Virus genome (UHGV): UHGV-0293664
Direction: 5' to 3' (one strand)
DNA from: a virus
Length of the DNA stretch: 64,000 nt
Shown here: one piece after another, positions 1 to 64,000 of the stretch
Numbering within the stretch: the first letter of the stretch is position 1
How the letters are laid out: each line of letters begins with the position of its first letter
Notes under the pieces: generated by a model
What the model was told of the DNA's origin: nothing
The model's database searches: none
What the model saw: the letters and a program-made list of their open reading frames with translations, nothing else
Position numbers and translations under genes: made by a program

Positions 1-158
1 GTGTTGCCGTAATAGTTGATCCATGACATCAGCTCACTTTCTTGCTCTTCCTCTGGGATGGACTCTCGAACGCTGACAAGTTTTAAGAAAACCCAATCAC
101 AATCCACCCCCATCCTACCAGACAGACAATAGTGCTTCATAAAACCCTCCCGCCTGGT

Positions 159-353
159 TTAGAATATTGCTTCTTCCATTGCACCTGAGAGCAACAAAGA
201 GGTAATCTGGCTAACATTCATCTCAGACTCCACTTCCTCTCCTTTGAAAGGTTCGCGGCAGAATAGGACTGTTTCAGGATTTTTACTTCGAACAATATAA
301 TACAAATCATTCAAAGTGTTGTAGTAATAAGTGTTAAAATGTAAGTTTTTCAT
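159..353 (-). CDS. hypothetical protein (64 aa)
   Basis: Met-to-stop ORF in the uniform minus-strand gene block; no recognisable motif. Confidence 0.3.
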   Translation of the reverse strand: MKNLHFNTYYYNTLNDLYYIVRSKNPETVLFCREPFKGEEVESEMNVSQITSLLLSGAMEEAIF

Positions 354-637
354 TTTCTAGTCCCCTTTTTAGATTTTTGTGCAGAAACGCTTTCTGCAAT
401 ACGAGACAGGCGTTCTTCTGAAGCTTTACCTACCCCAGGTTTCTTGAGCGGGTTATCTTTATGACCGCAATCCAATTGGATGCTAGATACATCCCCAACC
501 TTGTAAGTCAATTCTAGCAAAAGGTTGTCGTCCTTGTCAAATGTTTTTACGATAAATTTTTTATCGTCCTCCTTAACTTCATATCTAGTACCTGCAGTAT
601 ACAGCATGGTGCCATCAGCGTAGGATATCCAGATCAT
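350..637 (-). CDS. hypothetical protein (95 aa)
   Basis: ORF; stop/start overlap with downstream ORF suggests translational coupling. Confidence 0.4.
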   Translation of the reverse strand: MIWISYADGTMLYTAGTRYEVKEDDKKFIVKTFDKDDNLLLELTYKVGDVSSIQLDCGHKDNPLKKPGVGKASEERLSRIAESVSAQKSKKGTRK

Positions 638-981
638 TGCACCTCCTTCTGCTGCAACAGCATCAACTCTTTGTTGGAAATCTTTACTGCTGTCTTTATT
701 GTCCCATCTTCACGGAACCACGACCAGAATTCTACAGTATCACCACTATCAAGCAAGGCATGACCATGGTAAAAATCTTTGTCCTTAGACAGTTTCTCAT
801 CTATATCTGCATCGACACATTCGTGATCCATAGCATTCTGCCTGAATGCATCGGTTATGCCAATGCACGCCTTGCTCTCAAGACTGGTATATCCGATATC
901 TTTTAATTCAGTTTCCCAAGTCCAGTACCCTATAAAAGCTAAAACAGCTACCCACAGTAATAACGTTTTAATCTTTGGCAT
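634..981 (-). CDS. hypothetical secreted or membrane-anchored protein
   Basis: N-terminal hydrophobic segment LLLWVAVLAFIGYWTW resembling a signal peptide or TM anchor. Confidence 0.4.
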   Translation of the reverse strand: MPKIKTLLLWVAVLAFIGYWTWETELKDIGYTSLESKACIGITDAFRQNAMDHECVDADIDEKLSKDKDFYHGHALLDSGDTVEFWSWFREDGTIKTAVKISNKELMLLQQKEVQ

Positions 982-1043
982 TCTCTCTACCTCTTTCTTA
1001 GTTTATTTAACTATGGCACATCCTTTGTGCCATATCTCAACCA

Positions 1044-1505
1044 CTACTTAAATAGTAGTTCAAAATAGTGCAAAATTAACAGAAGTTGAACTACACCTAG
1101 TGCAACGGCGAGTATATTAATCTTAGAATCGAAAAACTTCTTAACTTTTACTCTAAAAGGTTCCTTAATGTCCTTTACGATCCTATCTATAGATGACCTC
1201 ATATCTCTGATTACCATCCTGAACATTAAAGACGGCTGCTCCCTCTCCGTAACGGAGTCGAAAACATACTCTCTTCGGTCACAAGGGCCGCCAGCTCTGC
1301 GTATCACCCTCTCCACAGAGACCTCGAACGTCACACCTGTAACGTAATCATCTATAACAAGCATTGACGGGTCTTTACCATCAAAAGGTATCAAAGTTAT
1401 CTTTCCGGATTTTGTTAAAATCTCTCCTTTTTCAAGTAAGGTGTACCAATGCTCTCTGCCAAGGCTGTTGAGGCACGTTTTTACATATTTGACAAACATC
1501 GTCAC
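1044..1505 (-). CDS. hypothetical protein with C-terminal hydrophobic helix
   Basis: ORF of 153 aa; C-terminal ILAVALGVVQLLLILHYF hydrophobic stretch. Confidence 0.4.
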   Translation of the reverse strand: MTMFVKYVKTCLNSLGREHWYTLLEKGEILTKSGKITLIPFDGKDPSMLVIDDYVTGVTFEVSVERVIRRAGGPCDRREYVFDSVTEREQPSLMFRMVIRDMRSSIDRIVKDIKEPFRVKVKKFFDSKINILAVALGVVQLLLILHYFELLFK

Positions 1506-1705
1506 CCCTCATCGCACGTCTGATATAACCATTCTATAAAATCTTGATACCATTCGCCCTCTGAGCGCTCCGTAGGCCAATAATCTTCACCCTCTCGTGC
1601 ATTAAAATCTGAGTATTCAACTTTCCACTCCTTTACCAGCTCGTGGAGAAGGTTTTCAGCCTGCTCTAAAGATTTATTTTTTACCATTGCTGTCTCCTTT
1701 TTCAA
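1502..1705 (-). CDS. hypothetical protein (67 aa)
   Basis: ORF packed tail-to-head with neighbours. Confidence 0.3.
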   Translation of the reverse strand: MKKETAMVKNKSLEQAENLLHELVKEWKVEYSDFNAREGEDYWPTERSEGEWYQDFIEWLYQTCDEG

Positions 1706-1906
1706 GATAGTTATACATCAGAACTGCACCACCTAAGATGGCTACCAGTAACAATACCCCAGATAGCATCTCAATAAACATGGCTTGAAACACTGGAAGG
1801 CCTCCCTAGATTAACGCACCATCTTAAATACATGCTCTTTTCCCATAAAGGTGCCTGGCTAAGATCTGCGTAGAACGCAATCTCTTTAAGAACAGTATAA
1901 ACAGTT

Positions 1907-2143
1907 TTAGGTGCGGTCTCCATTCCTACCCTCCTTTTTCTCCTTACGAATATTCTTGTAGTAATCAACCAGGCACATTATCACGATGAAGATAACAACA
2001 GGCCAAAAAGGTGCAGCAGTGATGATGGTGATAAAATCATCAAACTTCACCCTTCGTCTGGACACGATGCATACACCTGTCAAGAATACCGCTGTTATAA
2101 CGGACATTACCAGGTAACCTATTAGCACAACATTTATACTCAT
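1907..2143 (-). CDS. small two-TM membrane protein (holin-like topology)
   Basis: 78 aa with two hydrophobic helices and a charged C-terminus (KNIRKEKKEGRNGDRT); function is inference only. Confidence 0.35.
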   Translation of the reverse strand: MSINVVLIGYLVMSVITAVFLTGVCIVSRRRVKFDDFITIITAAPFWPVVIFIVIMCLVDYYKNIRKEKKEGRNGDRT

Positions 2144-2173
2144 TGGTCCTCCCTTTGTAGGTTAAATTGTATA

Positions 2174-2707
2174 CTACAAATGGTCGCTGAGGGTGTCAAG
2201 AAAATTATCCCGTTCTTTCTCAGAGTTTTCATGTGTGTAGCTGAAAAACATATCGAGAATAACCTTATTGATATATTCCAGCTCCTCTGTGTTCAGATGC
2301 TTAGCAGGATCTACAATGACATCCCAAATATCATACAGACCACACTCATGATACCCATAACGCCACTCAATTGTCAAGCTGAGCGGCAAATCTTTACCTT
2401 CACAAACAACCTTCCATCTACATATGTTGGTATCTGGTCGTACCTGTGCACGGTACACCTGTACAAAATCCAATTTGAATTTAAGGTACTCGTCATACAA
2501 TTTAAACACAAAGCTCTCGATTTGTGGAGACACTTTTGCAGCAAACTGTGCGTATTTGTACTTGCACTGGATGATCTTTCTGCGTTTTGCAGTTAAATTT
2601 TTTGCCGCCAGTTGTTCTTCGGTGTATCTCCACCTACGATCAACAAACGCAACAGGGTCTTTGTCCCCATAGAGGTCTTCCCAGTTAATCAGAAGCATAC
2701 CTGTCAC
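2174..2707 (-). CDS. hypothetical protein (177 aa)
   Basis: ORF with protein-like composition; no motif recognised. Confidence 0.45.
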   Translation of the reverse strand: MTGMLLINWEDLYGDKDPVAFVDRRWRYTEEQLAAKNLTAKRRKIIQCKYKYAQFAAKVSPQIESFVFKLYDEYLKFKLDFVQVYRAQVRPDTNICRWKVVCEGKDLPLSLTIEWRYGYHECGLYDIWDVIVDPAKHLNTEELEYINKVILDMFFSYTHENSEKERDNFLDTLSDHL

Positions 2708-2937
2708 TCCTCCACAACTTCAAGGCCTTTACCGCCTCGCTCTGGCAGATTACTTAAAGATAGGTAATACATATAATCAGGAGAGATCCTGCCAGACTCT
2801 GCACCTGCAGCTAGTAAATCCTTCCCTTTAACCAGGACAACATTCTCGTTTGCAGATAGCCGTTTTGCTTCCACAATTTTACCAACACAGTCAACCAAGG
2901 AAGGGTACCCTAAATCTGTAAGAAATTTAACTTTCAT
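2704..2937 (-). CDS. hypothetical protein (77 aa)
   Basis: ORF. Confidence 0.35.
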   Translation of the reverse strand: MKVKFLTDLGYPSLVDCVGKIVEAKRLSANENVVLVKGKDLLAAGAESGRISPDYMYYLSLSNLPERGGKGLEVVEE

Positions 2938-2976
2938 GCTACCTCCTACTTCTACCGTCCCTGGTAAGATAAATTA

Positions 2977-3375
2977 TTACTGAACAGAGCGCGGTGCTGG
3001 GAAGGATAACTCTTCTAAAGAGAAGATTTCATTTCCTACCACCCAAGTTGCTGGATCATCTGGGTCAACAGGCCGGATAATCATTACCTCATCCGCCTCG
3101 CACACACGTTTCCCACCTATAGTAGCGTCAGCCACTAACATACGCGGCTCTTCAGAAATGCACAGGTAGCCACCTCGGCCCACTGTTCCTTCCACGGGAT
3201 CCTGACCTTTGACCACAATGAATACCTTCTCTCCTGTGGCGATATTACTTTGCACCCTAACAGTTTGACCAACTTTAGATGTACCGATCTTGGTGGCTTC
3301 AAACATTAAATCCCGAATTACTGTTGCATAGTTGCCGGACACTTTCTTACCTTCTTTAGTAATCTCAATCTTCAT
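2977..3375 (-). CDS. hypothetical protein (132 aa)
   Basis: ORF. Confidence 0.45.
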   Translation of the reverse strand: MKIEITKEGKKVSGNYATVIRDLMFEATKIGTSKVGQTVRVQSNIATGEKVFIVVKGQDPVEGTVGRGGYLCISEEPRMLVADATIGGKRVCEADEVMIIRPVDPDDPATWVVGNEIFSLEELSFPAPRSVQ

Positions 3376-3647
3376 AATCTAGGCTCCTTAAATGAATCTA
3401 TGTAATCAATCAAATCCCAAGCATCGCGATGGGCTGTCAGAGGGTATACTTCTCCGAGAGGGATCATAGCAATAAGTCTATCAAAAACCCAGTCTGGACG
3501 CAACATTTTATGGTGATATTCCCACTCACCTTCCACAGATTTTTTCTGAGTGATCAGGATCTCTGTGTAGTGTTTCGCCTGTCTTGAGTAGATTGAAAAT
3601 GCCTTGTACATAAATGACCCCCTCTCTTGTTGAAAACAACAATACAC
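3372..3647 (-). CDS. hypothetical protein (91 aa)
   Basis: ORF. Confidence 0.4.
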   Translation of the reverse strand: MYCCFQQERGSFMYKAFSIYSRQAKHYTEILITQKKSVEGEWEYHHKMLRPDWVFDRLIAMIPLGEVYPLTAHRDAWDLIDYIDSFKEPRL

Positions 3648-3649
3648 AA

Positions 3650-3964
3650 CTACCAGGTTACTGTCAAGTAGGCAACCGTATTATTTTTCTCTGGGGAGAT
3701 GCCAACAACATCTACCTGCAGACCTCCTGCCCTTAAATCTCCAACAATGTGCGGGAAGTAATCTGAGAGATGCGATGGTAGATTTATCGAAAATCCGCAC
3801 CCCAGAAAGCCTGCTAACGCTTTATTTTGTATCTCCCCTACAATCGCATCATAAATGGAGTTAAGCTCGTCAGGGAGCGTTACAGGACGTTTTAGCGCTA
3901 ACTGGTGTAATTTGTCCTTAGCACTCATTTTCATTTCAGGTCTACCTCTGGTGGTGCCAACCAC
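3650..3964 (-). CDS. hypothetical protein (104 aa)
   Basis: ORF. Confidence 0.4.
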   Translation of the reverse strand: MVGTTRGRPEMKMSAKDKLHQLALKRPVTLPDELNSIYDAIVGEIQNKALAGFLGCGFSINLPSHLSDYFPHIVGDLRAGGLQVDVVGISPEKNNTVAYLTVTW

Positions 3965-4464
3965 ATAAATGGCGGCAAGCCTAAACGGTTTTTCTTATCC
4001 CACACAAAATATGCATATGCTTGCCCGTCAGTTCTGCCATTTGATTGAAACGACGGACGCTTAGATATTGTAATCACAGTGGTAGGTGCATTATCAAGCC
4101 ACCATTCAAATCTGGCTTTGCTTTCCAGAAAATTAAGACGTAAAAGCATAATAACTACGTCAGCATCTTTCAACGCCTTGTCTACAAACTCACGAGCCAG
4201 GCTGTATGGTGGGTTGGTGATAATACAGTCAACATGGTTGTATTCTGTATTCAGATAGTCAACACCTTCTTGTATTTCTCCCCATGCAGATCCTAACGGC
4301 ATACGGGAGTAGAACACACCTGAGGCACTATTCCTGCAAGGCTCTAAGTAGGTCCAGTCTTCTGGGAACGGAATAAGGTCATACAGCCCTTCTGCACACC
4401 ACTCCGGTGTCACATACTCATCGTAGGCGTTACGTTGTTCATCAGGTTTTCTAGCACAAGTCAT
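3931..4464 (-). CDS. putative N6-adenine (or N4-cytosine) DNA methyltransferase, small
   Basis: DCIITNPPYS matches amino-methyltransferase motif IV (NPPY); only 177 aa, so could be a compact or partial MTase. Confidence 0.45.
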   Translation of the reverse strand: MTCARKPDEQRNAYDEYVTPEWCAEGLYDLIPFPEDWTYLEPCRNSASGVFYSRMPLGSAWGEIQEGVDYLNTEYNHVDCIITNPPYSLAREFVDKALKDADVVIMLLRLNFLESKARFEWWLDNAPTTVITISKRPSFQSNGRTDGQAYAYFVWDKKNRLGLPPFMWLAPPEVDLK

Positions 4465-4475
4465 GCAAATCTCCA

Positions 4476-4503
4476 GATCATAAAAGCCCTCCGAAGAGGG
4501 CTT
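4476..4503 (-). terminator. rho-independent terminator (minus strand)
   Basis: Hairpin AGCCCTC-ttcg-GAGGGCT followed by TTTTAT on the minus strand, just downstream of the ClpP-like gene. Confidence 0.45.
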
Positions 4504-4515
4504 TAGAATTAATGT

Positions 4516-5562
4516 TTAAGCTTCTTCGACAATTCCTGCACCCAGGATTTTTTCATTGAGCTCTTTTGCTGTTTTAATAATATTGTCCACCAGACGCTTG
4601 CGAGTCTTATCTTTCACCTTAACCTCTTCACCGCCGTTCAGAGTAGTCTTCAATTGAGACAGAATATCCTGAAGTTCAACGACAGAGAATCTCTGCAGAT
4701 CTTCTGAAGTAATCTCACTCAGGGCAATTCTGACGGTCTCGCCACTTTCCATCTGCAGATTCAGGAACACAGTGTGAACATCACCTTTCGAACCACCCGC
4801 TTTTGCAGATTCAACAGCATGAACTAACTCATCTAAAGATGTGCACTGGTGAATCTCCGGAAGACCTGCTTCACCTAACACGCCTTCATCACCTTTTGCC
4901 AGAAGCTTTTTAGGTTTTTGTCCGTTCTGGATGCGTTGTATGTTGCCTTCATCCAGAATAATAGCTCCAGTACGTGCTGCCAACTCTTCTCCGTCCAACC
5001 ACACTTCGCCACCAGCTGTGATGGATGCGATCTCATCTTCTGTCAGCACTCCACCGTAGTATTTTTCAATCAGGCGTTCAAAACGTTTTTTCCAGTAGCT
5101 GACCTGAGTATTCATGTTCACACCGTTACCATAAGTGCCACCTTGATAGTAGTGGAACATAAATTCTGTGTCCGGAGCCACAGTGCGCTCTTTGCAACCC
5201 AGCCATAAGATTGTTCCCGCAGAGCAGCACATCCCTTCAGCATGTGCAACAACGCTTGCCTGAGACTCGCGGAATGCCTGCAGATAAGCCATTGCAATGT
5301 GCACGCAACCCCCAGGGCTATTGATGATCACCCGAATGCTTTCTTCCGGCTGAGCCATACGGATCGTCTGCAGACGAGACATATGATCCTGCAGGTCTTC
5401 CAAATCGTCGATATAAAGAACGTGGTCAACAACAGGTGTTGGGTAGCTGTATGTTTCCATGATACCGCCCGGCATACCGAACATTTTATTACTCATAGGT
5501 TCGAAACCGTTCTGTTTTTCTTTCATGCCGCGTACCATGGTGCTGCGAGGTGTTAAATTCAT
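4516..5562 (-). CDS. ClpP-family (S14) serine protease with C-terminal charged extension
   Basis: INSPGG...GMCCSAG (active-site Ser context) and FMFHYYQGG (His) match the ClpP fold; about 150 aa of coiled/charged C-terminal tail. Confidence 0.7.
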   Translation of the reverse strand: MNLTPRSTMVRGMKEKQNGFEPMSNKMFGMPGGIMETYSYPTPVVDHVLYIDDLEDLQDHMSRLQTIRMAQPEESIRVIINSPGGCVHIAMAYLQAFRESQASVVAHAEGMCCSAGTILWLGCKERTVAPDTEFMFHYYQGGTYGNGVNMNTQVSYWKKRFERLIEKYYGGVLTEDEIASITAGGEVWLDGEELAARTGAIILDEGNIQRIQNGQKPKKLLAKGDEGVLGEAGLPEIHQCTSLDELVHAVESAKAGGSKGDVHTVFLNLQMESGETVRIALSEITSEDLQRFSVVELQDILSQLKTTLNGGEEVKVKDKTRKRLVDNIIKTAKELNEKILGAGIVEEA

Positions 5563-5622
5563 GAGAAATCCTTAATATTGGAAGTTGAAAGCTATTTATT
5601 TAAACCTGATTCACATTTACCT

Positions 5623-5934
5623 TTATTTAGCAATCACTATGGAATACTTACGATTGTCAGAAGCATCACAACTCAATGATTGCCAGTCTACCACATACCA
5701 CGTATCATTGTCAACAATTACTTTATCGCCTGTTCTGTAGCAAGTGCTGCTTTCAATAATTCGAGACTCGATAAAGAATCTGTGGCGGCGCTCACGTAGC
5801 AACGCTAAGTTGACTATATTACCACCGCTGTCCTTGGTCCACACATTCTTGGATCCTTTATTTGCCAAAATTGTATCACCGTTATAAACAAACAGGCAGT
5901 ATATTTTATTCAGTTTCTCTTGTATTGTAGCCAC
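5623..5934 (-). CDS. hypothetical protein (103 aa)
   Basis: ORF; possible minus-strand promoter TTGACA-N17-TATTAT at 5993..5965. Confidence 0.4.
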   Translation of the reverse strand: MATIQEKLNKIYCLFVYNGDTILANKGSKNVWTKDSGGNIVNLALLRERRHRFFIESRIIESSTCYRTGDKVIVDNDTWYVVDWQSLSCDASDNRKYSIVIAK

Positions 5935-5989
5935 ACTATCTCCTTCTCCTTGTTTTGTCCGATAATAATACCTAAAGTTTATCTGTTTG

Positions 5990-6919
5990 TCAACAATTGT
6001 CTTCTAGAAACTCTACAATATCATGAGAGTACCAGAACCACTCCGTTGCCCCGTCGAAACCTTCGAAGTGGCAGTTGCGATCTGCAAAGACTTTATGCAC
6101 CAATTTTTCAAGCTGCATGGTAGCACACCCCTGTTCGAAAGTAAATACTTTAAGCACGTGAACAGGAAAATTTGTGTTCCTTCTTATGTTGTATAGTCTG
6201 CTTTGTAGATTGATAGTCACCCCAACTTTTATAACCGTGGGAATGGTAAGATCATCAACAAGAAGGTACAGACAGCTCTCTTTAGTACTCTGCCTGAATC
6301 CTGAAGTAGAGCATTCTGGGCAACCGTTACCGCACAGGTGGTTTGCAGGCTGTTGAAGAAACTTACACCCGCAAGACTTGCAGATAATGGTTACAGGAGT
6401 GTGGGTATTCACATACTCCACTTCTGAATAGTCATATATGTCTCCGTGTAGTTGAGTAGCATCCTCTATGAATCTATCTTTAGACTTCCTCATCTTTTTA
6501 GCTGTCGCTCTTTTTCCACACTTGTAGCACCCACCAGCTAAATGATTTGCAACTGTCTGATTGAACTCTCCGTGGATGGGGCAAATAATAGTAACAATGT
6601 CGTTCCTGTTAGAAAAACTTTTTACAAGAGAGTAGTCATACTTTCCCTTGTGCAGTTCTGTTGCCCTTTTTACAAACTCCTCCTTGGACATTCGGAATCT
6701 CTCACTTAACTCCCTGTTCTTACAATCTGGGCATCCTGCGCCTATAAGGTGAGACTTAGGAGTTTTACTAAAAACTGTACCACACTTGTTGCACACTATA
6801 TCCACAGGTGTTGTGTTGTTTTTGTATACAACTTTGGAGTAATCATACTTGCCACCATGCTTATCAGTAGCTTTCTTGATAAACACTTCTTCTCGTGATA
6901 ACTGTTCTCCTAAACGCAT
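5990..6919 (-). CDS. zinc-ribbon-repeat protein with C-terminal T5orf172 (GIY-YIG-like) domain; putative homing endonuclease
   Basis: Three tandem ~65-aa repeats (KYDYS...CxxCG...HLxGxGCPxC) then a C-terminal segment with KVGVT...EKLVHK...GATEWF resembling T5orf172. Confidence 0.5.
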   Translation of the reverse strand: MRLGEQLSREEVFIKKATDKHGGKYDYSKVVYKNNTTPVDIVCNKCGTVFSKTPKSHLIGAGCPDCKNRELSERFRMSKEEFVKRATELHKGKYDYSLVKSFSNRNDIVTIICPIHGEFNQTVANHLAGGCYKCGKRATAKKMRKSKDRFIEDATQLHGDIYDYSEVEYVNTHTPVTIICKSCGCKFLQQPANHLCGNGCPECSTSGFRQSTKESCLYLLVDDLTIPTVIKVGVTINLQSRLYNIRRNTNFPVHVLKVFTFEQGCATMQLEKLVHKVFADRNCHFEGFDGATEWFWYSHDIVEFLEDNC

Positions 6920-6960
6920 CTTAAATAGAGGGTGAATAATATCACCCTCTCTCCTATATA

Positions 6961-7755
6961 TTATAAACCTGCCTCAGGGGTCCATACACCTTTATTACGG
7001 TCAGTCATAAGGCCTAGTGCAAACAGTCTACCAATACCTGAGCGAACCACATCTTCTGGCTCGTCAAAATCTACGATACCAACACCGTTGATTTCGTGCC
7101 TCGTTACGAAGTCGATCAGCCACTGAAGTCCTGAGGTGCCTTTGAGATCGTTCTGTCGTAAGTCTCCCATGCAAATCATTTGTGCATGCTCACCAAGCCG
7201 TGTGGCAATTGCCAAAGCCTCTGCACAGGTTGTCAATTGAAACTCATCAACTAAGATGATGCAACGATCAGAGAAATCTCGACCTCGGATTGTTGCAACC
7301 TCTTGCACCTCGATGCGTCCAGTCTGACCGTCTCCCAATAACGTACTATAAGCACCAGGCCCGAGTCGTTTTTTGAGAGTTTCTAAAATTGATTTTAAGA
7401 AAGGTTCGTTTTTCTGTAGTACACCTCCAGGTTTGAACCCTGTGCCATGGCTCCCACATTCAACATTTGGGCGGCAAACAATAATTCTATCAATCTCGTT
7501 CTTACGAAGCAGGTCTGCAGCATAAGCTGCAGCCATAAACGACTTGCCTGTGCCAAACAGCCCTGTTGCGATCACTAACTGTTTAGTTTTAAGAAGGTGG
7601 AGATAATACTCTTGTTTTTTATTCATCGGTCGGAGAGCTGGAGCGGTGTGCTCTCGTTCGTCAGCAAATTTCTCAGCAGCTTTACGCAGGCGATCAGATT
7701 TGCGAGCCTCTTTAGCTTCATCACGCATGCGTTTTGTTTCTTTAGCTCGACCCAT
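6961..7755 (-). CDS. phoH: PhoH-like ATPase
   Basis: Walker A GLFGTGKSF, Walker-B-like IILVDEFQ, overall PhoH-like layout. Confidence 0.8.
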   Translation of the reverse strand: MGRAKETKRMRDEAKEARKSDRLRKAAEKFADEREHTAPALRPMNKKQEYYLHLLKTKQLVIATGLFGTGKSFMAAAYAADLLRKNEIDRIIVCRPNVECGSHGTGFKPGGVLQKNEPFLKSILETLKKRLGPGAYSTLLGDGQTGRIEVQEVATIRGRDFSDRCIILVDEFQLTTCAEALAIATRLGEHAQMICMGDLRQNDLKGTSGLQWLIDFVTRHEINGVGIVDFDEPEDVVRSGIGRLFALGLMTDRNKGVWTPEAGL

Positions 7756-7793
7756 GTTGGGACTCCTTTCAGATTGAGATGTGTCTGGAACTT

Positions 7794-8144
7794 TTACTGC
7801 AACAGTTTTTCAATAGCCGCTTCCATGCTGCTTGCAACAGCCTGAACTCGGATATTCATCTCTTCTTGGTGGATCAGCTCCTTAAGCTCTTTAATGGTAA
7901 ATTCTTTAGAGAAACCCTCCACCATAATCTTGTGCAAGGCTTCTTGCGTGTCTACTTGCAAGAACTTTTCCAGTTTGTTGGCAGAGGCTTCTAAATCAGC
8001 CCGAATACGAGGGTCATCTGTGCGATTCAGCATTAGGCGTAAACCATCAAGATTAGTGGAAATAGCGTCTGCATGTTGAGTAACTAACCGTGGCAAAATG
8101 AGATCTACAAACTTATTAGCTAAATCGATACGTTCTTGTGTCAC
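7794..8144 (-). CDS. hypothetical protein (116 aa)
   Basis: ORF. Confidence 0.4.
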   Translation of the reverse strand: MTQERIDLANKFVDLILPRLVTQHADAISTNLDGLRLMLNRTDDPRIRADLEASANKLEKFLQVDTQEALHKIMVEGFSKEFTIKELKELIHQEEMNIRVQAVASSMEAAIEKLLQ

Positions 8145-8283
8145 TGTTGCACCCCCTCTTCATCCTCATAATGTTTCTTTTCACGCTTGTGTTTTTTCTT
8201 AAGCTCAAGCGCAATCTCTTTTTTGTACGCCTTCTTCAAGGCTTTTTTAGCCATTTGGCACCTCCTCTGCTTTCATTACGCTA

Positions 8284-8313
8284 ATTATAACCAACTTAAC
8301 AAAGCTTTGTCAA
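8284..8313 (-). promoter_or_regulatory. sigma70-like promoter (minus strand)
   Basis: Minus-strand TTGACA (8313..8308), 18-nt spacer, TATAAT (8289..8284). Confidence 0.45.
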
Positions 8314-8316
8314 CAA

Positions 8317-8790
8317 TTAGTCAACCTGAACCCAACCGCCTGCTGTCTTTTTAAACATTCTTTGGTTATCACTACCTCTGAAGGGTTTTTTGGTTGGGTT
8401 ATCTTTCTCGTACTTACCATCCATAATGTAATCGACACTATCTTTAATGTGATCGGGAACCTCTTCAAACAAATACCCTGTGTACACCCAGATAGTTTTT
8501 GTGTTGCCGAAGCGTTCACGGATAGCGCGAATAATCGAGTACATACCATCAATATTATAAGGCGCTAAAGGTTCGCCACCGCATAATGTAACGCCAGTAA
8601 TATGTTTCGGCTCTACAGAGTGAAGTATACTCTCAATAGTGTCATTTGTTAACGGTTCCCCTTTAGCTGGTGACCAAACACTTTTGTTTTGGCAACCGAC
8701 GCAGTGATGTGGGCAACCAGAACAGAACACCGTTGTCCTAATGCCTGGGCCGTCAACCATACTACACTCTATAATATTAACAACATTCAT
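8317..8790 (-). CDS. nrdG: anaerobic ribonucleotide reductase activating protein (radical SAM)
   Basis: CSGCPHHCVGCQN radical-SAM CxxxCxxC cluster; size and position next to nrdD. Confidence 0.8.
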   Translation of the reverse strand: MNVVNIIECSMVDGPGIRTTVFCSGCPHHCVGCQNKSVWSPAKGEPLTNDTIESILHSVEPKHITGVTLCGGEPLAPYNIDGMYSIIRAIRERFGNTKTIWVYTGYLFEEVPDHIKDSVDYIMDGKYEKDNPTKKPFRGSDNQRMFKKTAGGWVQVD

Positions 8791-9022
8791 TCCTTATCCT
8801 CTTTGAGGTAGGGATATTCAGGCCACAATAAGCTCGATCTAAGAAAACAGCTTCTTCCCCTCTGGAATCGGTAGATCTATAATACCCATCACCATGGTAA
8901 CTAACGAACCAGTAGCACCCATCATCGCTTTCTACTGTTGTGGCTCTGTCCGAATGAAAGATAATTTCGTAATCCTTACCGAGTGTAAACCATCTGTTAG
9001 CTTTTACACAGACACCTATCAT
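8777..9022 (-). CDS. hypothetical protein (81 aa)
   Basis: ORF between nrdD and nrdG. Confidence 0.35.
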   Translation of the reverse strand: MIGVCVKANRWFTLGKDYEIIFHSDRATTVESDDGCYWFVSYHGDGYYRSTDSRGEEAVFLDRAYCGLNIPTSKRIRNECC

Positions 9023-9173
9023 AAGGAACCTCTCTTCTGTGGTGCGCTTCTATTCAAGATAGACCTATAAAAGTCCATTTGATGAAGCCGTATAACTTTT
9101 TATACTTACGCTTCAGTGCTAACAATTTTATCTTGATTTTCTTGATAGATTTCCGCATTTCGACCCCTTATGC

Positions 9174-9290
9174 TTATAAGTACTCCGCGTCGCATTCAGG
9201 ACAATGCCAAATAAAATCGTCCAGTGCCTTGCACCAACGAAGATTGCAACGACAACCACACTTGCAAATTTTATAAATACCTTTAGACAT
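9174..9290 (-). CDS. small Cys-rich (zinc-ribbon-like) protein, 38 aa
   Basis: Not in the ORF track (under 60 aa); AGGAGG six nt upstream of ATG; translation MSKGIYKICKCGCRCNLRWCKALDDFIWHCPECDAEYL. Confidence 0.3.
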   Translation of the reverse strand: MSKGIYKICKCGCRCNLRWCKALDDFIWHCPECDAEYL

Positions 9291-9353
9291 ACTGTACCTC
9301 CTAGCTCGCTGTGTGTCAATAATATGCCACATCCTTGTGGCTTTTGTCAAGTA

Positions 9354-10562
9354 TCAGCAACTACAACTTCCATAGTGCTTAACTCTCTCGATAACTTCCG
9401 CTTGCTTACCTTTATTATAAGGACGGGAGTTAGGACTGGAAAGGTATCCAGACACACGTCGAATTACACTGATCGTTCCCTCTTCATGGTTTCCACACTC
9501 TGGGCATACAAAGCCTTTAGCTGTTGCACTAAACTCACCAGAGAAACCACACTTGAGACATTTATCCACAGGTTGGTTAATACCAAAATACATAATGTGT
9601 TTATACCCGAAGTCAACAAGAGCCTCTAAAGCATCTAAGTTGTTTTTCAGATTTGGTGTCTCTACATATCCGATGTTGCCACCAGAGGAGATCATAGCAA
9701 AACCTTCCTCATACTTCCACTTATCAAAAGGAGAGCTATTGATCCATACTGGCTGATGGAAACTGTTGGTGAGATATTCATGCTCGTGCTTCAACACTTC
9801 AGGATATTCACGATCCAGACAGGTTGCAGCTTTATAGCATAGACTCTCAGAAGGGGTGCCGTACAAGCTAAACGCTAGTCTACTTTCCTTCTTGTATCGC
9901 TCACAAGCATCTCTCATGTGCTGAAGGATTCCAAGAGCTAAAGCCTTGTCACCCTCTCTGCCCAAAATCTGACAGGTTTCATACACACCAATATACCCAA
10001 TGCTGATGGAAGCGTACCCGTCATAGAAGAGTTTATCAATACTTTCTTCAGGATCCAGGCGAGCAAGAGCGCCTTCACACCACATGATGGGGTTCTGCCC
10101 TGCCTTTGTTCCTTTTAGACGGTTAACCCTTACAAGGTGAGCCTCGTATGCAAGATCCAAGTATTCGTCAAGAACTGCAAAGAAATCAACACCTTCCGTC
10201 TTAGCTTTTGCCGCAATCATTGGCAGGTTAAGGCTAACAACACCCAAGTTGAATCTGCCAAGGTATTTCTCCTCACCTGTTTCCAAGTCATTGTATTTGC
10301 TAAGAAAACTCCTGCAACCCATGCTAGTTACTTTGCCATCTGTCGAGCCTGTCACTTTTCTATTTAGTGGTACAGATACGAAGTCAGGGTAGATACGTTC
10401 TGCACAGCATTCCAGAGCTAATCGTTTCAAATCATAGTTAGGATCCCCAGGGTTCATGTTGACACCCTCTTCCAGGAAGAACAGCACTTTAGGGAACACA
10501 GGTGTAATACGTTCTTCACCAAGACCCATTTTGTGGACTTTCAAGTAGTTTTTGGTAATCAT
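9354..10562 (-). CDS. nrdD: anaerobic ribonucleoside-triphosphate reductase, C-terminal part (exon 2 of split gene)
   Basis: C-terminal Zn ribbon CLKCG...CPECG and glycyl-radical motif RVSGYLSS; lacks the N-terminal half found in the upstream ORF. Confidence 0.8.
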   Translation of the reverse strand: MITKNYLKVHKMGLGEERITPVFPKVLFFLEEGVNMNPGDPNYDLKRLALECCAERIYPDFVSVPLNRKVTGSTDGKVTSMGCRSFLSKYNDLETGEEKYLGRFNLGVVSLNLPMIAAKAKTEGVDFFAVLDEYLDLAYEAHLVRVNRLKGTKAGQNPIMWCEGALARLDPEESIDKLFYDGYASISIGYIGVYETCQILGREGDKALALGILQHMRDACERYKKESRLAFSLYGTPSESLCYKAATCLDREYPEVLKHEHEYLTNSFHQPVWINSSPFDKWKYEEGFAMISSGGNIGYVETPNLKNNLDALEALVDFGYKHIMYFGINQPVDKCLKCGFSGEFSATAKGFVCPECGNHEEGTISVIRRVSGYLSSPNSRPYNKGKQAEVIERVKHYGSCSC

Positions 10563-10870
10563 TCTACCAAAGACCGAGGTATCCAGTCCTAAACTTAATG
10601 TGATAAAAGGGGTTTGCGGTCCCCACCCTTATGTTTCCACAAGGCCAGACTATCTCTTGCCTGAAATCACACCGTGTGATTCTTAATCAGACCTCTGCGT
10701 TTCGGAATCTTCCATAATCCCTACACCAAAAGGTTAGTCGTTACAACCGCCTCACTCCTTGTGAAGCTAGTCACGGGATTGGCATAGCTTTCGCCTTAGC
10801 GTTCCCCGTTAGCCAGCGATCAGCTGACCCCTCATACTGAGGTTAGCAGAGTTTTAAAACGGCCAGTTTG
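10563..10870 (-). ncRNA. putative ORF-less group I intron interrupting nrdD
   Basis: About 310 nt GC-rich, stop-dense insert between the two nrdD ORFs; minus-strand GACUA/UAGUC-type elements; T4 nrdD (sunY) has an intron. Confidence 0.55.
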
Positions 10871-11734
10871 TTAACCGTTGACAGAAGTTAACGTATTTAT
10901 TTGATAGAGCAAAGTCTGCATGCTGTCAAATACGTCTTTATCTGTCATTTGCATTGCAACAGTCTCAGCATCTGGCAACCAATGTTCCTGGCAAAATTTA
11001 AGGTTCTTCTCATAGGTCGCTTCAGCATACTGTGCCAGATAATGATCAATATGGCTCATGGTCTGACCTCCATATTGAGCACTAGCTACTGCACTAGAGA
11101 TTTGGCTAAGGATTGTTGTTGCAACCCCTATTGACTTCGGCTTACTGACATGGGCGTTACCAATGTTGAATCCGTTTTCCAACATATCTGGATAGTTTAC
11201 CAAACAACAGTTTGTTAACGGACTGATCAAGTAGTCAAGATCATGCACATGGATGAAGCCTTTATTGTGCTCTTCTGAGACACGGTTTGGCAGGATCTGT
11301 GTTGATGCAAGGTGTTTGCTAAGGATGCCTGCAAGCAGGTCACGATGAGTGTGTACATGATTGGTAGGCTTATTTGCGTTTTCTTTTGTAAATTCATCAC
11401 AAGTGCGATCCAAGAAGCCACTAATATCTGCAAGCAGTTTTCCACCTGCCTCTCTGTTATTATCTCTTGTCTGCCTATACTGGATGTATTCTCTGGCTGC
11501 ACATTTTAAACCCATATCCATAAGAGCGTCTTCAACAAGGATATGGATATTTTTTACAGAGATCGTGCACTGGTCGGTTGGTAGATTGTTAGCAACAACT
11601 TCATTAACCGCGCAGGCGATCCGGTAAGCTTCTTCTTCAGTATGTCCAGACTCAAGTAAGGCGGACTCTGCCGCCTTGATCACCTTAATTCCGTTATAGA
11701 CCTCTTCTCTACCGTCCCGTTTTACAACTTTCAC
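10871..11734 (-). CDS. nrdD: anaerobic ribonucleoside-triphosphate reductase, N-terminal part (exon 1, ATP-cone)
   Basis: N-terminal ATP-cone-like MKVVKRDGREEVYNGIKV; colinear with the downstream C-terminal ORF. Confidence 0.8.
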   Translation of the reverse strand: MKVVKRDGREEVYNGIKVIKAAESALLESGHTEEEAYRIACAVNEVVANNLPTDQCTISVKNIHILVEDALMDMGLKCAAREYIQYRQTRDNNREAGGKLLADISGFLDRTCDEFTKENANKPTNHVHTHRDLLAGILSKHLASTQILPNRVSEEHNKGFIHVHDLDYLISPLTNCCLVNYPDMLENGFNIGNAHVSKPKSIGVATTILSQISSAVASAQYGGQTMSHIDHYLAQYAEATYEKNLKFCQEHWLPDAETVAMQMTDKDVFDSMQTLLYQINTLTSVNG

Positions 11735-12009
11735 TTTTTCTCTCCAAAACCATTCTTAACAAAAGAGATGAAATCATCGGCACCGCCTATATGGGCACTT
11801 TCAAGATTACTTTCTAAGAAGATCTGCGGCAACGTTCTGGGTACGATTGGACTGCACTTCTCAATAAGCTCTTCTTTTGTGTAACCCTCGCCAAGTGTCT
11901 TATATACAAAAGGCAGACCTTTACTGACTGCAAATTCTTTTGCTCTTACACAATGTGGGCAGTTATCTTTACCGTAAATAATAAAGAAAAAAGATTTTTC
12001 ACAGCTCAT
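11731..12009 (-). CDS. glutaredoxin/NrdH-like redoxin
   Basis: CPHC active-site motif in a 92-aa protein between nrdB and nrdD. Confidence 0.7.
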   Translation of the reverse strand: MSCEKSFFFIIYGKDNCPHCVRAKEFAVSKGLPFVYKTLGEGYTKEELIEKCSPIVPRTLPQIFLESNLESAHIGGADDFISFVKNGFGEKK

Positions 12010-12012
12010 GTA

Positions 12013-13161
12013 TTAAAACTCCCAAATTTCTTCTTCAGCGTCGTTAACAGTTGTGTTGACTCGGTAGTCAGTGTTCGACATTTCTTGGTTCGCCGTCTGT
12101 TGCAATGAAGGTTTCATCCACACCTGCATAAACGGTAGCGGGTCCTTTGTTGGCGGCACAAAGTCTTTGTCGATATCGTAGTAATCATAAATCGGTGAGC
12201 AGTTATAGTCAACCCATTCTTTAAGCAACGGTGAGTTAAGGCCTATAATCGCTCTTCCTTCGCTGAAAATATAGTCGCTCCAACCGTACTCCTTGGTTCG
12301 TACTTCATCAAGAATCTCTTTTAACTCCCCTTTTATCTCCAGGAAGCTTTTCTCCCATGCTGGATCGTTAAGCAGGATATCAATGATGGCAAAATCACCT
12401 TTCGAATGTAGCATTTCGTCAAGCATGATTTTTTGAACAAGCTGTGCCACCTGAACAAAAATACCCTGTTCAGCTACTGCGAAAGTGCATGCAAAACTTG
12501 CAATAAACTCAATACTTTCCAGAGCTAAAAGTGCAAAAAGCGCTCTAAGAATGCATTTCCGCACAATATCTTCTTCAACACTAGAAGGATCCAGTCGGTA
12601 TTTTGCACCAATAACCTCAAGCTCTTGCATGTATTTGACAATAACGCCAGATCTGCTCAGAACGTTTTGGTTTTCCTGAATCTCTTCTATAATCTCACGG
12701 GCATTGGGGAGGCATTGTCTAACAATCTCTGAGTAAGTTAGTGCGTGAAGAACTTCAATCTCTGACTGTTTCATCAATAGAGTGAAAAGCTCACTATTAG
12801 TGATGAATGGTGAAAAGAGGCAGATGATCGATCTTGCCGCAACGCTATCAGCCTCCCATTGCCACATCAAGGTCTGCACCATTACATCATAAGTTGACTT
12901 GGAGCATGTTACAAAATCTGAAATAGATTGCGACAAATCCACTTCATCCTCTGCCCAGTCTTGTTCTTTTTGTTTTTTGTACAGTTCGAACAGTTGTGGA
13001 TATTTTTTGTTGATAGAGTCGTACATACCCATTTGCTGTCCCAGAAACAGCGGATAGTCACCAGTTTTATGAGCGGTGTTCTCAGCATTAAATACAGCCA
13101 TTATTCTACCTCTAAAATGGGGCCGAAGCCCCTTTAAAATTATAGTGCACAGCTTTCGCAA
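12013..13161 (-). CDS. nrdB: ribonucleotide reductase class Ia small subunit
   Basis: 382 aa, acidic C-terminus EEEIWEF, conserved Glu/His-rich helices; directly downstream of nrdA. Confidence 0.85.
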   Translation of the reverse strand: MRKLCTIILKGLRPHFRGRIMAVFNAENTAHKTGDYPLFLGQQMGMYDSINKKYPQLFELYKKQKEQDWAEDEVDLSQSISDFVTCSKSTYDVMVQTLMWQWEADSVAARSIICLFSPFITNSELFTLLMKQSEIEVLHALTYSEIVRQCLPNAREIIEEIQENQNVLSRSGVIVKYMQELEVIGAKYRLDPSSVEEDIVRKCILRALFALLALESIEFIASFACTFAVAEQGIFVQVAQLVQKIMLDEMLHSKGDFAIIDILLNDPAWEKSFLEIKGELKEILDEVRTKEYGWSDYIFSEGRAIIGLNSPLLKEWVDYNCSPIYDYYDIDKDFVPPTKDPLPFMQVWMKPSLQQTANQEMSNTDYRVNTTVNDAEEEIWEF

Positions 13162-15455
13162 TACGGATCTTCAACTGAACTATCTGCAATCAAAGGATAG
13201 TTCTTTCTGGTTTCATCTTCAGCCTGTTTCTTGGCATGAAGTTCCTCTGCCAAGGAGTCACCCGCACCAACCCTAGAGTTTAAATAATACCATGTCTTCA
13301 TTCCGAATTTAGTGGCACGGATAAGGTACCCTAGCTGCTCCTTCATTGAAATTTTACCATCTTTCAACTTGGTGTAGTCTATGTATAAATCCGCGCTGAT
13401 TGCCTGACCTGTGAATTTTTGAATCACAACATACATATCGATCATGTCGTTAGTATCAACGTCCCAAGCCGAAGTGTAATACTCTTTCAACTCATCATAG
13501 TCAGGAACGATAAACAGCACCTGCCCTTGTGGCGACTTTTTAAAGATAATGTGCTCACGGACAGGATAAACCCCGTTAGTGGTGTTTGTTGCCAGCGAAG
13601 AGCTTTCATTAGGCATATATGCTTCAAGAACGCTATTACGTAGCCCACCATTTTCAATGATTTCTTTACGTAACCCTTCCCAATCCTGTTTAAGAGAAGG
13701 ATCTTTCACCACGCTATCGACCTCTTTGTTATAGGTGTCGATTGGTAACCAACCTTCTGGATATTTTGTTTTATGCATCCACTCGCAGACACCACGCTCT
13801 TTTGCCAACCGTAAACTTGCCTTATGCAAGCTGTAGCTGTGAAGTTCTGCAAGATCGTGAACGAGCTGTTTACTTTCAGGAGATCCGTAAGTAACCTTGT
13901 GGCTGGCAATAAAATGTGCAACATTGGTAAGGCCAACCCCGATGGATCTACGTTTTTTAACTGTGCTTTCCATATTTTCATACGGATATGTCATGATTTC
14001 CATAACATTGTCAATCATAAGCACCGTATAGTATGCAACATCCTCATACTCCTCTGGAGTAACCCTCCCAGCTACAAGAGATGACAGGAAGCACAATGCA
14101 ACCTCTCCATCATCAGCATCGTACTTGAAGATATTACGCATATCTGAATAGCCTTTTGTCGGGAGGGCTATTTCTGCACACAGGTTACTTGAATAGATCA
14201 CATCTTTAAAAGGTGTATGTCTATTCATCTCATCTGTCCAGTATACATACAGCCTTCCCACCTCAGTACGCTGCGTGATCAGTTCAACAGCAAGATCTCT
14301 GGCCCGGATCCATGTTTTAGGAATACTGTCATCTTTAGCAATACGATCAACCTCTGCATCAAACTCCTCCATAGACATGGTGAAGATACCCTCATGCAGT
14401 TGAGGCGCGTGCTTATAAGAAACAAGCATCCAATCCAAATTCTTAGCCACACGGTTGATAAACGACCTATTAATACCGATGGAGTAGTCCATGGTGTTGA
14501 TTCTTTTTGAAGCAACAGTCATAGGGTTTCTCAAACGGATTAGCTCATCAATCTGCGGGTCCAGTGCAAGGAATGATACTGTTGCAGAACCGCCACGTGA
14601 TTGTTGTCTGTTCTCCTTAACACCAGCATCAATACCTCGATAATATGGAATCTTACCCATATGTTTAATAGTGTTACCACGAACACCATCGCCTGCAGAT
14701 CTTGAGGATAAGTAGTAGCCGATACCTGCCTGGTTAACCGTCATTGTGTACGCAACTTCACGTGCCACACCAATGGATTTTGCTGTATCGTCAGCTTTTA
14801 TTACACAACAAGATGCATACCCTGTCTTACCTGTGCGCAGCCCGTTTAAGTACGGTGTCGGGGCATTGATCTTTAAGTCGGACAGATAAGTGTATAATTT
14901 TACAACATCGTTGATACGACGTTCTTTCGGCATATTCTTCATGACAGCCATTGCTATCCCCATAAACATCATCTGAGGAGATTCAAACAAGGTGTCTTTA
15001 AGAGTATCCTTGATCCCGTATTTGTCGCGAAACTGTTTAAGGACTGCATAGCCATAACCGAGATCTTTACTGTGATCAATAACAGTGCCTAAAGTGTTTA
15101 ACTCGGTAAAGCTATAACCCATATCCTCCCAATACCCTTTCTCAACCATGTCGTTGTAAAATGATGGTAAGGAAGGGATCTTTGTAAACCCTCCAAAAGC
15201 CTCTTTATAAATCTGACCAATAAGAACACGACCAGCCATACGAGAATGTGCTTCGTCCTTACGGCTAACACAGGAGTCTATAATAGCTTGGTTAACTTCT
15301 TTGGTTGTGCATCCATCATACAGCCGTTTGTATGCATCAAGTGCAATATGTGACCAATTGCCGTTACCGTCATCACCGAAAATAGCTGCCTTATTTAAAC
15401 GTTCCGGATCGAATGCCACTTCACATCCGTTGCTTTTAATTACCTTGGTGATCAA
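13140..15455 (-). CDS. nrdA: ribonucleotide reductase class Ia large subunit
   Basis: 771 aa; N-terminal ATP-cone, active-site NLCAEI, C-terminal Cys pair CESCAL. Confidence 0.9.
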   Translation of the reverse strand: MITKVIKSNGCEVAFDPERLNKAAIFGDDGNGNWSHIALDAYKRLYDGCTTKEVNQAIIDSCVSRKDEAHSRMAGRVLIGQIYKEAFGGFTKIPSLPSFYNDMVEKGYWEDMGYSFTELNTLGTVIDHSKDLGYGYAVLKQFRDKYGIKDTLKDTLFESPQMMFMGIAMAVMKNMPKERRINDVVKLYTYLSDLKINAPTPYLNGLRTGKTGYASCCVIKADDTAKSIGVAREVAYTMTVNQAGIGYYLSSRSAGDGVRGNTIKHMGKIPYYRGIDAGVKENRQQSRGGSATVSFLALDPQIDELIRLRNPMTVASKRINTMDYSIGINRSFINRVAKNLDWMLVSYKHAPQLHEGIFTMSMEEFDAEVDRIAKDDSIPKTWIRARDLAVELITQRTEVGRLYVYWTDEMNRHTPFKDVIYSSNLCAEIALPTKGYSDMRNIFKYDADDGEVALCFLSSLVAGRVTPEEYEDVAYYTVLMIDNVMEIMTYPYENMESTVKKRRSIGVGLTNVAHFIASHKVTYGSPESKQLVHDLAELHSYSLHKASLRLAKERGVCEWMHKTKYPEGWLPIDTYNKEVDSVVKDPSLKQDWEGLRKEIIENGGLRNSVLEAYMPNESSSLATNTTNGVYPVREHIIFKKSPQGQVLFIVPDYDELKEYYTSAWDVDTNDMIDMYVVIQKFTGQAISADLYIDYTKLKDGKISMKEQLGYLIRATKFGMKTWYYLNSRVGAGDSLAEELHAKKQAEDETRKNYPLIADSSVEDPYCESCAL

Positions 15456-15760
15456 TTTGCTTCCTCCACTTCATCAACGTATTTATCAAGGCAGGTATCA
15501 GTATCTTGTTGGATAAAGGTATCCTCTTCTACAGAGATATTTATAATTTTACCTGTATACTCGTCATAATAAACATCATCATACATTTTAATATCGTTTG
15601 TCAGGCCGTTGAACCAAAGCCATCCGACATATTCTGCCCGACTTGCAAAACCAAGATCCTTCCACTTGGAGTTATGACTCATCTTCACCACCTTAGCTTT
15701 CAATACCGAATAATTTTTCCAGGCGATGCAGATCTTCAAAATTGAAAGGTTCATCAACAA
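15452..15760 (-). CDS. hypothetical protein (102 aa)
   Basis: ORF. Confidence 0.4.
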   Translation of the reverse strand: MLMNLSILKICIAWKNYSVLKAKVVKMSHNSKWKDLGFASRAEYVGWLWFNGLTNDIKMYDDVYYDEYTGKIINISVEEDTFIQQDTDTCLDKYVDEVEEAN

Positions 15761-16166
15761 TATGAATATCTTCAGCCTTTTCAGATTGTTTTGTATACTT
15801 TCTTACATTAACACGATCCTCTACGGGGATATCATACGGAAGATCTTGAACAAGCATTGCCTCACCAGGTGCTTTATCTACATCTAAAATATCTACACCG
15901 TTATACATTTGTGGGTATCTAAAGTCTGCACGCATGACACCAGCAAATACATCTGCCTTTCGATAATGGGTTGGCTTATTTTTGCATCGAACGTTTTTTC
16001 CACGAAGAACATCAATATTTTTTAAATCAAACCCTACGGCGAAGAGTGCAGCTCGGAGACCGTTTCGTGTGCGAACGTTAAACCCAGGGACGGTAGATAG
16101 GAAATCTAAAGTAACTGAAATAAATGTCTTTTTAGGAATCATAACATTACTCATATCTGTCTCCAT
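15693..16166 (-). CDS. hypothetical protein (157 aa)
   Basis: ORF. Confidence 0.4.
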   Translation of the reverse strand: METDMSNVMIPKKTFISVTLDFLSTVPGFNVRTRNGLRAALFAVGFDLKNIDVLRGKNVRCKNKPTHYRKADVFAGVMRADFRYPQMYNGVDILDVDKAPGEAMLVQDLPYDIPVEDRVNVRKYTKQSEKAEDIHIVDEPFNFEDLHRLEKLFGIES

Positions 16167-16256
16167 TTCTGGCTCACCAACAAAGAAAGTGAGCCATTAT
16201 TATAGATTATCTAATACTATTAGTCAACACAGAAGTTACCTATCGCTGTGATAGGA

Positions 16257-17240
16257 TTAACCTTTCATGAAGTGGTTATTAAGCAACTGTCTGTGCTGAA
16301 CCCACCCACAAAAGTTGGCAGACCAGAATTTACCATCACGGTCTTGATGGGTTACACCTTCCTGCCAAACACAGCTGTCCTGTGTGATTTCACATGAAGA
16401 CAGGTAATAGTTTAAACGTTCCATTGCGTTATCGTGATCCATAGGTGTTGCCTGGTGCTCGTAAGGGCTTGCATGAATACGATCTCCACCAATCAATTTT
16501 TTAGCCACGCTGTCTGCCTTTTCAAACGTGCTGTCAATATTTCGATAAGATACTTGTGCACAGCAACTAGCACTGATAGACAGAGCTTCTTTAGTATCGA
16601 GAATGCAGAGCTTTCCTTCTGTGTCACGCACAGCGTAGTTAAACTCTCCGTCCAAATAAACGTGCTCTACATATGGGGTGTGCCATTGACCCGGTTTAAG
16701 GATTTCAGGAGTGCTATTCCCAAGAGCCTCCCACATACAATTAGCCAACATCTGAATCGTAGGATCCGCATCGTGCCAGCAACGGAGGTGGAAAAAATTA
16801 TTCCACTCGGTGCTCGTTACAACTGTTTTCATGCGTTGAAAAGGCTCCACTAAGCGGTTACACACTTGCTTATGGTAACCAGCAAGGGCGAACTTTTCTG
16901 CATGCCAAGCGGCGTTTTTTGCAGCTTCTTTCCAAAACTCTTCAGGAGTTAGTTCCATGTCAGTGTACTCTACACGGATCTTTTGATCGTGTTCCCCACC
17001 ATCTTCCATTCCTCGCTTATTTACACCGAAGCGAACTGGCATTGCCGGATTCTCCACAATCTGTTGCAGCATCTTGCCGACAGGTACTGCACGGGAAGAC
17101 ATGGCGTTTCGGCTGAACACTCGGTGCGTCATAAGCTCTGAGTGAATAATTCGAGGATACTCTAGTTCAAAAGTGGTGATACGCTTACCTTTCTCGGAAA
17201 TGCTGTCAGCAATAATCTTTGCAGTGCACAGTTTTAGCAT
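16257..17240 (-). CDS. thyX: ThyX-like flavin-dependent thymidylate synthase (putative)
   Basis: THRVFSRNAMSSR resembles the ThyX RHR-x7-S-x-R signature with first Arg replaced; sits among nucleotide-metabolism genes. Confidence 0.5.
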   Translation of the reverse strand: MLKLCTAKIIADSISEKGKRITTFELEYPRIIHSELMTHRVFSRNAMSSRAVPVGKMLQQIVENPAMPVRFGVNKRGMEDGGEHDQKIRVEYTDMELTPEEFWKEAAKNAAWHAEKFALAGYHKQVCNRLVEPFQRMKTVVTSTEWNNFFHLRCWHDADPTIQMLANCMWEALGNSTPEILKPGQWHTPYVEHVYLDGEFNYAVRDTEGKLCILDTKEALSISASCCAQVSYRNIDSTFEKADSVAKKLIGGDRIHASPYEHQATPMDHDNAMERLNYYLSSCEITQDSCVWQEGVTHQDRDGKFWSANFCGWVQHRQLLNNHFMKG

Positions 17241-17440
17241 TATTTAGCTCTCCTTGTTTTAATTTTGGAAATTTCGTCTGGGTTTATGTTGGCCTTAAAT
17301 GCAAGGTATCTGTTGAACATGTCAGAGCACATATCTTGGGTGATCCTGGAGGCATACACTAGCTTACCTCCCAGATCATACACCTCTAGCCAGTCACCGT
17401 ATCTGACTACAGGATCGCCACCTTTAGAACATCTGCCCAT
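17240..17440 (-). CDS. hypothetical protein (66 aa)
   Basis: ORF. Confidence 0.3.
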   Translation of the reverse strand: MGRCSKGGDPVVRYGDWLEVYDLGGKLVYASRITQDMCSDMFNRYLAFKANINPDEISKIKTRRAK

Positions 17441-17441
17441 T

Positions 17442-18035
17442 TCAAATACCTTCTAAAAACTTTCCTATTTTATACCAGCTATCAGCGGTATAGTCAACAC
17501 TGACCTTTAACTCCTCAAATTGCTCATAAGGCGTATCTTTTAGGATTTTAATAACTTCAGGTCGTGAAGCGAATTGGTTCAGGTATTCATGCCTGTCGTC
17601 AATTATAACATCTACAGCCACATTTCCTTTGAAATGTGTGGCGTAGAATCCGTGGCCCTGGGTGTGATCGTCCAGATCCATAAAATCACTGGTCCAACGC
17701 TTTAAGAATCTTGATTTAGATGCAAGGTGACCTTTCTTGCATACCGAGATAAATGCAAGCTTGTGACCACGAGCCACCAAATCTTTCATAACCTCAATAG
17801 CCCCCTCTTCAGGCTTAAGGAAGTCGTAGAGGAACGGGTCACTCCAGAAATCAAAAGGTCCTATGATGTTTTCTTTGGGACGATCAGGCCAATACTTTGA
17901 CAGATCGTAATACATTAGCCCATTAGAAGGTTTAGCTACTGTCTTACTGGCTGGACCATACAAACGCTCCAACCACTCCCACCATGCTGTTCCTGAATCT
18001 ACCAGTGTCAGATCTACATCAATTCCGATTAACAT
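17442..18035 (-). CDS. HAD-superfamily 5'(3')-deoxyribonucleotidase-like phosphatase
   Basis: N-terminal DVDLT (DxDxT) motif, later IIDD. Confidence 0.5.
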   Translation of the reverse strand: MLIGIDVDLTLVDSGTAWWEWLERLYGPASKTVAKPSNGLMYYDLSKYWPDRPKENIIGPFDFWSDPFLYDFLKPEEGAIEVMKDLVARGHKLAFISVCKKGHLASKSRFLKRWTSDFMDLDDHTQGHGFYATHFKGNVAVDVIIDDRHEYLNQFASRPEVIKILKDTPYEQFEELKVSVDYTADSWYKIGKFLEGI

Positions 18036-18646
18036 TCTTCTTGGGCCTCTTTAGCATCAATATACTTGCACACAATCTCCGATGCACACTCCCAAGGTGC
18101 ACCTTCAGGGTTTACAACATCAAACTCAACCCCTTTTATTCCGTTCTTTTCCAGACTTAGATAGGTTCTGGAATCATTTCCCCAGTCATATCCTACACGG
18201 TGAATACGGAACAACAACAGATCTCCACCTGTGCTGTATGCGTACTCGCTAAGGCATGCCAGCTCCTCCTTGAATCCCCCATCGGAGTAAACAATAACCC
18301 CTTTACCTTCAGGAAAATCTTTCTTCAAAGATGCGACTGCGGCTTTACCGAAAGCATCTTCACCAAAGATAGGTTTAATAAGATTTTCACTACAATGGAT
18401 CATCCACTCTCGCGGAGAAACATGCTTGCCGTCTATCATTAAGAAAGGGCAAGGCGCTTCTTTGTAGTAGCGGTCATAAAGTGCATTCCAGAGTTGAGGA
18501 GTTACACCAGCCGCCTTAATTGCCACACTGAAGAGCATCTCCTTAACCTCACGGTGATGTGAGTTAGGAATAGCTTCCAACAAGAGATCTGCAATGTGAT
18601 CCTTACCACTGCTAGGTGGGGCGTTAAGAACAATAATATCCATCAA
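18029..18646 (-). CDS. deoxynucleoside monophosphate kinase-like P-loop protein
   Basis: N-terminal APPSSGKDHIADLL resembles the T4 gene 1 dNMP kinase P-loop. Confidence 0.45.
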   Translation of the reverse strand: MMDIIVLNAPPSSGKDHIADLLLEAIPNSHHREVKEMLFSVAIKAAGVTPQLWNALYDRYYKEAPCPFLMIDGKHVSPREWMIHCSENLIKPIFGEDAFGKAAVASLKKDFPEGKGVIVYSDGGFKEELACLSEYAYSTGGDLLLFRIHRVGYDWGNDSRTYLSLEKNGIKGVEFDVVNPEGAPWECASEIVCKYIDAKEAQEEC

Positions 18647-18846
18647 AAACCTCCGTGGTATTCTTCAACTGCATCAATGATACTTTTACACTTATTTACC
18701 AGCTCGTTAGCCACTACAGCATCGTCTTCCCAAACAGCTTCCTCGATCTGATCAAGCAATGATCGCATCTTATCCATCATTTCTGGGATAAAGTTTTCTG
18801 AAAAGCTGTCTGGAATTGTTAACTTTAGTGTCATTGTGGACTCCAA
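18643..18846 (-). CDS. hypothetical protein (67 aa)
   Basis: ORF. Confidence 0.3.
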   Translation of the reverse strand: MESTMTLKLTIPDSFSENFIPEMMDKMRSLLDQIEEAVWEDDAVVANELVNKCKSIIDAVEEYHGGF

Positions 18847-18861
18847 TCATACTATGCGTTA

Positions 18862-19320
18862 TTAGAAGTTTGTTTTTACACGTCCCTTTTCATCAACCTC
18901 GTTGTTAGCTAAAAGCGTTACAAAGTCTGTGAAACGGACATGAAGAACTTTTTTCTTATCAAGGTATCCTAAAGCCACCCCTGAGAAATTTAGCATCAAA
19001 GGGGCTAAAGAAGCTCTGGCACTGAAATGCTGTTGTTCTACCCTTCCAACACCCTTAGTGTAGGATGGGTTAAGATTGTAAGTTCTGAATCCTAGTTTTG
19101 TTGGAGCTTTAGAATTAAAAACAACTTTATAGCGTTTCTTACTCAACTTATGCTCAAGGATAAGCATTCCCTTATCACCCTTGATAAGCTGAAAATCTGT
19201 AAAGTGCTCTTTTAAGACGAAAGGTAGTGCCAGTCCCATCGCCTGCCCCCTTTGTACCGCTGTCTCACCAAAAGCTTTTGCATCAGTAAGTTCTTTAGTC
19301 AAGTCTATGCTTTTGATCAT
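18862..19320 (-). CDS. hypothetical protein (152 aa)
   Basis: ORF. Confidence 0.4.
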   Translation of the reverse strand: MIKSIDLTKELTDAKAFGETAVQRGQAMGLALPFVLKEHFTDFQLIKGDKGMLILEHKLSKKRYKVVFNSKAPTKLGFRTYNLNPSYTKGVGRVEQQHFSARASLAPLMLNFSGVALGYLDKKKVLHVRFTDFVTLLANNEVDEKGRVKTNF

Positions 19321-20131
19321 ATCTGGTCTCCAAAATGTATTGTAGTTCTTTCTTGCCTATACTCTTCATTCCAGCAGTCTTACCTGCTTCTTCTTGAAAA
19401 GAAGAATAGCATTCAGCAAACACTCTGTCAACACCGTCAACTAAAGATTTTATGAAATATGTTGATTCTTCAGATTTTGGGTCATCATCCCCCAATACTT
19501 TTCCAGCATTATACCCAACACGTCTTACACAGAAGTCGTAGTCATCTGGTGTGCTAAAAGAAAATAACTTATTCTCTCCAATCTCTACAGGATCCCTATT
19601 GCACACCTTTTTCTCCCAAATTTGGAAAACACATGGCACGTCATAAGGTTTACCATTAAGTAAAAACGAATTCTTAGGGCACCTTTCGCTGTAGACAAGG
19701 TGCATCGACATGTCCAGTTTGTTTGCAAAAAATATTTTTTCAAATGTCCGTGGCAAGATGAAGGCTATAGCCCCTCCAAGCTCTAGCAATGATGCACAAT
19801 GGTTAAAGAATTTGCAAGCTAATGATGAATTCTTGCCAAATGGTGGGTTACCTATGAAGACATCTGCCTTGGGATGCACCTCCAAGAAGTTTGCCTGAAT
19901 GCACGGTGTTGGTCCTTCAAATTCAGGATCTGGTACTAAATCGTACGACAATATCTCTGAAAATAGTTTTGAAAAAGAACCCCTTCCAGCAGAGGGCTCA
20001 ACGTATGCACAATTCCCATACTTATCTTTTACCCTACCAACAAGATATTCTGCATACTCAGGGTTTGTGTAGTATTTGTCGTTAGACTCTTTCTTGCTCA
20101 AAGTGCCTCCAAAATGAAAAGGGAGGCGCAA
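19295..20131 (-). CDS. putative DNA N6-adenine methyltransferase
   Basis: VFIGNPPFGKN matches amino-MTase motif IV (NPPF). Confidence 0.5.
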   Translation of the reverse strand: MRLPFHFGGTLSKKESNDKYYTNPEYAEYLVGRVKDKYGNCAYVEPSAGRGSFSKLFSEILSYDLVPDPEFEGPTPCIQANFLEVHPKADVFIGNPPFGKNSSLACKFFNHCASLLELGGAIAFILPRTFEKIFFANKLDMSMHLVYSERCPKNSFLLNGKPYDVPCVFQIWEKKVCNRDPVEIGENKLFSFSTPDDYDFCVRRVGYNAGKVLGDDDPKSEESTYFIKSLVDGVDRVFAECYSSFQEEAGKTAGMKSIGKKELQYILETRYDQKHRLD

Positions 20132-20146
20132 GCCTCCCTCTACTTG

Positions 20147-21136
20147 TTAGATTATCTGAATCAGGGTGTTTTTCATTTCTTCTCTGGTACGGATGTTGTT
20201 ACGGTCACGAACAACAGATCCACAACCTTCGCAGCGGTATGTTTTAAATGCACTCAGCTGAGTATACGCCAAAGCTTCTTCCTCGTGAAGGTGTTCTCCA
20301 CCACAGCGTGGGCAACGAACTTTTGGCTCCTCGTCTTGATAGTACAATGACATGTTTGGGTGCTGCTTAGCAAACGGGCGAGCCAGCAAATACAGGCCTT
20401 CCAGAGACAGGATATCACCAACATTGTACTCCCGCATCTGCTTAAACGCTTCAAGATCACCGTGAACACACTTGATCCACATTTCAAATGTGTGGTCAAT
20501 CAGTTTCTGTCTGGCAAGTTGGAAGTATTTGCATGCATACTCCAAAGTGTTTGCATTCAAACGGAATGCCTTCTTGATCATTTTAAGGGTGTCAACCTCT
20601 TTGTAGGGGCTTGTTGGAGGCAACCCGTGAAATGCAAATCGTTGGTTGGCCCACCCACAGTCAAAACCTGAATTGTGGGCTACTGCGACATCACATTTAT
20701 CCAGATAATACCACAAATCCTGAATCAATTCGAGATCATTGTGAATATCCTCATCCCACATTTTGTAATCGGGAAGAGCGCAGTCAACCACACTGGGGCT
20801 GTCTAACCACTTACCTGCGAAAGTTAGCATATAGGGCATAACTTCAATACCACAGGTTTGAATGTTGGTCTTATAGTGCCCAAAGAACCAGCCGTTTGTT
20901 GGGGATGTTTCTGTATCATACACCCAAACTTTAGCACCTTTGTGCTCTTCAAGGAAGCGCTCCGTTGCTTCTCCTACAATCTCTGACATATTCTCTTGTG
21001 CACGTTTAAGCTGTAGTCGGATCCAGCTCTCACGTGACTCACGGCCTAAAAATTCACGAGCAATTTGTCTATTAGTGTATCCCTGTTGCTTTAGTGTTAA
21101 AATTTGCTCAAGAGTTAACTTTGTCATCATCGTCAA
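20147..21136 (-). CDS. putative DEDD-type 3'-5' exonuclease with N-terminal HTH and C-terminal zinc ribbon
   Basis: VYDTETS (Exo I-like), AHNSGFDCGW (Exo II-like), N-terminal YTNRQIAREF, C-terminal CPRCGG...CEGCG. Confidence 0.45.
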   Translation of the reverse strand: MTMMTKLTLEQILTLKQQGYTNRQIAREFLGRESRESWIRLQLKRAQENMSEIVGEATERFLEEHKGAKVWVYDTETSPTNGWFFGHYKTNIQTCGIEVMPYMLTFAGKWLDSPSVVDCALPDYKMWDEDIHNDLELIQDLWYYLDKCDVAVAHNSGFDCGWANQRFAFHGLPPTSPYKEVDTLKMIKKAFRLNANTLEYACKYFQLARQKLIDHTFEMWIKCVHGDLEAFKQMREYNVGDILSLEGLYLLARPFAKQHPNMSLYYQDEEPKVRCPRCGGEHLHEEEALAYTQLSAFKTYRCEGCGSVVRDRNNIRTREEMKNTLIQII

Positions 21137-21142
21137 GATTCC

Positions 21143-21364
21143 TTAGTAAAACTGAAGAATGTCTTTTAAAGCGAAGTCACGATATTCGCCCTTGTCTACA
21201 TCAAAGGCGTGCATCAACCACTGCTCTTCTTTATGATACTCTGTAGAGCCAAACCATAAATTAGGCTCAGTAACGCAGCGATCTGCAACAACACCTTTCC
21301 AGTTACGGTATTTCATCCTGATCAGAACTGAATCGCAAGGATTGAATACCTTTTTCATCCCCAT
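21143..21364 (-). CDS. hypothetical protein (73 aa)
   Basis: ORF. Confidence 0.3.
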   Translation of the reverse strand: MGMKKVFNPCDSVLIRMKYRNWKGVVADRCVTEPNLWFGSTEYHKEEQWLMHAFDVDKGEYRDFALKDILQFY

Positions 21365-21908
21365 AGAAATCTCTCTCCTCAGTTTTCTTTATAAACTCCT
21401 GCATGTAGAACTCAATAGCCTCATGCTTGGTGCATTCCGGATTAATGACAAGATTGAGATCTGATTCTGCTCGTGCAATGATCGTAGCTTTAGAGCATCT
21501 CCTCAAGAACTTTGTCATATCATCTCTGTAGTTTTTGTGGAGCGGGAAGTCGCTGTAGTCTTTCTCCAAATAGTCAGCCATCCGGCGCAACGCCTCTGAT
21601 AAACTGCAATCTGTATACTCGTTACAGTATTTCATCCAGTATTTAAGTACATACCCCTCAAAGGTATTAGTGCATTGGGACAAAACACCCCTGCAACGAC
21701 CAGTCAGATGGTCATGATCCAAACAAGGCTTACGAAGTGGCTCGCACAAGATCGGATCAAGACCATCCTGCTCCTCTGACAATTCTTTTCGAAAGTTGGC
21801 TATGTCCTTAGAATCTTTTAACCACCCGTTATGAACGGGGGCTTTGACAGCTTTCTTTCTTATTTTACGCTTTGCGATAATCCCTCCAGATGCGCCCTGC
21901 CTATCCAA
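21303..21908 (-). CDS. endonuclease VII-like (HNH-family) nuclease
   Basis: LDHDHLTGRCRGVLSQCTNTFEG closely parallels the EndoVII-type core of the intron ORF at 38085. Confidence 0.55.
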   Translation of the reverse strand: MDRQGASGGIIAKRKIRKKAVKAPVHNGWLKDSKDIANFRKELSEEQDGLDPILCEPLRKPCLDHDHLTGRCRGVLSQCTNTFEGYVLKYWMKYCNEYTDCSLSEALRRMADYLEKDYSDFPLHKNYRDDMTKFLRRCSKATIIARAESDLNLVINPECTKHEAIEFYMQEFIKKTEERDFYGDEKGIQSLRFSSDQDEIP

Positions 21909-22489
21909 TAAGCATCTGCAAGATCGGCCTTACCTTGTACCAAATTGATCCCATCTAGGAACCCAGGTTCAGATACTTCGCAGGCCTTAACCATCAACTT
22001 TTTATCCATCGTAACAGGTTTCTTCACAGTATGCTCTTTACCTGTCTTTTTGTCAAGCTTTTTCTTCTCCTCGAAAGCAAGTTCCTCAGGAAGATGACTA
22101 CGAGCAAACTTTTTGGCAGTTGTTGGTGTCACTGTATGGACCTTAAACAGGCCGTCATTTTCACAATCAGCTAAAGCATCCCAAAGCATAACTTCAAGAC
22201 CGTAAAACAATCCAGCCAGTTCACGTGTGGCATCCCCGCGTGATCCAAAGGAAAGCCCTTCCATAACTACGGTGTCAACGTGGTGCGTGTGGATATAATA
22301 TCTGACCTGTTTGCAGATCCAGTCAATACGCTCAGCAGCTGTTGCAAAAGAAACCGTCCCTGGTTTCTTCTCTTTTGCAGATGAGCTTTGAGTTCGTAAC
22401 ACAACCTTATGGACAGGCTTTCCATCGTCCCATACAACGCAAGCTGTGTGTGTCAACGATTGGTCTATGGATAATAGACGCTCTCTCAT
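21860..22489 (-). CDS. putative RuvC-like Holliday junction resolvase
   Basis: N-terminal LSIDQSLTHTA and VVMEGLSF acidic positions resemble the RuvC fold; weak. Confidence 0.4.
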   Translation of the reverse strand: MRERLLSIDQSLTHTACVVWDDGKPVHKVVLRTQSSSAKEKKPGTVSFATAAERIDWICKQVRYYIHTHHVDTVVMEGLSFGSRGDATRELAGLFYGLEVMLWDALADCENDGLFKVHTVTPTTAKKFARSHLPEELAFEEKKKLDKKTGKEHTVKKPVTMDKKLMVKACEVSEPGFLDGINLVQGKADLADAYWIGRAHLEGLSQSVK

Positions 22490-22821
22490 GCTTCCTCATC
22501 CTCCTCTCCTTCATCAGGAGCATAAGCCTTATCTTTGAACAAGACGAGAGAGCAAAGCTTAACATCTGTTTCCACACTGGTAAACATGCATAACCGCTCG
22601 CCCTCAATCAGCTCACAATCCTCTTTTAAAACAGCAGACCATACACGGTCATCTGCGTAATCATCCGTGTACAGGATGTATGAAATGGTGTCATCTTCGT
22701 ACAACCGCCACATACCTGTGGCAACAACGAATGTATTTTTTGTTTTAAGTGTCCCTGTTGTGTGATCATCCTCAAAAACAGCTTCCATAATTGCGTTATC
22801 TACAGAATTTTTAGTCATCAA
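22486..22821 (-). CDS. hypothetical acidic protein (111 aa)
   Basis: ORF; acidic C-terminus. Confidence 0.35.
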   Translation of the reverse strand: MMTKNSVDNAIMEAVFEDDHTTGTLKTKNTFVVATGMWRLYEDDTISYILYTDDYADDRVWSAVLKEDCELIEGERLCMFTSVETDVKLCSLVLFKDKAYAPDEGEEDEEA

Positions 22822-23957
22822 ATTGCTCCAACATTTCTAAGAACGTTAACAAGTTTTGTTTGATCATTGAATGTTCGCTTCATATACAAACAGTCAAAAA
22901 TTATACTCATCCATTGACCTACGGAAATTCTACGATCAATACCATTGAAGTCAGTATACTTAACAACACCTTTCGGGAACCACTTCTTGTACTGATCAAT
23001 AATAGCCACCCACATCTCCTTTGGAGTGCTGCACTGAGACAGTAGGTAGAATGCTGAGGCATCTCCGAACTTACCCTTACCGATAAGTCCTTGATACGGC
23101 TTGATGTTGTCAGCAGAGTCACCACACAGCATTTGGTATCCGAAGAACAGCATTCCGTAACCACCAACCTCTCCATTAGGCTTCATGAAGATGTTCCCCA
23201 TACCGTTATCGATCAGCATAGGGGTTTCCCTTACAAAATCTCCCTTATCGTTTCGCATGGGATCGAACACAAGCCCAGGTAGTGTTCTTTGGTCCTTATC
23301 AATAGAGATAATAAACTTGTTGAACTTACCTGTTTTTTGGTAGTGATTCCAACCTTCAAATTGCTGGATAGCTAACCAGTCGTCAGCCTCGATACCGTTG
23401 ATCACTTGAGCATTATACTGCTTTTGGAGATACTGTCTTGCATCTCCAAGCAGCAGTGGTCGAAGAGTATTGTTACGGTTGGCTTTATATCTTTCCGGCA
23501 TGGGAAGATCTAGTCTGAAATTACCTGTGCCTCCAAGTACCCCCACGCACCGATCTTCCGGAATACCGAGATAATTAAGGACTGCATTAGCTTTACACTT
23601 AATTGTGTGCAAGCAGTTCTCTACAGGATCAGGGGTTTGGATATCCAAGACATCGAAATCTTCTCGTGTCCACGGAATAAACTCCTTGCCAGCCTTTTTA
23701 CATGCAGCTTCACGGTTGGTATTCTCAGCTTTTAACCAACCACCAACGGTGTTCTTCTGCCGCCCCCAGAACTCTGTTCGTGTTTTAAACATCTTCTTAC
23801 GTCCGGAGGCTTTGTGTGTTACCTCAATTGTCCTTTTTTCACAACTTGCCGCAGCTTGATATGCAACCTGGTCGAAGTCATAATAAACTATAGCGTCAGG
23901 TTCGAGAAGATCAGCAAGACAATCTACAGATTCAATAAGTGGATATTCTCTACTCAA
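22818..23957 (-). CDS. 5'-3' exonuclease / flap endonuclease (T4 RNase H-like)
   Basis: YKANR and GIEADDWLA motifs characteristic of FEN/5'-nuclease family. Confidence 0.65.
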   Translation of the reverse strand: MSREYPLIESVDCLADLLEPDAIVYYDFDQVAYQAAASCEKRTIEVTHKASGRKKMFKTRTEFWGRQKNTVGGWLKAENTNREAACKKAGKEFIPWTREDFDVLDIQTPDPVENCLHTIKCKANAVLNYLGIPEDRCVGVLGGTGNFRLDLPMPERYKANRNNTLRPLLLGDARQYLQKQYNAQVINGIEADDWLAIQQFEGWNHYQKTGKFNKFIISIDKDQRTLPGLVFDPMRNDKGDFVRETPMLIDNGMGNIFMKPNGEVGGYGMLFFGYQMLCGDSADNIKPYQGLIGKGKFGDASAFYLLSQCSTPKEMWVAIIDQYKKWFPKGVVKYTDFNGIDRRISVGQWMSIIFDCLYMKRTFNDQTKLVNVLRNVGAI

Positions 23958-24258
23958 AGTCCCTCCTGTTAGTTACTCTGCAAGATGGTTGGATGCTGTA
24001 ATGAAATGCATCATCACTTTCTGCAATAAGTGACTCAACATCCCAATACTTTTCAAAAAGGAACGGATTAGACCCCCAGTGGTGGGTTATTTTCATCAAG
24101 GAGTCTGGTATCAGATAGCCACAGATCTTAATTACATCGCCAGGTTGAATTGTGTTTTCATGAAGGTTGCTTGCCTTCTTCAGAATCATACCTTTGTGAT
24201 TCTCATTTGCATACAACTGGACGATATCTTTATCTTCAACAATAAAAATTTTAAGCAT
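23950..24258 (-). CDS. hypothetical protein (102 aa)
   Basis: ORF. Confidence 0.35.
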   Translation of the reverse strand: MLKIFIVEDKDIVQLYANENHKGMILKKASNLHENTIQPGDVIKICGYLIPDSLMKITHHWGSNPFLFEKYWDVESLIAESDDAFHYSIQPSCRVTNRRDFE

Positions 24259-24317
24259 ACCTAGTTCTCCTAGTTAATAAATAGTTAACTGATAATATCA
24301 GATCAGAGACTCATTTG

Positions 24318-24611
24318 TCAAGACTTTTTAGTCTTTCTTGGAGAGCTTTTTGTTGATCTTTTTCTTTTGTGGTAAATTCCAAGTGCAGCATTTTCTTGGG
24401 CACACGTTTTAACGGTTTTTAGATCAGAGCTTTCAGCTTTAGGTAGATTAAGCTCCCACCAACCCAACCAGTAAAGCTCTGATTCCGACAACTGCTCAGA
24501 TTCAGACTTCCGATACAAGGCTTGCATACCTCTGATGATATCGTCCAGAGGTGTATCGAATACAAAAGCTGTCTTATCAAATTTCTCTTTTGCAGGTTTC
24601 TTAGCCATCAA
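24318..24611 (-). CDS. hypothetical basic protein (97 aa)
   Basis: ORF; Lys/Arg-rich ends. Confidence 0.35.
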   Translation of the reverse strand: MMAKKPAKEKFDKTAFVFDTPLDDIIRGMQALYRKSESEQLSESELYWLGWWELNLPKAESSDLKTVKTCAQENAALGIYHKRKRSTKSSPRKTKKS

Positions 24612-25116
24612 GGTAACCCTCTATCCACGAAAAGTCAGTCTTCCATTCTGGAACTTTACTAAGCTCACGCCACTCTGCAAAGCAGTCTCGGTAATAGGCC
24701 TCTGCCATACCCTTGGTGATCTTATTCACCTTAGCCAACTGATTAACTGCCTGAGCATACTTTCCACGGATATTTGCTAACCCAGGATGCACAGATGTGT
24801 GACAATCTGGGCACAACGCTATCAGTCCGACAAGCCGGATCACTCCCTCTTCGAAAGTGTAAAGTTCATGACACTCCACTGGATGTTTGCTGCCTTTACC
24901 TCCGCACACCTCACAAGTGTAGTTAGCCTCTCTGTAGCACTTCTTACGGATCTTATCCCACTCACTCTTCTTCACAGCGTTTCGGAGGTTATTATACCAA
25001 GCTGTTTCTGGGATCAGTTGCACAATAAGCCTGCGTTCAGACTTCATTAAACGTCCGTCTTCCACGTGTTCTCCCTCATTCAAAGAAATGGGTGCGAGGG
25101 CAGGAACCTGCCTCAC
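24601..25116 (-). CDS. putative HNH endonuclease
   Basis: CEVCGG...ECHE...CPDCH Cys/His arrangement typical of HNH zinc-finger nucleases. Confidence 0.45.
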   Translation of the reverse strand: MRQVPALAPISLNEGEHVEDGRLMKSERRLIVQLIPETAWYNNLRNAVKKSEWDKIRKKCYREANYTCEVCGGKGSKHPVECHELYTFEEGVIRLVGLIALCPDCHTSVHPGLANIRGKYAQAVNQLAKVNKITKGMAEAYYRDCFAEWRELSKVPEWKTDFSWIEGYLDG

Positions 25117-25282
25117 CTTGTTTCACAAGCTCGTAGAGCTCACCTTGGCTTGTCTCATAAAGGCAAATACGTTTACCATTGTCACGATATACATCGACAA
25201 GGTATGCTGTTTCACCTGCAAATACGACACCACAGGCCAAACATGCCACCATGAACAAAATTGCCAACAGAAAATCTTTCAT
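25076..25282 (-). CDS. small secreted protein or lipoprotein (68 aa)
   Basis: N-terminal signal-like MKDFLLAILFMVACLACGVVFAG. Confidence 0.35.
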   Translation of the reverse strand: MKDFLLAILFMVACLACGVVFAGETAYLVDVYRDNGKRICLYETSQGELYELVKQGEAGSCPRTHFFE

Positions 25283-25346
25283 GGTTAAACCCTCCCAAAC
25301 ATTTTATGAGGTGACAATACCACGTCCGTGTGGATTATGTCAACCA

Positions 25347-25826
25347 TTAATCCAGTACTGTGCCTCCGGCTTTTCGGAAGACGTCCAGCATCTTCTCTAT
25401 GTTTTCTACACGCTGATCATACAGTTTACCAGCCCCCGGTGGTGGTGGGAAACTTGCCCAACGGCTACGGCATTTATAGATAGCTGAACGGATCCTTCCT
25501 TCATAAATGTCATCAAGGGCTTTACATTCGCGGATCAACTGTTTTGCTATGGCATCCTGACTTGCCGGACCAAAATCTCTTAAGCCAAGCTGCTTCATGT
25601 AATGCTTAGCGTATTTCTCCAGAATTTGGTATCTGCCAAATGCTGAAGAGGTAAGGCCTGGTCTTAATTTGACATAAATACCGGGATGCCTGCTGAGATC
25701 CTCTATGTATTTTCCACCAACAAGGATGTGGTACGAAGCATCTTCGCCACCATACCTGTCAGTACCTTCTGAGTGTGAAATCATCGAAAAAAATGCTCTC
25801 AATTGTACATTTTTATCTAGCTTCAT
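25347..25826 (-). CDS. endolysin, lambda R-type lytic transglycosylase
   Basis: HSEGT (catalytic Glu context) and SSAFGRYQ match the lambda-lysozyme family. Confidence 0.7.
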   Translation of the reverse strand: MKLDKNVQLRAFFSMISHSEGTDRYGGEDASYHILVGGKYIEDLSRHPGIYVKLRPGLTSSAFGRYQILEKYAKHYMKQLGLRDFGPASQDAIAKQLIRECKALDDIYEGRIRSAIYKCRSRWASFPPPPGAGKLYDQRVENIEKMLDVFRKAGGTVLD

Positions 25827-26587
25827 TTAAACCTCCGATTAAACCACTCTTCCAACGAATCATCATGTTTTGCATATTCTGCGGATTTTCTGACGCATAC
25901 AGCATCCCACCACTCCGTGTATTGCCCCAAATGATACCTTTTGCTGTTTTCAGCAATCTGAACTTGCCACTTGTCAGTATCGTGTCTCCATTTAACACCT
26001 GTACACCCAGATGTGTTATTAAGTTTTAGTATTTTGCCTTTATAAGTACCTGAAACTAGCTGTTTTCTTGCCTCTACAGCCTCATCTTTGGTCTTAAAGT
26101 ACCCAGCAAACCTATCTCCTTCGAGGGTGTTATATACTGCATACCATAAACCACATTTCTTATAAACGCCTAAGTTACCGTGCGGGTTATTTTTCGGGAG
26201 TAAATTATTTCTTATGCGGTCCTTGTTGTTATCACTGTAGGTGCCCATAGAAAGATTTTCTATATTATCCTGGCCTTTTATATCATTTAAATGCCTGACA
26301 AGAAAGTTTTTTGTTAAAGAGTTATAAAACATGTCGTAAATAATTCTATGACGCTTCTTATCACCACCTTTATGAGAGTTGATTATAACATACCCTTGTG
26401 CATCATTACAACCAGCTTTTGTGCCAGCTTTTATGAAGAGTTGATTTTTACCTCGGCCTCTATAATGACTCTTTGTCCAAACTAGCTCCCCATCTTTGTA
26501 CCAAAATGCAAAATTATCATTGAAGAAGAAATTAATCATTTTTTTTTTACTCTCCAATCTACTTATAGCATATCCGATCAACAACAC
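25823..26587 (-). CDS. HNH homing endonuclease with C-terminal AP2-like DNA-binding domain
   Basis: His/Asn-rich HNH-like core (HKGGDKKRHRIIYD...NIENL) plus C-terminal GVKWRHDTDKWQVQI...YHLGQY AP2-like module. Confidence 0.55.
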   Translation of the reverse strand: MLLIGYAISRLESKKKMINFFFNDNFAFWYKDGELVWTKSHYRGRGKNQLFIKAGTKAGCNDAQGYVIINSHKGGDKKRHRIIYDMFYNSLTKNFLVRHLNDIKGQDNIENLSMGTYSDNNKDRIRNNLLPKNNPHGNLGVYKKCGLWYAVYNTLEGDRFAGYFKTKDEAVEARKQLVSGTYKGKILKLNNTSGCTGVKWRHDTDKWQVQIAENSKRYHLGQYTEWWDAVCVRKSAEYAKHDDSLEEWFNRRFK

Positions 26588-26694
26588 TGTACAGCATGGT
26601 TATATTGCACAGTGCGAATATCAGGGCATATGCAGGTGCCAATTGAAAAAACCCTCATTCAATTGGCTACCGTTACCTACTAAACCTTCCTACA

Positions 26695-27978
26695 TCATTC
26701 CAGCACCTCCCAAGTGTCTGGGTTAACATTTCGAACGCGGATACCGACAGGGAATTGGTAGTTGTTGTCTTCTGTCCTTGCTTGGTATTTGAAGGTGATA
26801 AACTTGCCGATCATTTCCTGCATCCTGTCATAGCTACGCTCCTCGTGCGTGCCTTTCATCTTCATTTTAACAACAACACCTTCCTTGTCAACACAGATAA
26901 GAACACCTTCATCATTCTTATCTTTCTCAACGTCAATAACCTTCACCTCTGCGTCGTTGAACTTTTTCCATTTCAATGCTTCAGATGTTCGCTGACCATA
27001 CTCATATTTACCACAGAAGTTACGCATAATGGTACCTTCATATCCCTCAGACATAAATATACCAACAGACTCTTCGCACCGATCAACTGTGTATGCAAGC
27101 TCTGCATCAACAACCTTAATATGATCAAGCATCAAAGAAGCAATAGCACCATTTGCCTCCATAAGATCCTTACAGCGCCCAGACTCTGTTTCAGGATCCC
27201 ACCACACCTTATCGCTAGGGATATCGAAAATATGATACTCTAAATCGTAGCTGCAGTACCCTCCGTAACGCAAATCATCACGAACAGGCTCAACATCAAC
27301 AGGAATGTCTACCTTGTTGAAGTTTTTGTATGTTGCTAAACCTGCCTTAATCGCAGCCTGACGGCGTTTTTTATCTGCCTTGTAGTCTTTATCGATCTCG
27401 GCCTGAATTTCTTCCTGTGTGCGCCACCGTTTAGCAAGAGACACTATTTTCTGCAGAGGTAGACCATGAATATAGAGCTCTCCGTCGAGCTGTTTAATCC
27501 CGGTGGTTAGGTGGAAAGAGCGAAGTTGCTCCAGAAGCTTCCCTTGAATAGGGTAGGACTTATTACCACGGGAAATAAATTTAGGCTCACCATTCTGGAA
27601 AACAACAAGTAGACGAAGGCCATCTAACTTACGCAAGATCCAGCAAGGTAATTTAAGTGCCTTGCCACGCTTCAGGTAGTCATGCACCAACATGGGTAGA
27701 AGATCAACACCTTGCTCACAATCTTCCATACTCTCCACGTACCCAAGTCGGACCTGTTTTTCCCACTTACTGATCGCTTCCAGCTCGGCCTGTTGTTCAG
27801 CTGTAGTCTCGTTGGCACGACCTACGTTCTTAGGTGTGCATACCGTCTCTTTGTACTGCAGTTTACCGTCAAGCTTTCCAAACTCTACGATAACCTTACT
27901 ACCATCTGTGAATACTTTCCATTGCTGGTAACTTCCATCTTTATTTAGTGCATAAAGTGTTGTTTTGATTTGATGCAT
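26695..27978 (-). CDS. ATP-dependent DNA ligase
   Basis: Motif I RKLDGLRL (KxDG), 427 aa. Confidence 0.8.
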   Translation of the reverse strand: MHQIKTTLYALNKDGSYQQWKVFTDGSKVIVEFGKLDGKLQYKETVCTPKNVGRANETTAEQQAELEAISKWEKQVRLGYVESMEDCEQGVDLLPMLVHDYLKRGKALKLPCWILRKLDGLRLLVVFQNGEPKFISRGNKSYPIQGKLLEQLRSFHLTTGIKQLDGELYIHGLPLQKIVSLAKRWRTQEEIQAEIDKDYKADKKRRQAAIKAGLATYKNFNKVDIPVDVEPVRDDLRYGGYCSYDLEYHIFDIPSDKVWWDPETESGRCKDLMEANGAIASLMLDHIKVVDAELAYTVDRCEESVGIFMSEGYEGTIMRNFCGKYEYGQRTSEALKWKKFNDAEVKVIDVEKDKNDEGVLICVDKEGVVVKMKMKGTHEERSYDRMQEMIGKFITFKYQARTEDNNYQFPVGIRVRNVNPDTWEVLE

Positions 27979-28247
27979 TACTCGGCCTCTTCCTTAAAAA
28001 TTTTAAACATCTCTTCTTTACTCATTACCAACCAGTCTCCCATAAAGTCAACTAACCAATCTCCCTGGTACAAGACTAGGTTACCAAACGGCTCTACAAG
28101 CTCACACATGCGACGAAGATCTCTGGTCCGAACAGGTGACGATGTAAACACACCTGTATCAATCCACCGTTGCAGATCAGATACTGATGAAGAGCTTCCG
28201 TCAAACTGGTGTGCTTCTACAGGTTTAGCAAGATTAAATAACGGCAT
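27978..28247 (-). CDS. hypothetical protein (89 aa)
   Basis: ORF. Confidence 0.35.
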   Translation of the reverse strand: MPLFNLAKPVEAHQFDGSSSSVSDLQRWIDTGVFTSSPVRTRDLRRMCELVEPFGNLVLYQGDWLVDFMGDWLVMSKEEMFKIFKEEAE

Positions 28248-28572
28248 TGCAGTCCTCCTTATCTAATAGGTCTTTTATCGGGTAAACAAGCAGGTGTGGA
28301 TCGTAATAATTTATAGTTTTATTCTGCCACACTATGAACTTAATTACAACTAAATTTACCACATCTTTATCTCCATGTAGTCCAACACACAGATTTGTCC
28401 ATATTTTGTGGTTGAATACTTTGCTGTCGATGTAGATCTTAGTGTCAAACTTATCCTCTATCCTTCCTATGAGTTTAACCAACTCTTTCATCTGATCCCC
28501 AAACACAGCATCGTTTTCAAGATCTCTAGAGTGCTTGTACATAACTATCTGCCTCACTTGCATACTTTCCAC
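28234..28572 (-). CDS. hypothetical protein (112 aa)
   Basis: ORF. Confidence 0.35.
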   Translation of the reverse strand: MESMQVRQIVMYKHSRDLENDAVFGDQMKELVKLIGRIEDKFDTKIYIDSKVFNHKIWTNLCVGLHGDKDVVNLVVIKFIVWQNKTINYYDPHLLVYPIKDLLDKEDCNAVI

Positions 28573-28605
28573 AACAAGTAAAGCCGGGTGATCCCGGCTA
28601 TGTTG

Positions 28606-29319
28606 TTAAATATACTCTGTTACATCCTTGAAGCTTGAAGGCTTCATGATCTTACCTTTACTGTCAAGGAATATGATAACTTTATTACCGTTGTAGAACT
28701 CTTCCTTAGCAACAAAACCTTCATATCGACCATCAAAGCGTCGCTCAAGATCTTTAATCTCCAACTCTACGAGTTGTTCAGCAGGCATATCTGCACTGGC
28801 ACCGTGTGAATACCGTAGATGGTTAATCTTTGCAAACTTGCTGTCATTCGATTTGAGAACCTTACGCATCATCCCGCACACATCGCCGCGAAGCTGGAAC
28901 AGCAAAGCTGTTGACAACTCCGCTAAGCGGTAAGCTGACGCTCTTTGCTTAGGTGTGTTTTTCGCAGCGATCAGGGTATCATAGAACTCACCGATCTTGA
29001 ACTTAAGGCCTCGTGGATTATCAAACAGGCTTGACCACTTTTCGTGATTGTCATTAACAAGATAAGCGGCATAACTTGTGACAACGTGAAGATCGCAGGC
29101 CTCTTTTAGCAGGTGATCTCCACCATCGCCTTTCTCCAGCTCTTCCAAAACTTCATTGAACTCTTCCTCAATGAAGCTAAGCTGTAATTCGAACGGTGTG
29201 TATGATTTTTTCACTTTAGCTGCCACACGGTTCCAGTTTTCCACCCAGTTGGCAGACCAAAGGTAGTTTTCAGGTTGGGACAGTTTTTCCAGGTTGTCAA
29301 TCAATTTGGTATTCAGCAT
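28606..29319 (-). CDS. putative MazG-like nucleotide pyrophosphohydrolase
   Basis: EEEFNEVLEELEKGD...HLLKEACDL resembles the MazG EExxE...D metal-binding helix pair; weak. Confidence 0.35.
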   Translation of the reverse strand: MLNTKLIDNLEKLSQPENYLWSANWVENWNRVAAKVKKSYTPFELQLSFIEEEFNEVLEELEKGDGGDHLLKEACDLHVVTSYAAYLVNDNHEKWSSLFDNPRGLKFKIGEFYDTLIAAKNTPKQRASAYRLAELSTALLFQLRGDVCGMMRKVLKSNDSKFAKINHLRYSHGASADMPAEQLVELEIKDLERRFDGRYEGFVAKEEFYNGNKVIIFLDSKGKIMKPSSFKDVTEYI

Positions 29320-29332
29320 TAAAGGTCTCCTT

Positions 29333-30094
29333 TTAAAGTTCCATAAAGTTTTCTACGATCTCAATGAATGTTTTATCAGAGAAAGCATCGACCGCCCCGT
29401 TAAACCAAACTGGGATGCCGCGATCCTCATATTGGTAAATATCACTACGTGAAATGCCATTCTCCCCCAGCTGCTGTGAGTCGTATTTGTTAACGATCAG
29501 CAGTTTGGTTCCCTTATTGCAGGCAGGGAATAGCTCCCAGTTAAAATTGATAACTGTGTTGGAACACCCTACAAGGATAACCATATCATTACTCGTAAGA
29601 GAAGTCAACAGGTCATACATGTCTGTATACTTCGGAGCTACTTCTCCGAAGAACACCACATTAGGCTTAACCCAGGTATACTTTCCTGCATCTACCTCAG
29701 AGTATCCAATGTCCTTAATGACGTTACTTCCTTCATCGTCCTCATAGACTATTTCTGGCAAATACCCGTGGACATGTAAAATATCTTCATGTTTTACACC
29801 AGCACGCTCCAGCAAATCATCTACATTGGTGGTAAGGTTGATCACACGACCAGACCAGCGGGAATACCACTCAGCGATCCGAAGATGTGCAAGGTTAGGA
29901 TCAACACTGCCCAGAGCTACACGACGTGCATTGTAAAAGTCATGCACCTTATAGTAGTTCTTGGCAAAGGTGTGGATGTTGCACACCTCATCGATGCTGA
30001 AATTCTCCCACATTGCAGTGCTACCAGATCGGAAAGTGGGAATACCAGATTCAGCGCTCAAACCCGCACCGGAGATAATAATAAGTCGTCGCAT
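29333..30094 (-). CDS. Sir2-family (sirtuin-like) protein lacking the zinc ribbon
   Basis: GAGLSAESGIPTFR, TTNVDDLLERAG, LHVHGY (catalytic His), VVFFGE, ILVGCS all match sirtuin motifs; no CxxC pairs. Confidence 0.65.
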   Translation of the reverse strand: MRRLIIISGAGLSAESGIPTFRSGSTAMWENFSIDEVCNIHTFAKNYYKVHDFYNARRVALGSVDPNLAHLRIAEWYSRWSGRVINLTTNVDDLLERAGVKHEDILHVHGYLPEIVYEDDEGSNVIKDIGYSEVDAGKYTWVKPNVVFFGEVAPKYTDMYDLLTSLTSNDMVILVGCSNTVINFNWELFPACNKGTKLLIVNKYDSQQLGENGISRSDIYQYEDRGIPVWFNGAVDAFSDKTFIEIVENFMEL

Positions 30095-30102
30095 AAGTGT
30101 CC

Positions 30103-30453
30103 TCAGTAGATGTTTTGTTTAATATCTATTCCAAACTTTTTAAACGAGTCAGCTGCAAGCATGAATTTACGAGCCGCTGATGGGTTAGAAGTATGCACGA
30201 AAATCTTCACGTTGTCAACTACAGGAGGCTTACCAAATACAAATTTTTCCTCCAACATAGATAGGCAATCGTACCCTTCGAACACCTCTCCAAGGTCGTT
30301 GTCCATGTGCCACTCAGAAACGCGTCTGTAGAGCTTTCTATTATCGTTAATAAAATCCATAAACTCGGAGGAATTCTTTAGCCAAATAGCGTCTGGTAGC
30401 CCATAATTTGACGGATCTCTCAAGTCATCCAGCCACACAATCAACTTCTTCAT
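30103..30453 (-). CDS. hypothetical protein (116 aa)
   Basis: ORF between Sir2 and the ligase-like gene. Confidence 0.4.
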   Translation of the reverse strand: MKKLIVWLDDLRDPSNYGLPDAIWLKNSSEFMDFINDNRKLYRRVSEWHMDNDLGEVFEGYDCLSMLEEKFVFGKPPVVDNVKIFVHTSNPSAARKFMLAADSFKKFGIDIKQNIY

Positions 30454-31406
30454 TGCATATAGTTCTCGTTGTGGAAATAGTAATCAAGTATCTCACGGCG
30501 TTCCTGCTCTAGGAGGCAGTTCCATACATCCTCTGTGTAGTTGTTACGAATGAAGTTTACCATGCCGTAAAACTCTTCGTCAACACGTTTAAAGATATCA
30601 TCATCCCAAATCTTCCAAGCTTTACCTCTCATTACGGCCTTCCGTGCCAGATAGTATGGAGACTTAATCTTCAGCTGCAGATCATAAGGGTAGTAAGGCT
30701 TACGAATCATATACCCTTCACCTCTTGTTTCTGCAGCTAATTCTTTTGCATAACTGAACGGAATTTCACGCACAGTGTGAGGACGTTTTGCACCAAGGTA
30801 TTTGGCAATCCCGTCTAGAGCTGCTTCTGGTAGCATTATTCCAGAATCATTATATCTGCAACCTATCAAATATGCGCCATGATCTTCCTGAACAATATGC
30901 GGATCTGAAGGGTGACAAATTTCAAACATGAATGTCATGTTTTCATTACCCATAACTTTCTTGATAAGATCTAAATTACCACATTGCTCATGGATGGTTT
31001 CCTTTGCGAGGTCACAATATGGAGAATCAAGAGATCCGGTTGTTGAGAACAATAGTTCACCTTTATGAGATGATACCACACCAAGGAATCCGTTCTTTTT
31101 CTCTACCGCCGTCACAAGCTTATTGTCAGGCAGGTTGGTGGAGTTTTCTCCTAAGTTAAACACTTTTGTGAAGGGCCATGCCACAACATTTCCTTCATTA
31201 CCGACAACAATGCCTCGACACTCCAGTAAACGAGGGGACAAATGCCATAGATTGTTGTAAAATACTTTTCTGGCATATTTATAGATCTTTAACCCAAGAT
31301 CTGGGTAATATCTACTGGTTACAAGACCTTTGTCAACTAGGTCGTCTGCATTAAAATACTTCATCATACGTTCCTCATTTGTCATTTTGTTCCACAATCT
31401 TCCCAC
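30450..31406 (-). CDS. putative RNA ligase (covalent nucleotidyltransferase)
   Basis: Motif I EKKNGF (KxNG), motif IV EGYMIRK, motif V LKIKS; distinct from the DNA ligase at 26695. Confidence 0.5.
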   Translation of the reverse strand: MGRLWNKMTNEERMMKYFNADDLVDKGLVTSRYYPDLGLKIYKYARKVFYNNLWHLSPRLLECRGIVVGNEGNVVAWPFTKVFNLGENSTNLPDNKLVTAVEKKNGFLGVVSSHKGELLFSTTGSLDSPYCDLAKETIHEQCGNLDLIKKVMGNENMTFMFEICHPSDPHIVQEDHGAYLIGCRYNDSGIMLPEAALDGIAKYLGAKRPHTVREIPFSYAKELAAETRGEGYMIRKPYYPYDLQLKIKSPYYLARKAVMRGKAWKIWDDDIFKRVDEEFYGMVNFIRNNYTEDVWNCLLEQERREILDYYFHNENYMQ

Positions 31407-31428
31407 ATAAACAGCATCATGTCAACAC

Positions 31429-31457
31429 TTGAAATGTTCAAAAGAACACGATATACT
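31429..31457 (+). promoter_or_regulatory. sigma70-like promoter
   Basis: TTGAAA (31429-31434), 17-nt spacer, TATACT (31452-31457) upstream of the kinase gene. Confidence 0.4.
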
Positions 31458-31485
31458 ATCGTTGAAATTAAAACGGAGGATTACT

Positions 31486-31896
31486 ATGTCTAAAATGCTA
31501 TATATCGTGCGTGGTCTACCAGGGTCTGGCAAATCAACACTGGCAAATGCGCTATCTTTAGAAGGTCTGTATCCACATTTTGAGAACGACATGTTCTGGT
31601 ACGACGATGATGGAAATTACAACTGGGATGCAAGTAAAGTAACACTTGCAGCAAAATGGTGCAAAGATAACGTAGAAGATATGATGCGTATGGGATACGA
31701 CCGTATCGTGGTAAGTAATACGTTTACAAAAGAAAAATATGTGCAAGAATATATTGACATGGCGATCAGTCATGGGTATAGTTATACCGTGATCGTGGTT
31801 GAAAACCGCCATGGTAATAAAAGCATTCATGATGTTCCAGACAGGGTTGTGGATCGTATGGAACGCCAGCTTAAAAACTGCATTAAACTTAAATGA
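31486..31896 (+). CDS. polynucleotide 5'-kinase-like P-loop protein
   Basis: GLPGSGKSTLANAL P-loop and VVSNTFT resemble the T4 Pnk kinase domain; start placed at the SD-preceded ATG (31486), not the longer track ORF. Confidence 0.55.
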   Translation: MSKMLYIVRGLPGSGKSTLANALSLEGLYPHFENDMFWYDDDGNYNWDASKVTLAAKWCKDNVEDMMRMGYDRIVVSNTFTKEKYVQEYIDMAISHGYSYTVIVVENRHGNKSIHDVPDRVVDRMERQLKNCIKLK

Positions 31897-31903
31897 GGAA
31901 TGT

Positions 31904-32458
31904 ATGAAATACTTTGTAACAAGCGACACACACTTTCTCCACCAGCGGGTCATGGAGTTCGACTCATGTCAAAAACACAGATCTCAGTATGATCACAATC
32001 TTGACAGTATGAATGCGGGAATCATCACCAAGTGGAACTCTGTTGTGTCACCTGCAGACACTGTGTTCCACTTGGGAGATATTGCGTGCACTAATGATAA
32101 GAATATCAACAACTTACTTCCAGATATTCTAAATATGTTGAACGGACATATTATTCTTGTTCGTGGCAACCATGACACAAGGACGACTGTCAGAATTATG
32201 AAAGAGTTCGGTCATGAGGTTGTAGATTATTACGAGCTTCGCCACAACAAGAATTTGATCTGTATGAGCCATTACCAGTTTGCAAAGTGGAACAGAAAGC
32301 CTCACGGATCAGTCCAACTGTTCGGTCATGCTCACGGAACCACACAGCAGTTGTTTGGCAGGCAGTTTGATGTCGGTTGGGATGTGTGGGGGAGACTCTT
32401 ACCATTAGAAGAGGCATACCGTATTGCAATGAGTCTTGCTATTGACAGCGGGGAGTAA
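31904..32458 (+). CDS. calcineurin-like metallophosphoesterase
   Basis: SDTHF, HLGDIACTND, VRGNHD binuclear-metal motifs; start placed at ATG 31904. Confidence 0.6.
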   Translation: MKYFVTSDTHFLHQRVMEFDSCQKHRSQYDHNLDSMNAGIITKWNSVVSPADTVFHLGDIACTNDKNINNLLPDILNMLNGHIILVRGNHDTRTTVRIMKEFGHEVVDYYELRHNKNLICMSHYQFAKWNRKPHGSVQLFGHAHGTTQQLFGRQFDVGWDVWGRLLPLEEAYRIAMSLAIDSGE

Positions 32459-32505
32459 TCCCTGCTATTTTAAAGAAAATTGCCACACAAGGAGAATCAG
32501 GAGAT

Positions 32506-32856
32506 ATGAAAGATGGGGATAAGCTGCTATATCTTAAAGTCCCCCTTGAAATACTATCTATGTCAAAAGTTTTGAATGACACAACTGGGGAGGTTGTTGT
32601 TCTTGACTTATATGACAAGATCGTATACTGCTACCTGCACAACTGGTATAAGCTTGGAGGAAATTCACGCTTCACACCCAGCACAAGGAAAATTGCAGCA
32701 GATGTAGGGATAAAGAAAACAAAAGCAGCAGCGTGCGTTAAAACTTTAGAATGTGCAGGAGTGGTTGAAATATCCACACAAGGGAGAGGTAAAAGATGCA
32801 CATTTTCCAAAGTTTTGCCACCAGAAGAGGTTATTCGAATGTCAACAACTGATTAG
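32506..32856 (+). CDS. putative HTH DNA-binding protein
   Basis: STRKIAADVGIKKTKAAACVKTLECAGVV helix-turn-helix-like segment; immediately upstream of the iteron array. Confidence 0.4.
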   Translation: MKDGDKLLYLKVPLEILSMSKVLNDTTGEVVVLDLYDKIVYCYLHNWYKLGGNSRFTPSTRKIAADVGIKKTKAAACVKTLECAGVVEISTQGRGKRCTFSKVLPPEEVIRMSTTD

Positions 32857-32910
32857 ACCAGTAAAAACTTAAATATCTGTACTATAAGGATTCGTATGTT
32901 TTATGTTCGC

Positions 32911-33015
32911 CATGGAACAGACACTGTTAACTGTCCGTGATACGGACACTACTGTCCGTCACGCGGACACATCTGCCCGTAATACGGACACTAACTGTCC
33001 GTGATACGGACACAT
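32911..33015. repeat. tandem array of about 4 inverted-repeat units (GTCCGT-N4-ACGGAC), iteron-like
   Basis: Units at 32931-32950, 32951-32972, 32973-32993, 32994-33015 preceded by an ACAGACACTGT palindrome. Confidence 0.6.
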
Positions 33016-33140
33016 AAAGAATATAACTAAAATAACTAAATAATAAAAATAAAAAGATCTAGTACTTATGGTACTAAAGTACATATACTTAACTTATGTA
33101 GAATATACTAGATCCTAAGTACCATGTTTTAAAATTATTA
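33016..33140. other. AT-rich tract
   Basis: About 125 nt of very high A+T between the iterons and a GC-rich island. Confidence 0.5.
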
Positions 33141-33144
33141 CTTA

Positions 33145-33430
33145 CTATAGGTAGTGTCGGCCCTTCATTGGCACTCGCCTACGAGGGGCGAGATGCCGGG
33201 CCTCCATGGTGCACACAATAACAGAAGTGCATACATGCAGGTCTGTTAACATGTGTGGGAGCGAAGCGATAGCGCAGGCCAAAGGCCGAGCACTGATGTG
33301 GACCACCGACGAAAGCTTGCCAGCGCCGTAAGGAGTCGGTTGAGAGTCTCCCGCGCGAGCTTGGATGAAGTTTATGTGTGGAAACGGACAAGAAGGCACC
33401 TAAATCGCTCCACAGCTATATAAACTGCAC
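33145..33430. ncRNA. GC-rich non-coding island; candidate structured RNA
   Basis: Local G+C far above the flanks; the only ORFs are two overlapping minus-strand frames with non-protein-like composition; hairpins such as CTCGCC-tacgagg-GGCGAG. Confidence 0.3.
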
Positions 33431-33517
33431 CAAGTAGGGCAATCACATCAGTTTGATAGAAAAGCTCGTTACAAAGCGATACAGTGAGTTTTTCTATAAC
33501 TTGAAGAGGAGGCTGCT

Positions 33518-34096
33518 ATGAGTTCACGCAAAGATTCCCGTGAAAAGATTGCAAAACGTTATCAGAATGAAGAACAGATGGAGAAAACTTTCAAGTGGAA
33601 GCCAGGTTTCCAGCGTAATCATTCTAACGCTCGTGATCGTAAGCATCCGGATAAGTGGTTAACACCGCCAAATGATGGCATGCAGGCTGGTGATGAGAAG
33701 GAGCTGTCACCTGGAAAAGATGGCAACTACATTCGCACTAAGGAAGCAGGTCCAAAGGATGACAGTTATCTTGTAGATAAGGTTCTTGACGGTATTGATG
33801 TAGATGTTGACACTGCACGAAACCTTTTTCTTGGTTGGTATCGCACAGGGTTTTTCGACATCAAGGCTATTCGTCGTGTTTGTGATATTAAAAAGTCTGC
33901 CTATGATGATGACTCCCTACATCGCACTCTGAGACAATACTCGGAGAGATACGGTCATCCAGTTATCACTCTTGACGATATTAACGAAGTGATGTATCAT
34001 GCAGAGGTTGTTGCAGGTAGATTCGGTGATGCATACCTGGACATCCTTTCTGCAAAGGATGAGGTAATGTTGAATAAGATTTACTATGAACGCTGA
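33518..34096 (+). CDS. hypothetical protein (192 aa)
   Basis: ORF with SD GAGGAGG upstream. Confidence 0.45.
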   Translation: MSSRKDSREKIAKRYQNEEQMEKTFKWKPGFQRNHSNARDRKHPDKWLTPPNDGMQAGDEKELSPGKDGNYIRTKEAGPKDDSYLVDKVLDGIDVDVDTARNLFLGWYRTGFFDIKAIRRVCDIKKSAYDDDSLHRTLRQYSERYGHPVITLDDINEVMYHAEVVAGRFGDAYLDILSAKDEVMLNKIYYER

Positions 34097-34295
34097 GGAG
34101 CGCTTAATGAACAATCTGGTAGCAAAGAACTGTAATAGGTTTAACAAGTCTGCGATTCACACTGACAGGAAAAAGAGCTGGTCTCCTGACATCGACGATG
34201 AGCTTGAGAGTTACTTTGAAGACCTGGTCACTAATGCAGATGAGATTGCGATTAAAGAATACGCAGACAGGCGAGATAAGGCCGGAATCTGTTGA
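34086..34295 (+). CDS. hypothetical protein (69 aa)
   Basis: ORF overlapping the previous stop. Confidence 0.3.
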   Translation: MNAEERLMNNLVAKNCNRFNKSAIHTDRKKSWSPDIDDELESYFEDLVTNADEIAIKEYADRRDKAGIC

Positions 34296-34320
34296 CAAAA
34301 ATAATCTTACCTGATAAGAT
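34292..34320 (+). promoter_or_regulatory. sigma70-like promoter
   Basis: TTGACA (34292-34297), 17-nt spacer, TAAGAT (34315-34320). Confidence 0.5.
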
Positions 34321-34371
34321 CTGCAATATGATGTGATACAATTTTAACTTACGAGGTCTACAGGTAATGTT

Positions 34372-34614
34372 ATGTTTAAGGTTAAGCTCGTTTTTCGTTC
34401 CATGAATGAGGATTATTTAGAAGATGAAGGTGAATTTCGTGCACTAGATGATGCAATAGATTTTGCCAACGACTTAGCTTGTATGAATACTGGTTATGGG
34501 TTATGCTGTTGGGATGGTGGTGTTCAGATTGGCGATAGCAAGATCTTCTACTTCTACCCAGAGCCGGATAACAAACAAATTAAGTATGTTTTATTTATTT
34601 GTGCTTTACAATGA
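34372..34614 (+). CDS. hypothetical acidic protein (80 aa)
   Basis: ORF downstream of the promoter. Confidence 0.4.
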   Translation: MFKVKLVFRSMNEDYLEDEGEFRALDDAIDFANDLACMNTGYGLCCWDGGVQIGDSKIFYFYPEPDNKQIKYVLFICALQ

Positions 34615-34639
34615 GGTTGTTTTCGTGTATCATGATGAA

Positions 34640-34904
34640 TATCCAATTTAAAGATGAATTTGATGGCTTTATCTCCGGATGCTTTGAAACAGGGTTCGGA
34701 GAAGACTGAGTTCCCCTTAGAGGGCTTGATAGTGCACCACACTCAAAATGGTAGGGGCAGCCAGCACATGACGATGTGACCCCAGCCAACCTGTAATAAG
34801 GTCGAGCCCAAGTGCGGTAATGGGTATAGCTGGTAACCCACTTGTTGGGTCTTGTTGGTCCAGGACGCTGGGCAAGTCGCAGGGAACACCACCCTGCGGC
34901 GAAC
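34640..34904. ncRNA. non-coding GC-rich stretch; possible structured RNA or leader
   Basis: Only short overlapping minus-strand ORFs; hairpins GGGTATAGCTGGTAACCC and CAGGGaacaccacCCTG. Confidence 0.25.
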
Positions 34905-34933
34905 TTGACAATCAGTATTTGCTATGATAAAAT
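34905..34933 (+). promoter_or_regulatory. sigma70-like promoter
   Basis: TTGACA (34905-34910), 17-nt spacer, TAAAAT (34928-34933). Confidence 0.5.
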
Positions 34934-34961
34934 CCACCTATCACGTGATAATGGAGGAAAC

Positions 34962-35300
34962 ATGGCGGATACAACTAAAAAGCGTCGCCGTAGAGGCAGA
35001 CCTCTGAAAGAGGAGTCCAACGCCATTCAGCTAGAGAAGAACATCCTTGATATGAAGGAATCTTTTATAGCGATGGTTCCAGAAGCTCACAAAGTTTTAA
35101 GAGAGCTGATGTTGGACCCGAAAACCAAACAAAATATTCGTCAAAGCATTGCAGAGTATGTTCTTGATAAGGCAGAACGAATGCAGGAAGAATATGATGA
35201 GATGTTTGGTGAAGAGGAAGAGGTGGTAGTGGAAGAGGCTGAAAAACCAGCACCCTTTATGCCATTTACCACAGAAATACAGCCTGTTGGCAATAGTTAA
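34962..35300 (+). CDS. hypothetical protein with basic N-terminus and acidic C-terminus
   Basis: ATG after GGAGGA; KKRRRRGRP then EEEEVVVEEAE. Confidence 0.45.
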   Translation: MADTTKKRRRRGRPLKEESNAIQLEKNILDMKESFIAMVPEAHKVLRELMLDPKTKQNIRQSIAEYVLDKAERMQEEYDEMFGEEEEVVVEEAEKPAPFMPFTTEIQPVGNS

Positions 35301-35309
35301 AATATTTTC

Positions 35310-35338
35310 TTGACAAACTTTGCTTAACAGTGTAATAT
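35310..35338 (+). promoter_or_regulatory. sigma70-like promoter upstream of tRNA cluster
   Basis: TTGACA (35310-35315), 17-nt spacer, TAATAT (35333-35338). Confidence 0.5.
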
Positions 35339-35396
35339 TGTAAACATGGTCTCCCACCTTTTCTGGCGGCTCAGGTGTAAAAGAAAGCCACCCAGT

Positions 35397-35471
35397 GCCC
35401 TGTTAGCTTAGTGGATAAAGCAGCGGCCTTCTAAGCCGTTGACACTGGTTCGAGTCCAGTACGGGGTGCCA
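35397..35471 (+). tRNA. tRNA-Arg (anticodon UCU)
   Basis: Hand-folded cloverleaf: acceptor GCCCTGT/ACGGGGT (two G-U), D-stem GCTT/AAGC, anticodon loop CTTCTAA, T-arm ACTGG-TTCGAGT-CCAGT, CCA encoded. Confidence 0.65.
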
Positions 35472-35601
35472 AGTTCTTTTTAATGTAGCTTACTTTAGCA
35501 GAGTAAATCTTCGGCAAGTGGCGGTAACCACTTTACCGATACCTCATAGTTAGTGGTGAGAACACTAGCTATTTTAAAAAGAATTTAAATATTAGTATTT
35601 A

Positions 35602-35689
35602 GGTGAGTTAATTCCGTAGGGGTAGCGGGGCAGACTGTAAATCTGTTATCATTGCGATTCGGGTGGTTCGACTCCATCACTCACCACCA
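35602..35689 (+). tRNA. tRNA-Tyr (anticodon GUA), long variable arm
   Basis: Acceptor GGTGAGT/ACTCACC, anticodon arm GCAGA-CTGTAAA-TCTGT, long variable arm, T-loop TTCGACT, CCA encoded. Confidence 0.65.
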
Positions 35690-35803
35690 AATTTATATTT
35701 TTAAATGCATAAATCATACAGATAATGGCATTGATATTTATCGTCGTTTATACTAGTCACTAACTGCTCGAAAATCAGTGTCATTATCAGTATTGTTTAT
35801 AAA

Positions 35804-35894
35804 AGAGGGTAGGGAGCAATGGTGCTCAAGCGGTCTTGAAAACCGTCCCGTTGAGGATGACTCGATGATGGTTCGATTCCATTATCCTCTGCCA
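35804..35894 (+). tRNA. tRNA-Ser (anticodon UGA), class II
   Basis: Acceptor AGAGGGT/ATCCTCT, anticodon loop CTTGAAA, long variable arm, T-loop TTCGATT, CCA encoded. Confidence 0.6.
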
Positions 35895-35992
35895 TATTGT
35901 TGACCTTGTAATTAAGCGAAAGCCGGAAGCAGAACCGGATTATCAAATGTTACAGTCGTCATCGCCGACTAGCAACATGGTCAACATACTGA

Positions 35993-36089
35993 GCTAGGTA
36001 AGCCCTTTGGCAAGGGCGAGGATTTTTAATCCTGAAAATAGACGAGGTAGTCGTTGAATACATAGGTGGTTCGATTCCATCACCTAGCA
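35993..36089 (+). tRNA. atypical tRNA-like gene (97 nt; anticodon uncertain, possibly UUU)
   Basis: Perfect 7-bp acceptor GCTAGGT/ACCTAGC, D-stem GCCC/GGGC, T-arm GGTGG-TTCGATT-CCATC, but only a 4-bp anticodon stem AGGA/TCCT (loop TTTTTAA), a 30-nt extra region and no full CCA. Confidence 0.45.
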
Positions 36090-36096
36090 CCTTTTT

Positions 36097-36172
36097 GCTG
36101 ATGTAGCACAATTGGTAGTGCAATTGATTTGTAATCAATAGGTTGCAGGTTCGAGTCCTGCTATCAGCACCA
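36097..36172 (+). tRNA. tRNA-Thr (anticodon UGU)
   Basis: Acceptor GCTGATG/TATCAGC, D-stem GCAC/GTGC, anticodon arm ATTGA-TTTGTAA-TCAAT, T-arm GCAGG-TTCGAGT-CCTGC, CCA. Confidence 0.7.
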
Positions 36173-36173
36173 T

Positions 36174-36248
36174 GGCCCTGTAGCTGGAAGGTTCAAGCAA
36201 GCGACTCATAATCGCCAGACGGTGGTTCAATTCCACCCAGGGCCACCA
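36174..36248 (+). tRNA. tRNA-Met (anticodon CAU; initiator, elongator or Ile2 not distinguishable)
   Basis: Acceptor GGCCCTG/CAGGGCC, anticodon loop CTCATAA, T-arm GGTGG-TTCAATT-CCACC, CCA. Confidence 0.65.
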
Positions 36249-36259
36249 AATAATAAATA

Positions 36260-36336
36260 CTCCGCGTAGCTCAGCTTGGTAGAGCGCCTGATTTGGGATC
36301 AGGAGGTCGAGTGTTCGAATCACTCCGTGGAGACCA
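36260..36336 (+). tRNA. tRNA-Pro (anticodon UGG)
   Basis: Acceptor CTCCGCG/CGTGGAG, D-arm GCTC-AGCTTGGTA-GAGC, anticodon arm CCTGA-TTTGGGA-TCAGG, T-arm GAGTG-TTCGAAT-CACTC, CCA. Confidence 0.7.
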
Positions 36337-36383
36337 CTTTCAGTTATACTTTAAACATATACAAACAAAAGGAACCTTTAAAA

Positions 36384-36653
36384 ATGTATACACTTAAAAT
36401 TGTAGAGCGTGTAAATCCAACCCATACCGTAGATTTTCGTGACGATTTCAATCCTCTGGCTGTAAATCTTCGAGAGTCATATCATGAACTCAGCTGCGAT
36501 GCAGTGGTGGTCTTTTTTGAAGACAACTCTGAAGGGGCGGTAGCTTGTGTTGTTGATAGTGAGCAGAAGTTTTATATTTACAGAGATGTAGATGCATACT
36601 TGATGAATGAAAATGCAGTTACTGTTAGAATCATCCACCGAGTGCCTCGATAA
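36384..36653 (+). CDS. hypothetical protein (about 90 aa)
   Basis: Start placed at ATG 36384 after AAGGAA, because the longer track ORF (36276) would overlap tRNA-Pro. Confidence 0.4.
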   Translation: MYTLKIVERVNPTHTVDFRDDFNPLAVNLRESYHELSCDAVVVFFEDNSEGAVACVVDSEQKFYIYRDVDAYLMNENAVTVRIIHRVPR

Positions 36654-36709
36654 GTATTAGTCTCCTTTTAGTTAGTTTCGATCTATTTAGGTTACTCAAT
36701 TTTAACCCG

Positions 36710-36740
36710 CCCCGTTAGCTGTATAGCTGCGGGGTTTTTT
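36710..36740 (+). terminator. rho-independent terminator
   Basis: CCCCG...CGGGG hairpin followed by TTTTTT. Confidence 0.55.
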
Positions 36741-36758
36741 CGTTTCTGGAGCCTTAAA

Positions 36759-37157
36759 ATGATTTCAGTTTTAACATGGCTGAGCAGGTATAGAGGGGTC
36801 ATAAAAGGTTTAGTTTTTGCAGCTGCGATAGGTACAGCTTATCTTGGGGCCGTATATTGGTTTAACTCTAAGATTAATGAAGCCTACCAAGAGGGTGTAT
36901 CAGCAACAGAGTTAAAGTGGGAACGGATCCTTGATCAGCAACAAAAGCAGGCCGACAAAATTAAAATGGGCCACGCAGAGGAGGTTAAAAACCTTGAAAA
37001 ATCCCTTTCTGATCTGCAGGATAAATTAAATATGGCTGAGAAGGCAGGTAAAGAAAAGCAGATTATCTACCTCCAGTCACCTGAGGGCAAGAAGTCAACA
37101 CTTCCTGATCAGCTTATAGATATTTATAATGAGAGTATCAATCAGGAGGATCAATGA
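36759..37157 (+). CDS. putative i-spanin (Rz-like inner-membrane lysis protein)
   Basis: N-terminal TM helix (VIKGLVFAAAIGTAYLGAVYWF) then charged helical coiled-coil-like region; followed by a lipoprotein gene. Confidence 0.45.
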   Translation: MISVLTWLSRYRGVIKGLVFAAAIGTAYLGAVYWFNSKINEAYQEGVSATELKWERILDQQQKQADKIKMGHAEEVKNLEKSLSDLQDKLNMAEKAGKEKQIIYLQSPEGKKSTLPDQLIDIYNESINQEDQ

Positions 37158-37441
37158 GAGTTGCTACACTGTTTATTGTGTGCTTGTTATTATGTGGGTG
37201 TGCAACCAGCGTTGAGAGAGAATACAAGATTGACCCTCCTGATGTAGGAAGGTTGATTGTTAAACCCCCGGAAGGTGCCATGAAACCACCTGCTAAAGCT
37301 ATGCCTTTGAAGAAAGGTGCGCCAGATGCAGTGAATTCTGGCATTATGAGGGATAATAATCTGTCTTGTAGCAATGATAGAGTTAAATTGATCATTTTGC
37401 AAGACTATATTAGAACACTGTTTCCAAAGGAGAGAGGTTAA
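37154..37441 (+). CDS. putative o-spanin (Rz1-like outer-membrane lipoprotein)
   Basis: Signal peptide with lipobox-like LLLCGC and a Pro-rich mature region (DPPDVG...KPPEGAMKPPAKAMP). Confidence 0.5.
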   Translation: MRVATLFIVCLLLCGCATSVEREYKIDPPDVGRLIVKPPEGAMKPPAKAMPLKKGAPDAVNSGIMRDNNLSCSNDRVKLIILQDYIRTLFPKERG

Positions 37442-37869
37442 TGTCTAAGATTTACGGACCGTGTTCTGAAAAGCAGAAGATGATCCTAGAAAACGATGCA
37501 GATATTTTGGTAATCGGCGGTGCCGCAGGGTCTGGCAAGTCGTTCCTCCTGCAGTTGATGCCGCTTAAAATTATTGATGACCCACACAGCTCTGTGGTTA
37601 TGTTCCGAAGAACAACTCCACAGTTGGAAGGTGAGGGTGGGCTATGGCCTAAAGCAGTAGCTATTTACAGTGATCTGCCTGAAAACATTAAACCAAAGTT
37701 CAGAGAAAAGGATCATAAGTTTATTTTTCCACGGTTTGATCCGAGCACTGGCAAGTGGGATAGGAGCAAAAAGGGGGCCGTTGTAAAATACTGCCACATG
37801 GAGTATGTCCAAGATAAGCTTAACCATCAAGGCCTTGAGTACACAATGGTTTGCTTCGATGAGGGTTAA
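37441..37869 (+). CDS. terminase large subunit, N-terminal ATPase part (exon 1 or split-gene part 1)
   Basis: Walker A VIGGAAGSGKS and Walker B MVCFDE; ORF stops right after Walker B. Confidence 0.75.
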   Translation: MSKIYGPCSEKQKMILENDADILVIGGAAGSGKSFLLQLMPLKIIDDPHSSVVMFRRTTPQLEGEGGLWPKAVAIYSDLPENIKPKFREKDHKFIFPRFDPSTGKWDRSKKGAVVKYCHMEYVQDKLNHQGLEYTMVCFDEG

Positions 37870-37916
37870 TTTGTAGCTCTCGTAAAACCTCCCTAATTGC
37901 GGGGAAATCTTTATTA

Positions 37917-37945
37917 TTGACACCACCAACCTGTCATGGTAACAT
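37917..37945 (+). promoter_or_regulatory. sigma70-like promoter inside the intron-like element
   Basis: TTGACA (37917-37922), 17-nt spacer, TAACAT (37940-37945). Confidence 0.4.
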
Positions 37946-38084
37946 GATAGAGGCTTCGAAGAGAGATCGAAGGTATGGTAACAGTGTGTTAATTTAGATA
38001 ATCCGCAGCGAAGCATCCGAAAGGATGAACGTTCAACGACTAGTCGAAAGACGTAGAATCAAGCGATTCGAAACGGGAGGGTGA

Positions 38085-38675
38085 ATGTGTAATACTAAAA
38101 AATGTATGGATTGCCAAAGAGTTCTACCTCTTGATGATTTCTTTTTATCATCTAAGAGCAAGGATGGATACTCCGGTACATGCAAGGAATGCTATATGTA
38201 CTACAGGAAGAATGGATCTCGTAGAAACAAAAATATGGTTAAGAGAGATGATGCAGCATCTTTTATTCAAGACTTACTGAAGAAAGGTGAGCTTTTTGAA
38301 TGTAAATCTTGTCATGAAAGTATGCTTGCTGATAGTTTTTACACAAAACGTGACTATGGTAAAGTGTATCTGGTTACGAACAGGTGTAAGATGTGTGAAA
38401 AGTTTTATCAGATTGAGAAGAAATTTCACATAACAAAAGATGAATACTATCGTTTACTCTCAGATCAAGATCATAAGTGTGCCATTTGTAGAATATCTCT
38501 TGATGAGTATAGGACGCAAGGGTACAGAGATTTCTTTTGTGTTGATCATGACCATAAAACTGGTGCTGTAAGAGGGTTGCTTTGTGATAAATGCAACAGA
38601 GCTTTAGGTTTCTTCCAAGAGGATGAGGAAACCATTCTTAGAGCAGCAGAGTATTTGCACATTCATAAGATATAG
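38085..38675 (+). CDS. HNH / endonuclease VII-like homing endonuclease
   Basis: CVDHDHKTGAVRGLLCDKCNRALGFF EndoVII/HNH catalytic core plus N-terminal Cys clusters; lies within the terminase interruption. Confidence 0.7.
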   Translation: MCNTKKCMDCQRVLPLDDFFLSSKSKDGYSGTCKECYMYYRKNGSRRNKNMVKRDDAASFIQDLLKKGELFECKSCHESMLADSFYTKRDYGKVYLVTNRCKMCEKFYQIEKKFHITKDEYYRLLSDQDHKCAICRISLDEYRTQGYRDFFCVDHDHKTGAVRGLLCDKCNRALGFFQEDEETILRAAEYLHIHKI

Positions 38676-38782
38676 TCTGGTCTGCATGGAGACATGCAGC
38701 TGCCTGAAAATGGCGGGGCAAGACTAGCGACCTTGCCCGAACATAAACGACGCAGTTCGAATGGGAGCAGATAGACTATCTG

Positions 38783-39871
38783 ATGTCTCGTCTGCGATCT
38801 CAGTCAAAGTATCCATCAAGAATGGTTATCAGCTGTAACCCCGATTCAGAACACATGCTTGCCAAACTGGTTAGGTGGTGGTTGGACGATGAAGGGTATC
38901 CAGATCCGGAGAAATGCGGTAAGAAAAGATATTTTATCCGACGCGACGGTGAATTTATCTGGGGAGACTCTAAAGAAGAGTTGATAGAGAAATACACCAC
39001 GGTTAACGGACTGGGTGTAGAGATCAAGCCGAGACCGTTGTCATTCTCGTTTATAGGCGCAACAATCTTCGATAATCCTGTCTGTTTGAGAGACAACCCA
39101 GAATACCTTGCTTTCCTTGAAGGTCTACCCGAGCTTGAAAAAGCTCAGCTTCTTCATGGCAACTGGTTTGCCAAACCTGAGGGTGCGAACTATTTCCAAA
39201 GATCTTTCCTTCGTGATGCCGATAGAGTACCACTTGGATCAGTATCTTGCAGGGCATGGGATAAAGCTGGAACTGAAAGAACTTCAGGTAATAAATTCCC
39301 TGACTTTACCGCCAGTGTTAAGGTAAGTAAAGATAGCGACGGCTTTTATTACCTGTCCGGTTATTATTGTCCTGAGAACGTGGATGACGGGAGGTATTCC
39401 ACAGGTCTGGAAGGTAAGTTCTGTAAAAAGGCTGGTGAACGAGATGTGATCATCAGGAAACAGGCACAGTTTGATGGTGATGATTGTATAATCGTATTCT
39501 CTGTGGACCCCGGTCAGGCAGGTAAGAGTGAGTTCTTAACTTCCTCCAGATCCTTACTCGCCGAAGGGTTTAGGGTTGAAGAAGACCCAATGCCTTCCAA
39601 CAAATCTAAACTAACAAGGTTCTCACCTTTTGCCAATCTTGCCCAACAAGGAATGGTGAGGATTGTAAAATCCAGTTTTCATCCTGATACTCTGGAAGCA
39701 TTTCTGACTGAACTTGAAAAATTCAACGGGGAAAGATCAACATTTAACAGAAAAGACGACTGGGCCGACTGTGTAGCTTCTGCGATTAATTTCCTGGAGA
39801 AAGAGGAGGTAGCACTTCCTTGTGTTATTCCATCAATCTCATCACCTTCTATGTTCAAGCGTTTTATCTAA
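38783..39871 (+). CDS. terminase large subunit, C-terminal nuclease part (exon 2 or part 2)
   Basis: Continues colinearly after the Walker B region; acidic catalytic-type residues (VDPGQAGKSE, DDWADCVASA); true 5' boundary undetermined. Confidence 0.7.
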   Translation: MSRLRSQSKYPSRMVISCNPDSEHMLAKLVRWWLDDEGYPDPEKCGKKRYFIRRDGEFIWGDSKEELIEKYTTVNGLGVEIKPRPLSFSFIGATIFDNPVCLRDNPEYLAFLEGLPELEKAQLLHGNWFAKPEGANYFQRSFLRDADRVPLGSVSCRAWDKAGTERTSGNKFPDFTASVKVSKDSDGFYYLSGYYCPENVDDGRYSTGLEGKFCKKAGERDVIIRKQAQFDGDDCIIVFSVDPGQAGKSEFLTSSRSLLAEGFRVEEDPMPSNKSKLTRFSPFANLAQQGMVRIVKSSFHPDTLEAFLTELEKFNGERSTFNRKDDWADCVASAINFLEKEEVALPCVIPSISSPSMFKRFI

Positions 39872-39874
39872 GTG

Positions 39875-39903
39875 TTGCCAATCTTGATCAGATGTGGTAC
39901 AAT
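39875..39903 (+). promoter_or_regulatory. sigma70-like promoter upstream of portal gene
   Basis: TTGCCA (39875-39880), 17-nt spacer, TACAAT (39898-39903). Confidence 0.45.
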
Positions 39904-39971
39904 AGAGTAATTGGAGATAATAGCCCTCTGATGAGGGCTATTTTGTTATACTGTTTTGAGGGGTAAAGCTT

Positions 39972-41528
39972 GTGTCCAAAAAGAACCGCAGGAAACACAA
40001 CGCCACAGCCAAAACTGTGAATAAATCTGGGAACGCAGGCGCACCAACTCATAATGTTCGTATGAGTGAGATCGGTTCTGGCGCACTTTCCCAAATTATG
40101 GCAGAATCGCAATCTATGATGGTTGAGGAATTGCGTTGGCCTCAGCTGATTGCCACCGTGGAGACTATGAAATGTGATTCCACAGTTGCTACTGCCTTAG
40201 ATACAAAATATGTTTTCATCACGAAAGCATTCAATGATTTTAAGATCCTTTATAATGTTAAAAGTGAAGACTCTAAGAAAGCTGCAGAGCTTATAGAGTA
40301 TTCTTTGCGTAATTTGGCAAACCAACAAACTCTTCGAGATATCGCAAGAAGCGCAGCTACCTTTAACGAGTATGGTTTTTCACTGTTTGAGAAAGTATAC
40401 CGCAGAGAGAAAGAAGGTAAATATGCCGGGATGCTTCTTATTGATAAAATTGCATTCCGACCTCAGGCCAGCTTGTCCAGATCAGAGCCGTTTGTTTTTG
40501 ACAAGAATAGTAGAACACTGACAGGTATTTATCAGTCACCTAATGCATTTCTAAACACTCAGAATGCACGCTGGGCTGGACCTCTTGCTGCAATGCCTTC
40601 AAAAGGCTTTAATGAGCCTGAAATTTTCATCCCTGCTAAAAAGCTTATGCTCATGACCCTGTCAGGAACAGAATCTAACCCTGCAGGTGTATCACCAATG
40701 ATAGGTTGCTACAGATCTTTCCGTGAGAAAGTTCTGATTGAAAACCTTGAGGTTGTTGGCTGTTCCAAAGACCTTGGTGGTGTGCTTGAGCTGAAAATTC
40801 CTTCCAATATTTTGAACAAGGCCAGCATTGACCCGAATTCAATGGAAGGGAGAATGGTTGCAGACCTTATGCTTGACGCAGCAAACGCCCATAGTGGTGA
40901 GCAAAGTTTCTTTATACTTCCGTCTGATAGAGATAAGTCTGGTAAAGAGCTTTACTCCATGACCCTGAAGGGGGTTGACGGTATGGGTAAGCAGTATTCC
41001 ACTAAAGATTTGATTGATGCCCGTAAGAAGGCGATTCTTGACCGTTTCGGTGCTGGCTTTATTAACCTTGGTAACGATAACGTCGGATCTTTCTCTCTGT
41101 CTGAGTCAAAACAGTCTATCCATGGTCATTTTGTTCAGCGTGATATAGATATTATCACTGAGGCCTTCAATAAAGATCTTATCCCACAGCTTCTGGCATT
41201 GAATGGTATCATCCTTGAAGATGATGATATGCCTAAACTGAAACCTGGTCTGATTGAAGAGGTGGACATGGAGAGCTTCTCCAAGTTTGTCCAGAGGATC
41301 GGTGCTGTAGGTTACTTGCCAAAAACTCCTGCAGTAATTAATAAGATTCTTGAAGTAGGCGGGTTTGATGAAAGATTTGACGAGGACATGGATCAGGAAG
41401 AGCTGATGAAGCTCTTGGGCCAGGACATTAGTAGGGCTGGTGATGGAATGGCTGCAGGATCCACTGGCAACGGCACTTCTAAGATGTCATCAACCAGAGA
41501 TAATTCCATATCCAACATGGAAAATTAA
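39972..41528 (+). CDS. putative portal protein
   Basis: 518-aa protein directly downstream of terminase (GTG start); assignment by position and size only. Confidence 0.55.
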   Translation: MSKKNRRKHNATAKTVNKSGNAGAPTHNVRMSEIGSGALSQIMAESQSMMVEELRWPQLIATVETMKCDSTVATALDTKYVFITKAFNDFKILYNVKSEDSKKAAELIEYSLRNLANQQTLRDIARSAATFNEYGFSLFEKVYRREKEGKYAGMLLIDKIAFRPQASLSRSEPFVFDKNSRTLTGIYQSPNAFLNTQNARWAGPLAAMPSKGFNEPEIFIPAKKLMLMTLSGTESNPAGVSPMIGCYRSFREKVLIENLEVVGCSKDLGGVLELKIPSNILNKASIDPNSMEGRMVADLMLDAANAHSGEQSFFILPSDRDKSGKELYSMTLKGVDGMGKQYSTKDLIDARKKAILDRFGAGFINLGNDNVGSFSLSESKQSIHGHFVQRDIDIITEAFNKDLIPQLLALNGIILEDDDMPKLKPGLIEEVDMESFSKFVQRIGAVGYLPKTPAVINKILEVGGFDERFDEDMDQEELMKLLGQDISRAGDGMAAGSTGNGTSKMSSTRDNSISNMEN

Positions 41529-41547
41529 AAATTATCAACACAGGGGG

Positions 41548-41576
41548 TTGCAAAACCTCCTTTGGCGTGATAAAAT
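41548..41576 (+). promoter_or_regulatory. sigma70-like promoter
   Basis: TTGCAA (41548-41553), 17-nt spacer, TAAAAT (41571-41576). Confidence 0.4.
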
Positions 41577-41595
41577 AATCCACATGGGGAATAAG

Positions 41596-42015
41596 ATGCC
41601 ACAGGAAGAAATGATTTCCTACGAAATCATCTACGAGCCTGACACTAAAGATGCTCACGGTGAGTGGATGAGTAAAGACACCATCAAAAAGGCTAAAGAT
41701 AACTGGGACGCAGCATACGCCGCAGGCCTAGTTTCTGAAAACCTTTTTCACTTGACCTCTACAGATGCTTTCACCATTGAAAAGACGTGGATTCAAGAAG
41801 AGTTTGATGTTGTAGTGATTGGCACTGAGCAGGTCATCAAGGCTGGCTCTTGGGTTGCTAAAGTTAAATACAATAATCCTGAATTATGGGAAGCTAAGAA
41901 GGCTGGCATTGTTGGTGGCCTAAGCATTCAGGCAACAGGTAATGTTGATGAAGAAACTGGTGAAATTACCAACGTAAACTTCGGGATCAGTGTTGTAGAA
42001 GAGGGCAATGAATAA
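41596..42015 (+). CDS. hypothetical head-module protein
   Basis: ORF between portal and scaffold; start placed at ATG 41596 rather than the longer track ORF that overlaps portal. Confidence 0.35.
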   Translation: MPQEEMISYEIIYEPDTKDAHGEWMSKDTIKKAKDNWDAAYAAGLVSENLFHLTSTDAFTIEKTWIQEEFDVVVIGTEQVIKAGSWVAKVKYNNPELWEAKKAGIVGGLSIQATGNVDEETGEITNVNFGISVVEEGNE

Positions 42016-42992
42016 TGTCTGAAAAAACGATTACTATTAAAGAGAAGGGGATTGCCCTGTGCCATAAGGCGCAAGGCTATAGCGCTAACAACAGACCTGT
42101 ATCTCTTTTGATGAAGAGTGATCTTCAGCCTGAGCAGTTGACAGACGATATTGTTAAGGCACTTCGCCAAGTTACTGTGGAGCTTAGTTTTGAAGAATAC
42201 CTGCGTCGTTTCTTCGATATGTGGTATGACGATGCCAAGGCACTTGCACACATGCTTGGTTTTGAGATTGAAGAGGAAGCTTGGGCTAAAGAGCATCCTG
42301 ATTGGGAATGGGCGCAAGCTGACGCAGAGTCTTGCATTGCATGGCTGGAAGAGCGTTGTGATAACGTGACCATTCATAAAGCTGCAAAAGAAGGCAAGCA
42401 GCTTAGTGTGGTAGATCAGTACAGCCTGTTAAAAACACAACAGATTTTTGAACAAGTAACCGCTGATCTCTTCGATAAAGAAGGGAACCTGATCAAGGCG
42501 GTACAGGAACCTACTGAGGTGGATAAAACTACCGAGGTGGATGATGTTGCAAAATCCGCAAATACCGAGGAGAATCCGGTGGACGTAACCAAAACTAAAG
42601 AGTATCTGGATCTGCTGAAGCAAGTAGAAGAGCTGAAAGCAACCCAGAGTAAAGCTGAAGAAATCATCAAGGCCCAGGTTGAAGTTGAAAAAGCTAAAAT
42701 GCTGGCTAAAGCTCAAGCTTTAAGCTTTGTTGGTGAAGAAGATCATGCAACCCTTGTTGACTTCATGCTGGAAAAAGCTAACGAACCTATCGTAGCTATG
42801 CTGGAGAAAGCTCAAGCCAAAATTAAAGAGCTGGAAGCAGAGGTGCATAAAACCAAAGAAGAGTTTGCCACCACTGAACATGGTAATGATGGCGAACCTG
42901 TTGTGGATGATATTGCAAAATCCGCAGAAGAAATTCTTGCTGAAAACGTTGCAAAAGCGCTTGCTCGTGCACGTGCAGAATCTAACAAATAA
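42015..42992 (+). CDS. putative scaffolding protein
   Basis: Acidic, helix-rich, coiled-coil-like (KAQVEVEKAKMLAKAQ); located just before decoration and capsid genes. Confidence 0.5.
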   Translation: MSEKTITIKEKGIALCHKAQGYSANNRPVSLLMKSDLQPEQLTDDIVKALRQVTVELSFEEYLRRFFDMWYDDAKALAHMLGFEIEEEAWAKEHPDWEWAQADAESCIAWLEERCDNVTIHKAAKEGKQLSVVDQYSLLKTQQIFEQVTADLFDKEGNLIKAVQEPTEVDKTTEVDDVAKSANTEENPVDVTKTKEYLDLLKQVEELKATQSKAEEIIKAQVEVEKAKMLAKAQALSFVGEEDHATLVDFMLEKANEPIVAMLEKAQAKIKELEAEVHKTKEEFATTEHGNDGEPVVDDIAKSAEEILAENVAKALARARAESNK

Positions 42993-43012
42993 GACATTAA
43001 CGGGGGAAATAA

Positions 43013-43402
43013 ATGATTACCGCTCAATATTCTGATATCGTGCTCGGCAAAGTTGATTCTAGCGATGCTGGCTACAATTTTAAAGAGATGGAAATTACAC
43101 TGACAGAGCACCATCATGCTGGCACTGTTGTAACAAAAATTGGCACTATCGCTAACGATGATGGCTCAGATGTTTATGGTGTTCTTGTAGACCGAGCTCT
43201 GGTAAAAGATGCAGGAAAAGTTCATCTGGCTGAGCCTCTGCAAACAGGTCAGAAATATAAACTGGTTGTTGCAGTTCACGGTGTTACCTTTGCAAAAGAT
43301 AAGCTGCTAGGGTCTAACGGTGAAGCAGCTAAGCAGGCTGTTCTTGAAAAGCTGGAAGCTCTGGGTAACAAAGTTCACGTCCAGACTCTTGGTGAAGAGT
43401 AA
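43013..43402 (+). CDS. putative head decoration protein (lambda gpD-like position)
   Basis: 129-aa protein between scaffold and major capsid; codon usage of a highly expressed gene. Confidence 0.4.
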   Translation: MITAQYSDIVLGKVDSSDAGYNFKEMEITLTEHHHAGTVVTKIGTIANDDGSDVYGVLVDRALVKDAGKVHLAEPLQTGQKYKLVVAVHGVTFAKDKLLGSNGEAAKQAVLEKLEALGNKVHVQTLGEE

Positions 43403-43449
43403 GCCCTAAATAGTTCGGGAAATATTTAAGTTTTACTTTGGAGAAATAA

Positions 43450-44460
43450 ATGATTACTCGTAAAGATGAATTTGGCATTGTTGATTTAGGTGCTACTCTG
43501 GACCTTGTTCCGCGCCAATTCCGACTGATTACCGGTATGGATCTGTTCGAAACCCGTCTCGGCACCTCAACAATTGCTCAGATCGAGCGTGTTGATGAAG
43601 TCGTAACCGACATTCCGGCACGCCGTCGTGGTGGTGAGCGTAACTACGTTGGTAGTGAACGTGCTCAGGTTAAAAACCTGAACATCCCGTTCTTCCCTCT
43701 GGACAAAGGCATCACCGCAGCAGATGTTCAGAACTTCCGTCGTTACTTCACTCCTGATGCTCCGAAAACTGTTCAGGACGTAGTAACCCGCGTTGTTCGC
43801 CGTATCCGTGTTTCTCATGAAGCACTGCGTGAGAAAGCGCTGTTCCAGGCTATTCTGGGTAAATCCTATGCACCTGGTGACACAACCTGTCAGTATGACT
43901 ACTACACTCTGTGGGGTGTGACTCAGAAGTCTGTTGAGATTGACCCTGCAAAAGCAGATCAGGATCCGATGGAGGTTCTGGAAGAAGCTCGTCTGCACAT
44001 CGCGCTGCAAGCTGGCGATAACGCAGCTGGTTATCGTATTGTAGCCCTGTGCTCACCAGAGTTCTTCAGTGCTATTACCCATCACCCACTGGTAGAACTG
44101 GCATACACCTATTACGGCTCTGCTCAGGAACCTCTGCGTCGCCGTCTGGGTGCAGGTGGTCAAGACAGCGTATACCGTGTGTTTGAGCATAAAGGTATCA
44201 CCTTTATCGAAGATATCTCTGGCAATATTCCTAAGAAAGAAGCTCGCATTCTGCCGATGGGTATTGATCAGATGTTCCAGCTGCACTTTGCTCCGGCAGA
44301 TGATGTTAACGAAGCAAACACTCCAGCACAGGAACTGTACATGTGGTATAAACACTCTGCATACCTGCGTGAAGAGAAGATTGAATCTGAAACTTCCATG
44401 CTGGCAGTTAACACCCGTCCAGAGCTGGTTGTTAAAGCAACTCTGAAAGCTGGTGGCTAA
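43450..44460 (+). CDS. major capsid protein (lambda gpE-like size and position)
   Basis: 336 aa, biased high-expression codons, strong terminator immediately downstream, lambda-like gene order. Confidence 0.65.
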   Translation: MITRKDEFGIVDLGATLDLVPRQFRLITGMDLFETRLGTSTIAQIERVDEVVTDIPARRRGGERNYVGSERAQVKNLNIPFFPLDKGITAADVQNFRRYFTPDAPKTVQDVVTRVVRRIRVSHEALREKALFQAILGKSYAPGDTTCQYDYYTLWGVTQKSVEIDPAKADQDPMEVLEEARLHIALQAGDNAAGYRIVALCSPEFFSAITHHPLVELAYTYYGSAQEPLRRRLGAGGQDSVYRVFEHKGITFIEDISGNIPKKEARILPMGIDQMFQLHFAPADDVNEANTPAQELYMWYKHSAYLREEKIESETSMLAVNTRPELVVKATLKAGG

Positions 44461-44484
44461 TCACTGATGTGATTCATCCCATAT

Positions 44485-44515
44485 GGGGAGGGGGTTCTCC
44501 CCTCCCCTTTTTATT
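44485..44515 (+). terminator. rho-independent terminator
   Basis: GGGGAGGGGG-ttct-CCCCTCCCC hairpin then T-run. Confidence 0.7.
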
Positions 44516-44540
44516 TATTAGGGTTTACCAGGAGTGTCCC

Positions 44541-45389
44541 GTGAAGAGAGCTGTATATCCAGTCGAGTATGATCCTCTATTAAGAGTTTTCAACAATCAG
44601 TTAAGTTTTTATCAATTTTTAGCACAATATAACCCAGAAATCAATGTTGGTTTATCAGCCCTGCTGCCACCAACAGAATTCGTTATCGGCAGTGTTCACT
44701 ATCCGTGCAGAACGATTGTAGACTTCTTCGAGAAGATTGCAAAACATACAGGACTGCCAATTGATCCTGGTATTTCAACTATCCGTATGGGTGTTATTCT
44801 TCTGTTCTTCACAGAGAACCTTGATGAAAGCACTTTAACACTGCAAAGCGGGGATGTCAATATCACACTCACCCCGTCAGTGTTTAAAGAGGTAGATGCT
44901 GCTTTCCAAGTTTCCGTGGCAGAGGGCCATCTATGGGACCCTGTAGGGATGCCTAAAAAAGTGACCATAAACGATGAGCAATGCAATATTGTTTATGAAG
45001 AAGATACCCAAACCTTCACCATTGAGTGGCCTAAGAAACGTTCTCAGGTTGTAAATCTTGGACTGGTCTCTACGATAGCTCCACCGCCTGAACCAGAGCC
45101 GGAGCCGCCTGTAGGTCCTACTGAACCTGGTGGTGGTGGTGAAGAATCTCAAGGTCCGACTGTACCTGAGGAAGGCACTGAGCAGGATCCTGAACAGGCA
45201 CAAGAATCAAGATCTTCTCGCAGTGATGTTGATGCCATACTACAGCAGGCCGCAGCTCTTAACAACGAAGATGACAAAAGTGGTTCAAAAGATGCACTTC
45301 AAGCCTTCGCTAAAGAGTACGGTGTTACCTTAAGTAAGGCAAAAACTTTCCAAAATATGATGAAAGATTTTGAGGCTGCACTGGCATAA
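44541..45389 (+). CDS. hypothetical structural protein with Pro/Glu-rich linker
   Basis: GTG start after AGGAG; low-complexity PPPEPEPEPPVGPTEPGGGGEE segment. Confidence 0.4.
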   Translation: MKRAVYPVEYDPLLRVFNNQLSFYQFLAQYNPEINVGLSALLPPTEFVIGSVHYPCRTIVDFFEKIAKHTGLPIDPGISTIRMGVILLFFTENLDESTLTLQSGDVNITLTPSVFKEVDAAFQVSVAEGHLWDPVGMPKKVTINDEQCNIVYEEDTQTFTIEWPKKRSQVVNLGLVSTIAPPPEPEPEPPVGPTEPGGGGEESQGPTVPEEGTEQDPEQAQESRSSRSDVDAILQQAAALNNEDDKSGSKDALQAFAKEYGVTLSKAKTFQNMMKDFEAALA

Positions 45390-45399
45390 TTTTGTTAAG

Positions 45400-45433
45400 G
45401 CCCCTTCCAAATCAGGAATGGGGCTTTATTTTT
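45400..45433 (+). terminator. rho-independent terminator
   Basis: GCCCC...GGGGC hairpin followed by TTTATTTTT. Confidence 0.45.
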
Positions 45434-45448
45434 ACGAGGTATTTTCAA

Positions 45449-46069
45449 ATGGCATGGTATGAAGATGAAGAGATTATCCCGTCCCCGCCTAACCATGATG
45501 GTGTAGTTGATACCCCAGAAGAACCACCAAAAGAAGATCCTGTACCTCCGGAACCTGATCCAGACCAACCTCTTATTAATATTATGAGGTTGTTGCTTGG
45601 CAATGTTGATGAGGAAACCCTCCCTGACGAGGTAATTAAAACATTCCTTGACATGGAGAAGCTGAAACTAAATTATCCGGCAGACCCTGATAAGCTACCT
45701 CTGCTTAAGTACAATGTGCTTGTGCAGCTTGTGCGGTGGCTGATGATGCAGGAAGTGTCCAGCGGTAATGCAAGTATAACTTCTCGTCTGGAAAAAATAG
45801 GTGATGAGACCATAGAGATTCGTGGTGGATCTGCCTACGCCCAGTGGAAAGATTTCCTTGATTGGCTGCTGGCACACCCAGACTATGTAGACTCTGAGCT
45901 GGATGCTTACAGCAGAATGATTATCATTGGTGGTGTTCGTGTAGACGAAGGAATTCGGGTTAAATTTAATGAAAACAGCAACGGCCCGTTCGATGTCCAA
46001 GGGATTACACCTATCAGTGGTCTAAATAATCAACCTCCTCGCCACCCAAGACGCAAACGCAGTTTTTAA
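45449..46069 (+). CDS. hypothetical structural protein with Pro/Glu-rich N-terminus
   Basis: Start at ATG 45449 (MAWYEDEE); EEPPKEDPVPPEPDPDQP segment. Confidence 0.4.
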   Translation: MAWYEDEEIIPSPPNHDGVVDTPEEPPKEDPVPPEPDPDQPLINIMRLLLGNVDEETLPDEVIKTFLDMEKLKLNYPADPDKLPLLKYNVLVQLVRWLMMQEVSSGNASITSRLEKIGDETIEIRGGSAYAQWKDFLDWLLAHPDYVDSELDAYSRMIIIGGVRVDEGIRVKFNENSNGPFDVQGITPISGLNNQPPRHPRRKRSF

Positions 46070-46075
46070 AAATTG

Positions 46076-46104
46076 TTGCTTTTGATGTATCTTTGTGGTA
46101 AAAT
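46076..46104 (+). promoter_or_regulatory. sigma70-like promoter
   Basis: TTGCTT, 17-nt spacer, TGG-TAAAAT (46099-46104). Confidence 0.35.
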
Positions 46105-46122
46105 ACATTAGTGAGGAATATA

Positions 46123-46587
46123 ATGCTAAAGGTTAAATGTCAAACAAGGTTCAACTTAAAGCGTTTAGATCGCTTTTATAAAGACCTTGTGAAACTTGAA
46201 AGCAAAACAATAACCTACGGCTTTTATGACGAACCTCACCCGTCAGGCTTAAATATGGCAACATTGGCAGCTATTCACAACTTCGGTTGGAACGGGCTGC
46301 CTGTTCGCAATTTCATGGAGACGGCCTTTGCATTTCACAGCACGCAACTGCAAACCTTGACAGAAAAATTGTTGAGGGCTATGGCTAGAGGATCAAGTGC
46401 AGAGGCCGTTCTTAGGCAGATGGGGGACACAGGGGCTAAAGCTATCCAGTTTGTTATTGAGGCTGGTCAGTTTAGTAACCCTACTGTTAGTGAGCAGTGG
46501 GCACAAGAGAAGGGCTTCAACGAGGCTATGCGGCATTACGATGTGCTGCTGGAATCTGCAACCTTTAAAATTGGACAGCAAAAATAA
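46123..46587 (+). CDS. hypothetical head-tail connector-region protein
   Basis: ORF (start at ATG 46123 after GAGGA). Confidence 0.4.
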   Translation: MLKVKCQTRFNLKRLDRFYKDLVKLESKTITYGFYDEPHPSGLNMATLAAIHNFGWNGLPVRNFMETAFAFHSTQLQTLTEKLLRAMARGSSAEAVLRQMGDTGAKAIQFVIEAGQFSNPTVSEQWAQEKGFNEAMRHYDVLLESATFKIGQQK

Positions 46588-46596
46588 GGGGGTTGA

Positions 46597-47022
46597 GTGG
46601 CAGCAGGTTATAAGCTGATAGGAAAGAACAGGCTAATACCCCGTAAAACATTTAAAGGTCGCCACAGAGTGTATAACAAAACAGTTGGTGGTCCTTTTGC
46701 TAACGAGGGGTTAGAACTTGAGTATGAAGAGTTTGATGTCTTAGAGTGTGTTGTGCAGCCGTTGACAGGAAGGGCAGCTAAAGATTACTCCTCTCAAATA
46801 AATCCCGAAGGTGACAGACAGTACGAGGCTTTTACAGTTTACTCCTCAACCAAGTTGTATAGTCCAGATGAAGGAACATATGCAATGGCTGATCAAATTC
46901 AGCTGCCTGACATCCGTGGTGACTTGAAATGGTTTACCGTTTTAAAATGCGATGCATATGTCACGTCTGGTGGTGGAAGATATAGATTTTTTGTGGTAGA
47001 AGAGCCTGAAGGAGAAGACTGA
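46597..47022 (+). CDS. hypothetical head-tail joining protein
   Basis: GTG-start ORF after AAGGGGG; position between head and tail genes. Confidence 0.4.
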   Translation: MAAGYKLIGKNRLIPRKTFKGRHRVYNKTVGGPFANEGLELEYEEFDVLECVVQPLTGRAAKDYSSQINPEGDRQYEAFTVYSSTKLYSPDEGTYAMADQIQLPDIRGDLKWFTVLKCDAYVTSGGGRYRFFVVEEPEGED

Positions 47023-47573
47023 TGGAAGCTTTCGAAAAAGTTTTTTCTGATCTTGAAACAACCATTGCTAAGCTTGTCAAGGTTGCCACAGGAAGAACTG
47101 TAGTTCTGGCAGAAAGCTTCACCATACCGAAGCCGGAAGGTGAGTTTGTACTTTTACAAACCTTGGCGATCAATCCCACCACTTGGGAAGATAACGAGTT
47201 CCAAGATGCGGAAGGTAATGCTTACGTAACACACAGTTACACTGTTACCTATCTGTTAACAGCTTATCGTGGCAGGGCATATGCTGCACTTAGCAGAGTA
47301 TTGCAAGCAATAAACCTTCCAATGTTTTATGACAAGTATTTCCCTCTGGGATCGTGCTTTGCCTACTCTAACAATTCAACAATCTCACCTCAAAGAGTGC
47401 CGTTGAATAAGCAGACGTATGAAAATAGGGCCACGGTAATGCTGACATTTAACGTAAGGTTTGTTGAGACAGACATTGGGGCTTTTGAGGATCTTCAGGG
47501 AATTAAGGCTGAAATAACCATACACTTCCCTTCACCCAATTCTGATAAATCGGTTACAGACAGTGGTCAGTAA
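47022..47573 (+). CDS. hypothetical neck / tail-terminator-region protein
   Basis: ORF coupled to the upstream stop. Confidence 0.4.
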   Translation: MEAFEKVFSDLETTIAKLVKVATGRTVVLAESFTIPKPEGEFVLLQTLAINPTTWEDNEFQDAEGNAYVTHSYTVTYLLTAYRGRAYAALSRVLQAINLPMFYDKYFPLGSCFAYSNNSTISPQRVPLNKQTYENRATVMLTFNVRFVETDIGAFEDLQGIKAEITIHFPSPNSDKSVTDSGQ

Positions 47574-47645
47574 TCGTTATAATTGTGTAGTGTAATGATT
47601 ACACTGCGTGTTTGATATCCGTGCACAGATATTAAGAGGAAACAA

Positions 47646-49022
47646 ATGCCATATTTAGATAAAGTGGTAGATGTTACAGTTAACCTCGGAACCCAGCCTA
47701 TTGACACTGTAGGTTTCGAAACCCCGCTGTTCATCGCTATCCACAACAACTTTACTGAGCGAGCTCGCGTGTATGCTGAGCTGGACCAGATGGTGGAAGA
47801 CGGTTTCGCACAAGGCTCTGCAGCGTATGAGTTTGCAGCAAAAGCTTTCGGCGGTGTATTCCCTCCACAATACGTTATAATCGGCAGACAGGCTAAAGAA
47901 AAAACCACTGTAGATTTTAAAGGTATTGCTGCCGCAGCCGATACCGATGTCGTAATGACCATTGCAAAAGGCAGCTACAATACTTCTTTGATAGTGCCTA
48001 TCTCTGGTGGAACAGCTGCAACTCAGATTGCAGAATCAATGAAGACTAAAATCGAAGCAGATGATAACTTGGACGATATCACTGTAGCGGCTGAAGACGG
48101 TGTTATCACCATCACTGGTGACTGTACTGTAGGTTATCATACTGGTAACTATACAATCAAAAATATCGCCAATGCTGAAAAACCTTCTACAGTAGTTGAT
48201 AAGATCAATGCTGAGCGTGACAATTGGTACTTCCTGTGCCATGAAGACCACACCGACATTGAAGCATGTGCTAAGTGGGCTCAGGCCAACTACAAGCTGC
48301 ATGTTTACTCTACTGCAGAAGATGTGACTGGTAAAGATAATAACATCGCCACCAAACTGATGGCTGCACAATATGACAGTGTTGGCATGTACGATCCTCG
48401 TGCTGATAAAGATTTTCCAGAGGGTGGTATCGTAGGCGCTATGGCATCCAACGATCCGTCTTACGGTGACAGCTTGCACTTAAAACAGATGCCGGGTGTG
48501 ATTGCACCATCTCTGACTTTAACTCAGCGTATGGCGATTTGGGAAAACCACGTTAACTTCTACAGAATGATTAACGGTGTTGGCGCTTTCTGGGAAGGTA
48601 AGTGTGCTTCAGGTCAGTATGCAGACGCTATTCGTTTTGCACACTGGATCAAGTTCAGATCTGAAGAATCCATGTTTGGGTACATGCATCGTCGCTCTAA
48701 TATGGGTTTAAGCATGAAGATGTCCGATGATGATCTCCCGGTTATCAAGTCTGTCCTGATGAACAACCCAATCAACACTGGCATTAAGAATGGTGCGATC
48801 CTGACAGGTTTCGACGAAGACAATAATGTATTCTACGACCCGATCATTACAGTTCCTAAACGTGCAGAAATCCCAACCAATCAGTTGGCTGCTCGTGTTC
48901 TGGAAGGTGTGAAAGTAGAGCTGGTGTATAACAACGCCCTGCACTTCGTTCGTATCCGGATCAACGTCCTTCTGGACAAAGTTGGTTCTAAATCCACCAA
49001 TGCTGTTGCAATGACTGAATAA
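47646..49022 (+). CDS. putative tail sheath protein
   Basis: 458-aa protein immediately before a 157-aa tube-like gene, chaperone pair and tape measure (myovirus order); high-expression codon usage. Confidence 0.45.
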   Translation: MPYLDKVVDVTVNLGTQPIDTVGFETPLFIAIHNNFTERARVYAELDQMVEDGFAQGSAAYEFAAKAFGGVFPPQYVIIGRQAKEKTTVDFKGIAAAADTDVVMTIAKGSYNTSLIVPISGGTAATQIAESMKTKIEADDNLDDITVAAEDGVITITGDCTVGYHTGNYTIKNIANAEKPSTVVDKINAERDNWYFLCHEDHTDIEACAKWAQANYKLHVYSTAEDVTGKDNNIATKLMAAQYDSVGMYDPRADKDFPEGGIVGAMASNDPSYGDSLHLKQMPGVIAPSLTLTQRMAIWENHVNFYRMINGVGAFWEGKCASGQYADAIRFAHWIKFRSEESMFGYMHRRSNMGLSMKMSDDDLPVIKSVLMNNPINTGIKNGAILTGFDEDNNVFYDPIITVPKRAEIPTNQLAARVLEGVKVELVYNNALHFVRIRINVLLDKVGSKSTNAVAMTE

Positions 49023-49032
49023 GGAAGCCTAG

Positions 49033-49506
49033 ATGGAAACTCAAATTTTAACTCCTTATGCGTATGACCCTAAAAAGGTCAAACTGTATCTGATGCAGCA
49101 GCGTGTCACTGGCTTCGCTGCTGACACCAAGATTGTTGTTTCAAGAAACGAAGACAACATTTATCCCCACGTCGGTGTGGATGGCGAAATGTCTGCAGCT
49201 CTGTCCCGTAACCAATCTGGTGTTATGACTGTATCTTTGCAGAACACTTCTGTATGGAACGCTTACCTTTCTGACTGGCAGAAACAGGCATCGATTACTG
49301 GCCTGGTATTCTTCCCGGTTCTGCTGGAAGGTAGCCAGGGCCCTGGTATTTCCACAATCGGTTGGATCCAGAAACAGCCTGACCTGACTTACGGAACCGA
49401 AGTAGGTCAACTGGACTGGGATATCGGTATTCTGGATGCATGGCTCAACCGTGATAACATCACTGGTGCTCTTACTGGCCTCGCAGGTCTTGCAGGTATT
49501 ATCTAA
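49033..49506 (+). CDS. putative tail tube protein
   Basis: 157-aa protein between sheath-like gene and chaperone genes; followed by strong terminator. Confidence 0.45.
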   Translation: METQILTPYAYDPKKVKLYLMQQRVTGFAADTKIVVSRNEDNIYPHVGVDGEMSAALSRNQSGVMTVSLQNTSVWNAYLSDWQKQASITGLVFFPVLLEGSQGPGISTIGWIQKQPDLTYGTEVGQLDWDIGILDAWLNRDNITGALTGLAGLAGII

Positions 49507-49524
49507 GGGCACACTTTAGCATAA

Positions 49525-49551
49525 GCCTCACCTTCGGGTGGGGCTTTTTGC
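49525..49551 (+). terminator. rho-independent terminator
   Basis: GCCTCACC-ttcg-GGTGGGGC hairpin then TTTTTGCTTTT. Confidence 0.65.
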
Positions 49552-49596
49552 TTTTATGGTTTTGACACACGTTCTTGAATTGCTTGAAAGGTTAAA

Positions 49597-49625
49597 TTGA
49601 CAATGCACAATAATCATGGTAAAAT
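49597..49625 (+). promoter_or_regulatory. sigma70-like promoter
   Basis: TTGACA (49597-49602), 17-nt spacer, TAAAAT (49620-49625). Confidence 0.5.
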
Positions 49626-49668
49626 ACACAAATATGGTGCACAACATGACTAATAAGGATGCTATAAA

Positions 49669-50142
49669 ATGGCTATAAACTTTAGACCTACAACAGAGAT
49701 TGATTTAGCAGGGCACAACTTTGTGATCACCCACTGGGGACCGATGAAAGCAATGAAAAACATGCCTAAAATCGGTAAGATTGTGGCTGTCCCGCTAGGT
49801 GCTATCGGCGGATCTATTATCTCAGGCGGTCAGAACATGGCAGAAGTCCTTCCTACTGCTCTGGCTTACCTGTTCCAAGAACTTGATGATAACTCTATTG
49901 AAGAGTTATTTAAAATTTTGTTCGAAGATATTACCGTAGATGGTGTGGATAAGCTTAACCCGGATGTTGTGTTTGCAGGGCATCTGCTGGAGATGATTAA
50001 GCTGGCAGGTAAGGTTCTGGAGGTTAACTACGGCTGTTTTTTCACACAAGACGGTTTAGGAAGCCTTCTGGAGATGTTACAGCAGATGGGTATGATTCAG
50101 CAGGTGAACAACCTGGATCAGACTCCGGAAGAGCAGGAATAA
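49669..50142 (+). CDS. putative tail assembly chaperone (G-like)
   Basis: 157-aa acidic protein immediately upstream of the tape measure gene. Confidence 0.5.
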   Translation: MAINFRPTTEIDLAGHNFVITHWGPMKAMKNMPKIGKIVAVPLGAIGGSIISGGQNMAEVLPTALAYLFQELDDNSIEELFKILFEDITVDGVDKLNPDVVFAGHLLEMIKLAGKVLEVNYGCFFTQDGLGSLLEMLQQMGMIQQVNNLDQTPEEQE

Positions 50143-50402
50143 GCAAGGTTGTTGTGAGGGCCAGTGAGTGGGCAGCCAAGAACAGTTCACTCAACTGGTT
50201 CGACTTTCTTTGGTGCAGGGTGCTCAAGAATTTCAAAGGGGAAAATTTTGAATCGCTAAATCTTGCAGATATGGCGTATTTCCTGAAGCTCTGTGAGTAT
50301 CTTGATATCGAAGAATTCCTAGATACCGTCCAAAACAGGGAAATGGAGCGGGAGCAGAAGGCTGCCGCAGCTGCTGCGAAAGCTAAGCGCAGGAGAGGAT
50401 AA
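50028..50402 (+). CDS. -1 frame extension of tail assembly chaperone (GT-like frameshift product, C-terminal part)
   Basis: Frame -1 relative to the chaperone ORF is open from 50028 to 50402 and overlaps its last 115 nt; T_TTT_TTC slippery heptamer at 50037-50043. Confidence 0.4.
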   Translation, partial: LRLFFHTRRFRKPSGDVTADGYDSAGEQPGSDSGRAGISKVVVRASEWAAKNSSLNWFDFLWCRVLKNFKGENFESLNLADMAYFLKLCEYLDIEEFLDTVQNREMEREQKAAAAAAKAKRRRG

Positions 50403-50407
50403 TCTAA

Positions 50408-50442
50408 GGGCCGGATTCCTTTTCTGGGATCTGGCCCTTTTT
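50408..50442 (+). terminator. possible rho-independent terminator
   Basis: GGGCCGGA...TCTGGCCC hairpin then TTTTTATT. Confidence 0.4.
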
Positions 50443-50456
50443 ATTATGAGGAAACC

Positions 50457-52793
50457 ATGGCTACAAACAAAATAGTTGCCACAACAGTCAACAAGATTGG
50501 CTTTGAGATAGAGAACTCCTCCTACAAAAAAGCTGTAGAGAAAATTCGCAGTATTGGGAGGGAGTTCAGGAAACTGGGCGAAGATTTTAACTCAGCCAAC
50601 CCCATGAGCAGATGGCAGGCGGTAGCTGTTAAAACCCAGCAGACAATGCAGCGGGTTGCCAGACAGCAATCTCAGGCAAATGCTAAACTGCACAGAGAGA
50701 GCGTAGCACAGGCCAAGAAAGAGGCTGCAGTAAGGGCTGCAATAGAACGTAGGGAGAATGCGAGACGTAAACAAGCTGTAGGTAATCTTACCGCTAAAAA
50801 TCCAGAAATGGCTAGGATGCGTAAGTTCTACCAGCAGCAAGCTAAAGAGGCCAAAAAGGCTGCCAAATCTGCACCAGTGTCTTACGGTGGTTATAAGGCA
50901 CCTAAGGCAAGAGTTTTGGCTAATGCCAAATCTTTCAAATATATCCCCGGTAACCCTAATATGGGTGGTGTGGCTTCCGACCCTAACCTTGTGAAAGCTC
51001 AGACAGCCGCTATGAATCGTTATCATAGACAGCTAAGAAGAGACAGTAAAGCTGGTATGGATAATAAGCTTATGTCGGATCGTGAGGCAAGGAGAACCCA
51101 CCTCTACAACTCCGCGATAAGACTTTCTGCCAAGTATGGGGCCGGATTCCGTGGAAGCTTGCCAGGATACTCAGAGTTAGAGTCCAGGTTTGCTCGCGGG
51201 GAGATGAAGAAGTCAACCTTTAACGCCCACCTGTCAGCGCTGCAGTCTGGGTTTAAAAGCGCCACCAGCCAAACGCTTACACTAGGTGATGCCATGAGAG
51301 ACCTACGTAGATCTGTTATTAATGCAACAGCTGCGTATACGGCTTTTTCTGGATTTGCTGCGGTTAACAGATCCGGTCACATGATGGAGGGGGCAAGTGC
51401 TGCTCTTACTGCTGTTACTGGAGATCCAAACAAAGCCAACAGTGAGGTTGCGTTTGTCCAGCAAGAGGCTATGCGTCTTGGTTTTGATCTCAAATCTGGT
51501 CTTCAAGGTTACGCCCAGATGTCGGTAAACGCCAAAAACCAGATGACAAATCAGGAAGTGCATGAGCTGTTTTCTGCATACTCACAGTATGCTGCTGCTT
51601 ATGGTGCCGATGAGGTAAAATACCAGCGCGGTATTATGGCTATCCAACAGATGCTAGGCAAGGGACAAGTAATGTCCGAAGAACTGAAGCAACAACTTGC
51701 TGAAGCATTGCCCGGTGCATACGAACCTTTTATCAAGGCCACCAAAGAGGCTTTTGGTCTTTCTGAACTCTCCATGGATCAGTTCATGGACATGATGAAG
51801 AAAGGTGAGGTTAAAACAGCCAAGATCATGAAGTATGTGGCTAAGTACATGAACGAGGCATCTGCAGCTGGTTATGAAAGAATGCAGAAGTCTAACGTGC
51901 TGGCAGAAAACAGACTGAAAACCTTCATCGAACTGACTCGTCAGAAACTGTTCACCCGTTGGTCCGACGAACTAACAGAGTTCTATTATACACTAATCCG
52001 CACTGGTGAGACTCTGCAATTTGTGTGGGATGCCTCTGGTGATTTTGTTAGCGGGTTTGTGAGAGGCCTTAACTGGGTAGTTGGTGAACTAAACAACACC
52101 ATAGTCAAGATCCGCATGTTTTTCCTTGAATGGGGGATTAAATGGGGATTCATAACAGCTAAGACGAAGGAATATTCTGAAGAGCTTCATGACACCTTTA
52201 GTTATGCTAAATGGGCAGGGTTTGCTGCTGCCATTATGCTGGTAGTGAACGCCCTAACAAAAGGTTTTGTCATGGCATCCATGCTTGTAAAAACCTTTAA
52301 ATTCCTTAACTCTCTAAGGGGTGCAGCCGGAGCAGCGGGTGCCGCTACTACAGAAGGATCTGGTGGTGGTGCTCCGGCAGGAAAAGGGGGAGGTGGCCTC
52401 AAGACACCTGGTGGCAAAGTTGGTCTGCTCGGTAAGTTGGGCATTATCGGTACAATACTAAGCGCCGGGGAATTGTTTAATGACCGTTACAACCCACTAA
52501 GTGAAAGAAATCAGCAGCTGGATACCATCAGTGATATGATTCGTAAAGATATCATATCTGGAGGTAACGGGTTTGTTAATCCTTTGGACACCTTACCGGG
52601 AGGGACTCTTCCGTTACCAGGTGGTCCTGGTTTTGCTTCTCAATTAAGAACTATGGAAATGCTGCCTTTAGAGATCAGTGATGGGAAAATCACGATTTCA
52701 ATAGATGAGGGTGAGTTTAACAAAATATTTGATGCAAAACTGGAGTGGGAGAACAATAAAGATATCAACTTCATGTCTACCGACCTTTGGTAA
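50457..52793 (+). CDS. tail tape measure protein
   Basis: 778 aa, long helical Ala/Lys/Gln-rich regions, Gly-rich stretch, located right after the chaperone pair. Confidence 0.7.
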   Translation: MATNKIVATTVNKIGFEIENSSYKKAVEKIRSIGREFRKLGEDFNSANPMSRWQAVAVKTQQTMQRVARQQSQANAKLHRESVAQAKKEAAVRAAIERRENARRKQAVGNLTAKNPEMARMRKFYQQQAKEAKKAAKSAPVSYGGYKAPKARVLANAKSFKYIPGNPNMGGVASDPNLVKAQTAAMNRYHRQLRRDSKAGMDNKLMSDREARRTHLYNSAIRLSAKYGAGFRGSLPGYSELESRFARGEMKKSTFNAHLSALQSGFKSATSQTLTLGDAMRDLRRSVINATAAYTAFSGFAAVNRSGHMMEGASAALTAVTGDPNKANSEVAFVQQEAMRLGFDLKSGLQGYAQMSVNAKNQMTNQEVHELFSAYSQYAAAYGADEVKYQRGIMAIQQMLGKGQVMSEELKQQLAEALPGAYEPFIKATKEAFGLSELSMDQFMDMMKKGEVKTAKIMKYVAKYMNEASAAGYERMQKSNVLAENRLKTFIELTRQKLFTRWSDELTEFYYTLIRTGETLQFVWDASGDFVSGFVRGLNWVVGELNNTIVKIRMFFLEWGIKWGFITAKTKEYSEELHDTFSYAKWAGFAAAIMLVVNALTKGFVMASMLVKTFKFLNSLRGAAGAAGAATTEGSGGGAPAGKGGGGLKTPGGKVGLLGKLGIIGTILSAGELFNDRYNPLSERNQQLDTISDMIRKDIISGGNGFVNPLDTLPGGTLPLPGGPGFASQLRTMEMLPLEISDGKITISIDEGEFNKIFDAKLEWENNKDINFMSTDLW

Positions 52794-52804
52794 TAAACTG
52801 TGCA

Positions 52805-52826
52805 GGGGGCTCTGGCCCCCTTTATT
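52805..52826 (+). terminator. rho-independent terminator
   Basis: GGGGGC-tctg-GCCCCC hairpin then TTTATT. Confidence 0.6.
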
Positions 52827-52835
52827 CTATCAGTG

Positions 52836-52864
52836 TTGTAAAAACGGCTATTTTATGATACAAT
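52836..52864 (+). promoter_or_regulatory. sigma70-like promoter
   Basis: TTGTAA, 17-nt spacer, TACAAT (52859-52864). Confidence 0.4.
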
Positions 52865-52897
52865 ATTTAGATGGTATCGGAGTGTCCTGGAGAGGTT

Positions 52898-53782
52898 ATG
52901 CAAAGTAATATAGTTGATGAAAAAGACCTGTACAAGCCTCGAGAGGTTAAATCTCCAAAGGCTGAAAAGGCAGAGCAGCAAACCGAAAGCGATGTAAAGT
53001 ACACTATGTTTGTCAGCGGTCTTAACTATGGCGGTCGCAACATAGAGATGAAGGGTAAAAACTTTACTAACGATCTTGCCATTATCTTCGATCAGGTTGA
53101 GAACTACTCTTTCAAACATTCTGTTGATAAGACGGGGTTTGCGGTGGAAGATAAATCTACCCTGTCAGACCACGCTGTAATTAAAGATGGTGTATTTTCT
53201 TTTACTGGTAGGGTAAATACATCTCCACATATAATCTATGAGCAAAACTACATCGATAGGAATACTGACTCTAAAAACCCTGCAGCATCTATGCGACCAA
53301 GTGCTGCACTGGAGGCTTTGACTGAGATCATTAATAAGCGACAGTTGGTTTCTTTGGTTACCGAGGAGAGACTTCTTGAGAACTACATCATAACCAGTCT
53401 TTCTGCCAGCAAGTCTGTTGGTGAAGGTGCTGCAATGGTTTTTGATGTAGAACTTACGGAGTTCCGCACATTCTACTTGAACAAGGTTGTTAATGCAACT
53501 GTATACAGCAATCCCAAGAAAGTAGGCAAGACTCAACAAAAAGGTGCTGTCAACGATTGTAAGAATGGCAGTAACGTAGGTAACAAGAGAGACACAGGGG
53601 CATTTGCAGACACTGCATCCACAAATGCTGCAGAGGAGTGGCAGCCATATAAATCTATGATGTGGACAGATGAAAACGGTGTTACCCAATCGGCTGCGGA
53701 TTGGTATTATCAGGAATATGGAAGACCTTCTACCATAGTCCCATCTGAGCAGGGAAACTACGACAAAGTTAACGGGAAATAA
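52898..53782 (+). CDS. hypothetical tail/baseplate protein
   Basis: ORF after tape measure; start at ATG 52898 after GGAGAGG. Confidence 0.4.
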   Translation: MQSNIVDEKDLYKPREVKSPKAEKAEQQTESDVKYTMFVSGLNYGGRNIEMKGKNFTNDLAIIFDQVENYSFKHSVDKTGFAVEDKSTLSDHAVIKDGVFSFTGRVNTSPHIIYEQNYIDRNTDSKNPAASMRPSAALEALTEIINKRQLVSLVTEERLLENYIITSLSASKSVGEGAAMVFDVELTEFRTFYLNKVVNATVYSNPKKVGKTQQKGAVNDCKNGSNVGNKRDTGAFADTASTNAAEEWQPYKSMMWTDENGVTQSAADWYYQEYGRPSTIVPSEQGNYDKVNGK

Positions 53783-53793
53783 GGGGGCGCATA

Positions 53794-54174
53794 ATGGAGC
53801 TTAAAGATTGGTGCATAATCACCTTTGTGTGGGACATTGACGGCTTTCCTGATCAAACCATGCGTGTTGTTTTAGACAATGAAACGTATGAAATGCGTAT
53901 GCAATGGAATGAGAGGGATGAGTCCTGGTGGTTATCTCTTGGTCCAGTAGGTGACAGCCCTTTAGTAACCAGAAAAGTAACAGCTTGTCAAGATATTTTA
54001 GACGGACTGCATTACAGGGATGATTTACCGAAAGGTAGACTAATGGCGCTGTCGTTTAAAGACGATCAATATTGGGGCAGGGTTGGAAGATATAACCTTG
54101 GGGCAAGATCTGAGCTACAACTTGTATACGGCACCCCGGTTGATCTTTACAAGGAACAGCAAGGGTTAGAATAA
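53794..54174 (+). CDS. hypothetical baseplate protein (126 aa)
   Basis: ORF in tail module. Confidence 0.4.
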   Translation: MELKDWCIITFVWDIDGFPDQTMRVVLDNETYEMRMQWNERDESWWLSLGPVGDSPLVTRKVTACQDILDGLHYRDDLPKGRLMALSFKDDQYWGRVGRYNLGARSELQLVYGTPVDLYKEQQGLE

Positions 54175-55178
54175 TGGCAGAGTACAGACGTAGAACATGG
54201 CGATTATTGTTTGGTCGTCCGGTAGAGCATGGTGGTAAATCAAAAACCAATATCCCAAAATCTGTTGAAAAGAAAGGGGAGAGTGATTCCGGAGTTTATG
54301 AAGTTAGCTCAGACACTGGTGCTGCCAATATAGAGTTTGACATACAAAAGGACAATACCAAAGAGCCAAACAAAGGTTATGTGACAGTTTACAACCTGTC
54401 TGACGATACAGTTAACTATCTGGATATGCATCAGGCTGATGCCCTTGCAGTTATGTTTGAAGCTGGCTATGATGATGAGAACCAGTTGATATTCTCCGGA
54501 ACTGTGGAGTTTGTTGAAGACAGATGGGAAGGTCCGACCAGAAAAACTAAGTTCATCTTTGGGGATGGTACTGAGAACATCATTAAGTGCCAAAGCACAA
54601 GATCTTATCAGAAAGGCACACCTCTGAACTCTGTGCTTAATGACCTACTGAAGGATATGAACTTGCCAAAAGGTAGGGTTGTTGGTTTTGGAAACCAGAC
54701 TTTGCAATACTCTATGGCTTTCTCTGGAAACACTGCAGAGAACCTCCGCAGGTTTGCAAGGCTGACCAACTCCACATTTAGCGTTCAGGATGGAGCTTTG
54801 TATTGGACCAAGGTTGGAAAAAGGTTCAAAGACTCTGTGTTTGAAATAAGTGCAGAGTCTGGGATGCACGGATCGCCTACCCCTAAAAACCCAGAACCTG
54901 CTAAAAAACGAAAAGCTAAAGCTGCTGCCAAAGGTGGTTCGACATCTAAAAAGAAAAAGAAAAACCCGAGAGAGGATGTTGGCCTTACTGTAACCACATG
55001 CCTTAACGGAGCTATCCTCCCAGAGTCAACTATTTATCTTAAAAGCAAGCAATATACAGGATTCTATAAGGTAATCACGGTGCATCATAAGGGCACCATA
55101 GAAGGAGGTGATTACACTACAGAGCTTGGCCTTGGGGAAACAGTGGGTGGAGTTGTTGACAAAACTGAGGAGGTATAA
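54174..55178 (+). CDS. hypothetical baseplate (hub-region) protein
   Basis: 334-aa ORF with a Lys-rich segment; position only. Confidence 0.4.
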   Translation: MAEYRRRTWRLLFGRPVEHGGKSKTNIPKSVEKKGESDSGVYEVSSDTGAANIEFDIQKDNTKEPNKGYVTVYNLSDDTVNYLDMHQADALAVMFEAGYDDENQLIFSGTVEFVEDRWEGPTRKTKFIFGDGTENIIKCQSTRSYQKGTPLNSVLNDLLKDMNLPKGRVVGFGNQTLQYSMAFSGNTAENLRRFARLTNSTFSVQDGALYWTKVGKRFKDSVFEISAESGMHGSPTPKNPEPAKKRKAKAAAKGGSTSKKKKKNPREDVGLTVTTCLNGAILPESTIYLKSKQYTGFYKVITVHHKGTIEGGDYTTELGLGETVGGVVDKTEEV

Positions 55179-55855
55179 TGGCAATAAATAGGAAAGATGC
55201 TGCTGTAAGATCCTTCATAGAAAAAATAATGAGGGACTACCACACAAGTATCAGGGCCAGAGTTGTCAGTGTAGACTACAGTATCCCTTCTGCAGCCGTG
55301 CAGCCAATAGCTGAAACCACGTTTGATGACGGAGATGTGGAGAGATACCCTCTTATCTATGACGTTCCAATTCAGGTGATGTCTGCAAACAGCGGAAAGG
55401 CAAGGCTAACACTTCCTATTAAGGCTGGGGATGTTGTAGGATTGCAGTTTTCAGAGAGAAATGAAAACAATAACGACGATCAACAAACTCACGGCCTGTT
55501 TCCAGGGTGGGCAATCACCTCTGTCCATTCAGACTCAAACGCTTTACAGATTGATCCTGACAACGTAGAGTTATGGAATGATAGGGTTTATTTTAAACTG
55601 ACACCTTCTGGCGATTTTGAGCTTCAAACACCCGGTGGGACATTACGGTGCGACAGCAGTGGGGAGTTTTCTTTCACTAACGGGGCTGCCAATTTGCGAG
55701 CTGCTGTGGATGGAAATATCAGAATGAATGGTGCCACAATAGACCCATCGGGTAGAATTATAACTGCTGCTGGTGTGGATTTGGATTCATTCTATGCAGA
55801 ATATAAAGGTCATACCCACTCTTGCCCTGATGGCGAGACAAGTGGACCGCACTAA
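55178..55855 (+). CDS. putative baseplate central spike protein (gpV-like)
   Basis: 225 aa; C-terminal GHTHSCPDGETSGPH has an HxH motif like metal-binding spike apexes; baseplate position. Confidence 0.45.
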   Translation: MAINRKDAAVRSFIEKIMRDYHTSIRARVVSVDYSIPSAAVQPIAETTFDDGDVERYPLIYDVPIQVMSANSGKARLTLPIKAGDVVGLQFSERNENNNDDQQTHGLFPGWAITSVHSDSNALQIDPDNVELWNDRVYFKLTPSGDFELQTPGGTLRCDSSGEFSFTNGAANLRAAVDGNIRMNGATIDPSGRIITAAGVDLDSFYAEYKGHTHSCPDGETSGPH

Positions 55856-55867
55856 TAGAGGGCTTTC

Positions 55868-56584
55868 ATGGCTACGCTTTATAGTGATATATTGATGGAC
55901 CCACAGACAGGCGATTTGGCGATAGACAAAGGTCTTGAGTTGATAGATTCAAACCAGGTAAGTCTGCGCCAGCGCTTGTGGATGAGGTTTAATACGTGGA
56001 AGGGGAGCTGGTACTTTGACGAGTTGTTTGGCTTCCCTTATATGGACTTTCTCAGTAAGAAGGTCATGAAGACTGTTCTTGATAACAAGATTATGGAAGT
56101 GGCAAGACAAGAGCCGGATGTGCTAAACATCATAAACTTCCAGTCTACCATGGATCGAAGATCGAGAACATACCAAGCGTTCTTTGAGGTTGTTACCAAA
56201 GAGAACGAGATTGTAAGACTGGCTTTCGTAGGTCTTGATCAGTTCACCTACCCACAGCCTGATTCTGGGACAACCTCTCTCTGTGATGATGAGGGTTGGA
56301 TTAAGTGGGCCAATAAACTGTACTATCTGATCAACTTCAGATTGCCTAGAACCGGAGATGCCACATGGTGGAACCAGTATGCTGGTCCCGAGATGGAAAA
56401 CCCGATCCCTGTAGGCTCTCTGTTGACTCAGGATAAAGATCTGCTGATGACTGAGGCAGAACAAACTATTAACCGCAATACCTGGACGCTTGCTCCAGAT
56501 GAGCGCGAATACTCTGGTGTTATTGCTACCTCCAACGATGAGGCTATTGCCAACCAGTCTGGTCGTGCTATTGATGTTAACTAA
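55868..56584 (+). CDS. hypothetical baseplate protein (238 aa)
   Basis: ORF in baseplate module. Confidence 0.4.
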   Translation: MATLYSDILMDPQTGDLAIDKGLELIDSNQVSLRQRLWMRFNTWKGSWYFDELFGFPYMDFLSKKVMKTVLDNKIMEVARQEPDVLNIINFQSTMDRRSRTYQAFFEVVTKENEIVRLAFVGLDQFTYPQPDSGTTSLCDDEGWIKWANKLYYLINFRLPRTGDATWWNQYAGPEMENPIPVGSLLTQDKDLLMTEAEQTINRNTWTLAPDEREYSGVIATSNDEAIANQSGRAIDVN

Positions 56585-56593
56585 GGAGAAATC

Positions 56594-57262
56594 ATGGCTG
56601 TAGCTTATCCTACAATACCAATTCCAGATCTTGAAGATGCAGAAACAGTCCTGAGTGATGACTTCTTGGTTGTCAACCAGACTGATGGGACAAGAAAGGC
56701 TAAGATTGACGATGTTGTCAACGATCTTAGTATTACTAAGATAGTCTATTTCACAGAGGGTGGTTATCTTAAGAGCAAGAAGGACTTTGCTTATGACCCA
56801 GAAACTAAACGCTACTATACGTGGAACGGGGATTATCCTAAAATAATCCTCCCAGACTCCACTGTAGATGGTGCTGGGGGTGTGTCTGCAAATGCCTGGT
56901 CTGTTTTTGGTGAGCTTGCTGCAACTTCTTCTGGCAGAATAGTTGATTACGGATCTATCGGTGGTCAGCTTGATATGGATCTTGAAGTTGCGGATACCTT
57001 TAAGGTTCGACTAACTTCAAATACCACAATCTCTTTTGAAAATCAAACAGAAGGTCTTGAAGGGGTGGCGAGAACTATAACCGTATGCATTACTCAGACC
57101 TCTGGCGGCAACAAAGTCTATTGGCCTGGTAATGTTAAATGGTCCTACGGAAGAGATCCTATCCTAACATTTACAGCTGGTGCAACAGATATTTTTAAGT
57201 TGGAAACCTACGACAACGGGTTAACTTGGTACGGGGCACTGATCATCGCAGGAGCTATCTAA
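56594..57262 (+). CDS. tail-fibre N-terminal-domain protein (222 aa)
   Basis: N-terminal ~90 aa homologous to the N-terminus of the 1269-aa fibre (DDFLVVNQTDGTRKAKIDDVV / DDYLVVQQPDLTRRVKIGDVV; EGGYL...DFAY / EGGKL...DFAY). Confidence 0.45.
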   Translation: MAVAYPTIPIPDLEDAETVLSDDFLVVNQTDGTRKAKIDDVVNDLSITKIVYFTEGGYLKSKKDFAYDPETKRYYTWNGDYPKIILPDSTVDGAGGVSANAWSVFGELAATSSGRIVDYGSIGGQLDMDLEVADTFKVRLTSNTTISFENQTEGLEGVARTITVCITQTSGGNKVYWPGNVKWSYGRDPILTFTAGATDIFKLETYDNGLTWYGALIIAGAI

Positions 57263-57263
57263 G

Positions 57264-59861
57264 ATGCGTATTCAACACAACATTGATAACGTATTTCAGA
57301 TGATTGAGGGGCACAGGAAGTGCCTCGATAACAACACAGGTATTACCAACACACCTACACAAAATAAGCTAGTAAACCCTGATGGTCTTATAGCTGCAGG
57401 GTGGGCAGGTAATAAGATAAATAATGATTGGGCAATGCATGAGTCCCAAGCTGTGTTGATTCTGGGATACATTGAAGCATACAGGGCATCGAAAAGCGAT
57501 TTCTATCTGGATAGGGCAAAAGATGCTTGGGAAGCTTACAATAGTCATCTTCTGGGTGCATATGCTGTAGAAAGTAAAATGCAAAGATTGTCCCACCACC
57601 CTCTGTCCACAGACGGGGTTCCATCACATGGTGGGTTTAAAGATGTGGTGGTGTCTTTTACTAATGGTAGAGGAAAAATCCCAGCTGGATCTCCGACATG
57701 GGGAGAATACCTGGACAAGGCATTCCAAGCATATAACGGTGTGTTAGGAAGAAACACTGTAGACTCTGATGTTTACGGCGGCACAGATGCTAACCCAGAT
57801 TGGACAACATCCGGATTAAGTTGGTGGGTTGAGTGGTATATAGCATGGGATGGTAACCGCTATTGGGCTAACGGTAGCATAGCCGACAGTGGTCATACGT
57901 CTGTAGAGTTCGGCACAATCCAATTACAAGATAAGGGTGTTACAGGCAGCCACAAGGTGACCTATTGTGTAAGATTACCTCAAGAGCAGGGTGGATCGGT
58001 GATACCTGCAGGATCCCCTGTAATTGTAAATCCTATAAACGTGGTTGCAGATAACCAGGCCCCAGAGTTGGACGGGGAAGAGATGTGGTGTGACGCTTGT
58101 TATCAACTCTACACCTTGACAGGTGAGGAAAAGTATTACACCGCGTTTAAACAGTCTTACAACAAGTTGCTTAATTTCAGTGATATAAACGCCTACGATA
58201 AGCTGTTTAGAAAGACCACGTTGATTAAGGCACCGTTCACAGATGGTACTTGCCTAGTTGCAGGGACAGTTCCTGTCATGAGCAGGGACAGTGACGGGTA
58301 TATCAATTTTAGAATGAACGCACGCCAGCCTTGTGAAATAATTCAAAAAGGGACTACATACAAAATAGGCAGAGATGCTGAAATTGTTATGAATTTCGGA
58401 GGAGAAGGGGTTCTGTTCCAGCCACATTTCATCCTTAATGATGGCAACAATAACAAAAAACAGTACAGGATAGGGGTTCCTTTTGGAGGGGCAGAGGTAA
58501 CAGAAATAGTTGCCAAGGTTACTGATTTCGTAGAGGTGGTTGGTAAAGACGGTAATCCGTATCTCTTACCTAAAGAGGAAAACATTGCCGTAAGCGGTGG
58601 TGCTAGTGTTAGTATGCAGTATGATACCGACATTTACAACCACTCTGACAACTTCACCCGCTGTAATATAGCAAGAGGCAAAGTAACTTTCAATTTTGGA
58701 AGAGAGATTTCTTTAAACTCAGTAACTTATCGATCAGATGATGAGATGGTAAGGGTCAAATTTCTTGACAAAGACAGGTGGTTATGGTATGCTGATCTAT
58801 ATGCCACTAATGGACAATGGATAACAGAAACTCTTACTCTAGGAGATTTCAAACTAGATCCGACACAACCTCATCACACCGAAGAAGAGATTAAACCTTT
58901 CTTTGCTAATCCTAAGGGGCTCACCTCTGTAGATTTCAGCCTAAGCGACAGGCAGATAGGTAATGGCTTGTTTGATCTATATTGCGTCAACACACTACCG
59001 CAATTTTATATTGCAGATAGGGATGCCTATCTAATCTGGTTTAGCGTATGGATGGCAAGCAAGACAGAATCAACCGCTAAGGTTGGCGATTGCTATGTCA
59101 GAAACTACAAGCAAGGTGCATACAGGCACACACCGGGTGTGTTCCCTGCCGGAAAGGTGATAGATAAGGAAAACTATCTCTTAGAGGAAAAGCCAAATTG
59201 GCCCTACCCTGGCATGCAATACCCAGCAGTCTACTGCATGGGTGCAGAAAACATAGATCGCCATAGATTGTCAAATACAACAGGCTTTCTGTATGACGCT
59301 CAAGTCTGGTATAATAATACATTTAAGACAGAGGGTCCAGTTGCCTCACGTTATGTATGGCAAAGAGGTAATGAAGGGTTGACTGGTTGGTGGGAGATGG
59401 TAGATAACTCTAAACTCCAGTCAAGATCTTTTGTTGCTGCGTGCCGCACAATATATGAGCTCAAGAAACATAAAGAACCTGTTGATGAAAGACTGTTCCT
59501 GTTCTGCCAGAAATGGGCATGGTTCCTCAACAGATTCCAGTCATCTCATTCAGGAAATCTGCCTACAGACTTTAACACCTCTGGGGGATATTCTTATCAA
59601 GACAGGGGAGACAGGATGTGGGTGGTAGGTGAATGGCTTGCAGGTTGCTGCTGGCTAGGTCTGTGCGGGTATTCAGAGACAATACCTCAAATAGATATTG
59701 TTGTAGAAGCCTGTGTGAAGCTACTGCAAAAGCACCACTTCATTAATGGGGATAATGTTTTAAACGGCTGCTGGGCAGTTTCTGATCCGGTAGGCTATCA
59801 CTCTGGCGAAATCCTTCGCGGTCTGGGCCTCTATGCTCAATACCGTGGATTGTACCTTTAA
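57264..59861 (+). CDS. large tail-associated protein (865 aa), putative tailspike/fibre or baseplate component
   Basis: Long Trp/Tyr/Gly/Asn-rich ORF in the fibre region, followed by a terminator. Confidence 0.45.
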   Translation: MRIQHNIDNVFQMIEGHRKCLDNNTGITNTPTQNKLVNPDGLIAAGWAGNKINNDWAMHESQAVLILGYIEAYRASKSDFYLDRAKDAWEAYNSHLLGAYAVESKMQRLSHHPLSTDGVPSHGGFKDVVVSFTNGRGKIPAGSPTWGEYLDKAFQAYNGVLGRNTVDSDVYGGTDANPDWTTSGLSWWVEWYIAWDGNRYWANGSIADSGHTSVEFGTIQLQDKGVTGSHKVTYCVRLPQEQGGSVIPAGSPVIVNPINVVADNQAPELDGEEMWCDACYQLYTLTGEEKYYTAFKQSYNKLLNFSDINAYDKLFRKTTLIKAPFTDGTCLVAGTVPVMSRDSDGYINFRMNARQPCEIIQKGTTYKIGRDAEIVMNFGGEGVLFQPHFILNDGNNNKKQYRIGVPFGGAEVTEIVAKVTDFVEVVGKDGNPYLLPKEENIAVSGGASVSMQYDTDIYNHSDNFTRCNIARGKVTFNFGREISLNSVTYRSDDEMVRVKFLDKDRWLWYADLYATNGQWITETLTLGDFKLDPTQPHHTEEEIKPFFANPKGLTSVDFSLSDRQIGNGLFDLYCVNTLPQFYIADRDAYLIWFSVWMASKTESTAKVGDCYVRNYKQGAYRHTPGVFPAGKVIDKENYLLEEKPNWPYPGMQYPAVYCMGAENIDRHRLSNTTGFLYDAQVWYNNTFKTEGPVASRYVWQRGNEGLTGWWEMVDNSKLQSRSFVAACRTIYELKKHKEPVDERLFLFCQKWAWFLNRFQSSHSGNLPTDFNTSGGYSYQDRGDRMWVVGEWLAGCCWLGLCGYSETIPQIDIVVEACVKLLQKHHFINGDNVLNGCWAVSDPVGYHSGEILRGLGLYAQYRGLYL

Positions 59862-59865
59862 CATA

Positions 59866-59885
59866 GGGGGCTGTTTGCCCCCTTT
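59866..59885 (+). terminator. rho-independent terminator
   Basis: GGGGGC-tgtttg-GCCCCC hairpin then TTT. Confidence 0.5.
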
Positions 59886-59896
59886 CAGGAGAAAGA

Positions 59897-62800
59897 ATGG
59901 CTGATATTAAAGTTGTCAGAATTGAATCTCTTCCTGCCACTACCGCAGTGACAGAGGATGATTACCTGGTTGTTCAGCAACCAGACCTGACCCGTCGTGT
60001 AAAAATTGGCGATGTTGTCCATGTGGATGGGACTGTTTCTCATGTAATCTCCTTTAAGGAAGGTGGTAAGTTAAACGGCCCAATGGATTTTGCCTACTTC
60101 GAAGAGGAAGACCTCTACCTGCGTTGGAAAGGCGAATTTCCGCACACTGTTCCTGCACTGTCTTCACCGTACGCTGATGGTGGGATTACTGACGCTGCAT
60201 GGATGGTATATACTGACCCGTCCTTAAGGGAGGAGCTGGAATCTACCATTGGCGCATCTATGATCATGACAGCCGAAGGGCAGTCTGTCCAGGATGTAAT
60301 GGATGTTACTGTTCAGACAGCTAACGATGCTAAAGCACTTGCACAGCGTGTAGATTTTGGTACAGTGCACACTGTAGGCGATGTTATTCACCTTGATAAC
60401 TTTGTTGGCCCTGCAGTTATTGAAGAGGGAAGAACTACCAACTACCCTTCTGTAGCAGCTGGTGAAAAATTTCTGAACGGTGTGGTATCTCGTCGTGATA
60501 CTACAACTGTTGATGGTATTTTCCGTGGTGCTACCTCAGGAGCCATGTATACCATTGCAGTAACCAACGGTGTAGCAACAACAAAAAGAATAGCACTTCG
60601 TGATGAATTTAAACGCCTAGAGGCAAACAACCCAACAAGAACAGTTATCCGTGCTGGAGATGATTTAAACACAGCAGGGTACTTGCAGCTTGATGCAACA
60701 GGCCGTTGGGGTATGTGGAACCAACAAACAGCTTCGTGGCAACCTCTTGCTATAGAGCAAGGCGGTACAGGGGCCAGAGATGTAGCAGGTGCACGCATTA
60801 ACTTAGGGGCTTTCTATAAGCAACGTGCAGCCCTTGAGCCAAATTTCAATATCAATAACTTGACTGGTAATCAGGATGGTGTATACTACCAGCCGATGAC
60901 TGCTTATGCAACTGAGGCAAATGGTTACCCTGCAGGTTCTGGTGCTGGTCACTTGATTGTTTGGCAGAACAATGCTAACGGCGGTACAGGTTGTCGTCAG
61001 GAATACTATCCATTCTCTAACGTAGATGTTTGGTATTTGAGAACCTATCAGGCCAACACAAATCAGTGGACTGCATGGCAGCCGATGGTCAGACCTCGTA
61101 ATGATGATACCTTTAGAACGCACATCGGTCTTGGGTCCAGAAATTCCCCTACCTTCGGGCACCTTTACCTGTCTCAAAGCTCTGCTGATGTTAAGTCGGC
61201 ATCAGGTATTGTTAACGGGGACAAATATAGTGCTGACGGTGTCCTTGAGCATGGGTATAGGATCTACTCTGAGGTAAGAAACGACAATAAAGCTTGGTTG
61301 ACAATCCACCTGCACAAAGGTGCAAAAGGATCTGAAACTCATAGATATTTAGGTTTCCGCGAAGACGGTGTATTAGTCTGCCCTAAATATATGCAAGTTG
61401 GGGATCTTACTGGTCAGCTGACAAACTGGGGGCTTGGAGAGTGGATTCGTAGTTCAGGGGCAGAAAGAGGTTTCTGGGGGTCCAAGAAAGCCGCCAAGAT
61501 GGTCATCTGGGATGGCGGGATGGACGAATCCGGTAACGGCAGTTTGGAATGGGGTGTTTATAACAACCGGAAGGCCAAGTGGGAACCTTTACCTCACGCC
61601 GCAGGTGGTACCGGGGCTACAACTTTAGCAGATGCTCAGAATCTGTTCAAAGTTCCTATAGCAGCAGGTGTAAAAGACTTATTAACACTGCCAAGAACCG
61701 CAGGGATGGAAGATGGGAAATACTACCCAATTATCGTTAGAACAGATCCGTACTATGCTCCAGCAACTGGCACTGATATTACTATAGTCACCAGGTCTTC
61801 ATCTGGAAATGACCCTATGAACTGTGCGACCTTACAGTGTCACTATAGAACTGGTGGTTGGACAGACAGAGGAGACTCTTTCTACGGGGTAGTAAATTTC
61901 TACCAGAATGAAAAAGCAATTCTTGGGATGGTTGCTCCAACAAGGGGTAAACAAGAATATGTTGCTTTCTATGCAGAGGCGCGTGCTTTCCCTGTCAGCA
62001 TATACGCAAGTAGAAATGTTGTCGAGGTGTTTACCAGAGAGCAAGATTACCAGGTTGGCTCTGTAACAAACAATCAGGACGGTGTTAAATTCGTTGCACC
62101 TCTCCAGTCAGCAGATTTGAATCTTGCTGTTCTTGGAGATAACAACACCAATACCAGACCTATTGTTGACTTCAAAGGTACCTCTGGGTTCTACACTGGC
62201 GGCGGCACACAGTGGCACTATATAGGCACTGCTGAACGCTATGCTGTGATGAGCAAAATGAATATGCCAAAAGTTGAGCTGTGGGCAGATGGTCTTGACT
62301 ATTTGTGCTACGGCAGCTCTAGAAAGGCGTTATTCTCTAATGCAGGATTCCAGTGTGCCTCCGATGGGACAGAGGATCTGACTAACGGTACGTTTACCTC
62401 TAAATGCGGTAATGGTGCTGGTCTCAAAGGTCGGGCAGAGTTCAGATCTACTCCGGAAGCGGGTCAAGTTATTGTTCGCGATGTTGTAGGCACAGCTCAT
62501 AGATTCTACAACTTCAACAAAGATGGTACTTTCTCAGCACCTGGTGGTTTTGTATGCCACACTGGTGGAGACTGGAACAACCAGTTTGGGAATAATAATC
62601 CGTCCAAAATAATGGCTGGCAACGTCAACGGACCTGAAGGTTCAATGGTTGTTGGCGGGGTGTCTGTAGCATTTTCTGGAAATTATGCTTTCCAGATAGC
62701 TGGTCGCCTTGATAGGTTGTATACCAGATCTATCGAGGGTGGTGCTCACAGACCGTGGAACAAGATCTTCTCACACAGAGGTGTAGGTCTTGGTTCTACA

Positions 62801-63706
62801 GACCTAAACACTTACGATGGTACTTGTGAGGGCATCTACGACCAACCGCTTGATGCCAACTCGACATCTGAAAGACATTACCCAGCACCGTACGCTGGTA
62901 CTCTGATTGTTTACCAGAACAATGCAAACAATCCGAAAGGATGCGTACAGGAGTACATCACACGTTTTGGTGACAGATACACGCGTGTTGGTAACATGGA
63001 TAGAACTGGTTCCACTTACATGTGGGAAGTTTGGCGGCATGATTCTGGTAAAGCTATCCAGTTACGCCCGAATCGCAATGTTGATGAAACAGATAAAGAG
63101 CTGTGCATTCATGTTGGTGGTTCTGAAAATCCCAGCAACAACGGTAACTTACCTAAGGATGATGCTGTACTCCATTATTGGGGTAACGGCAGCACAGGGG
63201 ATCGTCCAAACGTGTTAGAGTTTAAGGTTCTTGACGAGTCTCAAGCAAATTGGGTATGGCATTGCGGTACCTTGCCGGATAAATCAAGATATCTTTCTGT
63301 AAACGGTGCTGTGAATTGCGCATCTGTCAATCAGAGTTCTGACAGGGACCTGAAAGATAACATAGCTGTTATTCCTGATGCATTAGAAGCTATTCGGAAG
63401 ATGAAGGGCTATACTTACACTCTTAAAGAGAACGGTATGCCTTATGCAGGTGTTATAGCACAAGAGGTGCTTGAAGCGCTGCCGGAAGCAGTTAGCTCTT
63501 TCGTGCAAAGAAAGGAAATCCCAAACCCTGATCAAGATGGAACCCCTTTGATAACAGAGGAAAGATTCTACAGCGTGGATTACGCAGCCGTAACAGGCTT
63601 GCTTGTCCAGGTTTGCAGGGAACAGGACGATAAAATAACCGCCCTTGAGGAGCAGGTTAAAAAATTGACAGAGGTTGTTACTGGGTTGCAAGAGAAACTG
63701 AAGTAA
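59897..63706 (+). CDS. tail fibre protein with C-terminal intramolecular chaperone (peptidase S74-like) domain
   Basis: 1269 aa; C-terminus SDRDLKDNIAV...GVIAQEV...LPEAV...YSVDYAAVTGLLVQV then coiled coil (ITALEEQVKKLTEVV); internal repeated GGTGA and LIV-QNNAN-GC-QEY modules. Confidence 0.7.
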   Translation: MADIKVVRIESLPATTAVTEDDYLVVQQPDLTRRVKIGDVVHVDGTVSHVISFKEGGKLNGPMDFAYFEEEDLYLRWKGEFPHTVPALSSPYADGGITDAAWMVYTDPSLREELESTIGASMIMTAEGQSVQDVMDVTVQTANDAKALAQRVDFGTVHTVGDVIHLDNFVGPAVIEEGRTTNYPSVAAGEKFLNGVVSRRDTTTVDGIFRGATSGAMYTIAVTNGVATTKRIALRDEFKRLEANNPTRTVIRAGDDLNTAGYLQLDATGRWGMWNQQTASWQPLAIEQGGTGARDVAGARINLGAFYKQRAALEPNFNINNLTGNQDGVYYQPMTAYATEANGYPAGSGAGHLIVWQNNANGGTGCRQEYYPFSNVDVWYLRTYQANTNQWTAWQPMVRPRNDDTFRTHIGLGSRNSPTFGHLYLSQSSADVKSASGIVNGDKYSADGVLEHGYRIYSEVRNDNKAWLTIHLHKGAKGSETHRYLGFREDGVLVCPKYMQVGDLTGQLTNWGLGEWIRSSGAERGFWGSKKAAKMVIWDGGMDESGNGSLEWGVYNNRKAKWEPLPHAAGGTGATTLADAQNLFKVPIAAGVKDLLTLPRTAGMEDGKYYPIIVRTDPYYAPATGTDITIVTRSSSGNDPMNCATLQCHYRTGGWTDRGDSFYGVVNFYQNEKAILGMVAPTRGKQEYVAFYAEARAFPVSIYASRNVVEVFTREQDYQVGSVTNNQDGVKFVAPLQSADLNLAVLGDNNTNTRPIVDFKGTSGFYTGGGTQWHYIGTAERYAVMSKMNMPKVELWADGLDYLCYGSSRKALFSNAGFQCASDGTEDLTNGTFTSKCGNGAGLKGRAEFRSTPEAGQVIVRDVVGTAHRFYNFNKDGTFSAPGGFVCHTGGDWNNQFGNNNPSKIMAGNVNGPEGSMVVGGVSVAFSGNYAFQIAGRLDRLYTRSIEGGAHRPWNKIFSHRGVGLGSTDLNTYDGTCEGIYDQPLDANSTSERHYPAPYAGTLIVYQNNANNPKGCVQEYITRFGDRYTRVGNMDRTGSTYMWEVWRHDSGKAIQLRPNRNVDETDKELCIHVGGSENPSNNGNLPKDDAVLHYWGNGSTGDRPNVLEFKVLDESQANWVWHCGTLPDKSRYLSVNGAVNCASVNQSSDRDLKDNIAVIPDALEAIRKMKGYTYTLKENGMPYAGVIAQEVLEALPEAVSSFVQRKEIPNPDQDGTPLITEERFYSVDYAAVTGLLVQVCREQDDKITALEEQVKKLTEVVTGLQEKLK

Positions 63707-63713
63707 CTGTTTT

Positions 63714-63740
63714 GCCCTCGCTTCGGCGGGGGCTTTTTGT
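63714..63740 (+). terminator. rho-independent terminator
   Basis: GCCCTCGC-ttcg-GCGGGGGC hairpin then TTTTT. Confidence 0.6.
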
Positions 63741-63745
63741 TTGTA

Positions 63746-63774
63746 TTGCGTATTAACTCAAAATCTGGTAAAAT
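63746..63774 (+). promoter_or_regulatory. sigma70-like promoter
   Basis: TTGCGT, 17-nt spacer, TGG-TAAAAT (63769-63774). Confidence 0.4.
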
Positions 63775-63806
63775 AGCTATCATGATTGTTTAACCGGGAG
63801 GCACAA

Positions 63807-64000
63807 TGTTTTTATGGGAAAGGCCTAGATACCTTCCAGATATTAGATTGGAGCTGCTGGCAGATATTGTTACGTTTAAAAGTCCGTTTACAGGTAAAAC
63901 GCAAAAAGTAACCTATGCCACACCTAACTGGAAAGGCACTTTGACGGTTTCCAATATCAGTGAGTCACAGTTGCTAGAGCTTAAGAGCTTTGTCGATCAG
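63807..64000 (+). CDS. hypothetical protein, 5' fragment (runs off window end)
   Basis: ATG after GGAGG; open to the end of the window. Confidence 0.35.

Follow-up and report, generated by a model that had tools for sequence, protein, structure and literature searches.

A zinc-free phage sirtuin encoded among RNA-repair genes in a Vequintavirus-like genome

A single-domain Sir2-family protein that has lost its structural zinc site is encoded among RNA-repair genes in the window, a 64,000-nucleotide stretch of viral DNA (UHGV-0293664). Tentatively, and with somewhat less than even confidence, we read this protein as a competent enzyme derived from class III sirtuins that has become the NAD+-using member of a phage RNA (tRNA) end-healing and sealing module. 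The gene itself is an ordinary, previously annotated one, with its zinc-free finger noted in 2016 and its neighborhood interpreted in 2022. Our survey of the literature on phage sirtuins, cREC and the Sir2 proteins of rV5- and T5-like phages found solely computational or transcript-level work, with neither enzyme assays nor genetics. Features of the locus are collected in Table 1.

Table 1. Features of the sirtuin locus, in coordinates of the window unless residues are given
Feature	Position	Strand	Basis
ATP-dependent DNA ligase	26695..27978	-	PF01068/PF14743
GC-rich hairpin resembling a terminator (stem of 7 bp, 6 of them GC)	28582..28599	-	consensus scan, pattern match alone
MazG-like nucleotide pyrophosphohydrolase, 237 aa	28606..29319	-	phrog_671 'nucleotide pyrophosphohydrolase' 4.3e-22; acidic motif EEEFNEVLEELEKGD
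Zinc-free sirtuin (Sir2 family)	29333..30094	-	ATG start, 253 aa ORF
Sirtuin key residues	GAGxS 9-13, F21/R22, Y54-x-x-R57, T89-N90-V91-D92, H109, FGE 149-151
Former zinc-ribbon module, codons 110-144	29662..29767	-	model secondary structure and alignment to CobB and zinc-bearing relatives
cREC (cyclic-phosphate-processing receiver-like), 116 aa	30103..30453	-	PF20274 cREC_REC 1.8e-14; phrog_1479
T4 Rnl1-type RNA ligase, first gene of unit	30450..31406	-	PF09511 RNA_lig_T4_1 7.8e-15; TIGR02308 1.2e-09; 'RNA ligase' in phage JohannBauhin
P-loop polynucleotide-kinase-like (GLPGSGKST), divergent from unit	31486..31896	+	PF13671 AAA_33 4.7e-10; 'polynucleotide kinase' in JohannBauhin
Calcineurin-like metallophosphoesterase (DxH, GD, GNHD), right after kinase	31904..32458	+	PF12850/PF00149; annotated 'putative phosphoesterase'

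The original prediction held that all core sirtuin motifs are present, and this is borne out by the translation, where GAGLSAESGIPTFR occupies residues 9-22, TTNVDDL residues 88-94, HG residues 109-110 and VVFFGE residues 146-151, as well as by the Pfam SIR2 family PF02146. That match spans model positions 1-178 of 180, scores 95.3 bits where the cut-off is 24 (E = 5.5e-27) and, as a profile comparison, is far above chance level. The domain search of the gene and its neighbors detected no sensor or partner domain in the protein, and ten longer homologues of 297-528 amino acids, checked for informative domain fusions, contained just SIR2 plus one WG repeat. The prediction was also right in assigning the gene to a lytic phage, as the DNA of the window is 98% identical to genomes of Vequintavirus (rV5-like phages of E. 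coli). Vequintavirus phages are virulent. Genes 97-98% identical to the sirtuin gene occur in more than 100 phage genomes under the annotation "Sir2-like / NAD-dependent deacetylase". The gene belongs to PHROG 2162, and its wider family is found in about 1,000 phage records with T5-like phages as the largest carrier group. Members from Vibrio phages share about 45% identity across about 80% of the protein, and the Sir2/CobB proteins of Vibrio phages KVP40 and phiSt2 (PMC5107563) belong to this same family; Skliros et al. 2016 list T5 among the phage genomes conserving the protein (PMC5107563). Outside phages, the closest relatives are cellular sirtuins that have the zinc site. One zinc-less family member was observed in a cellular-looking context.

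Absence of the Zn-ribbon cysteines, a further element of the original prediction, is evident from both the translation and the alignment to E. coli CobB. Three cysteines occur in the protein (C38, C177 and C192), all of them outside the stretch from H109 to P144. Of the four-cysteine zinc site (CxxC...CxxC) the first CxxC is replaced, with Y117 and D120 in its place, and the second is deleted; zinc ligand C155 of CobB aligns with Y117, while C174, C176 and C177 fall in a 7-column deletion of the phage sirtuin. There is also no conserved cysteine in the former zinc region among the 60 sequences of the family alignment. The predicted model has the two-domain sirtuin fold, in which a Rossmann domain is joined by a small domain bearing a three-stranded ribbon, and in it the ribbon module is kept as three cysteine-free beta-strands (110-118, 124-128 and 142-146; block pLDDT 94-97). 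Overall, the model predicts a well-folded zinc-free protein at high confidence. Skliros et al. 2016 described salt bridges that replace the bacterial zinc ligands in the 'finger' domain of the viral sirtuin (PMC5107563).

Residues for NAD+ binding and catalysis are intact, and the enzyme is predicted to be catalytically competent. Among 60 family members GAGxS, F21, R22, N90, D92, H109 and F149-G150-E151 show little or no variation, and the catalytic Asn, Asp and His are retained in 136 of 141 representatives. Thr89, present in 60/60 family members, stands where the TQN(I/V)D motif of class III sirtuins has Gln, so that TQNID has become TTNVD. This exchange is tightly linked to zinc loss (p = 1.8e-15), with 76 sequences that have Gln and zinc ligands, 36 that have Thr and no zinc ligands, 10 with Thr and zinc ligands and 8 with Gln and no zinc ligands. 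Zinc loss and the Gln-to-Thr change at the reaction center are the derived features of the phage sirtuin. C38 was considered as another phage-specific active-site change and rejected, since zinc-bearing relatives of the Gln type also have Cys at this position.

The sirtuin lies in a compact gene cluster. The RNA ligase overlaps the start of cREC by 4 nt, a GAGGA Shine-Dalgarno sequence overlapping the cREC stop codon stands 6 nt upstream of the sirtuin ATG, and the MazG-like gene follows 13 nt downstream of the sirtuin. With this spacing, Rnl1 ligase, cREC, Sir2 and MazG-like protein, in that order, form a tight, translationally coupled unit that probably ends at the hairpin located directly after the MazG-like stop codon. 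In annotated relatives the ligase starts a little after the GTG at 31406. The MazG-like neighbor had no Pfam, NCBIfam or PDB sequence match and is assigned by PHROG 671 together with its acidic motif; Iyer et al. 2022 likewise place the pyrophosphatase of V5-type sirtuin neighborhoods in the MazG superfamily (PMC9503650). All five partners (RNA ligase, cREC, kinase, MazG-type pyrophosphatase and calcineurin-like phosphoesterase) are within 2.4 kb of the sirtuin. The locus corresponds to the type 2 neighborhood ('Escherichia phage V5 / Proteus phage Mydo') of Iyer, Burroughs, Anantharaman and Aravind 2022, with the same gene and the same six-member set, and Escherichia phage V5 is named there as the prototype (PMC9503650). 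Their study is purely computational and describes a locus that does not differ in kind from the present one.

Sir2 lineages of only 44-57% identity still have the cluster, in rearranged forms. For example, the metallophosphoesterase is retained in 8 Sir2 lineages and the ATP-dependent DNA ligase stands beside the cluster in 7. A HAD_SAK_2 'RNA repair' phosphatase adjoins the T5-type sirtuin, which reproduces the type 3 context of PMC9503650 (HAD 'Swiss-army-knife' phosphatase, T5-like phages), and another is 2.3 kb from the sirtuin of a marine phage. An Rnl1 ligase is located 1.2 kb upstream of the sirtuin in a 607-kb jumbo contig, a T4-like contig has the gene order RlaP / Sir2 / NADAR, and other contexts include Sir2 / PTH2, a nearby SmpB, and cREC plus Metallophos. 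In a census of 32 lineages, Rnl1, HAD_SAK_2 and cREC together made up 10 of the 128 ORFs lying no more than 1.8 kb from the sirtuin and 0 of the 128 at 4.5-7.5 kb. This enrichment (Fisher p = 0.0016, worst case 0.084) is no more than indicative, as ORFs were called naively as the longest frames, the lineages are related and families were taken from a top-25 list. Additionally, the myovirus lineages share common ancestry and synteny among them is not independent evidence. The idea that every carrier links its sirtuin to RNA-repair genes failed. An Rnl1 homologue was not detectable in T5-like phages, where HAD_SAK_2 is present, and in Stephanstirmvirinae the sirtuin is about 32 kb from Rnl-cREC, amid genes without an assigned function. 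Sirtuin neighbors in Stephanstirmvirinae and Moazamivirus are an HNH endonuclease, a methyltransferase or function-unassigned genes. RNA-repair and tRNA-rescue neighbors in independent lineages are therefore recurrent but not universal.

Iyer et al. 2022 proposed how such an enzyme might act in RNA repair, namely by a predicted removal of RNA 2'-phosphates in the manner of Tpt1/KptA (PMC9503650). Following their scheme, once a host anticodon nuclease has cut a tRNA, the 2',3'-cyclic end would be opened, the 5' end phosphorylated and the ligase would seal the break. The sirtuin would then remove the residual 2'-phosphate with NAD+ by a two-step chemistry common to sirtuins and Tpt1/KptA, in which a substrate oxygen would attack C1'' of NAD+ as nicotinamide leaves and the 2''-OH of ADP-ribose, activated by H109, would attack the transferred group. 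The by-product would be degraded by cREC and the MazG-like pyrophosphatase. In SIRT5 and CobB, the Y/R anion pocket binds the carboxylate of the succinyl group. We infer, beyond the published scheme, that the invariant Y54/R57 pair could hold a neighboring phosphate. In its specific form this proposal makes the TTNVD zinc-free phage clade a nucleic-acid-directed RNA 2'-phosphotransferase, non-homologous to Tpt1/KptA, that finishes the repair of anticodon-nuclease-cut tRNAs with its anion pocket re-used for phosphate, while cREC and MazG/Nudix proteins clear the ADP-ribose cyclic-phosphate; we consider this form possible but doubtful.

Tpt1/KptA is the proposed functional analogue, as it uses NAD+ with the same two-step logic, and its pathway position beside RNA ligase, cyclic phosphodiesterase and kinase matches that of the sirtuin (PMC9503650; PMC11417386). 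Its fold is unrelated, however, and our searches matched sirtuin families and structures alone, with no sign of kinship to Tpt1 in fold or family. An RNA activity of the phage protein, which is acidic and has a lysine-type tunnel, would be a functional analogy. There are additional arguments against an RNA role. The pI of 4.8 (family median 5.1) is unusual for an RNA-binding enzyme, and the kinase, metallophosphoesterase and ligase could carry out T4-style repair without a 2'-phosphate ever forming.

The serious rival to RNA repair is a plain NAD+-dependent lysine deacylase of the CobB/SIRT5 type that resets acylation of host or phage proteins, probably of acidic acyls (succinyl, malonyl) and perhaps of acetyl or lipoyl groups, a possibility that we rate as somewhat less likely than RNA repair. 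The best PDB sequence matches are SIRT5 (4.8e-21) and CobB (8.2e-21), and the best Foldseek matches of the predicted fold are CobB, SIRT5 and Sir2-Af1, with CobB-peptide complexes at the top (TM 0.75-0.84); judged from this model, all characterized enzymes this near in fold are lysine deacylases. The string 'FYNARR' is identical in CobB, and the class-III YxxR acidic-acyl pocket is kept, with the desuccinylase triad C38, Y54 and R57 in 60/60 members (CobB A76, Y92 and R95; SIRT5 A86 occupies the small-residue position). The hydrophobic residues V187, F190, V219 and Y220 lining the CobB acyl-lysine tunnel correspond to V146, F149, V181 and I182, which are invariant in the phage family, an arrangement more in keeping with a lysine side chain than with a nucleotide. 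The acidic pI is also like that of CobB. Skliros et al. 2016 argued for a deacetylase function of the Vibrio-phage homologue, which is transcribed during infection, and proposed acetyl-CoA synthetase as its target (PMC5107563). Other candidate targets are the translation apparatus and, as speculation, the catalytic lysines of the neighboring ligases. In that study the gene was connected with the NAD+ synthesis genes of phages and not with RNA repair. Yet we looked for an intact zinc site or clear orthology to CobB and found neither, as all NCBIfam CobB/deacylase cut-offs are missed by far (at best 121.4 bits versus 243 for NF001753 and 102.5 versus 320 for NF040867). CobB, SIRT5 and A. fulgidus Sir2-Af1, which are class III/U lysine deacylases, have the zinc ligands that the phage sirtuin lacks; the phage protein further differs from them by TTNVD for TQNID, which puts an invariant Thr in place of a near-universal active-site Gln, by GCSN for GTS and VIN for VYP, and by being phage-encoded within an RNA-repair cluster. 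Hosts moreover already have CobB, and a deacylase would leave the recurrent RNA-repair, tRNA-rescue and ADP-ribose-processing neighbors as an unexplained coincidence unless its protein substrates come from those pathways.

The original prediction had likened the protein to the Sir2 NADase modules of defense systems, and an NADase or an effector that ADP-ribosylates proteins or nucleic acids, deployed for host takeover or for blunting NAD+-based immunity in the manner of ThsA, DSR and SIR2-HerA, is in our estimate improbable. Defense Sir2 NADases (ThsA, DSR2, SIR2-HerA, KomC and the Avs5 SIR2) resemble the phage sirtuin in having a Rossmann-type Sir2 core, in using NAD+ and in lacking a zinc site. 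The Asn and His catalytic residues are common to NADase and deacylase sirtuins and by themselves do not discriminate, and NADAR, which adjoins the sirtuin in the T4-like contig, is a domain that processes ADP-ribose adducts. The likeness nevertheless fails. In the ThsA/DSR versus CobB comparison that had been suggested along with structure prediction, sequence and predicted fold are nearest to CobB, SIRT5 and Sir2-Af1 rather than to defense Sir2s (ThsA, DSR, SIR2-HerA, SPARSA). SIR2_2 (PF13289) reaches 13.9 bits where its cut-off is 24.5, and PADLOC gave no defense-Sir2 match for the phage sirtuin, just a partial 13-bit match to an unrelated candidate model. Defense Sir2s are without the ribbon module entirely, whereas the phage sirtuin keeps the ribbon and has lost the ligands alone. 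A fused or operonic defense partner (SLOG, HerA, pAgo or a large C-terminal domain) was not found, the neighbors being RNA-repair enzymes, and the SirTM characteristics of an adjacent or fused Macro domain and class-M sequence features are absent. NAD+ salvage genes (NadR-like, NAMPT/NAPRTase, PRPP synthetase) adjoin or lie near the sirtuin in related phages, which implies that NAD+ is supplied rather than destroyed as a weapon. Of the host-takeover or counter-defense role once envisaged, the NADase weapon fits poorly, while ADP-ribosyl transfer is possible as counter-defense in another form, by which tRNAs cleaved by anticodon nucleases of the host would be repaired (PMC9503650).

To the interpretation of PMC9503650 we have added the fold comparison, the mapping of zinc loss, the correlation between Gln-to-Thr exchange and zinc loss, and the RlaP+NADAR, PTH2, SmpB and NadR-like contexts. 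We have also added counter-evidence, namely T5-like phages without Rnl1, unlinked Stephanstirmvirinae, the retained lysine tunnel and the acidic pI. Both rV5-like and T5-like phages are common as therapy candidates, and many such genomes consequently carry the sirtuin gene. Should the protein be a desuccinylase-type deacylase, it would exemplify how a virulent phage rewrites the acylation of its own or host proteins. If instead RNA 2'-phosphate removal is true, no earlier sirtuin would have had an RNA substrate, nucleic acids would join the substrate classes of sirtuins, and phages could complete tRNA repair against anticodon-nuclease defenses independently of Tpt1.

A GAGGA ribosome-binding site 6 nt 5′ of the sirtuin gene's ATG overlaps with the stop codon of the gene before it. 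The sirtuin translation contains all four motifs on which the original prediction of a zinc-less Sir2 protein was built (GAGLSAESGIPTFR, residues 9-22; TTNVDDL, 88-94; HG, 109-110; VVFFGE, 146-151) and matches end to end both the Pfam SIR2 model (E = 5.5e-27, 95.3 bits with a cut-off of 24) and PHROG 2162 "Sir2" (1.9e-108). At the DNA level the gene is 97-98% identical to its counterparts in 119 phage records, nearly all of them from rV5-like (Vequintavirus) E. coli myoviruses, where it is named "Sir2-like protein", "NAD-dependent protein deacetylase of SIR2 family" or "cobB". A protein search located the family in 1,013 phage records, with carriers that include T5-like siphoviruses (Demerecviridae), Moazamivirus, Vibrio phages, several jumbo phages and, among myoviruses, Vequintavirinae, Mydovirus-like phages and Stephanstirmvirinae. 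Large protein collections contain 863 clusters of the family at 90% identity and 1,483 representatives at 50% identity (E <= 1e-10). Some records are misannotated: a full-length member of 279 aa, 50% identical, in Klebsiella phage vB_Kpn_3 goes by the NCBI name "tail assembly protein". Additionally, the Sir2, cREC and Rnl genes of ~20 unannotated "Campylobacter phage" records (host C. jejuni; MG065655.1, MG065654.1, MG065677.1 and similar) are 93-97% identical to those of E. coli rV5-like phages, and these records look mislabelled or contaminant.

Sirtuins hold zinc between the catalytic histidine and the FGE loop. All three cysteines of the phage protein (38, 177 and 192) lie outside this interval, and the predicted absence of zinc-ribbon cysteines is borne out by its own sequence, by alignment to E. 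coli CobB and by an alignment of 60 family members. CobB zinc ligand C155 corresponds to Y117, C174, C176 and C177 fall within a 7-column deletion, and the ligand columns of the 60 members are occupied by V/Y/I/T and E/A/S/N, with no Cys conserved. Elsewhere CobB F60/R61 align with F21/R22, A76 with C38, Y92/R95 with Y54/R57, Q129 with T89, N130 with N90, I131 with V91, D132 with D92, H147 with H109, V187 with V146, F190 with F149 and V219-Y220-P221 with V181-I182-N183. The enzyme looks fully active, as F21, R22, C38, Y54, R57, R58, T89, N90, V91, D92, H109, F148, F149, E151, S178, V181 and I182 are invariant in the 60 relatives. The class-III "YxxR" pocket, which in SIRT5 and CobB accommodates the succinyl- or malonyl-lysine carboxylate, is kept, and the FYNARR stretch is identical to that of CobB. 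Between residues 46 and 47 (family alignment columns 50-76) our rV5-type sirtuin lacks a variable insertion, ~20-25 residues long, that lies in the helical region of the small domain in many of its relatives (T5-like subgroups, Stephanstirmvirinae).

In the query's 141 closest full-length representatives, replacement of the active-site Gln by Thr tracks zinc loss (Gln with zinc, 76; Thr without zinc, 36; Thr with zinc, 10; Gln without zinc, 8; Fisher p = 1.8e-15). Zinc-bearing Gln-type relatives share the DIGY and KPN motifs with the phage family, and one of them adjoins a lipoate-protein ligase gene on a Mollicutes-like chromosome; the phage clade is thus, judging from these sequences, descended from cellular zinc-bearing sirtuins, with zinc loss and the Gln-to-Thr change as its derived traits. 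The same comparison ruled out C38 as a derived trait.

The best PDB sequence matches are SIRT5 (4.8e-21) and E. coli CobB (8.2e-21). An AlphaFold2 model built with 60 homologues (mean pLDDT 90.7, pTM 0.89) predicts the former zinc-ribbon segment as three strands (110-118, 124-128 and 142-146), with pLDDT of 94-97 as means of 10-residue blocks. Foldseek against the PDB places CobB-peptide complexes at the top (E 2.5e-18, TM 0.75-0.84), followed by SIRT5, Sir2-Af1 and SIRT2. In the fold-comparison list, Sir2-Af1 (22.3), PfSir2A (20.2), SIRT2, Hst2, SIRT1 and SIRT4 (18.5-18.1) and SirTM (15.5) precede the defence proteins PsSIR2 (14.0), HerA-Sir2 (12.4), KomC (12.1), ThsA (11.9) and Avs5 (9.7). 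Likeness to defence Sir2 NADases, as originally predicted, is therefore not upheld: the fold falls on the CobB rather than the ThsA/DSR side, the defence-type Pfam model SIR2_2 stays below threshold (13.9 vs 24.5 bits) and PADLOC returns no Sir2 match. The modelled protein is CobB-like, with the ribbon kept and the metal ligands lost, whereas defence-type Sir2s lack the ribbon altogether. It is no CobB orthologue, since it reaches no more than half the cut-off of any curated NCBIfam deacylase model, and the clear CobB-type orthology that would have spoken against the original prediction was thus not found.

The sirtuin is the third gene of a minus-strand unit formed by an Rnl1-type RNA ligase, cREC, the sirtuin and a MazG-like pyrophosphohydrolase; the first two genes overlap by 4 nt, and the sirtuin is separated by 8 nt from cREC and by 13 nt from the MazG-like gene. 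Farther downstream, 1.4 kb from the sirtuin, is a gene for an ATP-dependent DNA ligase. The sign of GC skew switches from negative on the left to positive on the right at ~31-32 kb, coinciding with the point where this unit and the kinase and phosphoesterase genes diverge. A tRNA gene cluster at 35.4-36.3 kb lies ~4 kb from the RNA-repair genes; Rfam confirms five of the six ARAGORN calls, and the equivalent region of the related phage JohannBauhin is annotated with Arg, Tyr, Lys, Thr and Ile tRNAs.

Coordinates of the sirtuin gene and of surrounding features
Feature	Position	Strand	Remarks
Terminator-like hairpin, GC-rich	28582-28599		AGCCGGG-TGAT-CCCGGCT, palindromic, called on both strands; between MazG-like gene and next small ORFs
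MazG-like pyrophosphohydrolase	28606-29319	-	phrog_671, motif EEEFNEVLEE
Sirtuin	29333-30094	-	253 aa, ATG start
cREC	30103-30453	-	PF20274
Rnl1-type RNA ligase	30450-31406	-	PF09511
P-loop polynucleotide-kinase-like gene	31486-31896		divergent from sirtuin unit
Calcineurin-type phosphoesterase	31904-32458		divergent from sirtuin unit
tRNA cluster	35397-36336	+	six ARAGORN genes, incl. Arg-tct, Ser-tga, Thr-tgt, Met-cat, Pro-tgg
tRNA	35602-35686		added by Rfam
tRNA-Ser	35804-35894		missed by Rfam
"tRNA-???"	35993-36091		sixth ARAGORN call, 99 nt, 4-base anticodon

A synteny survey covered 65 loci from 26 Sir2 lineages (75% identity groups). Despite rearrangements, phosphoesterase, Rnl, kinase, Sir2, DNA ligase and MazG-like genes stay together in six myovirus lineages, which count as non-independent samples and whose Sir2 proteins are only 44-57% identical to the query; three of the six also yielded cREC. 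T5-like phages have T5.104 after the sirtuin and then a HAD_SAK_2 phosphatase (PF18143, 1.8e-20) of the "Swiss-army-knife RNA repair" type. Divergent zinc-less sirtuins have further neighbours: an Rnl1 ligase 1.2 kb upstream on a 607-kb jumbo contig, RlaP and NADAR on either side in a T4-like contig, an overlapping PTH2 gene (P0133 contig), SmpB 0.65 kb upstream (P0126), cREC with Metallophos (P0123) and a cellular-looking context (P0146). In a marine phage, which has HAD_SAK_2 2.3 kb away, the sirtuin overlaps a NadR-like NMN adenylyltransferase/kinase, an overlap suggesting that NAD+ synthesis is coupled to NAD+ consumption in that phage. We also surveyed Pfam matches of neighbouring ORFs (>= 100 aa) at one locus per lineage in 32 lineages, comparing two sets of 128 ORFs, one near the sirtuin (within 1.8 kb) and one far from it (4.5-7.5 kb). 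Among the matches listed, the near set has RNA_lig_T4_1 (5), HAD_SAK_2 (3), cREC (2), AAA_33/AAA_18 kinases (4-5), DNA ligase (4) and one each of SmpB, PTH2, NADAR and NAMPT; Rnl, HAD_SAK_2 and cREC are absent from the far set by jackhmmer and, with the top 25 Pfam families listed, could number at most one each there (Fisher p = 0.0016; 0.084 in the worst case). Within 7.5 kb, NADAR and the NAD+ salvage genes NAPRTase/NAMPT and PRPP synthetase likewise turn up repeatedly. Taken together, the synteny, T5-like, divergent-member and census results show that RNA-repair and translation-rescue neighbours are recurrent in unrelated phage groups; they are not universal.

Several of these loci have features of their own. 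The 389-aa NadR-like protein (CTP_transf_like plus CoaE/AAA_18) is encoded on two marine phage contigs (L068, 6719-7888; L069, 1249-2418), where its gene overlaps the 3′ end of the sirtuin gene. The jumbo contig (L060) has an arginase-family gene, unusual for a phage, between ligase and sirtuin (6818-7720; PF00491, 8.7e-76). For Escherichia phage OSYSP (NC_047835.1), RefSeq gives the HAD_SAK_2 phosphatase (6985-7491; PF18143, 1.8e-20), a T5.105 homologue, the name "Sir2 (NAD-dependent deacetylase)". PHROG 18062, a 92-position family labelled Sir2, matches the C-terminal half of this phosphatase (1.9e-58) and the true sirtuin at only E = 0.001; it appears to be the source of the wrong RefSeq name and is probably mislabelled, spreading that name beside a real Sir2 gene.

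This sirtuin clade has been proposed to remove RNA 2′-phosphates as KptA/Tpt1 do, and its partner enzymes to open cyclic phosphates or break down ADP-ribose>P (Iyer et al. 2022, PMC9503650). For a Vibrio-phage Sir2/CobB protein, in which salt bridges replace the bacterial zinc ligands, deacetylation of acetyl-CoA synthetase has been proposed, and T5 is listed among the phage genomes conserving it (Skliros et al. 2016, PMC5107563). Our search of full-text literature found no published biochemical or genetic test of the RNA 2′-phosphate or the deacetylase proposal. We tentatively favor, at somewhat less than an even chance, a sirtuin that would provide the NAD+-consuming step of a phage tRNA/RNA repair module. 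Fold, catalytic residues, operon structure and recurrent context are the observations behind this reading, and we infer the substrate and every chemical step. Counting against it, none of the 1,188 phage records with Rnl1 homologues is from the T5-like or Salmonella phages that constitute most sirtuin carriers; Stephanstirmvirinae have Rnl-cREC ~32 kb from a sirtuin whose neighbours are an HNH endonuclease and genes without assigned function; and the Moazamivirus sirtuin has a DNA methyltransferase upstream. Furthermore, kinase, metallophosphoesterase and ligase could finish repair by the T4 Pnkp/Rnl1 pathway, in which a 2′-phosphate is never made.

The two remaining points against a role in RNA repair, the hydrophobic acyl-lysine tunnel residues of CobB that are invariant in the phage family and an acidic pI (4.8 here; family median 5.1, range 4.6-6.1), both suit a lysine deacylase better than an enzyme acting on RNA. 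They favor the main rival, a CobB/SIRT5-like deacylase that removes acidic acyl groups from host or phage proteins, which we consider rather unlikely overall and whose targets could belong to the same repair and rescue pathways. The NAD-consuming or ADP-ribosylating effector of the original prediction is weakened to the point of being improbable, as the protein has no relationship to defence Sir2s and NAD+ salvage genes adjoin the sirtuin in related phages.

Publications or annotations already cover the gene and its family, the finger lacking zinc and the prediction drawn from gene neighbourhoods. To these we add a quantitative fold placement relative to defence Sir2s, a precise mapping of zinc loss, the correlation of the Gln-to-Thr change with zinc, further gene contexts and counter-evidence to the RNA-repair reading. 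The gene itself would be no surprise to specialists. Whether sirtuins can act on RNA is a well-posed and cheaply testable question.

Follow-up and report, generated by a model that had tools for sequence, protein, structure and literature searches.

The closest described system to the locus analysed here is the replication origin of PLE, a phage satellite of Vibrio cholerae, whose replication needs both repA and a set of semi-palindromic iterons that RepA binds in EMSA experiments (PMC7145576). The N-terminal domain of this RepA is represented by PDB entry 4RO3 (Barth et al., NAR 2020, PMC7145576), and the protein was placed among the RepA_N initiators by structure, not by sequence; PLE further depends on an SF1B helicase (PMC7145576). 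A domain of the same type directs the Odn nuclease of phage ICP1 specifically to the PLE origin (PMC8263062). Among the criteria for iteron-type origins given by Rajewska et al. (2012), as cited in PMC7145576, are the repeats themselves and an AT-rich DNA-unwinding element.

Few coliphages are isolated as commonly as the rV5-like phages, which also find use in therapy and biocontrol; their replication origin has never been defined. rV5 encodes its own replisome, with a gp4-like primase-helicase, a Pol A and a PIF1/SF1B helicase, and its polymerase is close to that of ICP1 (PMC3606486). In our literature search no publication defined an origin for an rV5-like phage or tied the protein described below to PLE RepA. 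We propose, with confidence a little better than even, that a small winged-helix (wHTH) gene, the repeat array that follows it and an adjacent AT-rich tract make up the vegetative replication origin of the rV5-like phages, an origin of the iteron type whose putative initiator consists of a DNA-binding domain only.

The locus lies in the 64,000-nt stretch of UHGV virus genome UHGV-0293664 that we analysed as a whole, hereafter the window. More than 100 genomes of rV5-like coliphages (genus Vequintavirus) match positions 32400–33520 at 97–98% identity, which by sequence assigns the window to an rV5-like phage. It corresponds to about 108.6–137.1 kb plus 0–35.5 kb in the coordinates of phage naam, the complete relative (137,129 bp) used for whole-genome comparison, and conservation was measured in an alignment of 13 relatives that included a clade with only 86–90% protein identity. 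Transcription diverges at ~31.4 kb: to the left lie minus-strand genes for Sir2, a cREC-like protein and an RNA ligase, and to the right, on the plus strand and in this order, genes for an AAA_33 kinase-like ATPase, a phosphoesterase and the 116-aa wHTH protein, followed by hypothetical genes, a tRNA cluster, terminase and structural genes. The naam replisome genes are found at 70–80 kb. The coordinates of the features are collected in Table 1.

Table 1. Features of the candidate origin locus in window coordinates.
Feature	Position	Strand	Basis or remark
Sigma-70-like promoter (TTGACA, 18-nt spacer, TATTTT, with TG)	32442–32471	+	Predicted; consensus scan, 10/12 matches
wHTH gene, 116 aa, stand-alone winged-helix protein	32506–32856	+	Proposed origin-binding protein
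Spacer between gene and array	32857–32927	.	Right end (32911–32927) hypervariable; degenerate half-unit at 32910–32925
Array of four 21–22-bp units, proposed iterons	32928–33013	.	Repeat search, enrichment, conservation
Unit 1 core, TGTCCGTGATACGGACA	32932–32948
Unit 2 core, TGTCCGTCACGCGGACA	32953–32969
Unit 3 core, TGCCCGTAATACGGACA	32974–32990
Unit 4 core, TGTCCGTGATACGGACA	32996–33012
AT-rich tract, ~132 nt, 19–23% GC, proposed DNA-unwinding element	33014–33145	.	Composition, stability, conservation
Inverted-repeat arm in AT-rich tract, AGATCTAGTA	33055–33064
Inverted-repeat arm in AT-rich tract, TACTAGATCC	33106–33115
GC-rich (55–60%) non-coding block between AT-rich tract and next gene	33146–33420	+	Composition

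An earlier reading of the same DNA, hereafter the original prediction, had placed an HTH protein gene at 32506, and this was borne out. The open reading frame is preceded by a good Shine-Dalgarno sequence (GGAG), and among the 13 relatives codon position 3 holds 37 of its 56 variable columns (P = 1e-6), a pattern that identifies it as a real gene on sequence grounds. At the position of the predicted upstream promoter the RefSeq record of rV5 annotates a sigma70 promoter, 'P76', which would allow early expression of the wHTH gene by host RNA polymerase.

The encoded protein has few relatives. A search of ordinary sensitivity confined it to Vequintavirus (119 phage records, identity at least 88.7%), a word-indexed search returned near-identical relatives only, and no relatives were found in IMG/VR. 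Remote relatives are few: an exhaustive search of 1.8 billion representative proteins gave 10 matches, some of them spurious (an Ig-repeat protein and a low-complexity protein of 729 aa). In Pfam the only matches, near but below threshold, were HTH_36 and DUF6945; RepA_N (PF06970) and Phage_rep_O were not matched, and regulator models of Pfam and NCBIfam remained far under their cut-offs. In PHROGs the protein fell into family 12838 ('replication initiation protein') and matched further initiator families more weakly, and members of the wider protein family matched the replication-initiator PHROGs 8102, 428 and 270, the O-like 391, 678 and 345 and the DnaD-like 186. The RefSeq record of rV5 carries the automatic label 'replication initiation protein' on gp075. 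The open reading frame ends, at residue 116, with the wing and a short helix and has neither an extension nor an in-frame continuation downstream, so that the product is a DNA-binding domain only, with no C-terminal domain and no ATPase, helicase, primase or nuclease part. The next gene (192 aa) belongs to no recognisable family in Pfam or PHROGs, and the AF2 model of its product (pLDDT 39) was unusable for assigning it as a partner.

Comparison with solved structures gave a single relative of known function. In a single-sequence search the only significant match was 4RO3 (E = 1.4e-6), and with a profile built from 21 family members the same entry was matched at E = 3.8e-12, the next match standing at E = 0.006. 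In the reciprocal direction, a tblastn search of 50,697 phage genomes with the 4RO3 fragment ranked ICP1 Odn first, the Vequintavirus protein second (33–35% identity, E = 2e-4) and gp115 of Pseudomonas phage phiPMW third. On these sequence comparisons we regard the 116-aa protein as a homologue of the iteron-binding N-terminal domain of PLE RepA. Homology alone does not fix its function, because the RepA-NTD fold has also been recruited to a role other than initiation, in Odn. A regulatory function is suggested by Foldseek, in which the neighbours after 4RO3 were generic winged-helix proteins, mostly regulators of the MarR, ArsR, LexA and TFE types, and plasmid RepA and DnaD scored no better than these; the usual label given by GenBank submitters, 'putative transcriptional regulator', points the same way. 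Against a regulator stands the fact that the only significant relative of known function is an initiator domain, whereas the best matches of the protein to regulator families were not significant (E = 0.006–0.02).

The four tandem inverted-repeat units of the original prediction were confirmed by repeat search, with some corrections to their geometry. The palindrome itself stood, and its spacer and period did not: instead of GTCCGT-N4-ACGGAC in units of ~20 bp, each unit holds a 17-bp palindrome, TGTCCGT-N3-ACGGACA, with 7-bp arms (one mismatch each in units 2 and 3), and the 22-nt copies start at 32928, 32949, 32970 and 32992, that is, at spacings of 21, 21 and 22. Nor does the array begin 55 nt after the gene; it begins 72–76 nt past the stop codon. 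The sequence GTCCGTNNNACGGAC, allowing up to two mismatches, occurs five times in the window against 0.75 expected, a number reached by none of 100 shuffles, and four of the five occurrences are in the array. With up to one mismatch, the palindrome occurs nowhere in the naam genome except in the array, and a scan of IMG/VR found no exact copy of the repeat. Because the half-sites alternate in orientation, ACGGACA-N4/5-TGTCCGT palindromes also span the unit junctions; the sequence is compatible with a binding register of either N3 or N4/5. As single-stranded DNA the array folds at −25.1 kcal/mol (z = −6.4). The hairpins were considered as intrinsic terminators and rejected: neither strand has a T-run after them, and a terminator scan came out empty. 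Some GenBank records carry an unexplained 'repeat_region'. The small open reading frames that some records place in the spacer (ORF78 in rV5, three in MiataMamis) lack codon periodicity and are probably not genes.

The array is more strongly conserved than its surroundings. Among the 13 relatives 3.5% of its columns vary; in the coding sequences on either side ~16% do, and in the spacer that precedes it 31%. The divergent clade has TGTCCGC-CAC-GCGGACA as its unit 2, where the change, in the left arm, restores the full symmetry of the dyad. Most genomes have four units; nomo and A147 have three and YN3 has two.

Since the RepA-NTD-type domain of Odn is used to cut a satellite origin (PMC8263062), we considered whether the locus might instead serve a conflict with mobile elements, the array being shared with or mimicking a satellite origin, or being the target of an Odn-like nuclease that the wHTH protein protects or competes for, and not firing the phage's own replication. 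The hypervariable left flank and the variable copy number would suit such a conflict, as would a GIY-YIG + DUF6945 chimera (P0013) that we found among the remote homologues. We think it highly improbable, as there is no nuclease domain or satellite-like element nearby, the gene, array and AT-rich tract are stably kept together in all 119 Vequintavirus records, and analogous modules at strand-switch points elsewhere (see below) fit a core function.

A more serious alternative, which we hold to be possible but rather unlikely, is that the array is an operator. A dimeric wHTH repressor or activator would then bind the four palindromes cooperatively and control early-gene transcription into the downstream genes, the tRNA cluster and the late region, or a promoter in the AT-rich tract, which would itself be promoter or UP-element DNA and not an unwinding element. 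Phasing of palindromes by two helical turns is typical of repressor operators; isolates with two, three or four copies are viable, an observation that also speaks against an origin; and the array separates an early cluster of three genes (ATPase, phosphoesterase and wHTH) from the remaining arm (PMC3606486). The confinement of the motif to one place in the 137-kb naam genome, on the other hand, means that there is no multi-site regulon. The two roles are in any case not exclusive, since iteron initiators commonly autoregulate.

The presence of an AT-rich tract directly after the array was also part of the original prediction and was upheld, although its length is ~132 nt and not 125 nt. Within the window this tract is extreme in two respects: it contains the 120-nt stretch of lowest GC content (19.2%; runner-up 26.7%) and, among 100-nt duplexes, the one of lowest stability (−101.7 kcal/mol), 5.4 s.d. 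less stable than the window mean of −133.1 (s.d. 5.8). In naam, the 120 bp to the right of the array are the most AT-rich of the whole genome (19.2% GC; next 25%). Only 7.6% of the columns of the tract vary among the 13 relatives, compared with ~16% in flanking coding sequences, and the tract is thus constrained in sequence, not just in composition. An operator would leave unexplained both this genome-extreme AT-richness and instability and a conservation above that of coding sequence. It also meets with a lack of promoters: neither a sigma70-like promoter nor a terminator was predicted in the tract, and no sigma70-like promoter was predicted at 32857–33500 by a scan that ignores phage-specific promoters, or annotated there in rV5 by its authors. 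The sequence TACTATAGG at 33144–33152 was considered as a T7-type promoter and rejected, as the resemblance is not conserved in relatives.

Sites for host initiation factors were likewise sought at the tract. There was no DnaA box (the best candidate has one mismatch and lies outside the tract) and no IHF consensus. The oriC-type 13-mer GATCTnTTnTTTT, of which the tract has one match with one mismatch, was rejected because it is not enriched (5 occurrences against 2.9 expected). A phage that encodes its own replisome need not have such sites (DnaA, IHF, 13-mers). Two GATC sites (33056 and 33111) lie within an inverted repeat matching at 9 of 10 positions, the arms of which are listed in Table 1.

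Beyond the tract, the GC-rich block has a predicted RNA fold with z = −3.7 on the plus strand and may give rise to a structured RNA or serve as a leader. RNAalifold on 9 relatives found 2 of 102 pairs compensatory, at a divergence too low for covariation; Rfam gave no family in the intergenic region apart from one sub-threshold chance match; and none of the reading frames in the block has codon periodicity.

The position of the locus in the genome, equivalent to ~65.0–65.3 kb in rV5, is consistent with an origin. The cumulative GC skew of naam has its global minimum at ~2–3 kb and its maximum at ~101 kb, and the minimum falls at the divergent gene switch, ~1.5–2 kb to the left of the array; the skew of the window likewise has its minimum within ~2 kb of the array. 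The genome paper on rV5 reported the same shift, at 66.7 kb in rV5 coordinates, noted that all skew shifts coincide with changes in the direction of transcription, left the origin undefined and made no mention of the repeats (PMC3606486); its skew analysis, published in 2013, thus failed to define an origin. The skew fits an origin at the array but is not independent evidence for one, as it is fully confounded with transcription direction.

Position raises a further alternative, a packaging site (pac or cosB-like) on which the wHTH protein would act in the manner of lambda gpNu1 or a small-terminase domain, marking the start of headful packaging. The precedent is lambda cosB, where a winged-helix protein binds repeated sites. 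Pieces of the terminase large subunit lie ~4 kb downstream of the array, the small terminase is unannotated in relatives, and the genome is circularly permuted (PMC3606486), so that a pac site must exist. This explanation is nevertheless very unlikely in our view: the protein is homologous to an initiator domain and showed no homology to terminase families in Pfam, PHROGs or structure-sequence searches, and terminase genes are not adjacent to the corresponding modules of phages KpS8, GAP31 and phiPMW. One GenBank record begins at the array, which the tendency of assemblers to break at repeats accounts for; three independent metagenome contigs end inside the array. The original prediction had further named a partition site as an alternative to an origin, for which we found no support, these being virulent phages and Par genes being absent from the naam genome.

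Similar arrangements of gene and repeats, with repeat sequences of their own, recur in other phage lineages. Phages of two related genera, Mydovirus (KpS8) and Seunavirus (GAP31), encode a distant homologue of 105 aa (PHROG 8102), 33% identical to the window protein over 48 residues (pairwise E = 1e-5), which has the same neighbourhood of phosphoesterase, RNA ligase, ATPase and Sir2 genes and lies exactly at the divergent intergenic region. The homologues of KpS8, GAP31 and L022 adjoin two 22–23-bp semi-palindromic direct repeats with the core TGCTCAA-T-TTGAGCA, followed by an AT-rich tract with paired AGATCT motifs; the paired GATC sites in the AT-rich tract of the window are a parallel. In phiPMW, an unrelated phage of 103 kb, the only PDB match of gp115 is 4RO3 (E = 5.5e-6). 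This gene is the first at a divergent switch flanked by RNA ligase/Pnk and tRNA genes, and ahead of it lie three copies of the palindrome GGACA-AAA-TGTCC and an A-rich tract. A published 'putative origin' inferred from a skew minimum lies within 2 kb of the gene (PMC5587285). Uncultured phages have longer homologues (182–217 aa), again beside a divergent switch; in one case a Pol A gene follows 1.4 kb downstream. The layout of gene and repeats is not universal in the protein family, as no convincing repeat array was seen near the gene in two of the longer homologues (L019 and L020, 182–195 aa). The repeats of KpS8, GAP31, L022 and phiPMW immediately precede the start codon of the homologue and lie in a divergent promoter region. 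Repeats in a gene's own promoter region have the look of an autoregulated repressor, and their position is what autoregulation predicts; it counts for an operator and, in KpS8, GAP31 and phiPMW, against an origin.

More broadly, we offer the following as a tentative idea, in which our confidence stays clearly below even: a family of minimal RepA-NTD-like origin-binding proteins may mark the origins of several groups of large virulent phages that are not related to each other (Vequintavirus, Mydovirus/Seunavirus, phiPMW-like and uncultured phages), with co-evolved iterons at a strand switch and with initiation that proceeds without a recruitment domain, for example by DNA distortion and an SF1B/PIF1-type helicase. 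The domains of PLE RepA and ICP1 Odn would then derive from this family and not from Gram-positive plasmids.

For the window locus, an origin explains best the combination of unique phased dyads, a meltable and conserved AT-rich tract, a relative that is an initiator domain, the position relative to the skew and the recurrence of the module, and in this respect the central claim of the original prediction was supported. As in iteron-type origins, a repeat cluster that is unique in the naam replicon adjoins AT-rich, unstable DNA, although host-factor sites are absent; as in RepA-type initiators, homology to a winged-helix N-terminal domain is combined with semi-palindromic direct repeats with inverted sub-repeats of at least 5 bp, although the C-terminal domain and the Pfam RepA_N match are missing. 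Counting against the proposal are the lack of any domain beyond the DNA-binding one, the absence of host-factor sites and the ability of large virulent phages to do without a dedicated initiator, as T4 does in its R-loop and recombination modes.

We infer binding, melting, replisome loading and origin activity at this locus from its sequence and envisage the following course of events. The 116-aa winged-helix protein would be made early from the host-type promoter and bind as dimers to the four phased TGTCCGT-N3-ACGGACA palindromes, all of which would lie on one face of the DNA because the 21–22-bp period corresponds to two helical turns. The nucleoprotein array would stress and open the adjacent AT-rich tract, where the phage's own replisome would load and start bidirectional replication, co-oriented with the two divergent gene arms. 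As the protein has no C-terminal recruitment domain, recruitment would have to use something other than its own domain; candidates are distortion of the DNA, read-through transcription from the gene's own promoter and a separate partner. Transcription from the early promoter would read into the origin region, as there is no terminator between gene and array, and at lambda ori transcription assists opening. The PIF1-type helicase of rV5 and the need of PLE for SF1B suggest one helicase-recruitment route.

What is new here is the origin candidate and the link to PLE RepA; the automatic RefSeq label and the unexplained 'repeat_region' marks existed before. The candidate and its cognate protein would make replication initiation in rV5-like phages directly testable and would aid engineering, for instance of infection-amplified origin plasmids and of reporter or conditionally replicating phages. 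The family link would connect the otherwise isolated domain of PLE RepA and ICP1 Odn to a wider phage family, and bears on how satellites and anti-satellite nucleases gained their origin specificity. The unusual feature is a putative initiator reduced to its DNA-binding domain; if the proposal is true, the mechanistic question is how such a protein recruits a replisome.

Compared with known systems, the module is most like that of PLE, in which the cognate DNA is also a series of short semi-palindromic repeats in a non-coding region and the phage replisome is also of the Pol A / gp4-like helicase / SF1B helicase type. PLE RepA differs in having a C-terminal domain, whereas the window protein corresponds to the N-terminal domain alone. 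The three PLE iterons are ~30 bp long, with long sub-repeats around a poly-A centre, whereas the four units seen here measure 21–22 bp, their 7-bp arms enclosing a 3-bp centre. PLE is a satellite that borrows its helper's replisome, whereas the module of the window belongs to the phage itself, and what has been proven for PLE, binding and origin function, is a prediction from sequence here. ICP1 Odn (gp88; PMC8263062) has a RepA-NTD-type domain too, and ranked just above the Vequintavirus protein in the reciprocal search, but its domain is fused to a T5orf172/GIY-YIG nuclease and serves to destroy the origin of another element, whereas the window protein lacks a nuclease domain and has its proposed sites within the genome that encodes it.

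The resemblance to two better-known groups is more distant. The RepA_N proteins of Firmicutes plasmids (pSK41, pTZ2162; 4PQL, 4PT7, 5KBJ) bind semi-palindromic iterons with a dimeric winged-helix N-terminal domain and follow directly after 4RO3 in Foldseek (E ~3e-3, TM 0.5–0.57), but they have no significant sequence match to the window protein (E = 1.2), which Pfam RepA_N does not match, and they differ in having origins inside the rep gene and a host-specific C-terminal domain. In lambda, as in our candidate, four phased dyad iterons for winged-helix dimers adjoin an AT-rich melting region and transcription enters the origin region, and relatives of the window protein weakly match 'O-like' PHROG families (E = 5e-5 to 1e-4). 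The lambda origin lies within the O gene, whereas the array studied here lies 72 nt downstream of the stop codon; the C-terminal domain of O recruits P-DnaB, whereas the window protein has no such domain; and lambda uses the helicase and polymerase of its host, whereas the rV5-like phage brings its own.

As single-stranded DNA, the repeat array (32920-33020), four palindromic units next to the winged-helix (wHTH) protein gene, is predicted to give a nested pair of long hairpins with a folding energy of -25.1 kcal/mol (z -6.4), so that it could extrude as a cruciform or provide a structured signal once the DNA is unwound. A lone near-copy of the palindrome, GTCTGTGAAACGGAC, lies at 18925-18939 within a DNA adenine methyltransferase gene and is also found in the complete genome of the relative naam (position 128282); because 0.75 palindrome matches are expected per window, this copy is probably due to chance. 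Assemblies break at the array: three independent metagenome contigs (L008, L014 and L015) end within it, and position 1 of GenBank record MG065672, which is labelled 'complete genome', is exactly the first unit. Given the tendency of assemblers to break at this site, records that start here should not be taken to mark physical genome ends.

Two further features lie downstream of the array (see table). Strong RNA structure was predicted on the + strand of the GC-rich block (z -3.7), for which no Rfam family was found, and an 18-nt deletion is present inside it in the Vequintavirus relatives rV5 and A147. Since codon periodicity was absent from every ORF frame of the block, the small ORFs annotated there, ORF78 in rV5 and those in MiataMamis, are unlikely to be genes. 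The gene for the 192-aa protein (33518) has its Shine-Dalgarno sequence ~10 nt past the end of the conserved hairpin, which may act in translation or as a stability element.

Predicted structured features downstream of the repeat array
Feature	Position	Location	Details
GC-rich block	33146-33420 (275 nt)	between AT tract and next gene	55-60% GC; genome background 43% GC
Conserved hairpin	33455-33500		13-bp stem; arms ATAGAAAAGCUCG ... UGAGUUUUUCUAU

Comparison of the neighbourhood in the window (29333-32458 and 35397-36333) with loci L017, L018, L022, L019 and L026 showed that the homologous wHTH module co-occurs in very different phages with RNA ligase 1, an AAA_33/Pnk-like kinase, a metallophosphoesterase, Sir2 and a tRNA cluster, which together look like an RNA-repair/tRNA island beside a strand switch. 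Two of the six Rfam tRNA matches are low-scoring (35993-36089 and 35602-35686; 35.5 and 39 bits); one of these, 97 nt long, is annotated variously among relatives as 'tRNA-OTHER' or 'tRNA-Lys'.

The longer remote homologues of the 116-aa wHTH protein (P0011, P0012 and P0014, 182-217 aa, as well as those at L019 and L020) carry a C-terminal extension that may be the recruitment part missing from the 116-aa protein. P0014 ends in ...PWEA, and the acidic tips of P0011 (...DAPF) and P0012 (...EAPF) resemble SSB-type C-terminal interaction tails. In another remote homologue, P0013 (228 aa), a GIY-YIG nuclease domain is joined to a DUF6945/RepA-NTD-like domain at the C-terminus. Its domain logic is that of the ICP1 origin-directed nuclease Odn with the domain order reversed, which suggests that nucleases of this origin-directed type are commoner than known.

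Follow-up and report, generated by a model that had tools for sequence, protein, structure and literature searches.

Within the 64,000 nt of DNA from a Vequintavirus (rV5-like coliphage) that have been analysed, called the window in the following, a G+C-rich island at 33145-33430 is found as part of an assembly of features with origin-like architecture. On the + strand, a gene at 32506..32856 encodes a 116-aa wHTH protein with similarity to the Pfam families HTH_36 and DUF6945, both slightly under the cut-off, which matches PHROG 12838 (E 9e-80) and, more weakly, PHROGs 8102 and 428, all labelled 'replication initiation protein'. Matches to replication-initiator PHROGs outside its own family are weak (E 7e-6 and 1e-3), and the protein appears to be a relative of O-like phage replication initiators, more precisely of their DNA-binding domain at the N-terminus; in related phages it has been annotated as 'putative transcriptional regulator' or as 'replication initiation protein'. 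Four repeats of 21-22 bp (32928..33013), each an inverted repeat TGTCCGT-N3-ACGGACA and annotated as repeat_region in the record of phage naam, are presumed to be binding sites of the wHTH protein. An A+T-rich tract with 19% G+C (33014..33140) is a candidate DNA-unwinding element. The order is thus wHTH gene, four repeats, AT tract and, within 0-15 nt, the island, which is followed by a 192-aa gene with its ATG at 33518, in agreement with the position between an iteron/AT-rich element and the next operon that the earlier note had assigned to it.

Equally, the G+C content of the island is far above its surroundings, as had been claimed, with 54.9% versus a window mean of 43.3% (sd 3.4%, 280-nt windows), a value that 0.03% of the 280-nt windows match or exceed; the top 280-nt stretch in the 64 kb is 33155-33434 with 55.4%. 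The + strand is G-rich and C-poor, with a GC skew of up to +0.16. The conserved portion of the island is 33154-33357, and the poorly conserved + strand spacer 33358-33440 (46/109 variable sites, 69% identity to phage contig L004) shows the highest variability within the whole spacer in the phage comparison. Separate from the island, a nearly invariant + strand hairpin of 12 bp with an 18-nt loop (33456-33497) is positioned a few bases 5' of the ribosome-binding site of the 192-aa gene, with only three variable sites among the phages at 33460-33499; it contains G·U on the + strand and a change from C-G to U·G in phage EcoIv14a_Aya (Aya).

No protein-like open reading frame had been noticed in the island, only two overlapping antisense frames of odd composition. 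Both exist in the open reading frame list on the - strand (84 aa, 33145-33399, and 70 aa, 33179-33391), and the inventory has to be extended by + strand frames of 31, 41 and 56 aa. The non-coding assessment itself holds, with no codon periodicity to be observed: variable sites in the 84-aa frame among 13 phages are distributed 18/27/18 over codon positions 1/2/3, an excess at the third position is found in none of the frames in the same phages, and the 84-aa frame is interrupted in 2 of the 13, Gotham and Aya.

The island is a real non-coding hairpin array that is maintained by compensatory mutations. The first element, hairpin H1 (33159..33202, + strand), is built from GGCCC, GGCA-CUCGCC, a loop, GGCGAG-A-UGCC and GGGCC; all of its 15 pairs are intact (100% paired in five distinct sequences), all columns that vary among phages fall into the loop or unpaired positions, and two pairs are changed on both sides in plasmid NZ_CP020521. 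The subsequent variable region H2 (33206..33252, + strand), with CAGA-AG-UGCA-UACA-UGCA-GG-UCUG at 33222-33245, is 69% identical to L004; its outer stem reads CAGA/UCUG in this genome and CAGC/GCUG in L004 but has mismatches in several further phages, and an 18-nt deletion in phages Murica and A6-1 takes out part of it. Next on the + strand (33253..33295), GUGUGGGAG is followed by the small hairpins GC-GAA-GC (33261-33267) and GGCC-AAA-GGCC (33277-33287). Possibly GUGUGGGAG is a closing strand that pairs with 33348-33356; this pairing with CUCCCGCGC would require two U·G pairs and displays no covariation.

The conserved core (33296..33357, + strand) consists, according to the RNAalifold consensus, of AUGUGGACC, a three-way junction and GAGAGUCUCCCGCGCG, with AUGUGGA preceding and GAGUCUCCCGCGC following the junction. 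The junction stem is formed by ACCGAC (33305-33310) and GUCGGU (33335-33340) and encloses the hairpins GCU-UGCC-AGC (33315-33324) and CC-GUAA-GG (33326-33333), the loop of the latter being conserved as GNRA, either GUAA or GGAA. All 11 pairs of the core are intact and 100% paired in 16 sequences, three of them with compensatory changes between phage and plasmids; none of 500 shuffles reaches the observed score and slid controls show 12-57% pairing. The 26-nt sequence between the stems plus the flanks is identical in phage and plasmids, whereas the stems co-vary. With up to three mismatches allowed, window and plasmid each contain the core flank AGAGTCTCCCGCGCG a single time, and in plasmid CP134895 the core flanks are kept with a different hairpin in between.

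That the island is rich in local hairpins, as noticed before, is correct, and the real support for structure comes from covariation among relatives, with the folds of H1 and the core kept by compensatory changes, as folding energy alone is unusual to a moderate degree only (z of -2.7 on the + and -2.8 on the - strand). Between phage and plasmids, five compensatory double changes and zero disruptive changes are observed in the stems of H1 and the core, the covariation stemming essentially from these two lineages and therefore representing few independent events; in the plasmid modules, four more compensatory changes were recognized by eye between CP134895 and the others. Fold z-scores of the arrays range from -2.3 to -7.3, and the minimum free energy of the + strand is below that of the - strand in eight of nine arrays. 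G·U pairs, such as the change from A-U to G·U in the core stem of L004 and Aya, point to the + strand as the structured strand, which is the sense strand of the flanking genes in phage and plasmids alike. A search against Rfam 15, as recommended with the first observation of the island, identified no family at the gathering threshold; at E ≤ 10 the best overlap with the island is rli43 with 23 bits compared to a threshold of 100, mostly in the AT tract, and two plasmid arrays have no match at E ≤ 1. The array is probably a shared cis-acting signal of an uncatalogued kind.

In the phage collection, the island is present in 119 of 119 relatives, with H1 and the core in all 119 records and a single blastn locus in each. 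In its distant mode, blastn against phages recovered nothing beyond these 119 Vequintavirus records. When contigs of IMG/VR, metagenomes and genomes were scanned with the core sequence, two plasmid-like ones were recovered in addition to three more from phages, L004 being one of these, and the remaining matches in these collections were chance matches in GC-rich genomes; equally, a gapped pattern built on the core flanks gave chance matches only in IMG/VR. Both flanking proteins are restricted to the genus and, as anchors for related loci, led to one locus only. In two other Vequintavirinae genera, represented by Seunavirus 4MG and a Mydovirus, no comparable spacer was found near the homologue of the phosphoesterase, where genes are tightly packed in a different order. 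The whole module of wHTH gene, repeats, AT tract, island and 192-aa gene is restricted to the genus Vequintavirus; together with the partial occurrence of the island on plasmids, this lends support to the previous suggestion of a recently acquired element. H1 and the core reach or exceed the conservation of the neighbouring genes: in L004, H1 is 94% and the core 90% identical compared to 84-88% for neighbouring genes and 48% for the upstream spacer. This contig carries a different, 143-aa allele of the wHTH gene and unrelated repeats in place of those at 32928-33013, yet H1 and the core are retained, and an A-rich tract adjoins H1 there as well.

H1 and the core recur next to the iterons of circular E. 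coli plasmids of approximately 13 kb, with H1 in only one plasmid variant. Non-coding plasmid DNA has significant nucleotide matches within the 64-kb window in the island only; 35 nt at 45205-45239, inside a gene on the other strand, also match a plasmid and were treated as a chance match. Similarity of the island tail to plasmid DNA did not exceed shuffled controls, and similarity of the island to the leader of the plasmid capsid operon was not significant. The hairpin array follows the iterons in eight of eight plasmid-type sequences, in which the iterons differ and the core is constant, and is composed of differing combinations of modules A, B, C, D and F, followed by the core. Among the modules, three C(GAA)G triloops are present. 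The motif GUGUGGG stands 5' of every hairpin module in the plasmid arrays, and GTGTGGG occurs 12 times in a 13.7-kb plasmid versus 1.1 times expected; in the phage window it is not enriched (7 versus 6.0 expected). As the plasmid array follows the iterons and precedes the sigma-70 promoters from which the rep operon is read, it lies outside the rep mRNA, and only a weak promoter-like match (9/12) reads toward it. Among the products of the plasmids are an O-like initiator, a capsid protein and a shortened tape measure protein as well as proteins for baseplate and tail completion that are rV5-like; one of the plasmids was assembled as a trimer. Their HTH proteins (288-304 aa) match many PHROGs of O-like initiators and DnaD-like loaders (E down to 3e-12), including some families that are also matched by the phage wHTH protein, and BLASTP between the phage wHTH and the plasmid Rep gave no significant match. 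The origin-like architecture is common to both replicon types.

We favour, tentatively and with a confidence somewhat short of even, that the island is an origin-proximal signal which acts as unwound single-stranded DNA in a way comparable to ssi priming or replisome entry. In a replication-origin module of plasmid type that resembles lambda ori, the island would be the arm that is rich in G+C and forms hairpins, with the hairpin array placed last, after the gene for the DNA-binding domain of an O-like initiator, the four repeats with dyad symmetry and the unwinding tract with 19% G+C. Melting of the A+T tract would expose the signal, H1 and the core would act single-stranded on the + strand, and a primase-helicase might start synthesis there. 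The satellite-like plasmids might use the core to link their own initiator-opened origin to the phage replication machinery. It is our inference that the module serves as an origin, with DNA instead of RNA as the folded species and a role in priming or loading, and that phage and plasmids are related as helper and satellite. The origin reading is favoured because the wHTH gene, the repeats, the AT tract and the island stand in a lambda-ori-like order; equally, the modularity has been counted in its favour, since initiator alleles and iterons are swapped in L004 and the plasmids with the core being constant. C(GAA)G, as seen in the triloops of the modules, is a very stable DNA mini-hairpin motif. 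On the other hand, the 116-aa protein is a DNA-binding domain only and the dyad-symmetric sites would suit a repressor, too. Furthermore, since the prediction places no terminator from the wHTH gene to the gene that follows, transcription of the island in the phage is very probable, which speaks against an ssi-like signal, as does the presence of one copy per replicon versus the paired ssiA and ssiB.

Two known types of origin provide the closest likeness. Each lambda iteron has internal dyad symmetry. The lambda origin consists of initiator-binding iterons and an AT-rich tract (PMC7466680), and would share with the phage module an O-like winged-helix domain, four spaced binding sites and the adjoining AT-rich tract (PMC7466680), which here are four repeats and a tract of 19% G+C, with repeats and protein allele changing together in L004. 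In contrast to lambda, the phage sites are downstream of the initiator gene and not inside of it, the phage protein with its 116-143 aa is without a C-terminal recruiting domain and a 200-nt hairpin array follows the AT tract. The hairpin signals ssiA and ssiB in oriV of RSF1010 are start points for the plasmid's own primase (PMC8567376) and resemble the island as hairpin-forming, strand-specific non-coding signals by initiator repeats and an A+T-rich tract (PMC8567376). The island stands correspondingly beside repeats and an AT tract, in a module that would be an origin; in both cases the signal would be active once unwound only, and the recognised unit would be a conserved single-stranded flank plus hairpin. 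G4-type or primosome-assembly ssi sites are located near the origins of R1, F and ColE1. In contrast to a 40-nt ssi unit, the island extends over approximately 200 nt with several hairpins and a three-way junction, and the RSF1010 sites are an inverted pair with one per strand, whereas the island is one copy. The accessory hairpins of the island vary and are shuffled, which ssi signals are not known to show. A candidate partner is the gp4-type helicase of rV5, the homologues of which include podovirus primase/helicases (PMC3606486). The GC skew cannot locate the origin of rV5, because its turning points track the direction of transcription, coinciding with the changes in transcription direction (PMC3606486).

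A structured non-coding RNA, as the earlier note had proposed, is possible and nearly as likely as the single-stranded DNA signal. The island is non-coding, folded and compensated, as that note would have it, and its covariation and + strand wobble pairs would suit unwound + strand DNA at an origin just as well as a transcript. The RNA would be a + strand structured leader or intercistronic RNA that acts in cis on the downstream operon with the 192-aa gene, small ORFs and tRNA genes, possibly as a factor-binding or antitermination element, as a block of Rho loading on a 660-nt untranslated stretch or as a processing or stability element, and plasmids would carry the core to respond to the same phage factor. 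Besides the compensated stems, with G·U pairs that are valid on the + strand only, the conserved GNRA loop and C(UUCG)G loops in plasmid modules argue for RNA, both being classic RNA motifs. Equally, the array is co-oriented with the downstream genes in phage and plasmids, and a promoter at 32442-32471 with no terminator predicted before 34836 leads to the expectation of read-through RNA. The 33456-33497 hairpin, with its wobble pair on the + strand, belongs to the 5' UTR of the gene that follows, and the G-rich, C-poor + strand would disfavour Rho loading. Against RNA, there is no Rfam match even at the permissive thresholds for island and plasmid arrays, and the plasmid array is positioned upstream of the rep-operon promoters with only the weak promoter-like site reading in. 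A discrete small-RNA gene of approximately 250 nt would be without its own promoter/terminator bracket, with no promoter-like or terminator-like site between 32471 and 33880. A literature search for transcriptome data on the genus found none. The RNA reading also leaves unexplained why two replicons that are otherwise unrelated both have the element next to initiator sites and an AT tract.

Known RNA elements share single aspects with the island. Antitermination RNAs such as lambda nut boxA/boxB and HK022 put present single-stranded boxes by a variable hairpin on the sense strand upstream of an operon, and likewise conserved single-stranded boxes flank a sequence-variable hairpin in the island, on the sense strand and upstream of an operon. 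In contrast to nut and put, however, the core has neither boxA nor boxB consensus, is not located just after a promoter and lies upstream of the plasmid operon promoters. Primer and origin RNAs, such as ColE1 RNA II and the transcripts of T4 R-loop origins, are structured G-rich origin transcripts whose fold matters for initiation; compared to those, the island lacks a promoter at a fixed distance, an antisense partner and an identifiable RNase H or processing site.

That the array represents hairpin cassettes of little or no phage function, REP-like or PeSL-like, which are shuffled at shared GUGUGGG junctions and passed between plasmids and phage, is unlikely. Intergenic regions of T4-type phages contain stable C(UUCG)G hairpins and PeSL shuffling modules, and the island resembles the latter in its stable short intergenic hairpins with modules that are bounded by a repeated motif and reshuffled between relatives. 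The differing combinations of the same modules in the plasmid arrays together with the GTGTGGG excess, the partial deletion of H2 in Murica and A6-1 without loss of the phage, and the restriction of H1 to one plasmid variant are in line with cassettes. PeSLs, on the other hand, carry an early promoter and occur in many dispersed copies, whereas the island is one locus per genome with a core common to plasmids; the single locus equally sets it apart from dispersed REP/BIME-type elements, and GTGTGGG is not enriched in the phage window. The presence of H1 and the core in every phage record, their conservation above adjacent genes in L004 and the identity of the 26 nt between co-varying stems would not be expected of cassettes.

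Slightly less likely still is a protein-binding region of double-stranded DNA, for instance operators with palindromic sequence, a site for partition or gyrase, or one for site-specific recombination that phage and plasmid have in common, where inverted repeats would co-vary since both half-sites bind the same dimer. Symmetric dimer sites might equally predict mirror changes in inverted repeats, the 26-nt stretch identical in phage and plasmid is flanked by inverted repeats, and the trimer plasmid assembly would fit multimer formation and resolution. The change from A-U to G·U, however, keeps pairing yet breaks the half-site symmetry; neither H1, whose bulged stem of 15 bp has three segments, nor the core, a nested three-way junction, is operator-like; CP134895 swaps the central hairpin for an unrelated one with the flanks kept; and the plasmids carry an 85-aa HTH_7 protein but no evident recombinase.

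It is very improbable that the island is a pac site, a cos site or a terminal repeat, copied by the satellite-like plasmids for packaging by the phage terminase. Satellites classically share the packaging site of their helper, as P4 does with the cos of P2, and the island contains the only significant non-coding plasmid matches in the window. In virions of phage Gotham, packaging starts at a fixed point and the terminal repeats measure 459 bp (PMC7471380); the repeats are annotated at the ends of its record (MT682716) and their region is absent from the 64-kb window. With the island at ~96.4-97.0 kb of the 137-kb MT682716, 40 kb from the nearest end and thus from the terminal repeats, a packaging site is largely refuted. 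Least credible of all is a small protein-coding gene (the antisense 84-aa ORF, or the 31-aa or 56-aa + strand ORFs annotated in BASEL records), which was rejected for the missing third-position bias and the frame broken in 2/13 phages: the 84-aa frame is open in 11 of 13 phages, indels observed are multiples of three and some records carry hypothetical-protein annotations at the island, but at 55-60% G+C it is not rare for a frame to stay free of stops over such a length (an estimated ~3-4% per frame), most depositors annotated no gene and paired stem changes explain the conservation better than coding.

Turning back to the single-stranded origin signal, the gene content of the plasmids suggests that they may be phage satellites with an rV5-like helper. 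Helper and satellite can share cis sites, as known for cos and the Ogr/delta-activated late promoters of P2 and P4, and here too a short non-coding sequence is near-identical in a phage and a small partial-virion element; in contrast to P2/P4, the shared site is neither a packaging site nor a recognisable promoter, and the link between helper and satellite is presumed from gene content. A more far-reaching proposal, to which we give only a modest chance, is that the core is an rV5-type replisome entry or priming signal, copied by a previously undescribed plasmid-borne satellite family beside its own iterons. If true, a satellite origin, opened by its own initiator, would be taken over by the helper replication machinery during infection. 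The satellite would thereby mimic an origin signal of the phage at the molecular level, and the hairpin cassettes around it would be shuffled as part of an arms race. In the literature, nothing was found on rV5 satellites, on the transcriptome or origin of Vequintavirus or on the core sequences. rV5-like phages are in wide use in therapy collections, and the locus provides a concrete candidate for a replication origin or non-coding element of theirs, defined to the base pair. Furthermore, the element ties these phages to a family of small circular E. coli 'plasmids' which resemble satellites with their own capsid and tail-length genes. If functional, the link would represent a novel mode of connection between a satellite and its helper and would account for a constant core while initiators, iterons and neighbouring hairpins get swapped. 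Further downstream in the window, a second GC-rich spacer (34700-34910) folds with a z-score of only -1.67, and six tRNAs at 35.4-36.3 kb are the window's sole Rfam matches at gathering level.

The earlier note described a GC-rich island beside an AT-rich tract, and composition bears this out: G+C amounts to 54.9% in the island (33145-33430), where the window averages 43.3%, the stretch 33155-33434 is the highest-GC 280-nt segment of the 64 kb, and its direct left neighbours are an A+T-rich tract of 19% G+C (33014-33140) and, at 32928-33013, four repeats of 21-22 bp with the inverted-repeat form TGTCCGT-N3-ACGGACA. The island is held in a 660-bp spacer between the genes for a 116-aa winged-helix protein (32506-32856) and a 192-aa protein of unknown function (33518-34096); the local order begins with genes for an RNA ligase (on the - strand), a polynucleotide kinase and a phosphoesterase before the winged-helix gene, and small ORFs followed by a tRNA array are located 3' of the 192-aa gene. 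Around the island, 119 phage-collection records are 88-97% identical to the window: Escherichia phages assigned to Vequintavirus, a genus of rV5-like myoviruses, and 18 entries labelled 'Campylobacter phage'. At the island locus, these 18 GenBank entries (MG0656xx) share about 96% identity with E. coli Vequintaviruses, and the PLSDB 'plasmid' CP057073.1, with 137.6 kb of Vequintavirus genome length, matches the whole island query at 96.9% identity; both probably reflect labelling or filing issues.

Among 13 phage versions, variability across the spacer is very uneven, with almost invariant stretches at 33160-33199 and 33300-33359, variable ones at 33200-33260 and 33360-33440, and a nearly invariant one at 33440-33499. 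The most divergent relative, an IMG/VR and metagenome contig (L004) with 84-88% nucleotide identity in its neighbouring genes, retains 94% identity in the region of the first conserved unit, H1 (33159-33202), and 90% in the second, the core (33296-33357), compared with 69% in the variable parts of the island and 48% in the spacer 5' of it. The winged-helix gene of this contig (L004 1319-1900 including repeats) is a different allele encoding 143 aa, its repeats are of a (T/G)CATCAGAT type unrelated in sequence to the four sites of the window, and an A-rich tract adjoins the island there too. The winged-helix gene and the adjoining repeats (window 32506-33013) thus change jointly, suggesting a specificity swap beside an unchanged island. 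Near the phosphoesterase homologues of one Seunavirus and one Mydovirus, where gene order differs, the module is absent; it forms a genus-specific, insertion-like block. A hairpin of 12 bp with an 18-nt loop (33456-33497) just precedes the ribosome-binding site of the 192-aa gene and is set in about 80 nt that are nearly unchanged genus-wide; it may affect the translation or stability of the mRNA of this gene.

A permissive blastn search against complete E. coli genomes and PLSDB identified partial matches of 84-85% identity in unannotated DNA of approximately 13-kb circular non-mobilisable E. coli plasmids, namely NZ_CP020521 (13.7 kb), NZ_CP035869, NZ_CP178698, CP148565 and NZ_CP043822 (its assembly a 39.6-kb trimer); CP134895, of the same family, was reached via its similarity to the other plasmids, metagenomes supplied two further elements of this type (contigs of 13.9 and 15.5 kb), and the phage collection contains none of these plasmid records. 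Encoded on the plasmids are a major head protein, a tape measure protein of 705 aa (PHROG 5255, E 1e-160), a tail or baseplate protein of 267 aa that is annotated 'phage baseplate protein' and is about 55% identical (tblastx) to the product of window 53048-53584, a tail-completion protein about 48% identical (tblastx) to the product of window 46210-46551, and two HTH proteins of 85 aa and 288-304 aa, the larger one matching many 'replication initiation O-like' and 'DnaD-like loader' PHROGs (E down to 3e-12); terminase, portal, sheath and tube genes are not annotated on them. Such a gene content would be expected of a phage satellite dependent on an rV5-like helper, and the plasmids resemble plasmid-borne satellites, not yet described, of rV5-like phages; a literature search found nothing on them in this role.

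In the plasmids, hairpin modules with (U)GUGUGGG in front of each make up the element, an array placed between iterons that vary between plasmids and the sigma-70 promoters of the initiator-gene operon. The 13.7-kb plasmid has 12 copies of GTGTGGG where 1.1 would be expected; the motif is not enriched in the phage window. The plasmid copies are found on both plasmid strands (e.g. 2264, 2768, 12479, 12529, 12627), mainly in non-coding DNA and often beside hairpins, one being situated in the long leader that separates a consensus sigma-70 promoter (about 2561-2590) from the capsid operon.

The richness in hairpins claimed from the sequence alone is upheld by stems compensated between phage and plasmid in the two units common to both, H1 and the core. 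H1, found in one plasmid, NZ_CP020521, differs there by two pairs altered on both sides (GGCA/UGCC to GUCA/UGAC and CUCGCC/GGCGAG to CUCUCC/GGAGAG), with 15/15 pairs kept and all remaining differences in loops. The core is a three-way junction (RNAalifold, 16 sequences) with a stem ACCGAC/GUCGGU in phages versus GCUGCC/GGCAGC in plasmids, amounting to three compensatory pairs, an outer pair that is G·U in L004 and phage Aya, an unvarying hairpin GCU-UGCC-AGC and a hairpin CC-GNAA-GG with the loop GUAA or GGAA. In its stems 176/176 cells are paired across the 16 sequences, slid controls pair 12-57%, and 0/500 shuffles reach the observed covariation score. Most of the covariation sets two lineages, phage and plasmid, against each other and therefore represents few independent events. 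Since CP134895 retains the flanks AUGUGGA and GAGUCUCCCGCGC around an unrelated 8-bp hairpin, the invariant part of the core is the flanks plus 'a stable hairpin'. Four more compensatory changes, identified by eye, distinguish the accessory modules of CP134895 from those of other plasmids, in the stems GUCAC/GUGAC to GUGCU/AGCAC and UUUAGCU/AGCUAAA to UUAAGCU/AGCUUAA. In minimum-energy folds of the phage island and several plasmid arrays, GUGUGGGAG (33253-33261) pairs with CUCCCGCGC (33348-33356); this pairing does not covary, so that a long-range closing helix is put forward as a proposal only. GGGAGACUCU (32390-32399, within the last part of the phosphoesterase gene) and AGAGUCUCCC (33343-33352, 3' flank of the core), 950 nt apart on the same strand, are perfect complements, with about 0.1 chance matches expected in the window.

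The folding energy of the island is only moderately better than that of shuffles and alike on both strands (z -2.7 and -2.8). The folded strand is the + strand, because wobble pairs hold on this strand only (in the core stem, A-U to G·U; in the hairpin 33456-33497, a conserved G·U and C-G replaced by U·G; in the proposed closing helix, two U·G pairs) and the + strand fold is the more stable one in 8/9 arrays, by 1.6-13 kcal/mol. The flanking genes, in phage and plasmids alike, also have it as their sense strand. The loops do not discriminate RNA from DNA: RNA-typical C(UUCG)G and GNRA loops are present, as are three C(GAA)G triloops, and the C(GAA)G triloop is an unusually stable DNA mini-hairpin.

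Phage and plasmids have a common order of parts, from initiator-type winged-helix sites through an A+T-rich tract to the hairpin array, with no sequence similarity between their initiators and with different repeats; the binding module is swapped in L004 and among plasmid variants, while H1 and the core are constant. The arrangement is that of an iteron origin to which an accessory element is added. Its initiator type and its plan of iterons and an AT-rich tract recall lambda ori (PMC7466680), and its hairpin signals recall RSF1010 oriV, where ssiA and ssiB are the start sites of a dedicated primase (PMC8567376); rV5 encodes a gp4-type helicase with homologues that include podovirus primase/helicases (PMC3606486). 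Based on this layout, the constant units beside a swapped module and these likenesses, we tentatively favour, at a little under an even chance, an origin-proximal signal of the + strand that would be active once unwound, in priming or replisome entry. Unwinding would expose the signal and priming or replisome entry would follow there; copying a site of this kind would make sense for a satellite.

Almost as likely is a structured + strand RNA with a cis effect on the downstream operon, which would explain the covariation and the strand asymmetry equally well. Read-through transcription across the phage island is likely, as a promoter-like site is predicted at 32442-32471 and no terminator before 34836; the plasmid array lies 5' of the operon promoters, and a weak promoter-like match (9/12) alone reads towards it. 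Module combinations vary by plasmid with the same core terminating all of them, and a nearly neutral shuffling of hairpin cassettes is an unlikely account of the island; slightly less likely still, beside the wobble pairs of one strand, is a duplex protein-binding or recombination site. A packaging signal is highly improbable: phage Gotham, with an island about 95% identical to that of the window (estimated from alignment), starts packaging at a fixed point and bears direct terminal repeats of 459 bp (PMC7471380), and the 40 kb between its island and the nearest of the record ends, at both of which the repeats are annotated, rule out the island as packaging site. The terminal-repeat region is not present in the window; 24 nt in the left part of the Gotham repeat (L204 27-50) match, in every plasmid variant compared, the large non-coding region (NZ_CP020521.1 519-542) at 92%, with 14 nt exact (AATTCTCAAATATC; E 0.005 in a small search), and may be a shared packaging signal or chance. 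Least probable of all is a small gene, the island being non-coding because codon periodicity is absent at 109 variable sites of the 13 phage versions in every frame examined and the 84-aa antisense frame is broken in Gotham and EcoIv14a_Aya; the two antisense frames of the earlier note do exist (84 and 70 aa), though not alone, as ORFs of 31-56 aa occur on the + strand.

The Rfam search suggested at the outset gave no family match for the island, and no mention of the element or the core sequences turned up in the searchable literature. The kind of element is already known, either as an origin-associated single-strand hairpin signal or as a cis-acting structured RNA; the novelty lies in the modular array, in an exchangeable hairpin enclosed by bipartite conserved flanks, and in the fact that a virulent phage genus and satellite-like plasmids share the element.

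A further GC-rich spacer (34700-34960, up to 55% G+C in 200-nt windows) 5' of a 112-aa gene has a fold z of just -1.67, matches neither Rfam nor the plasmids, and ends in a near-consensus promoter TTGACA-17-TAAAAT (34905-34933). In the tRNA array (35397-36336), Rfam and ARAGORN calls disagree: a tRNA at 35602-35686 is called by Rfam and not by ARAGORN, a tRNA-Ser at 35804-35894 is called by ARAGORN and absent from the Rfam gathering list, and a 99-nt tRNA-like gene (35993-36091) with a four-base anticodon call is annotated as tRNA-Lys or 'OTHER' in relatives.
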